In this document: piece after piece, positions 1-64,000 of the stretch
Layout of the letters: each line of letters begins with the position of its first letter
Position numbering within the stretch: position 1 is the stretch's first letter
From: Perkinsus chesapeaki ATCC PRA-425
Lineage: Eukaryota; Protista; Perkinsozoa
Assembly: GCA_013115145.1 (NCBI GenBank)
Contig: JAAPAO010000004.1
Span: 160,243 to 224,242, forward strand
Length of the DNA: 64,000 nucleotides
Direction of reading: 5' to 3'
Program-made: the position numbers and the translations under genes
Notes under the pieces: model-generated
Databases searched by the model: none
The model's input: only the letters and a program-made list of their open reading frames with translations
What the model was told of the DNA's origin: nothing

Positions 1-813
1 TTCTTGCAATACTTCATATGTTCTTTATTACGAATATGTACTATACCAAGCATCCTTCTCCCCAACACTAACGGCTTTGACTTTAGTATATCCTGTACAT
101 CATCAACATCATCATCATCATCACACTGCATCTTCTCATTACATCTATTGACATATCATCAATCGTCTCCGGTATTTGTTCCTTATCTACTCTAGTTTCC
201 TTTACACCTTCTTCTTCTCCTATCTAACCACCAAACTGGCCTACTCTATAACCTTACATTGCCTTACCTCTGTCAATGTGCCTCTTATAGACTCCAATGC
301 AGTTAATAAAGGGAAGTCATAACCCATCTTAAGTTGTACCTTAACTGTAGCCAGTGCTTGTCTTGATAATTCATCTAACATATACATTCCTTCTCTCTAC
401 CACTCCTTCCTCACCTAATCGTTTAGCTACTATTGGTTCACTTCCTTCTACTGCTAATATCTCTGGTAATGCATTTCTATCTTTTGGATATCCTATTGGT
501 AAAGTTATTATAAAAGTGGCTGTAAGGGGTGTATCAGTGTCCTTTATCAGTGTTGTACTACTACCCCTAACTGTAATAGAGTACCTAACACCTTCACCAT
601 CAACAACAACAACAACAACTGTCTTCTTCCCTCCTTCCCCTCTTCCTACGCCATCTCTCCATCATCAAATGTATTTGGTCTATTAAGCCATAGGAATCCT
701 CCTTCTCTATCATATACATCCAATAAAGCCTCTGCCTCATTATATTGCTCATCTAAGCTACTCTTCTCAGAATGTTCTTGTCTAAGTGTTGTCTCATCGT
801 CCCTTAGTGCCAT
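1..813 (-). CDS. RWD-domain protein (possibly RWDD2-like), multi-exon, 3' end probably outside the window
   Basis: ATG at 813: MALRDDETTLRQEHSEKSSLDEQYNEAEALLDVY (RWD-type EQxxExEALxxxY), later FIITLPIGYPKDRNALPEI (LPxxYP motif). RRMLGIVHIRNKEHMKY near base 1 resembles the RWDD2 C-terminal domain from memory. Confidence 0.45.
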
Positions 814-965
814 TATTGTATTATACTCTATTATTCGTTTATGTGTTATCGTCGTATATTCCCCACCAACTATATCAACACAATACTATATCAATTACAA
901 CAACAACAGCAATAATATTAATATAGCATCATAATTATTATTATGGTCATATTAATTATATCCTA

Positions 966-3949
966 TCACCATACCCCGGCAGTCGCTTCACCATAAAATT
1001 CAATACCCGCTAAGAAAAGGTTATGAGTGTTACCAGAATTAACACCACTTTGTATAAGACGGAATATTCTAAATGAGCCTCGAGACTCTGGTGACTTGTC
1101 TACTGGGAAGTAACTGATAGGCAACCATATTCCCCCAAATGTTGCTATCTGTCTTTACCTAGTGGCCTTGGGCTCTCTAAGACTACCACACATCTTCCTT
1201 TCATCAATAAGTATCCAATCATCACCATCATTTGACCCCATTATATTCCAATTCATAAGACATTGTGCACTTGAGTTACGGTTGCGAAGACAATATCTAC
1301 AACATAATAGTCGTATAAAGGAGTATAGAGTGGTATGAAGGAGGTAGTACCCAGTAAGCCTAAGAGCTCGGCCTCTACCAAAATCAACCTGTATCCAAGA
1401 TGCAGGCTCATTCCTAGTACGAAATTCAACTGATGATGTTCGCCCTACTATCTCATCCACTGATCCTCTACCAACACCTAAATAATACCCTCCTCCTCCT
1501 CCTCCTGCTACTGCTGTTGTTGTTGTTACTTACTGCTAGCTGTGAGCTGTATTTCCATTAACTTAGAACATGGATTCCTCCATGGCATTGTATTCCCTCT
1601 AGTACCCAACCAATAAAGGCATCCAAAGGTATCAAAATCAGATGAATAAGAGAATGACACTGGTGTAGTAGGTGATGCTGCTGCTGCTGCTGTTAATGGT
1701 ACTGATCCACGCGATATACTTGTAATATTATGAACCTGTGATAACTTTCCTATCAATACCCACAACCCTTCCACTACCTCCTCTTCTGTACTCCTCTCTG
1801 GCCTATATCCCTTCCTTTGACAGTCTCTTGGTCCTCCCCCATGTCCCCTCTTCCTCTCCTCTTCCTCCCCTTCTTCCACGTTTGTATCTTCTCCTTTAGT
1901 AAACCTCCTCATTAACTCTAATATCCTATCCTGTGCCAAATGCCATAACGGTGACTCCGCTGCTGATATTAATGCCTCTAATGGTAGCTGCGACCATCTT
2001 ACACTAGATACAGCATACCATAAAAGCAACAACAAGCTCACCATACTACCATTTATATATCATTTCAAAGTCTTCTCTCGTCCATACTTTACTCTTCTTC
2101 TTCCTTCTTTTCTCAGCATCCTCATCACTTTCTCCTTCTTCACCACCATCATCAATCTACCAGTACCCCTACTACTTCCTTCTTCCCCTTCTATACTACC
2201 TCCTCCTCCTCCTGTTTACCCTCTTGTTCCTCTTTCTCTTCATCGTCTGTTACTTTTACCATAGTAACCCTAACTGTTCCCCCACTAGGTAGTTCAACCT
2301 CCTTCCCTTCTTCTTCTTCTCCCTCCTCCTCCTCTCCACCACTACCCTTCTGTAAAGCCTCCTTTGGTATATTATCCCTAGTTACCTAATACCAACCATC
2401 TTCCATCAACAATACCATTACCCTTCCTACTTCGCCAGATGCATCTATCCATTCTAACTCAGCCCATACCTCCCCTAATGGTGTATTATCAAGTAAAGGG
2501 CATATGACATGAACCTCGCCAGTGAGCTCTCCATCCATTATTCCACAACTTGTCTCATATCTTGGTACAGGGCATCCTCTAACACATTCCGATCTACTAG
2601 CTATACCCTCCATAACTCTAAATATAATCTTAACAGCAGCAGGACCTATTCAATAACACTATTCAACAACAACAACAAGAGTAACATTAATAGTTACCAC
2701 CTTCACGTGGCGGTTTAACTATCTCCACTTTAACCTTACCATGAGCTCTATCCATCCTCTGCCTCAATACATTAGTGCCTATTAATACCATCTCCCTCGA
2801 ATCCCCTTAATAACCTCTCTTTATTACATGTTCTTAATACTATCCTTTCATCGCCTCCTGATGCCTTCAACCCTAGCTTATCTGACCCCAGTATTCTATT
2901 AAGTGTATCCATTGGTAACTGTGATATCTGGAATACCCTCAAAGGCTTCCCTAACCCTTCTACTGTACATTCCTAATAACATCATCATCATCTACTATAT
3001 TAAATACAATATCTACTTCAAATTTATCTCGTAGTATATCTTCAGCTGCTTGTATTAAAGCCCTAGCATCCTTATTGTCTATGTACTAAGAATACGTAAT
3101 AATGTAACCCTAACCCTTCTTCCCCAGTGTATTATTATTACATAGCTGCATCTTAGTAGTATAATAGCTGCATTATTAGCACTTAAACAAGTATTAATAA
3201 TATGTTGAGCTAATGGTGTAGTTAATGATGGTATGTCCAACATGAGGCTTAAACCAAGTAAAGCTGATGGGAAGTAGGAAACACTAATACTTATTATGTT
3301 TATAGCCTTTATTACTAAGTAGCATACCGCAATTCTCAGATTTCCTTCCTTCTAAGATATCTGATGATGATCTTGATGAGGATTTAAGATTAGGATTTAA
3401 TAGAATAGACCTCTCCCAATCACCATGGGTATACCTATGATGCTTAACAATACTATATTATTAGTATAATATTATTACATAAATGTATTAATAATGTCAA
3501 TACATTTAACAAGCTCATCTCTATTAACATGAGGATCTGGTAATATTGGGACCTTCAGTAAGGGGCCTTTCCCAAGCATGATATCAATGTTATTATATTA
3601 CATTTATACCAAGTATACCTCCTTCTTGTGATGATACAACTACTCCATCCTCTTCTTCATCCCCTTCAGATGGTATTATTTTATTATAACAATATCGGCT
3701 ATATGAAGCTAATATCTATTATAGATACCTTCCCCTATATCCTATTAACCCTATTACCAGTTTATGTACTTTAAACTGCCCCTTTTCCTCCCCCTCCTCC
3801 TCTGCTCCTTCCTCTCCACCATCCTTTGGTAACACGAGTATACAATCGGTTAATTTAGATTTATTATATAGACTCCATAAGCTTGGTAACTCTGCAACCT
3901 CCTTATTCTCAACTTCATCATTCTTCTCCTCTGCTACTGCTGCTGCCAT
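966..3949 (-). CDS. BTB/POZ-BACK protein with C-terminal F5/8 type C (HECTD1-like discoidin) domain, multi-exon
   Basis: N-terminal LTDCILVLP...FKVHKLVI (BTB); SDFDTFGCLYWLGTRGNTMPWRNP; SWIQVDFGRGRALRLTGYYL; last exon FRIFRLIQSGVNSGNTHNLFLAGIEFYGEATAGVW with TGA at 966-968. Confidence 0.7.
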
Positions 3950-4004
3950 TCAATACTAATAATAACCAACTAACTGCGCCGTGCGGCGGCAGGATTATGT
4001 TAAA

Positions 4005-4014
4005 AGCGCTCGCC
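4005..4014 (-). promoter_or_regulatory. GGCGAGCGCT motif, copy 1
   Basis: 55 nt upstream of the ATG at 3949; identical 10-mer at 33768 and 44000. Confidence 0.5.
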
Positions 4015-4069
4015 CGGAAATACATGCCGACTGTCGTATGTGAACTCAATAGTAGTATAGATGGACAAG

Positions 4070-7000
4070 TCATTGTACATGACAGCACTTAGACGATGAC
4101 GACGACGAAGATGGTGGTGGTGGTGATGATGATAAGTTATGATGATGGTTGTTGTTGTTACTGTTGCTAGCCTGTGATACTGTTGGACTATTATGGGATG
4201 AGGTATTACATGGAGGGTGTATCTGGGGGCAGTATAGTTATTATATATAGATACCTTATACCACCACAACCATCACTACCTCCTCCTCCTCCTCTTTCTC
4301 CTTCTTATCATCATTATTAACTTCCCTAATCTCTCCTGGTAAAGGCATCATCTCATCTACTATAGTTGCTGCTGCTGCTGCTGTTGCTCTCTTATCCCTT
4401 TTAGATCTCTCTTCTTGTCTTATCCTTTCTGCCTCTATAGCTGTTAATGATTCCCCATAAACCTGCTCCATAACCTGCCTCTCTCCTGCCTATTCCTTTA
4501 TTCCTAGTACATGTAATGCTATTGCATCATTTTGCAGTATATCAAGCATTCGTTGTGTTAAACATGGAGTAAGATGTATATCCCTTTCATAATCGAATAT
4601 AAAGACATCATCACCATCACCTTCAAGCTTTGAAGATACAATCCTACCATATAATTATTAATAATAAAGATAATCCTATATATATCATCATCCTTATTAC
4701 ATTGTATCATCATCATCCAATTGCCATCTATATGTAATAGTAACATTATTAGCTAAATCCTTTTGTATTAGATTATATACCTTTTTAATAATAAGACGGA
4801 ATGATAATGGCTCACCAATTAACTGTGATGGTTCCTCTACTATCTAACAACAACAACATTTGTATACCACATTTCCTCTTAATACTTATTGCAATACCTC
4901 CTCATCAGGTACTGTAGTAGTAGTGCAATCCTTTGATAATGGCCATACTGCACATGTCAATGATCCTACTGGTCTACCACTTGATGATGACATAACTTTT
5001 GCATCCAGTTCATTCTCTAATTGCATTGTTATAGACTCTAGATATATACGTGCTGTTCCTATCTCCCTTTTAAATATAATAGGATCCCAGAATGGATCAT
5101 CTTCATCCTTCAATCTAACGATTATTAATAAAGCTAATGATAATACTAGATGCTAACCTTGGCTTACTTGTCTATGAATGCTGCCCCTCCTCCACCACCA
5201 CCACCTTCATCACCACCACACCATGTATCAAACATATCTCTCATGAGATATATCCTATTTTCTAATATATCTAGTGTCCAATCATATACCCTTATACCTA
5301 TATATATATTACTAGTATTATAACAATAATACTATATATACCTTTATAATCAACACCAACTAACACCTCAGTAGTAGCGCCTCCTCCTCCTTTCCTTCTC
5401 CTTTTGTCATCTATTGATAAGTCTACTGCTGCCTTTACCCGTAATACTGTATTAAAGCTAATGAATGATGTTGTTAAAGAGGAGGTTAAGTAGTATTAAG
5501 TATTTTACGTATATGGTATATCCATCTCTTTAGCTAATAATGATGCCTCCTTACACAATGGCATAATAACCATTAAATGTTCATGTAGTATTTTAAGATC
5601 AATCTCTCTTTGTCTTCTATCATTCTAAAACCCCACTATCTATGTCTATAACCATCACCAACATCATCACCACCTCAGCATCCTCTAATTCCTTCTGTCT
5701 TTTAAGCATTGCTTCCTTCTCCTTCTCAGCTTTCCTCCGTTGTGCTTTTAATGCCTTTTTAAGCTTCCTAACCTCTTCATTTTTCTCTTCTGATTCTTTA
5801 CCTTAACCATAACCATAACCTATCCCTACCTATCCCGTACTAACTATACTATTACCTCTCTGTGACTGTATATCATTTAACTTAGCCTCATATTCATCTT
5901 CTTTAGCCTTAGCTTCTGCCTCAGCCTTCTCTCTTGCTTCCATTGCTTCCCTTATAGATCTCTCATACCTACATACTAACATTACCTCCATCACCATTAT
6001 TATTATCGTTACTCCTCTTGTCTCCTTTTCTCTGCTTCTATTTCAGCGTCACTTTTCCTATACTCTTCATCTATCATATCTCCTTGTTTAGTTGCTAACT
6101 CTTCAATACAACCATCAAAGCTTATCTATCATAACAACACCTCCTCCCAAATAACAAGCCCCCCAACCATTACTATTCCATCATCAATCAACTTCTGTCC
6201 ACTTCCCTTAGTTGGATCAACATAAACAAAGCTCAGGTTGTTCTGTCTGCCAAGTATTACTCTATCTCCATGGTTAAGCAACAAAGGTTCCTAAACAATG
6301 ATAATAAAGATGTCTATAATAATAATATTACTATTACATCAGGTGTTATGATATCACCATTAAGATAGGAATAAGACTCAGCTTCATAAGCTTCTGGATC
6401 AGCCTAGACCACAGTTATGAAATTGACGACAAGCGTAGATAATATACCTTTATTGTAACTCTCCCATTATCACTCACTGTTATACACACTTGATATCTGA
6501 TTATAATATACTAAGGTAGTAGTATCAGAGTAGTAGCATCATCATCATCCTACAACAACAATCATACCTATGCATAAAGGATGCACCAGCAAGTAGGAAT
6601 GTAGGAGGCCCTCTCGTATCATCATAATCATCATTAGGAATATCATCTATACTATCTATACTCCTTCCTTCACTTAATAACCTCCCTCTCATCCTCTTAT
6701 TATTCCTCCTCCTTTTCCCACCAAACCATGTATCGCCCTCTTGGAAACAATAGAATATCTTCCCTAAACCATACCACCTACTATCAACAACAAAAACAAC
6801 AACAACCCTATTACCATTAAGCATAGGATCCTCATTAAGATTGGTAAAGTGTGGCTTAGTAAGATCGACCTCATGACCATCATCATCCATTGCTTTACTA
6901 TTCTTCTCTTTTGCCTCTGCTAATCTCTCCTACAACCATTATAATATACCTTCTACTACTATATAACCTATCCTACTTCCCATGATCTTTGCATCTCCTT

Positions 7001-8874
7001 TAATGCTGCTTCCATAGCTTGTATCTCCTCTTCGTGACTAAATACTACAATATTAATACCTATCTCCATATTATCACCTCTTTCTCAACTTCTCCTTTTC
7101 TAATTCATATACCATCCTTTCTTCCTCAGTCATTGACTCTGTTGCTTTAATGATCTCAGGCATTCTATCATTTACTATTCCTATCATCCCTCCAGCTACT
7201 AGGGCTTTTAACTTCTCATTTTCCTATATGAGCCCCTATGACCCCAATAACCATCGCTTACCTATGTATTACCTCTCTTAATTGCCTTATTAGCTTATCT
7301 TGTGGATCCTCATTAACTACAGCAGCATTCTTAATCTTCTTAGCTCTATCAGCATACCTAGCTCAACAGCCTTATTATATTATTACTATTATCTACCTTA
7401 ATGTTGATAAGCTCTCTTCATAATTAGCACTTGCTGGGCTAATAGCACATATCATTACCGTCTTACTTGATCCTCCCAATGCATTCTACCATATTATAAC
7501 CTTATTTACTATATATACCTTATTACCTGTAATAGTCTTGTTAATTTACTATCCCTATAAGGTATTATTGCTCCTGGTTTAGCTTTACCGGTAGCTTTAT
7601 CAGCTAATGCTGATATAACATTACCAAGTGCACTCAATGATTTATTGATTGCACATCCTTCTTTTAATCTATCACCACTTGCTCCTGTTTGACCAGCCTT
7701 CTCAGATCCTATTAATACCCTATCACAACACCTTGACCATCATTATTACCGGCAAGATCTACTAAATTAATCCTGCTCATTCTTATACCTTTTTTCTCTC
7801 CCATAATACTTATCTGCCTAATACCTTTATATTACCCTTATAACCCTATATACAACAACTTTACTTACCTAAATTCAATCGATATAACCGTATGAGCTCT
7901 ACTGCTTGTAGCATTCATCAATGTAGCTCCTACTGTACGATTACTAGTACCCTCGGCCACTACACGTTCAATGGTGGCAAATGAATCAACTGCTCTCGAT
8001 GTTATACCTTGGACGAATACACCTATATAACACCGACGATGAGGAATTGCTTATGATAGATTATATAACCCAATTGCTTGCTCTCTCTTATATCTAAACC
8101 CTTTTTAGGTCTATTACGAGGATGCACCAATAAGTCCTGTACTTGTTCATTATATATCTCTAACATTGATATTGACACCTATACCTTATTAACCCTTAGC
8201 TCTTATTACCCTTATATTACCTCATACTTTAATGTTGGTGATATTGTATCATTTATTCTTTTAAATATCTCTTCACACGCTATTGGTACTATACCCTATT
8301 GATACTATATATTAATAATAACAATAATATACTACCCTATTAGGACCATAACCCACCATACTATAACTCTTTCCTGATCCTGTTTGACCATATGCAAAAA
8401 GACAACAATGATATCTATAGCTTATATGCTACTACTCATTCCCTATCTACCTATTAATTATTACCCAGCCCATGCATTATTTAATACATCCAAACCAACT
8501 GCATTGAATACTACTTCTTGGTCTGCATACCTTGATAAAGGCCCTTTAGGTTTAGATATACCACTATTAATATCAATCTATTATCAATTATACCACATCC
8601 TATCATCATTATCCATATACTACTTCATAGTCATCATGACTCCAAAATGAATAATCAAAAGTAAACCTTTTAGGATCTATACTATCCTCTGGTTCACCAT
8701 TATCCAAATCCCTGCTAATATTATATATTATAATATTACCCTATAATATCATCACCTTATAACAGTCTCATTATCTTTCATAGTTACACAGCACTTAGAC
8801 GATAAACCAATCTCCCTATCATTAAACGGTCTAACTCTTACCGCTACTTTAACACTTGATGATGAAGCATCCAT
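4070..8874 (-). CDS. Kinesin-3 family motor (KIF28/KIF13-like) with FHA domain, about 20 exons
   Basis: [15 protein letters not shown] start; P-loop exon GSGKSYS; NLVDLAG/SE; [19 protein letters not shown]; IPYRDSKLT; [17 protein letters not shown]; DPFWDP tail motif; predicted last exon ends KCCHVQ with TGA at 4070-4072. Confidence 0.88.
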
Positions 8875-9146
8875 TATTAGGCTGGCATAAGGCTGGTATA
8901 GGTTATTAAATACATTCAACACAATACTCCTTATATTCAACGATAATACGATAATAACGGTCATCATTATGTACTACTATAATGCTGCTGCGACTGCTGC
9001 TGCTATATTACTAGTTCGGGATTATACAATCTCAGTGCTGCTATATATGCTAAAACAACAGTAGTAGTAATAGTGGCGATGGAGAGAGGGTTAATATATG
9101 TTCAGTGATTAGGGGGAGAAGGATAATAGGAATGGTTATAATAATA

Positions 9147-10508
9147 TTAAAACAATCCAACTGTCTTCTTAGTAGTACGCTGTTTCCATAATGGCATTGA
9201 ATAAAACTTATTCATATCCATACCAAATACACTACAGAATTCCTCAGGGGAGAGGTATCTATCAAAATAATATATCAAAATATATACTGTTATTATACTA
9301 ATTATTACGCTTCCCTTTTAGATGGATTGACACCTGCTGGTAGATTCTCAGCTAACCCAAGTAGCTAGTAATACGATAAATATTATTACCTTATATGAAT
9401 ATAGTATTACCTGTTCTAATGGATACTTAACCTTAGAAGGATCCTCAAATGTCCTGTTATCAGTAACAGGAGTAGCATCCACTGTAATACCTTAAATAGT
9501 ATATTAGTATTAGATTATGGTTATATCATGGTCGTCACCTGTGGATGATCTAATAGGAGCATAATCTGATGATAATGATGCTCTTAAACTGCTTTGAAGG
9601 TATCCAGTATTCTGGACTTTCCATTTAAATTTAGTTTGATCATCTACAGTAGTAGTATTATCAACATCAGCAGTTGATGGTGTTTGGACATAACCAGCAG
9701 CAGCATTAGTAGTAGTAGCCATTTCACCATCTATAACAATTATTATACATTGCTAAAGGATATCTATTACTTATAGGAGATATTAAGGTTGATGATACAG
9801 GAGATGGGGAATAAGGGTTAACCTAATACATATTCATATACAAGCTATGTATTATTATTATTACCTTAGTTTTAGGAGTAGTTAATGTGGTATTGTCATC
9901 ATTCAATGATGATGAAGTAACATCCTCCTCTCCTTTACCGGTTGTTGATGGAATTGCTGTATCAACAACCTCTATATCCCCTTGTTTGGCATCATCAACA
10001 TCGGTTGTTGATGGCATTGCTGTATCAACAGCCTCTATATCGCCTTGTTTGGCATCATCAACATCGGTTGTTGATGGCATTGCTGTATCAACAACCTCTA
10101 TATCCCCTTGTTTGGCATCATCAACATTGATTGTTGATGGCATTGCTGTATCAACAGCCTCTATATCCCCTTGTTTGGCATCATCAACTGGTAATGTATT
10201 GTTAGATTCTCCTTCCATGTCAACAGTATTTTCTCCTTTATCATCGCCTTTATCTTCTACTACTATAGACCTATTAATATTATGTATACTTTCACTAAGA
10301 TATAGGCCCGTACTCATTAGTTGTATCCTTATTTCTATCGTCTGCCTTTGTATTATAGCCCTAAAGACCCTCATTATATACCCAAAACCCTTATCATTAC
10401 CTCATCATCTAAAGGGGAATCATCACCTTTAACCTCATCAACAATAACTTCATCATCAGCAGTATCTTCCTTTTGCTGCTTCTTCTTATTGGACTTAGAC
10501 TTTCCCAT
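9147..10508 (-). CDS. Villin-headpiece (VHP) domain protein with acidic N-terminal repeat region
   Basis: ATG at 10508 (MGKSKSNKKKQQKED). Spliced C-terminus KYPLEQ-LLGLAENLPAGVNPSKRE-YLSPEEFCSVFGMDMNKFYSMPLWKQRTTKKTVGLF with stop 9147-9149 matches the headpiece consensus (F..VFGM...F..LP.WKQ..LKK..GLF). Confidence 0.8.
9941..10188. repeat. Coding tandem repeat, 4 x 63 bp (21 aa DVDDAKQGDIE[A/V]VDTAMPSTT)
   Basis: Unit starts at 9941, 10004, 10067 and 10130, read directly. Confidence 0.95.
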
Positions 10509-10684
10509 AATAGCTCAGATTCAATAAAACTTCAAGGGTAACTGAACCTTGACCGACACATGTAACAGCGGAGCGTAGCGATTCATGTATCAAAAAATTC
10601 AAAAAATAGCTTTTTGAGCGGAGCGATGCTGAAGGAGACTTCCCTGCGCAGTGACCTTGGTGAAAAGGGTTATCTACCTTTATT

Positions 10685-12972
10685 ATGACCATCCAGAAGA
10701 TTGTAGTTAATACTACCTTATCGGGATATCACTCCCCTCTTACTTCACTAATAGCTGGTAAATATTATTATATATTTTTAATTACTATTATTCAGGTTCA
10801 TTAGTTAACCTAGTTAGACCTGGCAGTATTATATTCCGTTATGTTGATAAGATCCCTAAGGCTCCTGAGAATGCTACTCTATCTGTTATGATTAATGGTG
10901 TTACTTCTATCCTTAATAATGATCTTTCCCTTGCTCGTTATATAGCTAGTTCTGCCCCTACTACATATGGTATCTATACACCAAGCCCTCAGATGGAAGC
11001 TTGGCTTGATATGGTTGATAACACTCAAAAGTTGGGTAATGATACTCTTAAGACTATCAATGATGAGCTAGCTCTTAAGACTTATCTTATTGGCCATTCC
11101 CTTACCTTGGCTGATGTTGCTGTATGGGCCCTTATTGCTAGAAGTGGTGGGGCTGCTAGACTAAAGCCTTATCCTCATGTATCTAGATGGTGGAAGTATC
11201 TTGAGGCTCAACCTGCTTTTATAACTGCTATGGAAGAATCTAAGAATAATAATAATCAATCATCATCTGCTGCTGCTGCTGAAGAGAAGAAGAGTACAAA
11301 GGGTAAAGATCAGGCTAATCTTGAGAATAAGTTACCTGGTGCTGAAATGGGTAAAGTTGTTACTAGATTCCCACCAGAACCATCTGGATATCTTCATATT
11401 GGTCATGCTAAGGCCGCCTTACTTAATGATTACTATGCTCGTGCCTATAAAGGTAAACTAATCATCCGTTTTGATGATACCAATCCAGCTAAGGAAAAGG
11501 CTGAATATGAACAAAGTATTATTGAAGATTTAGCTATGCTTGGTATACATGGTGATCAATTAACACATACATCTGACAATTTCCCCTTACTTCAGAAGTA
11601 TATGGAAAAGATGATTAAAATGGGTAAAGCGTATGTTGATGATACACCTGTTGATATAATGCGTGAAGAGAGATCTAAAGGTGTTGAGTCTAAATGCCGT
11701 GATCGTAGTGTTGATGAGAATATTGCATTATGGCATGAAATGCTTAATGGTACTGAAGTTGGTCAAAAATGTGTGGTTCGAGCTAAGATATCTATGACAC
11801 ATAAAAATAGATGTATGAGAGATCCTACCTGTTATAGAGTTATAACCGATGTACCTCATCATAAATGGGGTTTCCAATATAAGGCCTATCCTACATATGA
11901 TTTCTGTTGTCCTATTATTGATTCTATTGAAGGTGTTACTCATGCATTAAGAACTATTGAATACGCTGATCGTAATGAGCAATATCATTGGGTACTAGAT
12001 ACATTAGGTTTACGTAGTGTTACCATATATGAATTCTCTCGGAGTAACTTTGTTCATACTGTATTATCTAAACGTAAGTTAACATGGTTTGTTGATAATG
12101 GTTATGTATCTGGTTGGGATGATCCTCGTTTCCCTACTGTTCGTGGTGTACTTAGACATGGTATGACTGTTGAAGCCTTAAGAGACTTTGTTCTTACTCA
12201 AGGTGCATCTAAAGCTGGTAATCTAATGGAATGGGATAAGATATGGACTATAAATAAACAAAAGATAGATCCTGTTGTACCACGTTATGCAGCTGTTGGT
12301 GATGATGCTGTTGAACTTATCCTTAATGGAGCTCCTACTACTCCTACTGGTAAAGAGGAACCTAAACATCCTAAAAATCCTTCACTTGGTAATCGTCTTA
12401 TCTTATTATCGGATCATGTACTTATTGATGCAAGTGATGCTGCTGAACTTAATGAAGGTGAGGAGATCACTTTAATGCATTGGGGTAATGCTATTATTGA
12501 TGAGATTATTAAGGTTGGTGATAAAGTCACAGGACTTAAAGGACATTTACATTTAGAAGGAAGTGTTAAAACAACTAAAAAGAAGTTACAATGGGTAGCT
12601 AAGGTTAACAATCTATCACATCTTAAACTACGTGAATTGGATTATCTAATTACTAAGAGGAAGATTGAAGATGATGATAATGTTGAAGATTTGGTAAATC
12701 CTAATTCTGAAATTGATGTAACAGCATTGGGTGATCCTCTTATTGCAGCATCATTAAAGAAGGGTGATAGGATACAGTTAGAAAGAAAGGGTTATTTTAT
12801 TGTTGATGAGATACCAATGCCATCAAATGGTAATATAATGACACTTATCAACATACCTGATGGTAAAACTAAGACTATGACTGGTAACCTTAGAACAGGT
12901 GTTGATGTATCGTCGTCATCATCACCTGAGCCTTGTAAGGATAATGACGTCAAGAAGAGTAAGAAGCAATAA
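10685..12972 (+). CDS. EARS: Cytosolic glutamyl-tRNA synthetase with N-terminal GST-C-like domain
   Basis: RFPPEPSGYLHIGH (HIGH), RFDDTNP, YPTYDF, VLSKR (KMSKS equivalent), SGWDDPRFPT. Probable ATG 10685 with one 38-nt GT-AG intron (10758-10795) in frame with ORF 10888-12972. Confidence 0.95.
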
Positions 12973-13306
12973 GTGTGATGATGGTCATAATACTTAACAA
13001 GTATGGTTTCTTCTTCGTCTTTAAGGTTAATGGTTGTTGTTGTTTTGTCAATGATGATATTATTAATATAGGCATATGGGCTGTGGAGCATCAACTGCTA
13101 CTACAACAACAACAGCTGTTATGTCATCATCGTCGAACACTAACATTATTAATAATAACAACATACAGCAAGAAGGAGATGAGGGAATAGATACAACTAT
13201 GGGAGGAAATACGGTAGTGATTAGTTGCGAATAGAAGGAGGAGGAGGATAAAGGTAATTTTACATTATAGGGTGAAGTAGAAAATAGGGATGACTCTTGC
13301 CGTGCC

Positions 13307-14210
13307 ATGCCAACAATTGGGGTAAATCCTCCGCCGCCTGAAGTGGGGTTAAAGAACGGAGAAGTGGATAAAGGAGGAGTAAGTTGAAGAGTATGGAGTG
13401 AGAATTATAATTATAATAGTCGGAGGGCGAAGATGAGGATGATGACGAGGATAACAATGATGATGACGAAGAGGAGGAGGTACCGTTATATGATCCAAGA
13501 TTCAGACGTTTAAGCCATGCTGAGTGTGATAGTAGACGTGAGAGTTTAATGCATGAAGTGGCTGAAAGGTAGTAATATAAATATATTATTATTAGTTATA
13601 ATAATAGGCATTCACGACGACCTTCTATACAATTTGCATTAAATGAGAATGAAGTGACTGAGATACCTTACGAGACAATTGAAGGAGCAGCTAATATAGG
13701 ACAGAATAATAATAACGAAGATGATGATGAAGACGACGACGACGAGGAGGAGTCTGCTGGACTATCACCATCTAGTGAATCAGATGATGTCGTTGTTGTT
13801 GATGAGTTACCATCATCAACAGCAGCGGCAGCGGCAGCAGCATCTAAAAATGATGGAACGGTAAATATCGTTATATTTATAGTAATATAAGTGTGGTATT
13901 TCAGGAGACTCGACGACGGTCATCGAATCATGAACCACGTCGAAGGTCATCACTTGAAATGTGTTCTATTGAATCTAAAGCTGAACATGAATTAAGAGAA
14001 CGTGAGATGGCACATCGAAAGTATATGGAAAAGGCAGCTATTGATGGTGAACCACATGTTGATTTTGATGTTAAGGTGAGGAGGAGGATAATAAACCTTA
14101 GTAATTAAATAATTCAATATTAGGTTGAAGTAGAAACGTATGAAGTACCAAAAGTAGTAGCAGCAGCACCATCTACTACCCCTACCGCTAATACAATCAT
14201 TAATGCATGA
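13307..14210 (+). CDS. Hypothetical acidic protein with repeated RRxS motifs, multi-exon
   Basis: In-frame exons MPTIGVNPPPPEV..., SEGEDEDDDEDN...RRLSHAECDSRRESLMHE, RRPSIQFAL, RRRSSNHEPRRRSSLEM, ending TANTIINA-stop at 14210. Start uncertain. Confidence 0.45.
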
Positions 14211-15002
14211 CCAGCAACAGCAGCAGCGGCAGCAGCAGCAGCATCAGGTTGCCATCAATACTTCTCATATAGCATGTCTTATCTATTTAATGTTGTCATT
14301 ATTATTATTTACTTAGTGGTTGATATGTCGTTGATAATACTCTATAGAGTTTACGTACTCAATCAAGAACCAGGGGCAAGGAGGTAAACATAATAGATGA
14401 TACCTCAGCAGCGTGACGTCTGTATCCCACTAAAAGAGTTAGGCAATGCAAGGACTCGTAGCTATATGTCCCAGAAGAGAAGCAATTTAGATCTAATATA
14501 GCAGGCAAACAACTACAAACACAGGTACAAGAGGAACAACCTCCAACCACAATACTCAGAATTGTGCGCTAGGTGATGACACTTGTAACATATCTACTTT
14601 AATTGGTACATAATACAGTGGTATAGCCCGGAGAAGGAGTTGGAACTAATTATTATAGTTATACTTATGCACCTCGGTCACGGGTGAGTCACCATCTAAC
14701 GAATGGGACATCACTTGTGGGGGCGAAGAAGACATAATGGTGATTGCACGCATGTACTCGGAAATGGTTGGATACGATATAATGACCTCAGCTCGCTTTA
14801 TAGTTATAATAGTAGGTGAATCTACTAGAATGTTATTATGTTATAAATATGTACAGTAGAGATTGAGGACTCTCCTCTTTTAATAGGCTGCATTACAATA
14901 TAAAGGGTGTACCGCAATACGTGTATGCGTGCTAATCCATGTTCATGCGTGCAAGGGTAATTGAGGCTAGGTGATGATAGAGTGTTTGGCATTATTATTC
15001 AT

Positions 15003-16457
15003 ATGGCAACTTCTTCTCCTTGTAATGAAATGTCAACTTTAAAGGGTCCTTCTACAAAGAGTAAGATAGGATTCAACCCTTTACCTGATGGTGGACTATT
15101 GGCTTCTGCTGTGACATTATGTAAAGCAACACTGGGAGCTGGCAGTCTTGCCTTACCGGGTTCGATGATGTCAACTGGTATACCATTATCAATAATATTA
15201 CTTATTGGTCTTGGTATATTATCGATGATATCTATTAATATGATTGTAAGAGCTCAAACCCATTCTCGTATGGATACTTTTGAAGAACTAGTTAGAAGTT
15301 ATTTTAATAACCTAACTGGTTATCTATTTGAGGTGGCAATGGTTATATTCTGTTTTGGTACTGCAGTAGCATATCTTATTACTGTTGGTGACCTACTTAT
15401 ACCAATATTCACTCGAGCGTTTGGCCAAGATGCCTTAGATCAACCGTACGCTTATCCTTTTGTCAATCGTCCAGTCTTTACCGTTATCGTCGCTGCTATA
15501 CTACTACCATTATGTCTCGTTAATCGCATTAATAATATACGTTGGGTATCAATGGCTGGTGTATTATCAATATTAATCCTTGCAATATGTGTCTTCTATG
15601 TCTTCATTAAACGTGGGCTTGCTATCGATATTTCTCCATCACAAATATGGTTACCAACTAATGGTTTTGGGCCTGTTGTTGGTGCTATATCTGGGTATAT
15701 TTTTGCATATGTTTGTCAAGTAAATGTACCTCAAATATATGCTGAGCTAACACCACGTAAAGAATCATCAATGAGAATAGTCTCAGCTATATCAGTAAGC
15801 TTATGTTTCGTCACTTATCTTACCATTGGTATTTTTGGTTTCCTTACCTATGGTACATCAACTCAAGGCTCTATAGTGAAGAATATGACAGAAGAATTCA
15901 ATAATGGTGATGTCTTTGTTACTGTATCCTTCATTCTTATGGCCTTAGCAGTTCTAGCTGCCTATCCTCTTAATATATTCCCTATACGAGCATCAGTTAA
16001 AGCAACGATACGTGGTATAACAGGGAAAAGGGGGCCATTTTCGTGGTGGGTTGGACCTCTAATAGTTATTCTCAGTATAATTCTCAGTGTAGTGGTTGCT
16101 ATATATCTACCTGATGTTCAGACCGTTCTGTACTTTGTTGGTTCTGTAACAGGATCATATATCGTATATGTGGTACCAGGAGGATTCTGTGTCAGATTAC
16201 TTAACAATACATTTTATACTAATCAAGCTAATGATAGGCCGACTATTGAAGAGGCTACCACTGTTGTCGTTGTTGATAAGGATAATTCTGCAGCTGCTGC
16301 TGCAGCTGATGTTAAAGAATATAGTGAAGATATAAGTAGATGTAAATATGACTATTCAGCATGGTTATCTTGGGGTATGATAATACTCGGATTAATCTTT
16401 TTTATTGTTGGTTCGTATCAAAGTGTTGTCGATGTCATCGATTTCTATTCAACATAA
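15003..16457 (+). CDS. Amino acid transporter (Aa_trans / SLC38-SLC36-like), intronless
   Basis: TLCKATLGAGSLALP, FAYVCQVNVPQIYAEL, about 11 hydrophobic segments; first ATG at 15003. Confidence 0.9.
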   Translation: MATSSPCNEMSTLKGPSTKSKIGFNPLPDGGLLASAVTLCKATLGAGSLALPGSMMSTGIPLSIILLIGLGILSMISINMIVRAQTHSRMDTFEELVRSYFNNLTGYLFEVAMVIFCFGTAVAYLITVGDLLIPIFTRAFGQDALDQPYAYPFVNRPVFTVIVAAILLPLCLVNRINNIRWVSMAGVLSILILAICVFYVFIKRGLAIDISPSQIWLPTNGFGPVVGAISGYIFAYVCQVNVPQIYAELTPRKESSMRIVSAISVSLCFVTYLTIGIFGFLTYGTSTQGSIVKNMTEEFNNGDVFVTVSFILMALAVLAAYPLNIFPIRASVKATIRGITGKRGPFSWWVGPLIVILSIILSVVVAIYLPDVQTVLYFVGSVTGSYIVYVVPGGFCVRLLNNTFYTNQANDRPTIEEATTVVVVDKDNSAAAAAADVKEYSEDISRCKYDYSAWLSWGMIILGLIFFIVGSYQSVVDVIDFYST

Positions 16458-17872
16458 CAGTCTTAAGCAATAATAGTATTATCGCTATTATCTATTAAAC
16501 ATCTCATCAAGTATCATGTTTTGGTTAAGTGTCGATAATAGAGTTAATGGCAGCAGTAGAATAGACTTATGATGAATTCAATATCAATTATTATTGCGGT
16601 TATCAGCAGCAGCAGGGGCAGGGGCAGGGCTTACGTTTGAATCAACATATGGTATACGGTATACCTGTGATGATATCTGATGAGTTGATTGCACATTTCC
16701 AAGTTGCTTGTGGAATAAGTTGAATAATTGTAATTGTGAGGTATTCAAGGTAGTAGTAGTAGTCTACTAAAGGTTAGTTTTTAATTCACGCGAACACAAC
16801 AAGCTCGCGGTAAACTTGGATGAAAATAGGAAAGGTAAATACAATCACTACGATTCGGAGCAAAAAGTTTTTAAATCACCAACGCCGCCGCCACCACGGC
16901 AGCAGCAGCAGCACATAGCCTAGTCCATATAGAATGTACTAGACTACGGCGACGTACTAGCGGCAAGGAGTTCTATCTTCGTAGCAAGTCATCTCAGGCA
17001 GCTCGGAAGATGACTCACCTCACCTTACTCACCCATTCGAAGAATATACCATCTACAGCCATCATCATCATCTCGTCTTCTCACAACTTGGAGTGCTTCA
17101 ATAAATCGTAGTTGTATCGAGTCATATGTTGGCGAATAATTGAATGGTTAAATCACTGATGTATTGGATGATTTTTAATGATTCTTTGTTGTTGGTAATG
17201 CCATTGGCAATATCTTACAATGCTGGGTAAGCCTATATTTACATGAAATTGGAATTCGGGCTTCACAGGTTGGTAGAATTAGGCTCTAAGCATCTAATAT
17301 CGCTATTTCCTGTGGACTATATAAAGTTTAATGAGGAATAGAGCTACTGGACCATGTCGTGAGATATGGTCCCCAGGGTTTCACATGATTGTTCGTAAGT
17401 TGCACAGGTCCTCTGGAGCTTCTAGCTTCATCATTTTTAGAGCAGGCTTCAGCACAAGTACATCCTCATTTTAGCCATTGTTCTTCTTGGAAGCTAGTGA
17501 GCATTTTGTACCATGTCCGCCGCCGCCACTTGGCCACTTCGTGTCCTCGATGGCAAAGGGGGATTGATGAGAAGGACAGCAGCTGCTTTGTAGCTGCAGT
17601 GCTATGTCATGTGCATGGCAAGTGTCACTTGCCCCGTTGACATTGTCATGGTTAAGCCGTTCGTGAGGTGCGGGCAACCGCCGCTTCTTCGTGGGTAAGC
17701 ATATATAACCAGTGGTAGATATGGAGGATGGTAGCACTGGTAGTTTGTAACGTGTCTTATGTAATCATGCCTTAAACAACAACAACAATGACGCTATCTA
17801 TTATACACATTATCTAACTCAAGTATTATCTTATGTTTAAGTGGTGAAGTGTCAATGGAAATGGCAGTTATC

Positions 17873-20800
17873 CTATATCTTACCAATGGCGGCTATGCAA
17901 CGATTTTCAGGGCTTATACTAGAATCAACATATGTTCTATATGATACTTTACCACATCTACAGAAACACAAATGTTCATTATCACTAATACAACATAGTC
18001 TTGCTTATTGTTATTATTACTTCATAGTCCTTATTAACCATGTTACTCTACATAAATCTATTAATACTTTAACTAGTCTACCACAATAAGCCTTTTCTGG
18101 CGATATATTTGCCCTCTTTGCTGCCTTCGATATGGATGGTGAAGGTTCATGTGAAGTTGCCCATCCAGCCATTGCTCTCAGTATTGCAAATGAACTAGGA
18201 TCATATACCTCTGGTATAAGGCTAGTTAATACCTGATAAAACTAACAGTAATAAGAGCTGTTGCTGCTGCTGCTGATCACTGCTATAATGCTTAGTCATT
18301 ACTCACCTCTTTCCCACATAACATATCATATTCACATCTATGATGACAACATGTTGCTATTAATGCAGATGGTCTCACTACTGTTGATGATGATGAAATA
18401 GACAACAAAGTCCCTACAGTAAGTGTATATAATAACTACTTCAACAACAACAACAGACCACTATTACTTAAACTCAGATCGGTAGCGCTACCACACAGAT
18501 GTTTGGCTATACAACATGTATAGTTTGGTGGCCAGCCTGTTTGAGATGTTATCATATCATATCTGGATATAATAATACATCATCATCAACCTTAATTATA
18601 TCATTACCTATCCCATAACTTTTTAAGTCTTTCATCATATCCAATAGAAGTCATTTTACACTTATTATCTTTTACCTTACTACGAACATCATCATGTTCA
18701 TCGTTATTATTATTATTATCGTCTATATGGGTAAAGAACTGTCCAAGATTTAGGTCTGCTATATCCATTCTCAATCGCATAACCAATGACAATGGTGAAG
18801 AGGAGGATTCATTATTATTATTAACGTCTTTTCTATTCTCTTGTTTGTTACGTCGTGCTTCTCTATCAACCAATAGGAATGTCCTATTACATATATATTA
18901 TTATATAATTCATGTTGATGTTCATGCAGCATTACATTACCAAGGTTTAGAATGATGATGACCCTCATCCTTCATGTTGATGTATTCTTCTTGTTGTTGT
19001 CGTTGTTTATGATATTCCATAACCCAACGTGATAATCCCCCTCTACCACATCCATATTCAATATATAATGGTAACTAAGTAATAAACAATGACAATACAG
19101 GGTGTTCCAATTTGTTATGCAAATCAGTAAAACAGAAGTTTCACCGCGAATACTCAGCGTTTCGGTTTGAAACTTTCGCAGATTATACATTAACAATATT
19201 ATGACAGCATACAATGAAATCACGAAATCGATAGACCGTTTCACATGAAATGAGGCGAGCGAATTTTTTGGGTCCAGCGCGCCGTTCCAATTCGTTATGC
19301 GAAAAAGTTGTAATCGTGTTAACATGGCCCGTGGAACCTTCCTCACCGAATCGGAACGATCAACAATCATCAAGTGCTTAGCCAGCGGTGAAACAGCGCT
19401 GCAGATCTCAAAAAAACTGGGCAGAGACCCTCGAACAGTCAAAAGTTTCACCAATGACCCTTCTAGAAAGTACGTGAGGCCAAAGGGCGCTTATAAGACG
19501 AGCGTTACCCCTCGCGAGCCGTCAACAGGACGCCTCTCAGCACCAGCAAGAGATTGTTTGAAGAAGCAGGAATCCCGATGAAATGCAAAACGACTCGGTG
19601 CCGGGTACTAAAGTCCATTGCAAGCGTCAAGAAGCCCCGCGCCACTCCCCTGCTGACCACGAAACACCGTCAGGCTAGGCTGCGATGGGCTTGGGACAAT
19701 ATCAAAAGAGAGTTTGGCCACATAATATGGACTGATGAGGCCAGGGCGACACTGGACGGCCCTGACGGGTGGAGTCGTGGGTGGATTACCCACCATGGAT
19801 CAGTACCAGGGAGAACTAGGCGCCAGCATGGTGGAGGCGGAGTCATGTTCTGGGCTGGAATTGTATCCGGCGAGCTTATAGGCCCATTTAGGGTAGCGAA
19901 AGGCGTTAAGATGGACTCCAAAGAGTAGGACATCAACGCTGCGCGCACCATGTTCCAATATCATAGATACTGCAAGCTTCTAGATCAAACTTTGATTCCC
20001 TGGTATCGCCAGCAGCCTTTAGCCAGACGCAAGAAGCTTGTGCTGATGCAGGATAATGCCCCATCCCATTGCAGCCAGTTTTCAAAAGAATCCTTACGAA
20101 AAAAGGGAATCGGAGAGGCAAAAATCCTGCCGTGGCCATCCAACAGTCCAGACCTTAACGTCATTGAGAACCTCTGGAGCTTTATCAAACAGTGAGAAAC
20201 TAATACGTTGTGCATAGCTATCCCAGGACTGCTTACTAGGGATATCTATGGAGAGGGACGACAATATAGCACCCTAGACGAGCTGTGGAGTGCCATCGAG
20301 AGGTCGGCCAGGGAAGTGCCAAAAAGCTTCATAGAAAAGCTCTGCGATTCCATCGACAGCAGACTCCGAAGGTTAATTGCTAGACATGGTGGACATGTGG
20401 GTGCATGAGAACATGATTTGAACTTGACAAGTTTCTTTTTGGGCCGACTACAGTTTAGTTGCATAACGAATTGGAACGGCGCGCTGGACCAAAAAAAATT
20501 CGCTCGCCTCATTTCATGTGAAACGGTCTATCGATTTCGCGATTTCATTGTATGCTGTCATAATATTGTTAATGTATAATCTGCGAAAGTTTCAAACCGA
20601 AACGCTGAGTATTCGCGGTGAAACTGCTGTTTTACTGATTTGCATAACAAATTGGAACACCCTGTATTATAATAATGGTATTACACTATTATTATTATCA
20701 TGAAGCATTCCCTCTTCTTCCAACACAGATAACAGTCTTGCATTTTGTATATCATGTTTATCATCATGTGTATCACAATTACCATGGCCACTAACATGAC

Positions 20801-21801
20801 CAACTATTTCCTTTTTAACCCGTTCTACAATAGCTCCACCTTCCGTACTACTATTCTCCTTGTCAATAACATTAATCCCTAAAAGTAGTGGTACAACAAC
20901 AACACATTGTACCTATTACCCCCTTAAATATGATATTACCATTCTTTAATACATCCCTTGCTGCTGAACAATAACAATAGTTCTTCTTCTTGTTATCATT
21001 ATTATTTTCTAATTCATCAATTAGTTTACGTACCTTACAATAGTCCCTATATAATAATATAGGCCTACTATTACCGCATTCTCCAACTTTATCCTCCATT
21101 CTTTTATTATTTTATCTTCATTATCCTTTTCGACATCATCAACAAGTCTTATATCATCAAGGCTTGGATCTGGCCTTTTCCCCTCCGGTACATTACCTAT
21201 TAATGAGGATAAGTCCTTCTTATCTAGTTCTTCTTATTCTTGTTGTTGTTACATCCTTTATTATATAATGGTTGTGATATTATAAAGTTATTATCCTTAG
21301 TTTTACTACATACTGCTATATGTTTATTCAGATTACGTTTATATCTACTTAACTGATAACAAGTGTCATTGAATGTCATCATATTATTACATAGAATGAT
21401 TTGGGTCAATAGGACATGGTATCCTTTCTTTATCACCTTCAGCATTATCTTCATGAACCTGCATTATTATCAAGTATGATCTAATTAAACCGTTCTTCGT
21501 TATTACACTACATTTACTTGATCCTTTTATTGGTTCAAATTTACAATACCGATGCTTGGAAGTAACCCAGAAATCACCTATATGCATCATCATCATCATC
21601 ACCCACATGGTATACCCTTACACTAGCCCCCCCGCCCCGCCCCCCATTAGTACAATGTCTTGTTTTTGTATCATCATTTTCCTTTTCTCTCTTTTCCCTC
21701 ATAATACGTCTCCTTTCTTTACGTGACATCTTCCTTAATTCACTCTTTGTATCAACTGCATTACCCTTCCTCGGCAGTTTTGAGTAGGGTTCTGCTGACA
21801 T
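17873..21801 (-). CDS. TRM13: tRNA:m4X methyltransferase TRM13, multi-exon, transposon in one intron
   Basis: Zn-finger exons (FWVTSKHRYCKF..., RIPCPIDPNHS, LNKHIAVC); motif I YIEYGCGRGGLSRWV; VDRE; LRMDIADLNL; IAKHLCGSATDLS; IATCCHHRC; C-terminal YVDSSISPENRCI with TAG at 17873-17875. Confidence 0.88.
19098..20664 (+). mobile_element. Tc1/mariner DD37E (TRT-like) DNA transposon, 1567 bp, about 203-bp TIRs, TA target-site duplication
   Basis: TIRs 19098-19300 and 20461-20664 are near-identical and begin CAGGGTGTTCCAATTTGTTATGC. TA at 19096-19097 and 20665-20666. Internal transposase present. Confidence 0.95.
19324..20408 (+). pseudogene. DD37E transposase, frameshifted near 19517, two predicted introns (19925-19966, 20192-20239)
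   Basis: MARG HTH start; WTDEARATLDGPDGW; QHGGGGVMFWAGI; QDNAPSH...SPDLNVIENLW with 37 residues between D and E. The frame break between TPRE and VNRTPLSTSKRLFEEAG implies a small deletion. Confidence 0.85.
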
Positions 21802-22379
21802 TTCCGAATGACCTTATTCCGGTACTGGTACTAATAAAACACAAATCATAGCAAAGGTAAACCTGGGGAGCCACTCAAAAGTAACATCAGAACAGTAATT
21901 TACCACCACCATGTCAACACACTGATGGTGATTCCAAATGTTGGTTTAAATTAATAAATGTCAGCAGCAGCATCCGTGGAGATAATACTTGATCTACCAC
22001 AATCAGCATTATAGTAGGGCGGCCTGGAGGTAATATGCCCCGTGCGGATATGTATTCGATATCTTTCATAATAAATAAACAACCTCCTTTGATACAGTGG
22101 TAATAAGGGTACTGCCAGAGACATGGCCGACAGAGATTCTTACAATTTGCACGAAACTTGTATTTCCCCCACCGCCGTGGATCGCTACTCCTCCTCCTCC
22201 TGTTGAACATCTGTCTGTGTTGTTGTTGTTGTGTGAGTTGGGTATTGTCTGAAGGTCCTCTTGTCATTTGTAAAGCGAGGCACCCCATCGATGGCTCAAG
22301 TAGTAGCTGGTGAAATATACAGTTATTGCCGCAGCTGCCGGTAACTACTTTACAAGTAGTTGTTGTTGTATTAAATATA

Positions 22380-25300
22380 ATGACATCTGAACAACAACGT
22401 CATATAGATGATAATATACCCGAATCACACGTTAAATTATCAATATCTGCAGATGAGGTTAATCTATTAATATATAGATATCTATTAGAAGCTGGTAATC
22501 TATATTGTTATATAAGAAATACTATAGCATTTAGGATTCCGTCATACAGCATTCACATTCGAAGCTGAATCTAAAGTACCTCAAACGAGTCCATTTGCAA
22601 CAACACAAATACCACCAGGAGCATTAGTATCATTATTACAAAAAGCACTGATATATTTATATATACAAAGTCATTGTGGAAAGGTAGTAGTATTAATATT
22701 AGTTGGTTATATACATATTATTAGAATGGTGAACAATTAAGGTGTGAAGGGTCATTTAGTTTATTAAGGCCGCATGAGTAATATTATTATTATTATTTAT
22801 ATAATATATAATGTAGACATGTTATACCTAGTACAACAGTATCAGAGGTAGATGAAGAATACAGTAATGCAGTAACACTTAGGAAAGACGATATGAAGAC
22901 GACGATATCATCAAGTCGTAATAATAATATATAACAGCCTTATTATTAATAGCAGGTTCTAGGGGACGAGGTAATCGTACTGAGACTGATGATACTAGTA
23001 TAGAAGATGACGAAGAAGAAGATGATGTTAGACAAGGGCGACGGCAGCAGCAGCAGCACAGGAGGAAGAGTGGTATCGATATTGATGATGATACCCCAGA
23101 GAGTGGTGGGGGTAGTACTAGTAGTAGTCCTAGAAGTAAAAGGAGAAGAAGAAGAAGAATTATACAAGAAGGAGAAGATGATGATGATGAAGATGAAGAA
23201 GATGATGATGATGTTGAAATGGGTTATGATATAAAGGATGTAATGATGATATATATAGTATAGAGTAATAGGGGGTTATTAGGGTAATATTGATGATGAT
23301 GATGAAGATGATGATAGTAGTAGTATAGCTGGATCAAGGATGAGTAAAGGTGTGGAAGATGTGGATTATGATGGAGATAATAAAAAGACTAAGGTTATAA
23401 TAGATATTGGTATAATACAACACTATATGTAGTATTTTAGAATACTAAGAAAGAAGAAGAAAAAGTGGAAGAGTATATGATGAAAGATGATGAGACTGTT
23501 GAAGCTGCTGTTGAAGCATCATCATCATCACAGCCGCAAGTAGTTGAAGCAAACTCTAGCACAACTGCTGCTGCTGCTGTTGGTGTGGTTGGTGATGGAG
23601 TGGAGGAAGGGTCAATAGTTGGACCTAAAATAAGAAAGCGGGGACGGTTAGTGACTGCTGGACCACTAGGAATAATAGAGGATAATAAGATAGAGGAGGT
23701 GGAGGAGGATATACAGTTAAAGGAAGTAGAGAAGGAGGACGGGGATGGGGAAAGAGAGGATGATATTGATGATGATGATAAATTACCTATAATGCCATTA
23801 GTGTAATATTGTTAATATAGGTGATCGATTGGATTATTGATATTATTGATAGATATCAATTATTAGATCCGAGTAGAGATACATCCTCATTACATTGTCC
23901 ATCACCAGTATTATCAATGCAGTGGTCACCATCCTTCGACGATTTATTAGCAACAGCTAATAGTGATGGACAATTATCGTTATTTTGGTCACCTAGTAGT
24001 AGTAGAAAAAGAAGAGTATCCACATCACATATAATTAATGAAGATAATAGTAATGAGGGTGATAATAATAATAATAAGGTAGAATGGAACGCGGCATATA
24101 ATAATAGTAATAATAATGTCATTGGGTATTTAATGGTGGATGGACCAACTACTACAACAACAACAAAAACTAATACTGATAATACACCTGTTATATCATC
24201 ATCGTCAACGGCGGCGGCGGGTACCTCAACTACATCACAGATATATCTATCATGGTCTCCTAAATCAGTAGTAGGTAGTGGTGGTGAAGATGAAGATGGT
24301 CGTTGTTGTTTATATACAGTTATAGCGATGGCTTCGGAGAGTAGTCCTATTATTAGATTAAGATGGATAAAAGAAGAAGATAATAATAGAGGGTATTCAG
24401 TAGTTGGTAGATATGATATAAATAGTAGTAGACATGATGATGATGAAATAGATGATAATAAAGTTGGTGGATATCACTCTTTATTATTCTGTGGTGCTGG
24501 TAGAAATAATAATACAACAGCAAGAGCAGCAGCAGGTGGTGGTGATGATGGTGATGGTAGTAGTAGTATGGTGTATTTAAGTGGTAGTTGTGATAATGAA
24601 AGTATTGTTATATGGCAAGTTAATTGTAGCATACCTAACGATATACCACAGATAATGTTAATAATTAATGATACACCATCATTCTCATTAACATGGATAG
24701 GATCTACTTATTTAGCTGTTGGTACATTATCACCATATCTATTATTAATAGATACTAGGGATAATACACAGAAAAAGCTATTAATTAATGATGATGATGA
24801 AGCAGCAACAAGAAGAAAAAGTACTCATGATGAGGATGATGAGGATGAGGAGGGGGAATGTAATGATGGCATTGGTGGTGGTGGTGGTAATAATAGATTT
24901 ATACTTGAATGCGTGGCATATTATGATGAAGATGGTATTGGTAGTAATAATAATAGTAGATTGGCAGCTATAACTGATAGTGAACCTACTGATGCATATA
25001 TAACAGTATGGATGGATCCAACAGCAAGGAGACCTGGTAAACCCATTATATTGAAACCTGGTGCTCATGGTAGTGGTAGTAGTACTTCATCATCATTACA
25101 AGTACAAGAGATGTTAAGATGGATGCCTGGTAGTAATGGTAATATATTATGTGCCTGTTATGAGGGTGGTATTGTAGTAGTATGGGATATTATTAAAGAG
25201 AATATATTATACACATTACCATGTATTGATACTATAACAGCAATATCATGGCAAAATAATAATATACCACCACCACCAGCAGCAGCAGTGTCAGCAGCCT

Positions 25301-25518
25301 ACCCATTATTGGTTACATTAATAATGGGTAGGAAATGTTTAATATGGAGTGAAGGTAAAATAATATCGGCATTTGACTTAAGATGTGATGATAATGATGA
25401 TAATGCATTTGCTGGTTGTATAGCATGGTCATATAATGATAATTATTTAGCAACTAATGCAGGAGGTAATGAGACACCATTAATATTTGATGTAACACCA
25501 ATTGTTATTGAAGAATAG
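22380..25518 (+). CDS. TBL1/SIF2-like LisH + WD40 protein, multi-exon
   Basis: ISADEVNLLIYRYLLEAG/FRHTAFTFEAES and IPPGALVSLLQKAL are TBL1 N-terminal signatures; WD-like repeats in ORF 23821-25518. Confidence 0.7.
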
Positions 25519-25705
25519 AGCTAGTTATACAACTATCCCACAGTTTACAGTGATATAATAATAATAAACCTCGTATTCTTAAATAACAACAATAATAACT
25601 ATTATTATTATTGTATAATATTATTCAACACATTTCACAAAATATACTCTTGTTGTGTTGTTCTTCTTATTATCATTAGTTGTTGTTGTTGTTATTATTA
25701 CTATA

Positions 25706-27451
25706 ATGGGTTGCTGTGCTATAACAGGTATAGCTACAGCATGCTGTTGTTGTATTGGTACTAGTGGTAATACTGATTCAATTAAGGTAATAATAATGAG
25801 GTTAGTAGTAGTAATAATAATATTATTATCAGATAGTAAAGGGTTTATCATTTATATTACAAGTATTATCGGTTATATTAATGTTAGTATTTCGAACAAC
25901 AAATCCCGAGACATGGTTAAATGGGGTACCGGGAATAAATAATTGTAATAATATTAATAGTATAAATAATAATAATATTGGTAATGATTAGGTGGCAATG
26001 CAAAAGCAAGTGGATTAACTAATATACAAATTAATGATATTAATGAGTGCTATAAGGATCAACTTGGGTATAGGTTTGGTACAGCAACAGTTATTATATT
26101 CCTAATACAATCAATATTCAGTTTATTAGGATCTAAAGTAGGAATGGCTGTTACTGGATCATGGTAATAATAATAATAATGATAATAATAATAAATGTTA
26201 TTCGATAAAATAGGCAGCTTCTGTTACTGCTGCTGCTGTTATTATTATTGTCATTGTTGGTGTTAGGTGGTTATTAAAATATCTATTAGTACCTGGTGTA
26301 GGATTCCTTCTAATATTAGTACCAAATTCATTCTTTAATACATTAATTGATATCTATACGGGTATACTATTCATCTTTATTGTATTACAGATGGTAGTAT
26401 TACTTGATTTTGGGTATTCATGGAATGATTTATGGGTAGCTAATGCTATTGAAGATGAAAGAAATGATATGTTAAATGATAAAGCGGGACGTAAATGGTA
26501 TATAGCATTAACAACAATATCAATTATAATGTATTTATGGTTTATAGCTGCATTTATATGGATGTTTACATTAACTCAACAATCAACAACATTAAATGCC
26601 GTATTATCTATAACCTTTATTGTAACCATTATATTGGTTATATTCTCATGGACAGAATGGGCTAAAGCAGTAATAATGATAATAATGATATATATTACTA
26701 TTATTACCATTTAGGGTGCTTTATTACCGAGTGCTGTTGTTGCTACATATGTTACATGGCTTGCATATTGTTCATCATTATCTAACTATGAATATAAAGC
26801 ATCACCGAATGCATCCAGACAGGTTATTGGTTATATAGTAACAGCAATAGTATTTATATATATGTCAACTAAAGTAGCTAATCCAATATTAATAAGACCA
26901 TCATCACAGGATGATGGCACTGATGTAGCGGTTGCAACTATACAGCAAGAAAAACGTGATCAAGCAGCAGCAGCAGCAGGAGGTGATGAATAATATTAAA
27001 TATAATTAATAATATTATTATCAGATAATGCTATTGATAAATTAGCTAATATTGATACTGGTACTACTACTAATCCTAAAGATATTGAGAATGGAACAAA
27101 GATCACATCATCATCCTCTCCACCTCCAGTGATGGATGACAACGATATGACAGTATTGTCATGGTGGCAAGTGTTGTAATAATAATAGTGTATTATATTG
27201 TTAATAATAATGCCTTGTTTGCCTTGTATAGGTTCTTAAATATAATACATTTAACTGGTGCTATGTATTTAACGGTTCTTAGTACTAAATGGATAAGTGG
27301 TCCATTAACACCGAGTGAAGGTTCATCAGCTTCAAGAGAATTAGATTATTGGATTCAAGTATCAGCATTATGGACAATGTTAGCCCTATTTGCATGGACA
27401 TTAATTGCACCAATAATCCTTAAGAATCGCAACTTTTCAACTTATGCTTAA
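25706..27451 (+). CDS. Serine incorporator (SERINC/TMS1) family membrane protein, multi-exon
   Basis: Cys-rich start MGCCAITGIATACCCC; MVVLLDFGYSWNDLW; GALLPSAVVATYVTWL; ends WTLIAPIILKNRNF. Confidence 0.8.
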
Positions 27452-27779
27452 CAAGGACAACATAACCCAACTTATTATTATTATTAAGACTCCTTCCTGT
27501 TGTGAAGTTGTGTTTCATTTTGTACTACTACTAATAATAATAGCAATGACGATATAAACTGAGTCTAATTTGTTGTTGATATGAGTAAGTATAGACTACC
27601 TAGAGTTAGGTTCATTATTATTGTTATTATCATCATCATAATAATCAAGTCATATTTGTCCATATTTTATCCATAGTACCTGATTACAGTGTTGTTGTTA
27701 CTATTAGTGGGGGTATATATAACAATGTATACATGGTAGTTGATTGAGGAGCTGCTGCTGCTGCTGTTACTATTAATAA

Positions 27780-30053
27780 ATGGGTTCCTGTTGTTGTAGT
27801 AGTCTTGTCGAAAAGAGGGGGAATAATAATAGAAAAGAGCAAAGGTTGCCAAGCAAACGGTTTTCATCGGTTTTACAAGGTTTAATTAAGATAGTTGAAA
27901 ATAGATCACGTAGGTCAAATTGTGATGATGGTGATAAATATTATTATCTAAATCAATATGAAGCAAATAGTAAAAAAGAAAGAGAACTAGAATTAGAAAG
28001 AAGAAAGAAGAATAGTCATAAGAAAAGTGTTAGAATTGAAGGAGATGATAAAGATGAAGATGGTGGTGGTGGTGGATTAAAAGAGAATGATAATAAAGTG
28101 CTAAATAAAGCAGTAAAAGAACGTGAAAAACATAAATTAAGTGAATCTAGAATATCATCACGAAACGGTTATACAATTAATAGGAGAAGGGAAAGTAAGA
28201 GATCATCAGATGATAGAGCATCATCAAGAAGGAGACACCATCATCATCATCACTATGGAGGAGAAATACGTGATGATATATTATGTTGCTCCATATTAAA
28301 AGCACCTGAATGGTGCGATGATGAGTGTGATAGTAACCACAATGAATCGATGATGATAAAATTAGGAACGTATATTATATGTACCGATAAGGACTGTCAT
28401 TGGGTAATATATAATAATAGTATATTATTATAGGATGATATTATTATTACAATTTAGAAAGATGATGAAGAAATCGGTATGTCATGTGAAAGAAGAATAG
28501 CTAGAATGATGGTTAATAAAGCATTACCATTAAATGGGACATCATCTTCGAATAAGGTGGTATATTTGGTAATAACCATCAAGATTATTATTATTTTATT
28601 ATTAGATTAATGATATGGGTTCAACAGGTGGGATTGGTATGAGAAAGCATATGTCAGCATCCATGAAAGTTCACCAATCAGCAGCAGGAAATAAAGATGT
28701 AGTAATATATAATTCTTATTAAACTATTATATAGTTTTTACTATTTCAGCAGCATTATTGTTGCTCTACGATACTTATACCAATAAATAACAATAACAAT
28801 ACTAGTGAGACTCATAATGAGACTTTTATATTATGTGACAATCATCATCATCACTCATCACAGGTACTGCTGCTGCTGTGACAGGCAGTCGTAGTGTTAT
28901 CATCTTCATGTTACCTTTATTATTTAGATATCTGATAAAGAATGTGATTCCATTCAACGTATAATAGCCAATTTAATGGCAAAACAATGTATCAAACGGT
29001 CGTCAGCAGCAGCAGCATTACATGTTGCTATTACATGATTATCATAATCCTGTTGGTGATATATAATATTATTGTGTTATTATTAGTTATATACTAATTA
29101 TACATATCTTGTTCAAGATAATGTCACCTTCTCCAGTAGGTGAAGTAATGAAGAATGATTTAATTGATGTTGAGGATAAAGGAAAGGAGGAGGAATTAAC
29201 CAGATTATTATCCCTTAGGGAGGTTCTTGAAGCACAACTAGTAAGAGCTAATAAAAGGATTAAATTAGGCAGAAAAGAGGATGATGGGATATTAAATAAT
29301 AATGGAGGTAATTGTTAATTGCTGCTAATTGTTATAATATGTATTATTACTATTTTAGTTAATTTTAATGAATTATTATTGGAATCTCGTAAATTAACAC
29401 CAACAACTATACCACCACCATATATGACATTTACGTGTGATGCTGGACCACAAGAAGCATTACCAGTTAGGAGTCATGTACCATTCCCAACATTAGATGA
29501 GTTTAGAACTAGTACTTTATTTATGCATATAATAAAACAACAACAACAAGAACAAGAACAACAACAACAACAAGAACAGAATAAAAAGGAGGTTATAGTA
29601 GAACAGAAGAGAAAGGCACAAGAAAAAACAAGGTAATTATTTATATTATTATGAGGTTGTTATTAAATACATTATTATTAGGCATCAAGAGCAACTGACA
29701 ACCACAGTTATCAGTGATACTGATAGGCCTCCTCAACACGTATTGCCTAATCATGGACCATCGGCATTATTACAGGTTATTATTATTATTAAATTTATTG
29801 TTATTATTATGATTCTTAGGCATCGAGAATGGCTGCAGCAGCTGCTGCTGTAGATGATGATGATTCATCATCCTCATCATCATCTTCATCTGATGATGAA
29901 AGTGCATCATCATTCGATGATTCATCTTTGATGGATGATGAAAATAAAATAAAAGAAGATATTAAGACAACTCAGCAACAACAGCAGCCACCGATACCAT
30001 CAGATGATGATGATGACGATGATGATGAATATGCTGGAGAGTTTGATGATTGA
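27780..30053 (+). CDS. Hypothetical low-complexity protein with possible N-acylation (MGSCCC), multi-exon; may be more than one gene
   Basis: Chain of + strand ORFs (27780, 29109, 29319, 29829) separated by GT-AG AT-rich gaps; no recognised domain. Confidence 0.4.
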
Positions 30054-30161
30054 ATTAATTGACGTTTCGTTTGTAATAACAAAAACAGATATATTAATGA
30101 AACCAAGAATGGATAATAACATGACAAAAACTAAGAAGACGGTTACTATAATCGATCATCA

Positions 30162-32727
30162 TTACATATCAACCGGCTGACCTGTTTCAGAATATTTATC
30201 CGTATTTGTTGATTTATATTTATCAAGATATCTTATTGGTAATGACATCGCATCACGGCGAAATGGATCACCAAGTTCTCTAGTACAAACTATTTCAACT
30301 ACACTTGGTTTACCATCCTTCATTTGTATATCAATTGCTTTTTTAACAGCATCCTCAATCTCATCAACATGAGTACATCTAAAACCAACAGCACCAAATG
30401 ATTCAGCTACTTTAGCATAGTCTGGTTGATAATCAAGATTGGTACCTGATACAACAAAAACAACAACATTAATAATAATACCATTAATTATTAGTATTAC
30501 CAAGATAACGATCACCAAAAAAGTTAACTTGATTACTCTTTTCAGCACCCCATTGTCTATTATTATATACTATTGCTGTTACTGGTATATCTTCTCGAAT
30601 ACATGTTAATATCTCATTAATACCATTCATCATCCATGAACCATCACCATGATAAGCAACAGCAGGTCTATCTGGTCTACCTAATTTAGCTCCCATCATT
30701 TCACCATAAGCTGGTCCACATGATGCCCACATTCCAGGTCCAATTAATGATGGTTCACAAGTATTAAATAATGGCATATAACTACTACTTAAGGCTGATA
30801 AATTACCAGTATCAACACTTATCATAACATCATTCATTGGTAATAAAGCCTTTTGTACAGCAGATAATGCTTGCCTTGGTCTAACTTTACCTTCTTGACA
30901 TAATCTATTATCATTAGTCATATCATTCAATTTATTATTCCATGATTCAACCTAATAATCAACGAATAATAATATAACAATGATAATACACTTCTTATTA
31001 CATATTGTCTAGCTTTAGATAATCTATTATTAATATTATTATTATCTAATAAACCATTAGCTATACTATCCTTTATACCATCATTTGATGTAAAGTAACT
31101 ATATAGTCATATAATACTTAATAACATAATTAATGTTATTAGTACCTAGTAAGATCATCCATAAATAATCTAACATCACCATTAATAGCAACCTCAACTG
31201 GACCTATAACAGTTATCATCATCACTGTTTAATAATAATAATAATAGATTACATGTCAAACCAAGCCTTCTTGAATCTATATCAACTTGTATTAGTTTAG
31301 CGTTCTTAGGCCACCATTCTACACCATATTGTCTAATAATACTATTATTCAACCTAATCATATCCAACTATTAGGCTGCTATTACGGGTTTTTCATATAT
31401 GGATTTATCCTAGTCCCTAATGCCAATACAACATCAGCATCTTTAATAACATTCATAGCACCAAGACTACCACCGTAGCTAACGACGATTATAATAATAA
31501 TGCTGTTATAATGATAATATATTATACCTTAATATTCCAGCACATAATGGATGATCTTGAGGGAATGCATCACCGTGTAAATATGTAGTAACAACTGGAC
31601 ACTTTAATGATTCAGCTAATCCAATAGCTGATTCAATATTAGCTCTAGATGATGCTACACCACCACCAACCATAATAACCTATACAACGAAAAAACCCTC
31701 CTCCTCCTCATGATGATGATGATGATGCTGTAATAGTATTACTGGTTGTTTAGCTTTTGATAAGACATCTTTAGCTTTTTGTATCGAATGTGGTCCACCA
31801 GGGCCTCTTTCTATTATTAATGGATCTGGTATAGTAAAATCATATTTACCATACCAAAAATCCCTAAAATAGTATTCTTGTTGCTATTAGTCAGTGATTG
31901 ATGTTGCTGTTGTTAAGTTATTATTATTGATATTACCTAGGTATATTAATCTGTGTTGGTCCTTTATCATTAATAGCTATATCAAATGCTCTTGATGTTA
32001 TCTCTGCAACTCTTTTAGGATTAGTAATTTGCCCTTGATATTTAACCATACTTTCAAATATCTTCAATTGATTACATTCCTATATTAATAATCATCACCG
32101 AGTAGGAGGAGGAGGCGATGGTTTGTTCCCTACTTGAAATCCACCAGTACCAGTCTGCATAGATGAATGGTCGGGTGTTAAAACAACAACAGGACTAACA
32201 TAAATAACAACACATATAATACAGTTCCTCATGCTGATGATGATGATGATGCTGGTTGTTGTTGTTGTTGTTTATAATAATATTATTATTATTACCTATG
32301 TGACCAATAACAACCTTGTAAAGCAGTTACAAAATTAGTTATACCAGGACCATTCTGTGCAGCACATACACCATGCTTACCAGTAATACGAGCATAACCA
32401 TCAGCCATATGTACAGCGTTTTGTTCATGTTGTACACTTATATATCTTATACCAGCAATAGGGAATAAATCAAGAGCATCCATAAATGCTGAACCGGCAA
32501 TACCAAATACATATTTAACATCCTAATATTATTATAACATATATATTACTAATTATCCTTACTTGTTTTATCAAGGTTTCAACAAATGCCTCACTGGGTG
32601 TCATAATACCTTTATTGATATTATTCCTACTACTTGAAGAATATGCATTATTAGTAATAATAGAATAATATCTATTATTACTAATAATACGATTATATGG
32701 TTTAGATAGTAATAATACTGTAGCCAT
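30162..32727 (-). CDS. xsc: Sulfoacetaldehyde acetyltransferase (ThDP-dependent) with N-terminal presequence, about 10 or more introns
   Basis: MTPSEAFVETL; VFGIAGSAFMDALDLF; HEQNAVHMADGYARITGKHGV..QNGPG; GPTQINIPRDFWYG; YLHGDAFP; QYGVEWWPKNAKLIQVD; GDGSW..NNRQWGAEKSNQVNF; VCTRELGDPFRRDAMS.P.RYLDKYK. Confidence 0.88.
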
Positions 32728-32882
32728 ATAACAAAGGGGATAACCTACTAATAATGATAAATATATAACACAATATATTATTGTTAGGGAAAGTATTATC
32801 ATCGTCATCATAATCCATATAACTGCTATTACTGCTGCTGTTTCTGTTTCTGTTGCTTTTACTACCACACTTTTTGTTATTA

Positions 32883-33684
32883 TTAGAGCATAAGATATGA
32901 TCTAGTATTAATGATAGGCATAAATGAGAAAGCTAATGGGAATATAGGTAATAGGAATGCTATTAGATATAAGGTAAATACATGATCCTTTAATACAATC
33001 TCAGGTAATAATGAGAATGCAAAATAGGATACAGTTAACCAAGTAGCTACAAACATTAGATCCGCAAATAGGTTCTGAAAGCAGGGTGTTGGAGCAAAAC
33101 TCATAACAAGGTATCTAATAATACACTAGTAGATAATATATTAATAATTATATATACTACAAGAATAACATAAAATAATTATGTTGAAATGCTCCACCAC
33201 TACTCATCTTTTGTCCCAATAATAAAGCTACATAACCAGCACCCAATACAGTTGGTATAGTTAATGCAACTTGACCTATTTGAGATGGGCTAGCAGCAGC
33301 TAATGATAGATAACTTAATGCAACCCCTAATAACAAAGGTATATAATATATATAATAGTATATATTACCTGGTGATAGTGGATCTAATAAAGCTCTACTA
33401 GCATCGAATGCAGCAGCATATGGTCTTGATGCCCATAAACCAATTGTTGATATATTCCTATGTTGATTAATATTCATCCTTGGTTTAGTTATTATTGATG
33501 TATTAGCTTGTTTAATACAACCTAATATATATAATAATATGATTAAATAATAATTATTACTTGTAGATAATAATCTAGTATTATTAAACATACCAATAGT
33601 AGTAGGTTTAATAATAGATGTTAATATAGGATTTGTTATTAATCTATTCATAACAAACCTATTACCTATAATAGTACTAGCCAT
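32883..33684 (-). CDS. Uncharacterised membrane protein with mitochondrial-type presequence, 4 exons
   Basis: MASTIIGNRFVMNRLITNP...TRLLST (basic, no acidic residues) followed by several hydrophobic segments; three GT-AG introns keep the frame. Confidence 0.55.
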
Positions 33685-33767
33685 ACCAATAATTGGTTAA
33701 AAACACCTATAAAGATAATAATAACCAACCCCTTCGGGCGATGATTGGGTCTGCGTATGTTACATTT

Positions 33768-33777
33768 AGCGCTCGCC
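33768..33777 (-). promoter_or_regulatory. GGCGAGCGCT motif, copy 2
   Basis: Centred in the 177-nt divergent spacer, 83 nt and 84 nt from the two ATGs. Confidence 0.5.
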
Positions 33778-33861
33778 CAGTCAACTAGGAATGCGACGCC
33801 ACCGCAGCGACAGACGGCGGCGGTAGCAGCCTCATCCTCATCCTCAGTAGTTGTTGTTGTT

Positions 33862-34233
33862 ATGGTAGTATTGGATAATAATAAATTCCTAGTTGAACTA
33901 GGTAAATTATATACAATAGAAGGTGTTAATTGTATATGGTTAGGGAGTAAAAGTAATATATAATATTATATATAATAATATTAATATTGATAGGGATGAT
34001 TAATAACAAAGAGCAAGACGATGAGCCATATTGTATGGTAAGAGCTACAAGGAGTGGTGGTAAGAAATTAATGATTGGTAAAAGTAAAGTACCTAAAAAG
34101 ATTAGTACAAAAGTAATATATTATATTAATGATATATTATAATAATTATTAGGTTAATAGAGGATCATATAATGAATTTCAAAGACAATTATCATCATTA
34201 TTACGGCTACATTTACATAAAGGTGGAAAATAA
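33862..34233 (+). CDS. SRP14: Signal recognition particle 14 kDa subunit, 3 exons
   Basis: MVVLDNNKFLVELGKLY; YCMVRAT...KKISTK/V; NEFQRQLSSLLRLHL; stop 34231-34233. Confidence 0.75.
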
Positions 34234-34310
34234 ATAAGTATAGTTTCATAATATAATATTGTGTTATACGGTATTATTATTATAAGGTATTATTATTGTT
34301 GTTGTTTTGT

Positions 34311-34767
34311 ATGAAGAAGAATAGATCTAAAGCAGCTCAACATGCCTTCCTACAGCGGGCGGATGCTGAATACCGGGAAAAGTTGGAGAAAAAGGCAGCG
34401 AAGAGGAGGGAAAATAAGATATCTAATATGGACGTAGATAATAAGGTATGAAGGGCAAAGGGTAATAAGAGGATATTATTAATATTACCAGTAGATTGAG
34501 GATAATGATATAGATCTAATCGATAATAGTATTAAAAATAGAAGACCATTGTCAACTAGGGATAAAATGGCTAAAAAAAGAAGGGAGAGAAGGGATAGAT
34601 TAAAGATAAAGGGTAGTATCATTATCTATATATTATAATAAGTTAATAATATAGTTATACATAAAGGAGATATTAAAATGGATAATAAGGGTAAAGAAAG
34701 GAAAACATTAATAATCAAGAAGGATATTATTAAAGGAAGTATAAGAAATAGAGGGACGAAATCATAA
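34311..34767 (+). CDS. Small highly basic hypothetical protein, 3 exons
   Basis: MKKNRSKAAQHAFLQRADAEYREKLEKKAAKRRENK..., joined by GT-AG introns to a stop at 34765-34767. Confidence 0.5.
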
Positions 34768-34893
34768 TAATAAGGAGGATTCTATTGGCGGTGTCGGTAG
34801 CGGTTATGATAATAATACCATTTACGTATTCACTGTTCCTATACTAACATTTTAATGTATAGTGTTAATAGTAATAATTAATATATAGTAGTG

Positions 34894-37329
34894 ATGATGA
34901 TAATACTATATTATAAAAGGATATGTCCATTATTATTAAAGGAGGCACCCATTACTACTACTAGTATTATTAACCGATGTTATTATAATACAACAAGTAG
35001 TGCTGGTGAAGTCGAAGGGGAGCCACCATCATTTAGTACATTAGTAATATATAAGGCAAGAGGATTAAATAAATATATTAAAGATAATAATAATATAGAT
35101 TATAATATAATCAATAATGAATGGACTACTATACACAGGTAATAACAACAATATTAATAGCAATAATCAATGTATTATTATTATTCAGTAATTTTACGAA
35201 GTATTATTTAAAGGCTCCTACACAACAACTTGGTGCATTCTTAGCATTACTACATTCATCTTATACAAGTAATACTTTTATAAATACCAATACAATGATG
35301 ATACATAATGATATAATAAGGAATAATAATATTTATAATAATGATACTATATATAAACTATTAAGGATATTAAATGATAGATTAAATGATGACACAGTTG
35401 ATATCAATAGTACTGCAGAATTGGCTTCATTATTATATTTTTCAATACCATTTATAACGAAATCATATGATATATTATTAATGTATGATTGGTGGATTAA
35501 TTCATGTTTGAATAGAATACTAGAATTAATTAAATTATCAAAAGCAACCCCCCAATCAATAGGATGGACAATAAGATGTATGGGAAATATTAATAAAGTA
35601 TTAAGATATAATTATAATGATGAATTATGGTTAACATTATTACATATATTAACCCAACATAAGAATTCATTTAATATATCAATATTAATAGAATGTTTAA
35701 AAGGTATTGAGGATAATTATACAACATTCACAAATGAGAGAGTATTACTACCAGATCCATTAATAGATAATACGCTTAAATCAATAAGTTCAAGGATAAT
35801 GGATATAATTAATGACAATGGTAACGTTGGTGGTAGTGGTAGTATAAGTTTAGATGATAGTGGTATAATATTAAGGATTTGGGCTAAATGTAGAATATGT
35901 GATGAGAAATTAATAAAAGTAATGATTAATAATATTAAGAATAATATATGTAGAAATAATACTAATAATATAACCCCACAATGCATGGTTGATACACTTT
36001 ATGGTATTGTTAAATTTAATCAACAATATAACAATACTACTACTACTGGTGGTGGTAATATTATAGATATATTAGCATTAAAGGCACGTAAAAAGATAAA
36101 AGACTTCACGTTGGAACAATTAGCACAATTCTGTTCATCATTGGCTAAAAGCCGTATAACTAATGAAGTTATATCGACAATGGTAGCAGATAGAGTTGTA
36201 TTAGAAACAATAACAAGAAGAAGAGAAAGTAGTAGAGGAGAAGATAATTGTTATATTAATAATAATACAACAACAATGGAGATGATGATGATGATGAATG
36301 ACTCTACACGTCGTCCTCCTCCTTCAACTGTTGCTGTTGTTGCTGCTGGATTACCCTCTTTACCTTTATATAGGGTTATTAATCTGTATACTGCATTTGC
36401 AAGATTTAAACATAAAAGCGATAGATTTTGGCGTGTTATGGATAATGAAATAATAAGAAGATATAATAATGGTAATAATAATTATGATGATGATAGTAAT
36501 TATAATTCATAGGTACATTATTAATTGATTCTAATGGTGATACTGTTGATCTAATTGAACTTATATCAGCTCATGCAGCAATCACAACAACAACAACAAC
36601 AACAAACAGCAGAGTAAATAGCAGTAGTGTAATGGCAGGATCGAGTAATCGTAGCAGCATTATGATAGCTGTAATTATACTGTAATGTAGTTCATGTTGT
36701 TGTTGTATAGGTAGTAGTAGTAATAATAATAAAGGATATAATAATTATACACCATCAATTGGTGATATACCATTATCAATATCACCATCAACAATATGTT
36801 CGGCAATAACAATAACAATATTAACAATAATAAATAATGATAATATATCATTATTAAAACCTAAAGAGGCATTACGATATTTAATTGCTGTTGGTAAAGT
36901 TGGTTATAGAGATAATCATGCATTACAATTATGTTTAAAATCATTAAGAGCACCATCAGCACCATCATTAAACGATAATATACATGATGGTAATGATGAT
37001 GATGCTACTACTGCTTCGATGAGGATGATGACTATGTTACCTGCCTATGCTACATTAACATTAACACAACACATGCAGCTTGATACAGCATTAATGAGAT
37101 TAGGTGTTCAGTGTGATGATTTAACAGATTATATTAAAACTCTAATGCCAAAAGCTAATGAAGCTGGTTCATTAACTAAAGAAGAATCAAGAGGAGCTTG
37201 GACTAATAATGATAGATTGTAAGAATAACAACTATTAAATATATTCTTGATTATTATTTTAGTAATGGTAGCCGTTATAGTGGTAAAAAAAGAAAGTTAA
37301 GTTGTAGAAAAAGAAAGCATATCTGGTAA
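34894..37329 (+). CDS. Organelle-targeted helical-repeat (HPR/RAP-like) protein, multi-exon
   Basis: Presequence-like N-terminus; repeats FTLEQLAQFCSSLAKSR, LPLYRVINLYTAFARFK, LKPKEALRYLIAVGKVGYRD. Family assignment is inference. Confidence 0.45.
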
Positions 37330-37481
37330 TGTTTCATTATCATTGTCATCATGGTTATTATTATTGATGTTTCTGTTGTTTCTGTTGTTTCTCTATCTTG
37401 TTGTTATTACTATTAACACAATAATTAATAGTATACAACACCGTTATAACGTTAAGACATTATCAACAACAACCTGGAACC

Positions 37482-40400
37482 TTACCAAACGGTATAAGAT
37501 TGACCTTTAGGGATGATATAACTAAATAACAATAATGACTATTATTATTATTATATAGTATATTATTATTACATCTTATCTCCAGGTGCTATTATTAAAT
37601 TATGTCTAGGTGAAGTAATAACATATGGTAATGATGTTAATGGTGGTATTATAGTTGTATTATTATTACCACCACCACCATTCTTGTTGTTGTTGTTAAA
37701 TAATGATGATATATTACTACCTCTATATATACCTATTATTATAATACCATCTTCATAATAATCAAAGAATATTCTTGAATATCTAATAATCAATAATGAT
37801 ATTATTATTAGTTATTATTATTACGGGGCACCCCAATATTTAATTGGGCATTCGATAAGATTAAATGTATGACCATTTAATGATGATCCTGTTATAAAAT
37901 CTTGTATAATATCAATAGTTAAATTATGTGAACTAATTCCTGGTAATTGACATATTATACTTTGAAAAGCGTCATTAGTAATACTAAGTAATAACAATAA
38001 TGATAATAATAATAATACTTAACTATTATTATTATTACATTCGACCGGATGCATATTCTGCTGAATCTCTAAAATTGCTAACAGAACCTGCTGTTTATGA
38101 TGTATAATTATTATCATTATTTTAATAATAACAAGTTACCTCCATCAGGTATCCATCTTGACATATCAGCCATTGTTATCGATCTATGATCTAATAAATC
38201 TAATAGTATTGGTGTTTCTAATGCTTGTGGTGATAATGCACTGAATTATATAATAATATTAATATTATTAATAATATTATTACCTATTATTGCATGTTGT
38301 AAATATAGTAGATTGTTGTAGTGTTTTAAGTAAAGCCGCTGCTTTATTAGGATTTGCTGAATTATTTAAATATTCTTGTATATTATCATTATTAAGTATA
38401 GTTGTTGTTGTTCCTCTATAACTACTTTTTATTATACTCTTTCTACCACCACCAATAAAAGATACTTTTTTGACTCGATTTTTACGTTTCTGTTTCGAGA
38501 TAAGTGTAACAAGTGACCGTATTAATCCTCCAATTCTATTAATCTTGTTGTTATTATTATTACTATAACCACCACCAGCAGCAGCAGCAGCATATAATGC
38601 ATTATTACTAATATTACTACTACCATTAAATATACGACTTTTACTTCTTTGATGATAGCTCATACGTACATATGCATTTGATATTATCATACCACCACCA
38701 GCACCACCAGCACTGCTATTACTCCTACCGCCATCACGACCTTTACTCAATCTTCCTTTTTGTAATGTTATTTGACTATTTCTATTTTGAGATACTGCTG
38801 ATGATGATTCTGACATCCTCTTCTGATTATCATTCATTACATCCTTTGATGTAACTGTTAATAACGACTTTGCTCTGTTATTATCAAGTATTAATGATGA
38901 TGATGATAATGATGATTCAACATTATCCTCTACACTATTACTCACTATTTTACTTGATGGTGTTGATAATAATGATGATGTGTTCTTCTTCTTGTTGCTG
39001 ATGATGTTGCTCTGTGTTGTTGTTGTTGTAATATTACCCTTAATACCCTTAGTATTAGATATCATCATCAATACCGATCTAACATGCCATAATGCTATAA
39101 TAACTTCATCATCATTTTTAACCATATTCTTATATGTGTTGTTCATATTTGTTATTGATGATATACTATTATTACTGCTAGCATTAGATGCCAATACTCC
39201 TACTATATCCAATGGGTTAGTCGTTGTTGAATATGTTGTTGATGTCGATGTATTATTAAATTGTATACCGTTATATGCCTTATTTGTTACTGTTGTTGCT
39301 TGAGTATGCTGCTGCTGCTGCTGGTGTTGTTGTTGTTGATTATTATAGAATGTGGATAATAATCTATTATTTATATTATTCCCATGTGACGGTGATGATA
39401 CATTATTATTAGTAAATATACATATTGATTGTGCTAAATGTACTCCTGCACGTAATAGATCAACTTCATCATGTATAGAACCTCTAATATAAGCAAAATA
39501 AGGTATATAGGAGTTAATGATATTAATATCGAAATGTGCGGTAGTAGTACTATACATACATGTTCCAGTATTATCAAACATACCATCATATGGACTTATA
39601 TGTGATAGACATATAATAAGAGGTAATGACCGGCCACAGTAGTGACAACAACAAGAAGAAGAAGAAGAAGAAAAAGGTGATGATATATCATCATCACAGT
39701 TTGTTGTTGTTGTTGTTAAGCTTTTGAATAAAGCGTATAGGAAATAAGGTAGGTTATGAGATGGGTATCCCAATAATACTATTATTTTAGGAATATTATT
39801 ATTTCCTTTAATTGATCTTGTTGTGCCAACGTCATTATTTTGCATTTCATCTCCTTGTGCGGAATATAATGAACTTCTACTATTATACCTTCCTAGTGCT
39901 TCAGTAATATCGTTACATTCAATACCATTATTATCAATGATTTCTGATATATTATTATTATTATTATTATTGTCATTGTTGTTATTATCCTTATTATCAT
40001 CTAAACGTTCCCTACTTGATGACACACTCTCTGTTATGTTATGTTCATATGTCTCATCTTTAATATTATCGTCACATTTCTTTGCTACAATAATATCATT
40101 ATTATTATTATTCACATTTTTACTATGTCTTCTATACATACCATCTTTAATAATCTTCTGTAATATTTTACCTTTTTGTAACTCAAATGACAATCTCATA
40201 GTAGTTGGATCCAAATCCACTCCACCACCACCACCACCAGCATTACCATTCTTATTAATGCATTTTAATGGGCATTTATGAAGTGACATTGAATAATATG
40301 TCTTATTATTACAATCATATAGACCCGAATGACACGTCGTCGTCGTCGGTGATGATGATGATAACAATGTCGTTGTAGTCGGAATAAGTTTATTATTTCC

Positions 40401-41977
40401 TTCATATAATTTATTCATCTCACTTGCTGCCGTTTCATTACTCTCAGATGTACTATTATTATCATAATAATTACCTTTTAATGCATTCATCATTGATATT
40501 GTTGCTGTTATACGACGTGTTGCTTTACGTAATGCTGATCTTACTGGTGATTCACCGCCTTTATCATTATTATATTCGGGAAATTGTTCATTTAAATCAT
40601 CTTCATAAATAACACTAATACAGTCGTCATCCTCATCCTCATCATCATCATCATCATCATCATCTTGTTGTTGTTGTATTTGATTATTATTTTTTTTCTT
40701 TAATTTAGTTACGCATGATAATGGCCATGTAGCCATATATTGCAATGTCTCTAATGTATAATCATTATCACATAATACTAACATTTCAACATAATCATCA
40801 TCATTCTTATTATCTTCATTCACTTGCTTCTCTGATGATATTTCTTGTATTAATAATGGTGCTTTAAATAAGGTTATAGGATTTGGATTTACTATTAATT
40901 TTCTTCTATAAATTGATCCATTGTTGTTATTATCATGATTAATAGTCGACCCTTTTACTATTGATGATTCTTGTGCTATTAATCCTAATAATAATACACC
41001 ATATGAATGATATAAATGATCTACAGCCCTCTTATATCTTATCATATATATATCATCATATACCAATGCCTTATTACTCTTATTATCATCACAATCATCA
41101 CAATCATATTCATTATTATCAATAGGGGGACATGGTATAACCATTAACCTATATTGTGCTCCTCTTGAATAGTCATTAAATCCACTAATATCATCTTTAA
41201 TAATAGGTGCGCTGCTGCTGCTACTACTAACAGCAGCTGCTGTAGCAACAGCACTACCCACGGTGTTACCGCTACCTATTACTATTTGTTGTTGTTGATG
41301 TTTTGATGATGATGATGATGATATTGTTATTGGTTTATCATATTTTGTAATCATATTAAATATAAGAGTAGGGAATCCTATAATACCAGCAGACTGTTTA
41401 GCTATTATATTTAATTTAAATTCATTCATTGATAATACACCAGCAACACCTTGTGATTTTATTAATTTACTATATTCAATACTATTAACCATAACCATTA
41501 CTCTATTCATCATTTCATCTTTAATTATTATATCACCAATACCCTCACCACTATCGTTAGAAGAAGTATTGAATATTCTTGATAATGCCAATACTCTTAG
41601 ATATGTCAATTTATCCTCAACAATACCATCACCATGTGACGATGAAGATGAAGATGCTGATATTGAAAATATATAAGAATCATTAGTTATTGATGATGTT
41701 GATAATGATGAATTTAATGGTGGTGGTGTTAATATATATATTCCAATAGCTAAATCTAATCTTACTGGTAGTGTATTATTACTACCAAGCATTTTAACAT
41801 ATAACATATTACTACGTTTATATCGACTGGTATTATTATTAGTATCATTATTATTTATTGTTGTTTGTTTATATGATGATATAAAATCAAACTTTCTTAT
41901 ATATAAATGTACACCAAGTGATGTACATATTTCATTTAATTTCTTACACATCTAAATAGTAATAATATATAATAATA

Positions 41978-42009
<32 letters not shown>

Positions 42010-43936
42010 TTATTACCCTTTCATGTGGTAACTCAGTTGTTGTTATAACTAATATTGGTGGTGCACCTTCATATAATCCACTTGTATATATTTCTTTTAT
42101 TATACCTTGTATTTGTATAATATCAATTCTATCACATATTATTAATATATAATATGATGAGCTATTGGGTACTATACCATACCTGCCATAATCATCATAA
42201 TCATCATCCTATTAATATTATCATTATTACTGTAAATTATCTTCAGCTAATATTAACATTAATTTTTTAACCTGTAATGTTACTAAACTAAGTGTTAATG
42301 CAATAAATACTAATACTAATACTCTACCACGTAATGTTATTGGTGCAAAATCACCATAACCAACCTAATAATAACAATTAACAATAATAATTATTATTAT
42401 ATCTATATCTGTAGTAGTAGTATTATTATTATTATCTACTTACTGTTGACATTGTTATTATAAGAAAATATACAAAATCCTCATATTTAATAAAATGATC
42501 TTTACGTCCAATAGTACAACTTTCTTCATTAAATATTGCACCAGAAAACATTAATAATAATGATAATACACCCAATGCTATTGATAATACTTGTCTCCTG
42601 GTCATACTTATATTTGGTAATAATTTCTCAAATGTTGGTTCCATACCATATAATCTTAAAAATCTAATAAATCCATACCTAATGATAATAACCGTGATAA
42701 TAACCTTATAATGATTATATATTATTATAACCTTAAGAAATAGGTATCAGCCACAAAATCCATATTAGCAGCTATTGAACCAATTTTAAAGAACAAGCTA
42801 AATGCCGGCATTGTTAATATATCAGTCCAACATGCAACTGATTTAAAATATTCACTTTTATTACGTGCAAAGTGATAACATATACACCAATCAACATTAA
42901 CCATCCATAAGAATACTCTTTCAATGTGATCATACCATGTACGCTGCCAACTATATGGAAATGATATTATCCAATCACAAGGCTCTAAACCCGTAGGACC
43001 ACATATATCTTCGACTAACCCTTCAATATTACAATCACGAACCCTAATAGATATATTATTAATTATTATACTATTAATATTACATTGACCTTGTTAAAAA
43101 TAAATATAATGTACACCATAATATAGTTCTTATTATACGTGATATTAAATAGCTTTCAGATTCATATATATATTTAAGACCTTTATTAATATTCTTTATT
43201 ATATATATTAAATGTCTTTCTGGTGTTTTAATACCTTTTCTTATATTACGTCCAATACCAAAACCATTACCATACTGTGATGCAGTTGATGATGCTGTCG
43301 TCTTTTGGGATGTTCTATTATTACCTTGTGTTTTATCATTTATTACAACACCACCAGGTAATGATGTGGTATTATTATTATCTTTATCATCATTTGCTTC
43401 TTCGTCTTGTTGTTGTTGTTCATTGTCATCAGTTGTTCTATCTAATATATCTATAGATATAACAGCATTATCATTATATTTTATTACTTTACCATATTTA
43501 AATAAACGGTATCTAATATAATAATATATGATATTACAATATAATATAATTATTACATATTTAATGTTAATCTTATTCCTAACATCATTAATAATTGTAC
43601 TATCATACTTATACCAAAATAACCAAATGATTGTATAATATCTTTTAATATATTATTCCATGTTTCATTAGTACATAAACAAGTACCCACTATTGGTTGT
43701 GATATAATACAATAACTTATTATTAAACCTTCTATTACTGGGTGTGATAAGAATGTGGTATTACTATTAATACCACTTTTAATGTTATTATTTTTATCAT
43801 TTTTAATATCATTATCATATCTAAAATAATATATTATATTATTAATACTACAATATTATTACTTTTTATACCATGGATTACTAGTAAATGATCCACCAAT
43901 ATCATTTATATAATCATCCTCAGATGGGCTTACCAT
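37482..43936 (-). CDS. Calcium-activated (BK/Slo-like) potassium channel, multi-exon with a 3.7-kb low-complexity exon
   Basis: Pore FLIITMSTV/GYGDFAPITLRGR; S4-like region near 42720-42800; RCK motifs YIRGSIHDEVDLLRAGVHLAQSICIF; C-terminal YVITSPRHNLIIAPGDK/IYII. Confidence 0.8.
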
Positions 43937-43999
43937 ATTCAACAGTGTCGTTGATGATGCTGAGTATGCTGCTGCTCCAATATTTAAATCGATTGGAAT

Positions 44000-44009
44000 G
44001 GCGAGCGCT
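44000..44009 (+). promoter_or_regulatory. GGCGAGCGCT motif, copy 3
   Basis: In the divergent spacer between the K+ channel and SERCA genes. Confidence 0.5.
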
Positions 44010-44132
44010 TATTACCCCGGCGGAAGGGAAGGGGGGGAGGGGCCCTTCTTACTCAGTAGTGCTGATAAAGGTAATGAACTAGTACTTGGTTATTATTAGT
44101 GGGTTTTTTGATAAGCATTTCCTATTAATATT

Positions 44133-47744
<3,612 letters not shown>

Positions 47745-47836
47745 ATAATACAATATAACAAACACCAATGATAATAATAATAATAAGTTATTGAGTTATA
47801 TTAGTTAATAGTATGAACGCAATAATAATAATTATA

Positions 47837-48817
47837 TTATTTAATACATATATTACCAAAACATGATAGTTTATTAAATAATATATTACGTTTTTTATAC
47901 CGTTGTTTATTAATGTTAGATATTTTATCATTTATTATTATTGTATCAGTATTATTTATATTATTATATATTGTATTAACAACATTAACATGTATTATAT
48001 CATATAATGTATCACCATAATCTTTGTCTAATGTTATGATAAATATTCTTTCATGAGTTATATTCCTTTTAATACACCATTCATTTATTTTATTATCTAT
48101 ACTACCATCTGCTGCTGATAGTAGTAGTATCTGATGATATTATAAACTATTTATTTTATACTTTATTATTATATCATTACTAATAATATTTCCATTGGTT
48201 TACATTTTTGTATAGATACTTCAATTGCTCTCATATCAATATTATCTAATTGTTTATCAATATCATTATTATTTATTATAGTATATATAATACCACTACT
48301 AATAGCAGTAGTACTAGATGATACATAACAAGGTAACGAATCACTAAAATTAGATATCTAATAATATATATTATTAACATTATTATCATTATTGGGATTA
48401 CCATATTAAACCGTGTTAATGCTACTAATATTTCGTCATTATTATCTAATGTTTTTATTGGAAAATAACATCGTATATCATCATCATCCTCGGCAGTATC
48501 TCTATTATTATCATATAATGTATTAGTTGCTTGTTTAGCTTTATTAGATGTTATTAATGCTTTTATAACATGTTTAATAATATATGATAATGCTGGTTCA
48601 CCAATAATAAAACATATATTAAATCTATAATGTATATCATTCACATCTTCTGGTAAGAATGTTAACTTTTTAGATAATAATAGTCTTTTATTGTTCTTCT
48701 AAATATAATAACATTATTAACATATTATTATAATTATCCTACTTTATTATGTTCTATTACATCAATACCCTTACTATCCCTTAAACCTTCATTAACATCT
48801 CTATTATCAACAAACAT
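47837..48817 (-). CDS. Hypothetical protein, multi-exon
   Basis: ORF 48276-48644 plus flanking open segments separated by GT-AG gaps; no recognised domain; ends approximate. Confidence 0.3.
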
Positions 48818-48883
48818 ATATTGTCATTGAACACACCACACATCACAGAGACAACATCATGTCGATTAGCGCGCGTGATAAGA

Positions 48884-48901
48884 ATCGATCACGTGATCGA
48901 T
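48884..48901. promoter_or_regulatory. 18-bp perfect palindrome ATCGATCACGTGATCGAT upstream of RPL27
   Basis: Seen directly; 77 nt before the RPL27 ATG; repeated at 57179-57196. Confidence 0.75.
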
Positions 48902-48978
48902 ATTTATTTTAGACGGAGTTGATAGAGGGCCTAGACCACGAGTCCAGCGTCTTCAATACCAGTCGACTACTTGATAAG

Positions 48979-49523
48979 ATGGGCAAGTTGTAAGTATCAC
49001 TATATGTAGTATATGGTGTTTTATTATTCATCTTTTTAGTATCCGTGCCGGACGTGTTGTTATCCTACTTAACGGTCGTCAAGCTGGTCATAAAGCAGTT
49101 ATCGTTAAGGTTAATGAAAATGGAACTAAAAGCCATCCTTATGGGCATTGCCTAGTTGTTGGTATTGAGAAACATCCTCAATCTGTTACTAAGAAGATGA
49201 GTATGAAGAAGCAAGATAAACGTTCTAGAGTTAAGACATTCGTTAAGTATGTTAACTTTAATCATCTTATTGCTACTAGGTAATATATATATTATTGTTG
49301 TTAAACATATTATGTTGTTATTATTAGATATACTCTTCCTCATGATATTGATGGTAAAACATTAGTAACTGATGAGCAGATGCAAACTGTTGATGGCAGA
49401 AAGCAGGCTAAATTGAGCTTTGCCAAGTTAATGAAGGAGAAGTTCCAAAAGCCTTCTCTTGAAAAGAGTGGTAACAAACCATCTAAGGATCTTGTATTCC
49501 TTAGAAGGAAGTTACGCTTCTAA
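48979..49523 (+). CDS. RPL27: 60S ribosomal protein L27 (eL27), 3 exons
   Basis: MGKF/IRAGRVVILLNGRQAGHKAVIV...PYGHCLVVGIEKHP...FVKYVNFNHLIATR/Y...FLRRKLRF-stop. Confidence 0.97.
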
Positions 49524-49666
49524 CTTATACCACCAACTACAAGTATATCGACTTATTATTGTTATCATTCTAGGATGATAATAATATACTACGATTGCTG
49601 CTGGGTCTCAAATGTTATTATAAGTGTAGTGTTTAATAGTATTATATTCAATAATAGTAATAAGGG

Positions 49667-51430
49667 ATGTTATTAATAACACATAATAATATCAAATATA
49701 ATAATAAAGCTATTATTAATTGTATAAGGTTATATTCATCTACTAGAAGATCTAATAGTGATATTGGATGCGATATTGATTCATTTCCTGGTTCAAAAGG
49801 GTCTAATATTAAGTAAGTTGATGGTCGTTGTTGTGGTGGTGGTTATGATGTTGTTGTTTTATTATTAGATATTTAGATAATGGTGGTTATCAAAGTTTTC
49901 AAATGAGTGAAGTATTAGATAATGCTGTACCTCGTAATCAGAATTCACCATTAAATCCACCATATGGTTTATATCCTGAATTATTAACAGCTACTGCATT
50001 TACAGCACCTAGACATAGTAATTATTATACATGGTTATATAGAAAATATCCAACAATAACACAATTAATGAGAAATAATAATAATACAATATATGATATA
50101 TATAATGGAAATAATAAGTAATAATGAATTAATATTTACAAGACCAATAATTAATAATAATTGTTGTTGTTAGTTTTATTATTGAAAAGCTTGATAATAA
50201 CAATAGTGGTGTAACACCTGAACCTTATAGATTCATGTCGATGGAAGATAGTGTTAATAATAATAAAGATGATGATAATGATGTGGATTGGGTTGATTCA
50301 TTATTTACTATAGCCTATCATAATGGTGCGGCTTGTGGTATATATGATTTTAATATTAATATGTCTAATAATAATAAGATATTTATACATCACGATGCAG
50401 ATATTATGTTATTGCCTAGAGAAGGTATATTAAACATACGTACAGAGTTAGGGATATTAAGAGGTGGTCCAAGAGAGATGTTATTAATACCGAAAGGTAT
50501 TAAATTTACTGTTGATCATATTATTATAAATAATAATGAAGAAGAATATGGAAAAAGGAGAGCTAAAGGGTAGTATAATAATAACCTACAACTACAACAA
50601 CAGTAGTAGTAGTATATTGTATTATTAGATACTTTTTAGAGAACTTTGGCGCACCATTTAAAATACCAGATCTAGGTCCAATAGGTATATCTGGTGGTTT
50701 AGCCCATCCAAGGCATTTTAGAGCACCAATAGCATCAGCAGTATTAGAAGATAATAATAATACTACTTATCAACTTATATCTAAATTTCAAGGTTTATTG
50801 TAATATATCGTATAATGTTATTGTTATTAATATTATTATTATTTTAGATATAAATCATTATTGAGTAGAGTACCATATGATGTTATTGGTTGGTATGGTA
50901 ATTATTATCCAACAGTATATGATTTAGGTCTATTCATGGCTATTAATTCAGTAACATATGATCATCCTGATCCAAGTATAGGAGTTGTATTACAATCACC
51001 ATCATTAACATATTCACCAGGAACTGCTAATATTGATTTTGTTATATTTCCCCCAAGATGGTTACCTACCGAGAATACCTTTAGACCACCATGGTATCAT
51101 AGAAATGTTATGTCTGAGTTTATGGGATTATTATATGGTGGATATGATGCTAAAAAGGGTTTTAAACCAGGTTATAGTTCTATACATAATAAACTAGCAC
51201 CACATGGACCAGATAGAGCAACAACAATAACAACAACTGCTACTGGTGGATATGATACACCTGCTGCTGCTGATGATGATGATAGGGGTCCTGATAGATA
51301 TAGTGGTACTATGGCATTTATGTGGGAATCAGATAATATATGGATACCTACAAAAAATGCATTAAATTTACTTAAAGATGATACTTATATTAATTGTTGG
51401 ATTGATAATATTAATGAATGGGATAGGTAA
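49667..51430 (+). CDS. HGD: Homogentisate 1,2-dioxygenase with N-terminal extension, multi-exon
   Basis: QNSPLNPPYGLYPELLTATAFTAPR; FKIPDLGPIG; YDHPDPSI; DFVIFPPRW; TFRPPWYHRNVMSEFMGL; PHGPD (metal-ligand motifs). Confidence 0.93.
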
Positions 51431-51754
51431 TAATAATAATAATATATTAATCACAATATTAGATATAGTTATTACTGTACTGCTGTTATTATCTTTATCA
51501 TTAGGTTTAATATTAATAATAAACCAAGTAATCCCAATAGATTACCGTTCAATCCTAATAATACTACTACTAATATGTAGTAGTAGTAGCTCTTTCTCAT
51601 CATTATAATAATCGTTGTATAGATGATAAAGATGATGATGATGATGATGATGATGATGATAATGTTCATAACTATTATCATGTTTTTGATTATTATCTTA
51701 ATAATAACTCTATAATTTAGTATTGAGTTTAGTATTATCATTCTTAGTATTATT

Positions 51755-52769
51755 ATGTCAGCAACACCAACACAGCCTGAAACAGCAGCCTGCAAGGTGG
51801 AGGCACCACCACCAGGAGCAGGAGCAGGAGACGAAGGCAGCGTGCCCTTCTCAACGAGCTGTAGATCAAGCAGCTCATCATCATCAATGAGATATATTAA
51901 TTTTATGGGGCATGATATATCACGTAATAGTGTAGAGAAGGTATTCAAAGGTGCAGTAGGATCATTCGTTATATTAAATACAATAATGGTAATAATAATT
52001 CTTAGTATGATATAGCATTATTGTTATTATTCACTGTCTATCACAGTTATAGCAGTTACTAGCTTAGTTATTAGATACCATTTATAATACCAAAGGTTTC
52101 CAAATCTTATCGTGGTCCTCCTTATTTACCAACAAGAGACAAATCAATTAATATTATATTTCATTATCTTATACCACGTAGCGGTATTATAGTTGATAAA
52201 TCAATATTACTAGACTTAGGAAGTGGTGATGGTAGAATGGTTATTAATGCTATTAATAAAGGTAAATTTAGTAAGGCGTATGGTATAGAGATAAACCCAT
52301 GGTTAATATTAATATCTAAACTTAAATCATTAATAATACTAAATAGGAATAATAATAATAATACTACTCATTTTATATGGGGTAATGCATTCGATAAAAA
52401 ACTTATTAAGAGTATTAATCCAGATGTTATTACATTATATGGCAGACCAGGTAATATAATAATAATAATAATAATAACAACTTTTACTATTATATATTAG
52501 GTGACAATGTTATGATGAAATATGGTAAAGTATTAGAAGATATATTATTAAATAATAATAATGACAGTGGCAATGCTGGTGGTAGTAATGGTGCTGCTGG
52601 GGCTGGGGCTGGGGCTGGTGGTGTTATAGTATTATCTAATGAATTCGATATACCAGGATGGAATCAAAGATTAATAGCTGAATCAGATGGTGTGAAGATG
52701 TATAAATTAATAAGAGAAGGGAATAATGTATTAAATGAAAGAATAAATAAGGATGATAAAGAGGATTAG
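51755..52769 (+). CDS. FAM173/ATPSCKMT-like protein lysine methyltransferase, multi-exon
   Basis: PPYLPT; LLDLGSGDGRMV; AYGIEINPWL; VIVLSNEFDIPGW. Confidence 0.78.
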
Positions 52770-52910
52770 GGATACTACAAGAAGGATAATAATAATGACA
52801 CTACCACTGCCGCTGCTTACGATTACGATTACGTTGATGCTTAGTTTCTCCTACTATTTGTTATATTATTATTGAGTTTATTATTATTAGTTATTATAGG
52901 TTTACTCAAT

Positions 52911-55375
52911 ATGTTAAGAAGATATGTGTTGTTATCATCATCATCATCATCATCGAGGTCAAGAGGTCGTGGTCGTAGGATGATATTAGGATGTTATAAT
53001 AATAGAGTATTATTATCATCATGTGTTGATAATATTAATAAATATTATACCACAGCAACAACAACAACAACAAGTAGTCTACATACACCATTGACTATGT
53101 AATATAATGATAGTAATAACAAATACAATGTATGCAAATTTGTTATGGAAATTGCCGAATTTGGTTATCTCTCGCCGTAGAGCGGTTTGCGATGCCAAAA
53201 TTAGACGGTTTATGTATTCTCACTGAGGGAAATTCGATGAGATATCGATCAACCATTTCATGGGCCATTTTATTGTTATATTTGATGACCCGCGGTCATT
53301 TCAGCACGCGGCTAGGGTGGGATTTTGTTATGCAATGGTCACGAAGTATGCTATACATTTCATGGCTAGCCAGGTGAATATGCACCTGCATATTGGAGTA
53401 TCCCAAATGACATATCCTACCAGACAATGCGATACCATTAATTCATTTATAGGATGCTGGGGCTGGGCCAGGGCAGCAGCAGCAGCAGACTGTCACATTT
53501 TTCACTTGGCAGCTCATTTTCACTCGAACTCTCATATGTCGGGTCCAAAACTTCATAAGGGGAGAGCAACATTCTGTGCCTTTGCTTTAACAAGTAATCT
53601 GAAATTCAATCGAAACTAATGTATCTGTCGTATAACCTGTATCAAGGTGTCTAAGGACCGTATAGCGGCTATATTTATATAACTATCTTGGAGGTGGTAA
53701 TACGGCTTCATGCTAAGAGCAATATATTACGCATATTGCCAAGTATAATAATGAAATGGTTGATCGATATCTCATCGAATTTCCCTCAGTGAGAATACAA
53801 AAACCGTCTAATTTTGGCATCGCAAACCGCTCTACGGCGAGAGATAACTAAATTCGGCAATTTCCATAACAAATTTGCACACGTTGTATTTGTTATTACT
53901 ATCATTAGATTTACTGAAGATGAGGAATTATTAAGATCAACGGTACGTAGTTTTGGTAATGATATTATTGCTCCTAAAGTTAATAAAATGGACGAAGAAT
54001 CACGTATGGATAAAGATATTATTAAATCATTATTTGATAATGGTTTTATGGGTATGGAAATAGAGACTAATAAAGGTGGTAGTGGTTTAAGTTTTATTGA
54101 AACGTTAATAACAATAGAAGAGATATCTAGAATAGATCCATCAGTTGGTGCTATGATAGATATACATAATACCTTGATACCAAGATCAATATTATTATAT
54201 GGTACTAATAAACAAAAAGATATATGGTTACCTAAACTAGCGCAAAATACTATTGGTGCATTTGCTATATCTGAGTCTAATGCAGGTTCAGATGCATTCA
54301 ATTTAAAGACAATAGCTACTAAAGTAGTAGAAGGGGGTAGTAATAGTGGTGGTGGTGGATGGTTATTGAATGGTAATAAAATGTGGATCAGTAATTCTAT
54401 TGAAGCTGGTGTGTTTATTATATTTGCTACTATTGATGTATCACTTGGTTATAAAGGTATAACTGCATTTATATTACCTAAATATGAAGATGATGGTGTA
54501 ACTATGAGAAAAGGTTTAAGTATAGGACCACCAGAGAAAAAGCTTGGTATTAAAGCATCAAGTAGTAATCATAATAATAATAATAAGACATATGTCTTAT
54601 TATTATCAATTATAATACTGCCGCATCATCATCATCATCATCATCTGTTTAAGGTACATGCCCTTTACATCTTGATAATGTATTTATACCAGAGAGTGCA
54701 TTATTAGGTAATATTGGTGAAGGTTATAAAGTTGCCATGTCATTATTAAATGAGGGTAGAATTGGTATAGCAGCACAAATGTTGGGTATAGCTAAATCAG
54801 CAATAGAACATTCTTTAAGGTAGTACTAATAATAATAAGAAGGATTAATAGTAATTATTATTATTATTGTTGTTGTTTTTGTATTATTATAATACTAATT
54901 GATGATGATGATAGGTATATGAATGAAAGGAGACAGTTTGGTAAAAAATTAACAGATTTTCAAGGTATGAGATTCCAATTAGCGGAATTACAAACTGAGA
55001 TATATGCAGCTCATCTTATGGTGTAATAATAATAATATAATTATTATTCCGGATGATGATGATGAAGAAGATGATGTTATTAGATATAATGCTGCCAGAC
55101 TTAAGATAATGGTTGATAAAGGTATCATTAATAGTAAAGATATTATATTAGAGTGTAGTAGTGCTAAATTGAAAGCATCAAGAGTTGCTGAATTAGCTAC
55201 TAGTAAAGGTATTGATTGGTTGGGTGGTGTTGGTTATACTAAAGATTATCCCTTAGAAAAGTTATATAGGGATGCTAAAATAGGACAAATATATGAAGGT
55301 ACATCTAATATACAATTAGAGACAATAGCTAAATATATTATACAACGACAACAACAACAACAACAACATCAATGA
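52911..55375 (+). CDS. Short/branched-chain acyl-CoA dehydrogenase (ACADSB-like), mitochondrial
   Basis: Presequence [10 protein letters not shown]...; [15 protein letters not shown]; [15 protein letters not shown]; [10 protein letters not shown]; [10 protein letters not shown]; [14 protein letters not shown]; RRQFG; [18 protein letters not shown]. Confidence 0.92.
53126..53886. mobile_element. Non-autonomous Tc1-like element/MITE, 761 bp, 136-bp TIRs, TA flanks, in ACADSB intron 1
   Basis: TIRs 53126-53261 and 53751-53886 differ at 4 positions; TA at 53124-53125 and 53887-53888; no transposase ORF recognised. Confidence 0.88.
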
Positions 55376-55554
55376 TAATATTAATAATGAGAAGAAGAAG
55401 ATGAACATGAATATTTTTATTATTTATAATAATGATTATTATTCAAGTATTTTCTATTGTTAATTATATTGTGTATAGTTTTATCCCTATAACAGTAGTC
55501 CCTACTACAGTAGTTGTCGTACTCTTGTTGTAGTTGTTGTTGTTGTTATTGGTA

Positions 55555-56935
55555 ATGTCTGCTACTGGTTATATAATTGGTACATTTCCTTGGGATACAA
55601 CACCACAATTTATACGTTATCATACGGATTATATATCCAAACCTATATTACAACAACACGATAATGATGATGATGATGATAGTAATAATACAATTAATAA
55701 TATTATAATAAATAATGAAGATGAGGAAGAAAAAGAAGAAGGTTCAATTGAATCAATGGTAATTATTATTATTATTATGACGGCGCTTAATGTGAATTAA
55801 AGGTTGTTAGTATTATTATTATTGACATTAGGTAAATGATGTTTGTAGAGCACTAATACAGGAAAAAGAATTCTATTCCGACAAACTAGTAATAATTACT
55901 CTTATTATTAATAATATGTATTATTATTAGAATACTATTAAACTATCTGTATCGGGTAGTATAATACCATCACAATTATCTTCAAAAAGATACGGTATAT
56001 TAAAACATACAGCTATGAGGATGTTATTATTAAGGTATATTAATTATACCAATAATCCTACTATTACTATTGGTAATAATAATAATAATAAGATTGGGTT
56101 TCATTATTATATATTAGGTTTTATACCCTCAACATCTAATAATGATGATACCATTCATAATGGGCAGCAGCAGCATAGTAGTAGTAAATGTTGTTATGTT
56201 GATGAAGGTGGTGCATTACTTACATATAGATTATCTAATATTGAGTTATTATCATTAAGTATTAAAGCTGGTAATAAACTTAGTGGTATAGTTAATAATG
56301 TTAGTGGTAATAATATTAATGTAACTATATTAAACACATGGGCGGCAAGAATACCTAGTAATAATATGTTATCTGATTGGACATATGATGAAGATAATAC
56401 ATTATGGCGTAGGTTAACAACAACTACTACTAATAATAATACTATTATTGAGAAAGGTAAATATGTTATATGATTATTGATTATTTAAATATTATTGATA
56501 GGTACACATGTTACATTCTTTATTGATAATGTAATTACTGGTAGTAATAGTGATAATGAAGATTATGTTGATGATGCTGATAATGGTGTTGATGATTGTT
56601 ATGGTGTTGGTGGTGTTGATGAAAATGATGTTGATGCTATATTTACTAAGAAATGGGTAGCAGCTAATAATAACAATCAAGAACCTCCTACTACTAATAG
56701 TAGTAGTAAACCATATAATTGTCTTATAACCAATAAAAAAGACGAATCGACAAGTATTGTATCAGCAGATAACACATTTATTATTATTGGTGCATTAGTG
56801 GAACCTACTAATACTACTAAAGATGATAATGAAAAGATGAAGAATAACAAGAAGAGACATCATAAACAAGATGATGATGAACAACAAGAAAAGCAACAGA
56901 AGCATCATCATTCTAAGAAACATAGAAAAGACTAA
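55555..56935 (+). CDS. RNA polymerase I subunit RPA43-like, multi-exon
   Basis: KRYGIL; GNKLSGIVNNVSGNNINVTILNTWAARIP (S1/OB-like); IIGALV followed by a Lys/His-rich tail. Family call from memory. Confidence 0.55.
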
Positions 56936-57025
56936 TAATAACAAAAACAGTATTCGATAACGTTACTCATCCATTCATAGAAGACATAGTGTTTGTTAAT
57001 AACAACAACAACAACAACTTTAACC

Positions 57026-57120
57026 TTATTAAAAGGTTAACGTTATTAAAAGGTTAACGTTATTAAAAGGTTAACGTTATTAAAAGGTTAACGTTATTAA
57101 AAGGTTAACGTTATCAAAGG
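57026..57120. repeat. 17-bp minisatellite TTATTAAAAGGTTAACG, 5 copies plus a partial copy
   Basis: Units start at 57026, 57043, 57060, 57077, 57094; partial at 57111. Confidence 0.95.
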
Positions 57121-57178
57121 GTTGTGTTCAATTTGGTCATCTCCGAAGATTGGGGGCAGCGCGGCGATTTTAGCGGAT

Positions 57179-57196
57179 ATCGATCACGTGATCGAT
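57179..57196. promoter_or_regulatory. 18-bp perfect palindrome ATCGATCACGTGATCGAT upstream of RPS19
   Basis: Seen directly; 76 nt before the RPS19 ATG. Confidence 0.75.
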
Positions 57197-57272
57197 TATA
57201 TATTGTGAGATGTACCGGATGGATTCTGGTCCCCTTTAGACATTGTTGTATTGTTGCTCTCCTACATTAAAT

Positions 57273-57932
57273 ATGTGTGAGCTAGTCGCCAAATATGATG
57301 TTAAAACTGTAAAGGATGTACCTGCTGAGTTATTCATTAAAGCGTTTGCTGCTCATTTGAAGGCTCAAGGTCAAATGGAAATACCAAAGGTATTATAGTA
57401 TTAATACAGGTTGTTATTATTATATATTATTAGTGGGCTGAATATATTAAGACTGGTACTCAACGTGAGCTTGCTCCTTATGATGATGATTATCTTTATA
57501 TTCGTGCTGCTGCCATTGCCCGTCGCATGTAATAATAATTATTATAGATATCACTAATAATATCATCTTCAGTTACATCCGCCCTAATATCGGTGTTGGT
57601 GCTCTTCGTAAGATATTTGGTATGAAATCTAACTCTGGTGTTTGCCGTACCCATTTCACTCTTGGAGCTGGTAAGATTAACAGGTAATAATATTATCTAT
57701 TATAACTAGTGTCTTATTATTTAATTTATATATTGTTAGATTCTTACTTCAACAATTAGAGAAAATGGATATTGTTGCACAGAGTGATGCTATGAAGGGT
57801 GGCCGTATTATTACTACTACTGGACGCCAAACTCTTGATACTGTTGCCGTACAAGCAGCTAAAGCCGCTAAACCCGAGGAAACTCAAGAAGAGGACGCTG
57901 TTGCTGCTCTGGCTACTACTGCTGAAGAGTAG
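57273..57932 (+). CDS. RPS19: 40S ribosomal protein S19 (eS19), 4 exons
   Basis: TVKDVPAELFIKAFAAHLK...PK/WAEYIKTG..RELAPYDDDYLYIRAAAIARR; GVGALRKIFG; LQQLE; GGRIIT..G..TLD. Confidence 0.97.
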
Positions 57933-58050
57933 ATTATTACTAATAGGAGGGAGTAGCTCTACATCATCATAGATGGTTAACCGAGGATAAGGCAGAAGAG
58001 CAACACCTTACAACAACAATTATTATCTATGTTGTGTTATTTAATGTATG

Positions 58051-58325
58051 AATAAAGTGTATAATTATATAAATAAAAGTGTATAATTATATAAATAAAA
58101 GGGTATTATTATATAAATAAAAGGGTATTATTATATAAATAAAAGGGTATTATTATNNNNNNNNNNNNNNNNNNNNNNNNNNNNNNNNNNNNNNNNNNNN
58201 NNNNNNNNNNNNNNNNNNNNNNNNNNNNNNNNNNNNNNNNNNNNNNNNNNNNNTTATATAAATAAAAGGGTATAATTATATAAATAAAAGGGTATTATTA
58301 TATAAATAAAAGGGTATTATTATAT
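58051..58325. repeat. About 22-bp AT-rich tandem repeat (ATAAATAAAAGGGTATTATTAT) spanning an assembly gap
   Basis: Repeat units on both sides of the N-run. Confidence 0.85.
58157..58253. other. Assembly gap (97 N)
   Basis: Run of n in the sequence. Confidence 1.
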
Positions 58326-58461
58326 ATTATTGAAGTAATAACACAATACAGCAGTAAGGAGCATACTCTTAGTTGTTCTGGCTGTTATCATCATCAATAA
58401 TTATCTATTGTTATCTGTCATAATCAATACGTTATGATCTCCTATACTCCATCTTTTGTTG

Positions 58462-58935
58462 TTAATGAAGTATCTAATAAAGTTTATATAAAACAATAAT
58501 AATTATTATTACACTCTTGAGTTGTGATGCAAGAACCGTTGATTGGTCAATTTTAGCATCAATATCTTCATCGATTTCACCAATAGATACACTAACAATA
58601 ATATATATATATATAATATTTTATATTATATAATATTACACATCATCTCCTCTAATTAGATATAAACCATGTTGTAAGGTTTGTACACCATCAATTGTAG
58701 TATATACTCTCTCTTTGCATTCACTCAATACAACATTTAAAGATTGATCAAACCTGATAATAATAATTTATAATAATATGTATTTAAATAATTATTATTA
58801 CCCTTTAAATTTACCTAATAATACCTTACCATCAGCTGTAACTAATAATACCTCATTATTTAACATAGGCTCTAGCATAGATGATGTATTAGCCAATGCA
58901 GTAGTAGGATGGATATGATGATGATGTGACGACAT
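58462..58935 (-). CDS. LSM8: U6 snRNA-associated Sm-like protein LSm8, 4 exons
   Basis: LEPMLNNEVLLVTADGKVLLGKFKG/FDQSLNVVLSECKERVY...GLYLIRGDDV/VSIGEIDEDID; micro-exon ILH-stop at 58462-58473. Confidence 0.9.
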
Positions 58936-58984
58936 TATTATTAAAGATAGGGGGGATATATACGCTCATGAAACAGTTATTATA

Positions 58985-60619
58985 ATGACAATTCATAATA
59001 ATAAGAAGGATAATAATGAATATGATGATGAAGGTAGTAGTAAATTATTAAGTGGAAGGTAGTAATAATAATATTATTACGGTATAATGTATCAATATAT
59101 CATCAGACGCTTAACTGAGGAGGTATTAAATAATATAGTAAAGTCGGATAGGAATATGTACTAATATTATAATAATATTATTAGTATTAACAATTAAAGG
59201 TATTATAGAACTAAAGAATTGAACGATAAATTATACATACATTATGGTGGTTATAAAAAACTAGAGAATTTACAACAATTTACCGGACTTAAAGTATTAT
59301 ACGGTGAATGTAACGGTAATAATAATAATGTTCATTATTATTATTATTATTGTAAGTATTCAGGATTCTCGAAAATAGAAGGTTTAGAATGTTTAACATC
59401 ATTAAGAAGTTTGTAATAATAATAATAATGTATCATTATTATTACTTAATATTATTATTGATATTAGATTTCTCGGACAGAACTGTATTGAAGAGATAGA
59501 GAATCTTGATAATAATACACAACTTTGGACATTAAGTCTCCCTGATAATTTTATTAAAAGAATTAATAATATAAGTAACATATAATAAATAATAATAACA
59601 TCATCATCATCAGGTCATCTTAAAAGATTGAATACACTTAATCTAGCAAATAACCAAATCGGTATGGGCGGTATAAATGATATTAAATCATTAATAGTTA
59701 ATAATAAAGAACAACAAGTATCAAAAGCAACAACAACAACAACAGCTGATGATGATGATGAAGCAGAAGAAGGTGGTATATATTATTATAATATGATAAT
59801 AATATTAAACTATCACAGATGATGATGATAAGGGGGGGATTGCTGTATTAGATTTGAGTAATAATAAGATTGATGATCCATTAATAGTAATAATAATAAA
59901 CTTAATATTATTATAATAATATTTCGATTGTTGATTAGATTGATGAAGTATTAAGTAAAATGAAAGGATTGCGTGTATTATATCTCAAGGGTAATCCAGT
60001 AGTTAAAAATATTAAAAATTATAGGAAGACAATTATAGCTAAATTACCTAAACTAAGGTAGTAGTTCTAATAATAATTATAATAGACTTATTGGATTATT
60101 CTTCTTCTTCTTCTTGTTGTTGTTGTTGCTGTAATATTAGATATCTAGATGATCGTCCAATATTCATCGATGAAAGAAGATTAGCCTCAGCATTCTATTA
60201 TCATGGTGGTATTGAAAGGGAAAGGGAAGAGAGAAAGTTAATAAGGCAAGAAAAGGAAGATGAAAGGAGAAGGAATATGAATAATTTTGATACTATGATA
60301 AGAAGAGCAAGAGACGAATATAGAGAAGGTAGATTAATGAGAAATAATGATAATAGATATCCAAATCCTATTGATGATCCTGTTGATACAATTGAAAGAA
60401 GAAGGGAAAGGTGATGATAATAATAATAAATATATATTTATAATTAAGTAGCGTTATTGGTATTATTATTTAGGTGGGCACAACGTAATAGAGATGATAT
60501 TATAGTATTAAGGGATAATATTGATAATAATAATAATAATATGCCAACGATAAACAATAATGAAGATGATGAGGACGATATTGATTCAAATATGAGTACA
60601 TCTTGCAGTACAAGTGGTG

Positions 60620-60660
<41 letters not shown>

Positions 60661-60921
60661 GAAGAAGAAGAAGAAGAAGAACAAGAAGAACAGGAACAAG
60701 AACAAGAAGGCTTTGGAATAGAAGAATATAATGAAACACATAATGATGATGATAATAATACAGTCATTGGTGATGAAGATAATATAAATACAACAAGAAT
60801 AACATCAACATCATCATATTTATTATGGGATGATAATATATTTAATAATATAACAACAACAACTCCAATGGACTCAGATGATGATAACTGCTATAATAAT
60901 ACACTTAATAATATGGATTGA
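58985..60921 (+). CDS. Leucine-rich-repeat dynein assembly factor (DNAAF1/LRRC50-like), multi-exon
   Basis: LNDKLYIHYGGYKKLENLQQFTGLKVLY; GFSKIEGLE; YLKGNPVVKNIKNYRKTIIAKLPKL/YLDDRPIFIDERRLA.AF. First exon uncertain. Confidence 0.82.
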
Positions 60922-61099
60922 TAATAATTATAACATGTATTAATTACCTATATATGATGTATTATTATTATAGTAGATTAATAATAGCGTTGTCAATTAA
61001 TATAAGGGTTGTAATCATGATCATCATCATGACGATGATGATGATGATCGTGGTTGTTCTGATTGTATTATCAGTGTAGTAGTATTAACCGTATCGAAT

Positions 61100-61459
61100 A
61101 TGGATAATAATAAAGCTAATAATGATGGAGATGATAATAATAATGATACTAATAAAGATGATAATATAACCCTTGATGAGCTTATAACAAAAGGTAATGA
61201 TGATAGTAATAATAAACAATAATTCTTCTTCTTGTTGTTGTTATTTAGTTAATAATTATACGTCTATGGTTGAAAGTGAAATAGATAGTAATAATAAAAA
61301 GATAGTATCGTTAAAAGAGGATTATAGAATTTTAAAATTACAATCAGGTGGTAATTGTAATAATATTAATAGTTATATAATCATTAATAAATAGGTAAAT
61401 TAAGTAAAATTCAAACACATGCGATATCGACTATGATGCTGATGCATAATAATCAATAA
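61100..61459 (+). CDS. Small hypothetical protein, 3 exons
   Basis: In-frame splice model MDNNKANN...LDELITK/VNNYTSMVESEID...LQSG/GKLSKIQTHAISTMMLMHNNQ-stop. Confidence 0.35.
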
Positions 61460-61579
61460 TAATCCCTTATAACACAACAACAGTAATGTTAATTTGAGTT
61501 ATTATAAATAATAGTAACGAGGGACGAAACATCAGCAGCAACAGCAACAGAAACAATAACATCGTCATTCAATATTTTA

Positions 61580-63764
61580 TCATTGTTGATTACATGATTG
61601 TGTATTATTATCACCTAATATATAATAAATGAAGCTAATGAATAATTATTTACCTCCATCACTTGCATATTTCTGCCTTTTATAATTATTTTCTCTTTCT
61701 TTATTTATTCTTTCTTCATTAGATATCCTTTTATTTATTATATCCCTCTCAGTATCATTCAGTCTTTTAGCGTATAAAGTATTAACATTTATACTCTCTT
61801 CCTTTTTCTCTTTATTATTATTATTATCATAAACCTTTTCTTCATCACACTCGCTTATACCATTATTATCATCATTATGTTGTGTTGTTGTAGTTGTAGT
61901 TGTTGTTTTATTAGTAAACCAGTTTTTAACAGATTGTATAATACTATTACTATTCCCACCAGAACTCTTATTATTATTATTGTTATCATCTAATCTAACT
62001 TTATCATTATCACCAAGATTCTTCTTATTATTATTATCTTTCGGTAGTAATGTATTATTTATATCATCTCTAATACGTAATCTATCATCCTCTGCTATAT
62101 CAGATAATGCTTTAGGAAATGATATATTGAATCTTATATACCTACATAATAATAATACTACTACAGTTATATTAATATTTGTTATTCTTATTACATATCA
62201 CCATATCTACCCTTTTTATTATTATTATTTACTATTATAGGCATACCCATACCACTAATTACCCATATATCACCAGGTCTTACTATTGTATCATTATATT
62301 CAGTGCTCTTGTTGGTGTTATTATTTTTAACTACATATGAATTACCATCTAAATGTTTAAGTGGGAATGTAAAACCACATAATGCTTCTGCTAATGTAAT
62401 AGTTTTATCTAATACTAAATCCCCACCACCACCGCCAGAAGAAGAAGAGTCGGATAATCTACAGTAATATTTAATTGAATCACCAAATATATTTGAAGAT
62501 GATGTTTGTTTTGTTGTTGTTGTTATTAATGTTATAATAACATCACCAGTATTATCACAGTCTAGTCTTTCAGATGCCATACCATTATATTTAATAATAT
62601 GATAATCATCAGTTCCAGGTAATACATTAACATTTAATATATCATTTTCTTTAATATAACCTTTACCGTTACATGATTTACATATAGCATCTTTAGGTAT
62701 TTTATAACCTTGACCTTTACATAATGGACATGGTGATTGTTGTTGAAATATAGTATAACCCATTTTACGGGTTTCAATAATAATACCACTACCATTACAT
62801 TTATTACAATTATCAAATCTATATGCTCCAAAACCATTACATCCTTTACATTTAATATCTCTTGTATGTTTAACTTTTTGTGTAAATCCATTATATAATT
62901 GTTCTAATGTCACCGGCATTGCGTAATATACATCTGCTGAACGTCGTCGTGATGATGATGAAGATGATGACGCTGTAGACGACCTACCACCAGCAGCACC
63001 AAACATTTGAGCAAATAAATCGAATGGATCTTGAAACCTAGTAATTATAATTTAATAATATATTAATTATTATATTTACCCATAAGCACTCCCGTAAGCG
63101 GCCCCTCCAAATGGATTGCTATTAGCTCCTCCTCCTCCGAACCCCCCTCCACCACCATTTAATCCTTCTTCACCATATTGATCATAAATACGTCTTTTAT
63201 CTTTATCGCTTAATACTTCATAACTGATAATAATATATCGTCAATACTAACAACATTATTATTATTACGCTTGTGATATCTCTTTAAATTTTTCAGCATC
63301 ACCTTCTGGTCTATCTGGATGATATCTATAACAATAATAATTACTACTATATTTATAGTCTTACTTAAATGCCATCTTCTTATATGCTGTTTTAATATCA
63401 GTTTCATTTGCATTTCGATCTAATCCCAATACTTTATAATATTCATTGTTGTTGCCAACCTAATCATAATAAACATCAATAATAATAATAATAATCATTA
63501 TTATACTACCCCTGCCCCACTCCTACTACTAGTTCCATACATTCTCCTTTCATATTCTCGTTTATAATAATGAGGAAGAAGAGCAGGAGGTATTGTATTA
63601 TTATTGTATAATAGTAGTGTACTCCCTTTATTTATATGACAGGAGGCGGAAGAGGAACATAAGGCACGACGGATGCAAGTAGATGATGATGTAATAAGTC
63701 TTATGGTATTATTATTACTACCACCAATATTATGATAATATGATGATAATAATGATGAAGGCAT
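61580..63764 (-). CDS. Type I DnaJ (DNAJA-like) with N-terminal extension and C-terminal CaaX
   Basis: J domain [11 protein letters not shown]...HPD; G/F region; four CxxCxGxG repeats; [12 protein letters not shown]; ends QSCNQQ with TGA at 61580-61582. Confidence 0.88.
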
Positions 63765-64000
63765 AGATAGGAAAAGATAACAAAAAAGGGATATATACCA
63801 CCACCACTAATAATAATAATAATAGTCAAGTTATACACCACCATAATGTGATCATCGTCATGTTTTACTTATTAAGATTATTATGTTATTATCAATTTAT
63901 AATACTATAACAACAACAAGTAGTAGCAGCAGTATTATTTGGTATCATTTGAATATTTATAGTAGTAATAACTGAATAATTCTGTAACGCCTTCGTACCT

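Follow-up and report, generated by a model that had tools for sequence, protein, structure and literature searches.

An 18-bp perfect palindrome precedes each of the two ribosomal-protein genes, RPL27 and RPS19, found in a 64-kb stretch of DNA from the shellfish parasite Perkinsus chesapeaki (hereafter the window; assembly GCA_013115145.1, contig JAAPAO010000004.1). From comparison of its sequence across three Perkinsus species, we consider that the palindrome is probably a cis-regulatory DNA site of Perkinsus ribosomal-protein genes that selection maintains and that a homodimeric protein most likely reads. The occurrence of the palindrome, its uniqueness, its conservation across species, the constraint on its position and its pattern of variation are direct observations. 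Publications describing the palindrome were not found, the 18-mer was absent from the literature searched, and a search for work on Perkinsus cis-elements likewise returned none.

The palindrome and the two ribosomal-protein genes

The two copies of the palindrome and the genes that follow them are located as listed here.

48884..48901, no strand: palindrome 1, perfect 18-bp palindrome ATCGATCACGTGATCGAT, 77 nt 5' of the RPL27 ATG (48979), exact match
48979..49523, + strand: RPL27 (eL27), exons 48979-48989, 49040-49279 and 49328-49523, spliced model of 148 aa
57179..57196, no strand: palindrome 2, the same word ATCGATCACGTGATCGAT, 76 nt 5' of the RPS19 ATG (57273), exact match
57273..57932, + strand: RPS19 (eS19), exons 57273-57389, 57434-57528, 57573-57683 and 57740-57932, 171 aa

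Exact matching places ATCGATCACGTGATCGAT in the window exactly twice, with gaps of 77 and 76 nt to the respective ATGs, confirming what the first-pass annotation had recorded. Its statements that the word occurs nowhere else in the 64 kb and that the identity extends to 21 bp in opposite orientation also hold, as neither strand has a further match at three or fewer mismatches and 57177-57197, read on the opposite strand, is identical to 48883-48903. The number of copies expected by chance is 0, based on 0 matches in 100 dinucleotide-preserving shuffles of the window, and the half-site by itself shows no enrichment in the window once both palindromes are discounted. An unrelated third TCACGTGA occurs at 45865, within a P-type ATPase coding exon.

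Both gene assignments are well anchored. RPL27 carries Pfam Ribosomal_L27e and KOW domains, is 96-100% identical to Perkinsus L27 and has both of its introns confirmed by joints in RNA contigs. RPS19 carries Pfam Ribosomal_S19e and GT..AG introns, and its span and length match the annotated P. chesapeaki gene. The spliced lengths of 148 aa and 171 aa are those of the annotated Perkinsus proteins. A screen of open frames for lysine/arginine-richness returned no more ribosomal-protein-like exons in the window.

Conservation across Perkinsus species

The comparison DNA comprised syntenic P. olseni and P. marinus loci (~84 kb, 26 non-ribosomal gene calls), which together with the 64-kb window gives ~148 kb of Perkinsus DNA searched. 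The order L27-HGD-ACAD-RPA43-S19 is common to P. chesapeaki, P. olseni and P. marinus, the RPS19 orthologues in the latter two species were found via synteny, and the G+C content of the loci spans 0.29-0.51. Six RPL27 and four RPS19 upstream regions provide 10 sites in three species, representing nine ribosomal-protein gene copies plus a second P. olseni isolate; these sites sample two ribosomal-protein families only, whose orthologues are not independent.

Palindrome 1 is retained before RPL27 in P. olseni and at three P. marinus loci, and palindrome 2 is retained before RPS19 in P. olseni and at two P. marinus loci. At all 10 sites, 72-77 nt separate the palindrome from the ATG, for two unrelated genes in three species. 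Inspection of the upstream alignments reveals the palindrome to be the top-scoring 18-nt window for RPL27 and RPS19 alike, with 15 of 18 and 17 of 18 invariant columns in the two alignments versus 16% and 23% elsewhere, and pairwise upstream identity outside the palindrome is only 0.43-0.53, about 45%. Such alignments support the view that the palindrome is under selection and that its position before RPL27 and RPS19 is constrained. A neutral origin of the palindrome, for example as old transposon ends, the footprint of an excision or a coincidental match, is highly improbable. The inverted ends of a DD37E element at ~19.2 and 20.5 kb do contain ATCGAT and AGCGCG as well, but a neutral origin fits poorly with a chance expectation of 0 matches, with retention of the 18-mer alone while its flanks were randomised over three species whose G+C has shifted by 20 points, and with a matching ATG distance in two unrelated genes.

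All nine ribosomal-protein gene copies in the three species carry the site. Of the remaining genes, ~25-30 in the window and 26 non-ribosomal calls in the related loci, it precedes none; the neighbours RPA43 (an RNA polymerase I subunit) and an LSM gene are among those without it. These counts speak against a general promoter or boundary element, comparable to Drosophila DRE/BEAF with its ATCGAT core, for which the ribosomal-protein location would reflect sampling. Two random sites among ~30 genes would both fall at the only two ribosomal-protein genes about 1 time in 435. We regard such a housekeeping element as quite improbable, even though it is the ATCGAT core that stays invariant in the palindrome and a P. 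marinus near-site lies away from any ribosomal-protein gene. This orphan near-copy (L106:739-756, core CACGGG, no recognised ribosomal-protein gene adjoining) is the sole further site at three to four or fewer mismatches in the window or the ~84 kb of related loci, and Rfam and tRNA scans of it gave no match. In ~148 kb of Perkinsus DNA, genes other than the ribosomal-protein ones lack the palindrome.

Searches beyond Perkinsus were also performed. The word is absent from the L27 loci L109-L112, which come from more distant organisms and are mostly cDNA-like or unrelated. A metagenome scan for the 18-mer returned 102 loci, 88 of which have it within long open frames, G+C-rich for the most part, that translate it as IDHVID, and the other 14 have no ribosomal-protein context; because perkinsid contigs are absent from these 102 loci, the scan is uninformative on a regulon. 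A profile search with a scaffolded L27 alignment recovered fungal and other L27 proteins, with Perkinsus absent among the best 120, and an exhaustive representative-set search with RPS19 exon 4 gave three weak matches, all non-Perkinsus.

Arms, centre and transcript 5' end

All differences between sites are confined to central positions 9-11 and amount to at least five independent events when the orphan site is counted. The 15 positions of the arms, ATCGATCA and GATCGAT, are unchanged at 10 of 10 sites. The core between them reads CACGTG at six sites, CACGCG at two, and CAGCTG and CAGGTG at one each, where the paired change from CACGTG to CAGCTG preserves dyad symmetry.

ATCGATCANNTGATCGAT: form of the word, with change allowed at positions 9-11

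The canonical E-box/G-box CACGTG is bound by bHLH or bZIP dimers. The first-pass annotation had read the core of the palindrome as such an E-box/G-box, an interpretation that fares poorly here, since the CACGTG centre is the sole varying part while the ATCGAT-containing arms are invariant. A classical E-box or G-box, in which the TCACGTGA centre would be the target of a Cbf1/USF/TFE-type dimer while the role of the ATCGAT flanks would be limited to tuning affinity, has real points of likeness to the palindrome: the CACGTG centre, T flanks and dyad symmetry are shared, ATCACGTGAT constitutes a perfect T-flanked E-box, and eight of the 10 sites fit CANNTG. The Cbf1 site (tCACGTGa) at C. albicans ribosomal-protein promoters offers a precedent (PMC2834713). 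We nevertheless judge this reading unlikely, as the variation falls entirely within the core, the two CACGCG sites are no longer CANNTG, the other cores CACGTG, CAGCTG and CAGGTG fall into distinct bHLH specificity classes, and the 15 flanking positions are the ones held fixed. Conservation is strongest in the flanks and weakest in the core, the inverse of the pattern expected from a bHLH factor reading the core and of that in known E-box sites. A full-text literature search found no report of Perkinsus bHLH factors, although this is a weak argument.

Conserved elements accompany the palindrome on both sides.

48867..48875, + strand: TAGCGCGCG box on the gene-distal (upstream) side of palindrome 1, at a distance of 8 nt
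48939..48948, + strand: CGAGTCCAG|C block, 37-46 nt past palindrome 1 and 31 nt before the ATG, invariant in 6/6 upstream regions
57157..57166, + strand: CAGCGCGGCG box on the upstream side of palindrome 2, at a distance of 12 nt, in the same gene-relative orientation as at RPL27
57231..57249, + strand: CCCYYYAG|ACRTTGTTGT block, 34-52 nt past palindrome 2 and ~33 nt before the ATG, conserved in 4/4 upstream regions

A GCGCG box is kept 8-15 nt upstream of the palindrome across species. Within it, the six RPL27 upstream regions all share TAGCGCG and the final G, with C or T at the base between, and the four RPS19 upstream regions all share the GCGCG core. AGCGCG has four occurrences only in the window, two of them in these boxes and two in transposon ends. 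Derivation of the palindrome from the DD37E transposon ends was rejected, there being no longer similarity beyond ATCGAT/AGCGCG. On the gene side, the CGAGTCCAG|C block may either belong to the 5' leader as an element of it or serve as splice-leader acceptor, and the CCCYYYAG|ACRTTGTTGT block is a candidate splice-leader acceptor and leader.

Splice-leader-primed RNA contigs from a close relative extend no further than the 3' edge of the palindrome, at about -80 relative to the ATG; the palindrome therefore lies at or outside the mature mRNA 5' end. Were the primary transcript to start upstream of the palindrome, the palindrome would lie in the outron and could therefore act as RNA. An RNA reading would have the palindrome, located in the outron or 5' leader, fold into a protein-recognised hairpin that controls splice-leader trans-splicing, pausing or translation. 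All versions are predicted to form a stem of 7-9 bp with a 4-nt loop that contains every variable position, the RNA 5' end of the relative meets the palindrome, pyrimidine-tract-plus-AG sites follow both copies, and the mRNAs were captured in splice-leader-primed libraries. Yet the stem shows no compensatory or G-U change across 10 sites, the loop tends towards a dyad symmetry that an RNA would not need, and two of four sequences fold no more stably than their shuffles. Rfam gave no match over 47.7-58.15 kb, and the conserved RPS19 AG is situated 43 nt downstream of the palindrome rather than adjoining it. On balance a hairpin appears improbable, and arms that are invariant, with neither compensatory nor wobble change, would be better fitted by base-specific reading by a protein than by a mere stem.

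Proposed mechanism and parallels in other lineages

For the favoured reading as a DNA site, we envisage a homodimeric, two-fold symmetric protein that would bind the inverted arms, (A/T)ATCGATCA and its complement, with a centre of 2-3 bp between the arms that would tolerate change. The palindrome would be placed just upstream of, or at, the mature mRNA 5' end, where, together with the directional GCGCG box 8-15 nt upstream, it may set or drive RPL27 and RPS19 transcription. Other ribosomal-protein genes could carry the site as well, and other translation genes would plausibly be driven likewise. The first-pass annotation had proposed a ribosomal-protein regulon element; the part of this claim that concerns selection and constrained position before both genes is upheld by orthologous sites in three species. 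The regulon itself we put forward tentatively, as a possible genus-wide and perhaps Perkinsozoa-wide set of ribosomal-protein or translation genes, in which a putative dimeric protein would recognise ATCGATCA-N2-TGATCGAT at the trans-splicing/initiation boundary of the primary transcript.

The closest parallel in design comes from C. albicans, whose ribosomal-protein promoters carry an 18-bp Tbf1 palindrome, TTAGGG-N6-CCCTAA, and a Cbf1 site, tCACGTGa (PMC2834713). The Perkinsus palindrome shares with the Tbf1 palindrome its 18-bp length, its hexamer-N6-hexamer geometry and its location ahead of ribosomal-protein genes. The C. albicans regulon also includes a TCACGTGA word, and its element is dedicated and reflects lineage-specific turnover. 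In contrast to the Tbf1 palindrome, the Perkinsus arms are ATCGAT and not TTAGGG, which makes the resemblance an analogy of design and not one of membership. The CACGTG of Perkinsus is also nested between the arms instead of forming a separate site, the host is an alveolate, and two genes have been seen. Tbf1 is a Myb-type protein.

A second parallel concerns the sequence of the arms. The Drosophila DRE, TATCGATA, is bound by the BED-finger protein DREF (human counterpart ZBED1) with TRF2 at ribosomal-protein and housekeeping promoters. Like the DRE, the palindrome presents a palindromic ATCGAT core near the 5' end of ribosomal-protein or growth genes, and the RPS19 arm reads TATCGAT. The full 8-mer TATCGATA is nevertheless absent, the Perkinsus arms being AATCGATC or TATCGATC. 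Unlike the single 8-mer of the DRE, the Perkinsus site contains two ATCGAT in a strict 18-bp dyad whose spacing and extra CA/TG positions are invariant.

Apicomplexans have their own ribosomal-protein motifs, namely the P. falciparum G-box (AP2), a C. parvum E2F site and the T. gondii TGCAT (summarised in PMC4117751), and these dedicated, clade-specific motifs have been interpreted as transcription-factor hand-offs (PMC4117751). Perkinsus, of a related lineage within the Myzozoa, similarly has its own motif before ribosomal-protein genes. This motif is unrelated in sequence to all three apicomplexan ones, and Perkinsus employs splice-leader trans-splicing in addition. The palindrome would represent another case of ribosomal-protein motif turnover in eukaryotes, with a design that parallels the unrelated Tbf1 palindrome of Candida.

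In perkinsids and dinoflagellates mRNAs are trans-spliced and control is thought to be mainly post-transcriptional. To our knowledge, hardly any promoter elements or dedicated transcription factors are known from these organisms. The palindrome, held at a fixed place before two genes in three species through a 20-point drift in base composition, provides a concrete and testable entry point. Since P. marinus is transfectable, the palindrome is open to reporter mutation, and it can also serve as bait for its binding protein. If the regulon reading is true, the palindrome would be the first defined polymerase II promoter element in the dinoflagellate-perkinsid lineage and would offer a handle on that lineage's first dedicated transcription factor.

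The palindrome and the genes that it precedes

Inspection of the window finds the perfect palindrome ATCGATCACGTGATCGAT exactly at two positions and, with up to three mismatches allowed, at no third. The first-pass annotation had placed this 18-mer before RPL27 (eL27) and RPS19 (eS19) and nowhere else in the 64 kb, and re-measurement returns the distances that it gave to both start codons.

48884-48901: palindrome, 77 nt before the ATG of RPL27
57179-57196: palindrome, 76 nt before the ATG of RPS19

The word is matched zero times in 100 dinucleotide-preserving shuffles. CACGTG alone is not over-represented in the window (4 observed, 3.1 expected), and another TCACGTGA, at 45865, falls within a coding exon of a SERCA-type ATPase (peptide EFSRDRK). 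The 21-bp identity of the two copies in opposite orientation is also real, and consists of just one or two further A/T-rich bases on each side of the palindrome. The downstream genes are RPL27 and RPS19 as claimed, with agreement between Pfam domains (Ribosomal_L27e and KOW in the first, Ribosomal_S19e in the second) and spliced models of 148 and 171 aa with GT..AG introns. Both RPL27 introns are borne out by RNA contigs, and the closest protein matches of RPL27 are Perkinsus L27. Several neighboring features were observed around the two genes.

About 45.9-49.5 kb: public P. chesapeaki model KAF4678043.1 (434 aa; 10001-13641 of L108, a record duplicating this region), which looks like a fusion of the C-terminal part of a P-type ATPase with RPL27 and spans the intergenic region containing the palindrome
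48279-48698, minus strand: open frame between ATPase and RPL27 without a match in Pfam; if it is a real gene, it would run divergently from RPL27
48451-48647: RNA contig in the same interval, where the P. chesapeaki record has no separate gene
55931-56470: RPA43 OB domain (RNA polymerase I subunit; ribosome biogenesis), in the gene immediately upstream of RPS19, lacking the palindrome
57020-57123: 17-nt tandem repeat TTAACGTTATTAAAAGG, six copies, abutting the RPS19 control region upstream; not in P. olseni or P. marinus
58047-58156: 22-nt tandem repeat, five copies, in the RPS19 3' flank, bordered directly by an assembly gap (Ns from 58157 onward)

Conservation and specificity across Perkinsus

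A look-up of Perkinsus L27 proteins, with 10-kb flanks, supplied four further loci, one from P. olseni (L104) and three from P. marinus (L105, L106 and L107), together with a short contig from a second P. olseni isolate (L001). The gene order L27, homogentisate dioxygenase, acyl-CoA dehydrogenase, RPA43, S19 is common to the Perkinsus loci, so that one locus usually carries both ribosomal-protein genes. Within this order, a P. olseni model of 1087 aa (L104:12988-17659) looks like a fusion of acyl-CoA dehydrogenase and RPA43. The palindrome precedes RPL27 at each of six loci, and RPS19 at each of the four that extend that far, and the gap to the ATG is 72-77 nt at every site (n=10), which upholds the positional constraint proposed for both genes.

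Alignment of the 250 nt upstream of either gene puts the palindrome first in conservation among 18-nt windows, with 15 of 18 columns invariant before RPL27 (16% elsewhere) and 17 of 18 before RPS19 (23% elsewhere). Outside the motif, upstream identity of P. chesapeaki to the others is 43-53%, and locus G+C ranges from 0.29 (P. chesapeaki) to 0.51 (P. olseni). Because this word alone survived in diverged upstream DNA, the alignments provide strong evidence for purifying selection on the palindrome.

Specificity was assessed over the window and related loci, about 148 kb with L108 left out as a duplicate. The site is present in all nine ribosomal-protein gene copies (10 sites when the second P. 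olseni isolate is counted) and absent from all 26 other gene calls in L104-L107 and from every other window gene, including an LSM gene and the polymerase I subunit gene RPA43 directly upstream of RPS19. The regulon idea thus far rests on two gene families, RPL27 and RPS19, and a screen of the window for lysine/arginine-rich open frames returned no more ribosomal-protein-like exons. Away from ribosomal-protein genes, these 148 kb hold a single near-copy of the palindrome. This orphan, ATCGATCACGGGATCGAT, is intergenic in P. marinus (L106:739-756; GG681723.1). Repeats of roughly 45 nt precede it, a tRNA B-box-like GGTTCGAATCC follows after about 30 nt, and an opposite-strand gene (278 aa, no assigned identity) starts 678 nt away; no tRNA, Rfam family, clear open frame or nearby ribosomal-protein gene was found there. 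A metagenome scan for the 18-mer gave 102 loci, none in a ribosomal-protein context, of which 88 lie inside long, mostly G+C-rich open frames, encoding IDHVID.

Variation, flanking blocks and RNA evidence

The 18-mer is matched in full at six of the ten sites. One P. olseni isolate (GCA_013115895.1) has the core CACGCG before both genes, and the other isolate (L001) has CACGTG at RPL27.

L104:9910-9927: CACGCG-core site
L104:18557-18574: CACGCG-core site with the same T-to-C change

That two sites separated by 8.6 kb share this change could reflect co-evolution with a binding factor or gene conversion. Among the P. marinus RPL27 copies, one has the core CAGCTG and a second has CAGGTG; the orphan has CACGGG. 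All substitutions fall at positions 9-11, with positions 1-8 and 12-18 invariant; by our estimate, which assumes equal mutability, at least five independent changes would all land on three of the 18 positions with a probability of about 1e-4. Given this confinement, comparison of the sites indicates that the constrained unit is an inverted repeat of (A/T)ATCGATCA rather than an E-box. The CACGTG core had been read as an E-box/G-box bound by bHLH/bZIP factors; in a member of that family the core ought to be the constrained part, yet it is where all variation falls, which weakens the reading. The step from CAGGTG to CAGCTG, a single case, brings back dyad symmetry, which would matter to a symmetric DNA-binding dimer and not to an RNA stem-loop.

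The palindrome may instead act as a transcribed RNA hairpin, for which the predicted fold has a 7-9 bp stem and a 4-nt loop containing every variable position. However, the stem carries no compensatory or wobble change in ten sites, loop symmetry tends to persist, fold energies are unremarkable in two of four sequences, and Rfam gives no match.

Four RNA runs, all stored as contigs, were compared with window 47800-50200. Three are 454 metatranscriptomes whose contigs start with a dinoflagellate-type splice leader, joined within RPL27 exon 2 at about 49097-49099, right after a genomic AG. This junction represents either mispriming by the leader primer or an internal trans-splice acceptor, so these contigs do not map the true RPL27 5' end. 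One contig, from a close relative or divergent haplotype, contains leader, exon 1 and the spliced first intron; over 78 nt of exon 2 it has a single mismatch, but its 5' leader is divergent. Its alignment begins at 48929, with 51 letters further upstream; the 30 displayed ones agree with the GGAGGC block conserved in the other species, and the other 21, which are not displayed, equal in length the splice-leader primer on other contigs. On this reading of one contig and its undisplayed letters, the RNA would extend to ~80 nt before the RPL27 ATG, at the 3' edge of the palindrome and excluding it. Pyrimidine runs and an AG follow both window palindromes, and if primary transcription starts upstream, the palindrome would be part of an outron.

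Two further blocks accompany the inverted repeat. A GCGCG box of constant orientation (TAGCGCGYG at RPL27; GGCGCGC or AGCGCGG at RPS19) lies 8-15 nt upstream, on the far side from the gene, and a gene-specific conserved block ending in AG lies downstream, about 43-45 nt past the palindrome, with 31-33 nt left to the ATG. AGCGCG occurs four times in the window, in the two GCGCG boxes and twice in the inverted ends of a DD37E transposon, which have no longer similarity to the ribosomal-protein element.

19140-19310 and 20450-20620: near-identical DD37E inverted ends, roughly 170 nt, each with ATCGATAG and CCAGCGCGCC

Relation to known ribosomal-protein elements

The Perkinsus ATCGAT core is reminiscent of the Drosophila DRE, to which the BED-finger protein DREF binds at promoters of ribosomal-protein and housekeeping genes. 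The closest design is that of Candida albicans ribosomal-protein promoters, where Tbf1 depends strictly on TTAGGG-N6-CCCTAA, itself an 18-bp palindrome, and tCACGTGa is the site of Cbf1 (PMC2834713); the 6-N6-6 geometry is common to both, but the Perkinsus arms differ and CACGTG is nested as the N6. Apicomplexa use clade-specific ribosomal-protein motifs, namely a G-box, an E2F site and TGCAT (PMC4117751), to which the Perkinsus word would add one more hand-off. Judged by sequence, the Perkinsus element is outside the Tbf1 and apicomplexan-motif families, and probably outside the DRE family, whose full 8-mer it lacks although an invariant ATCGAT is present twice; it departs from the E-box family in its variable core. 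Literature searches found the exact 18-mer in none of the papers covered and no paper on Perkinsus cis-regulatory elements.

Comparative evidence shows the palindrome to be functional; what is said of its mechanism, binding factor and regulon extent is inference. We rate it as a lineage-specific ribosomal-protein gene element, which is a known kind of element. For a lineage in which none has been defined so far, it gives a directly testable candidate promoter element.
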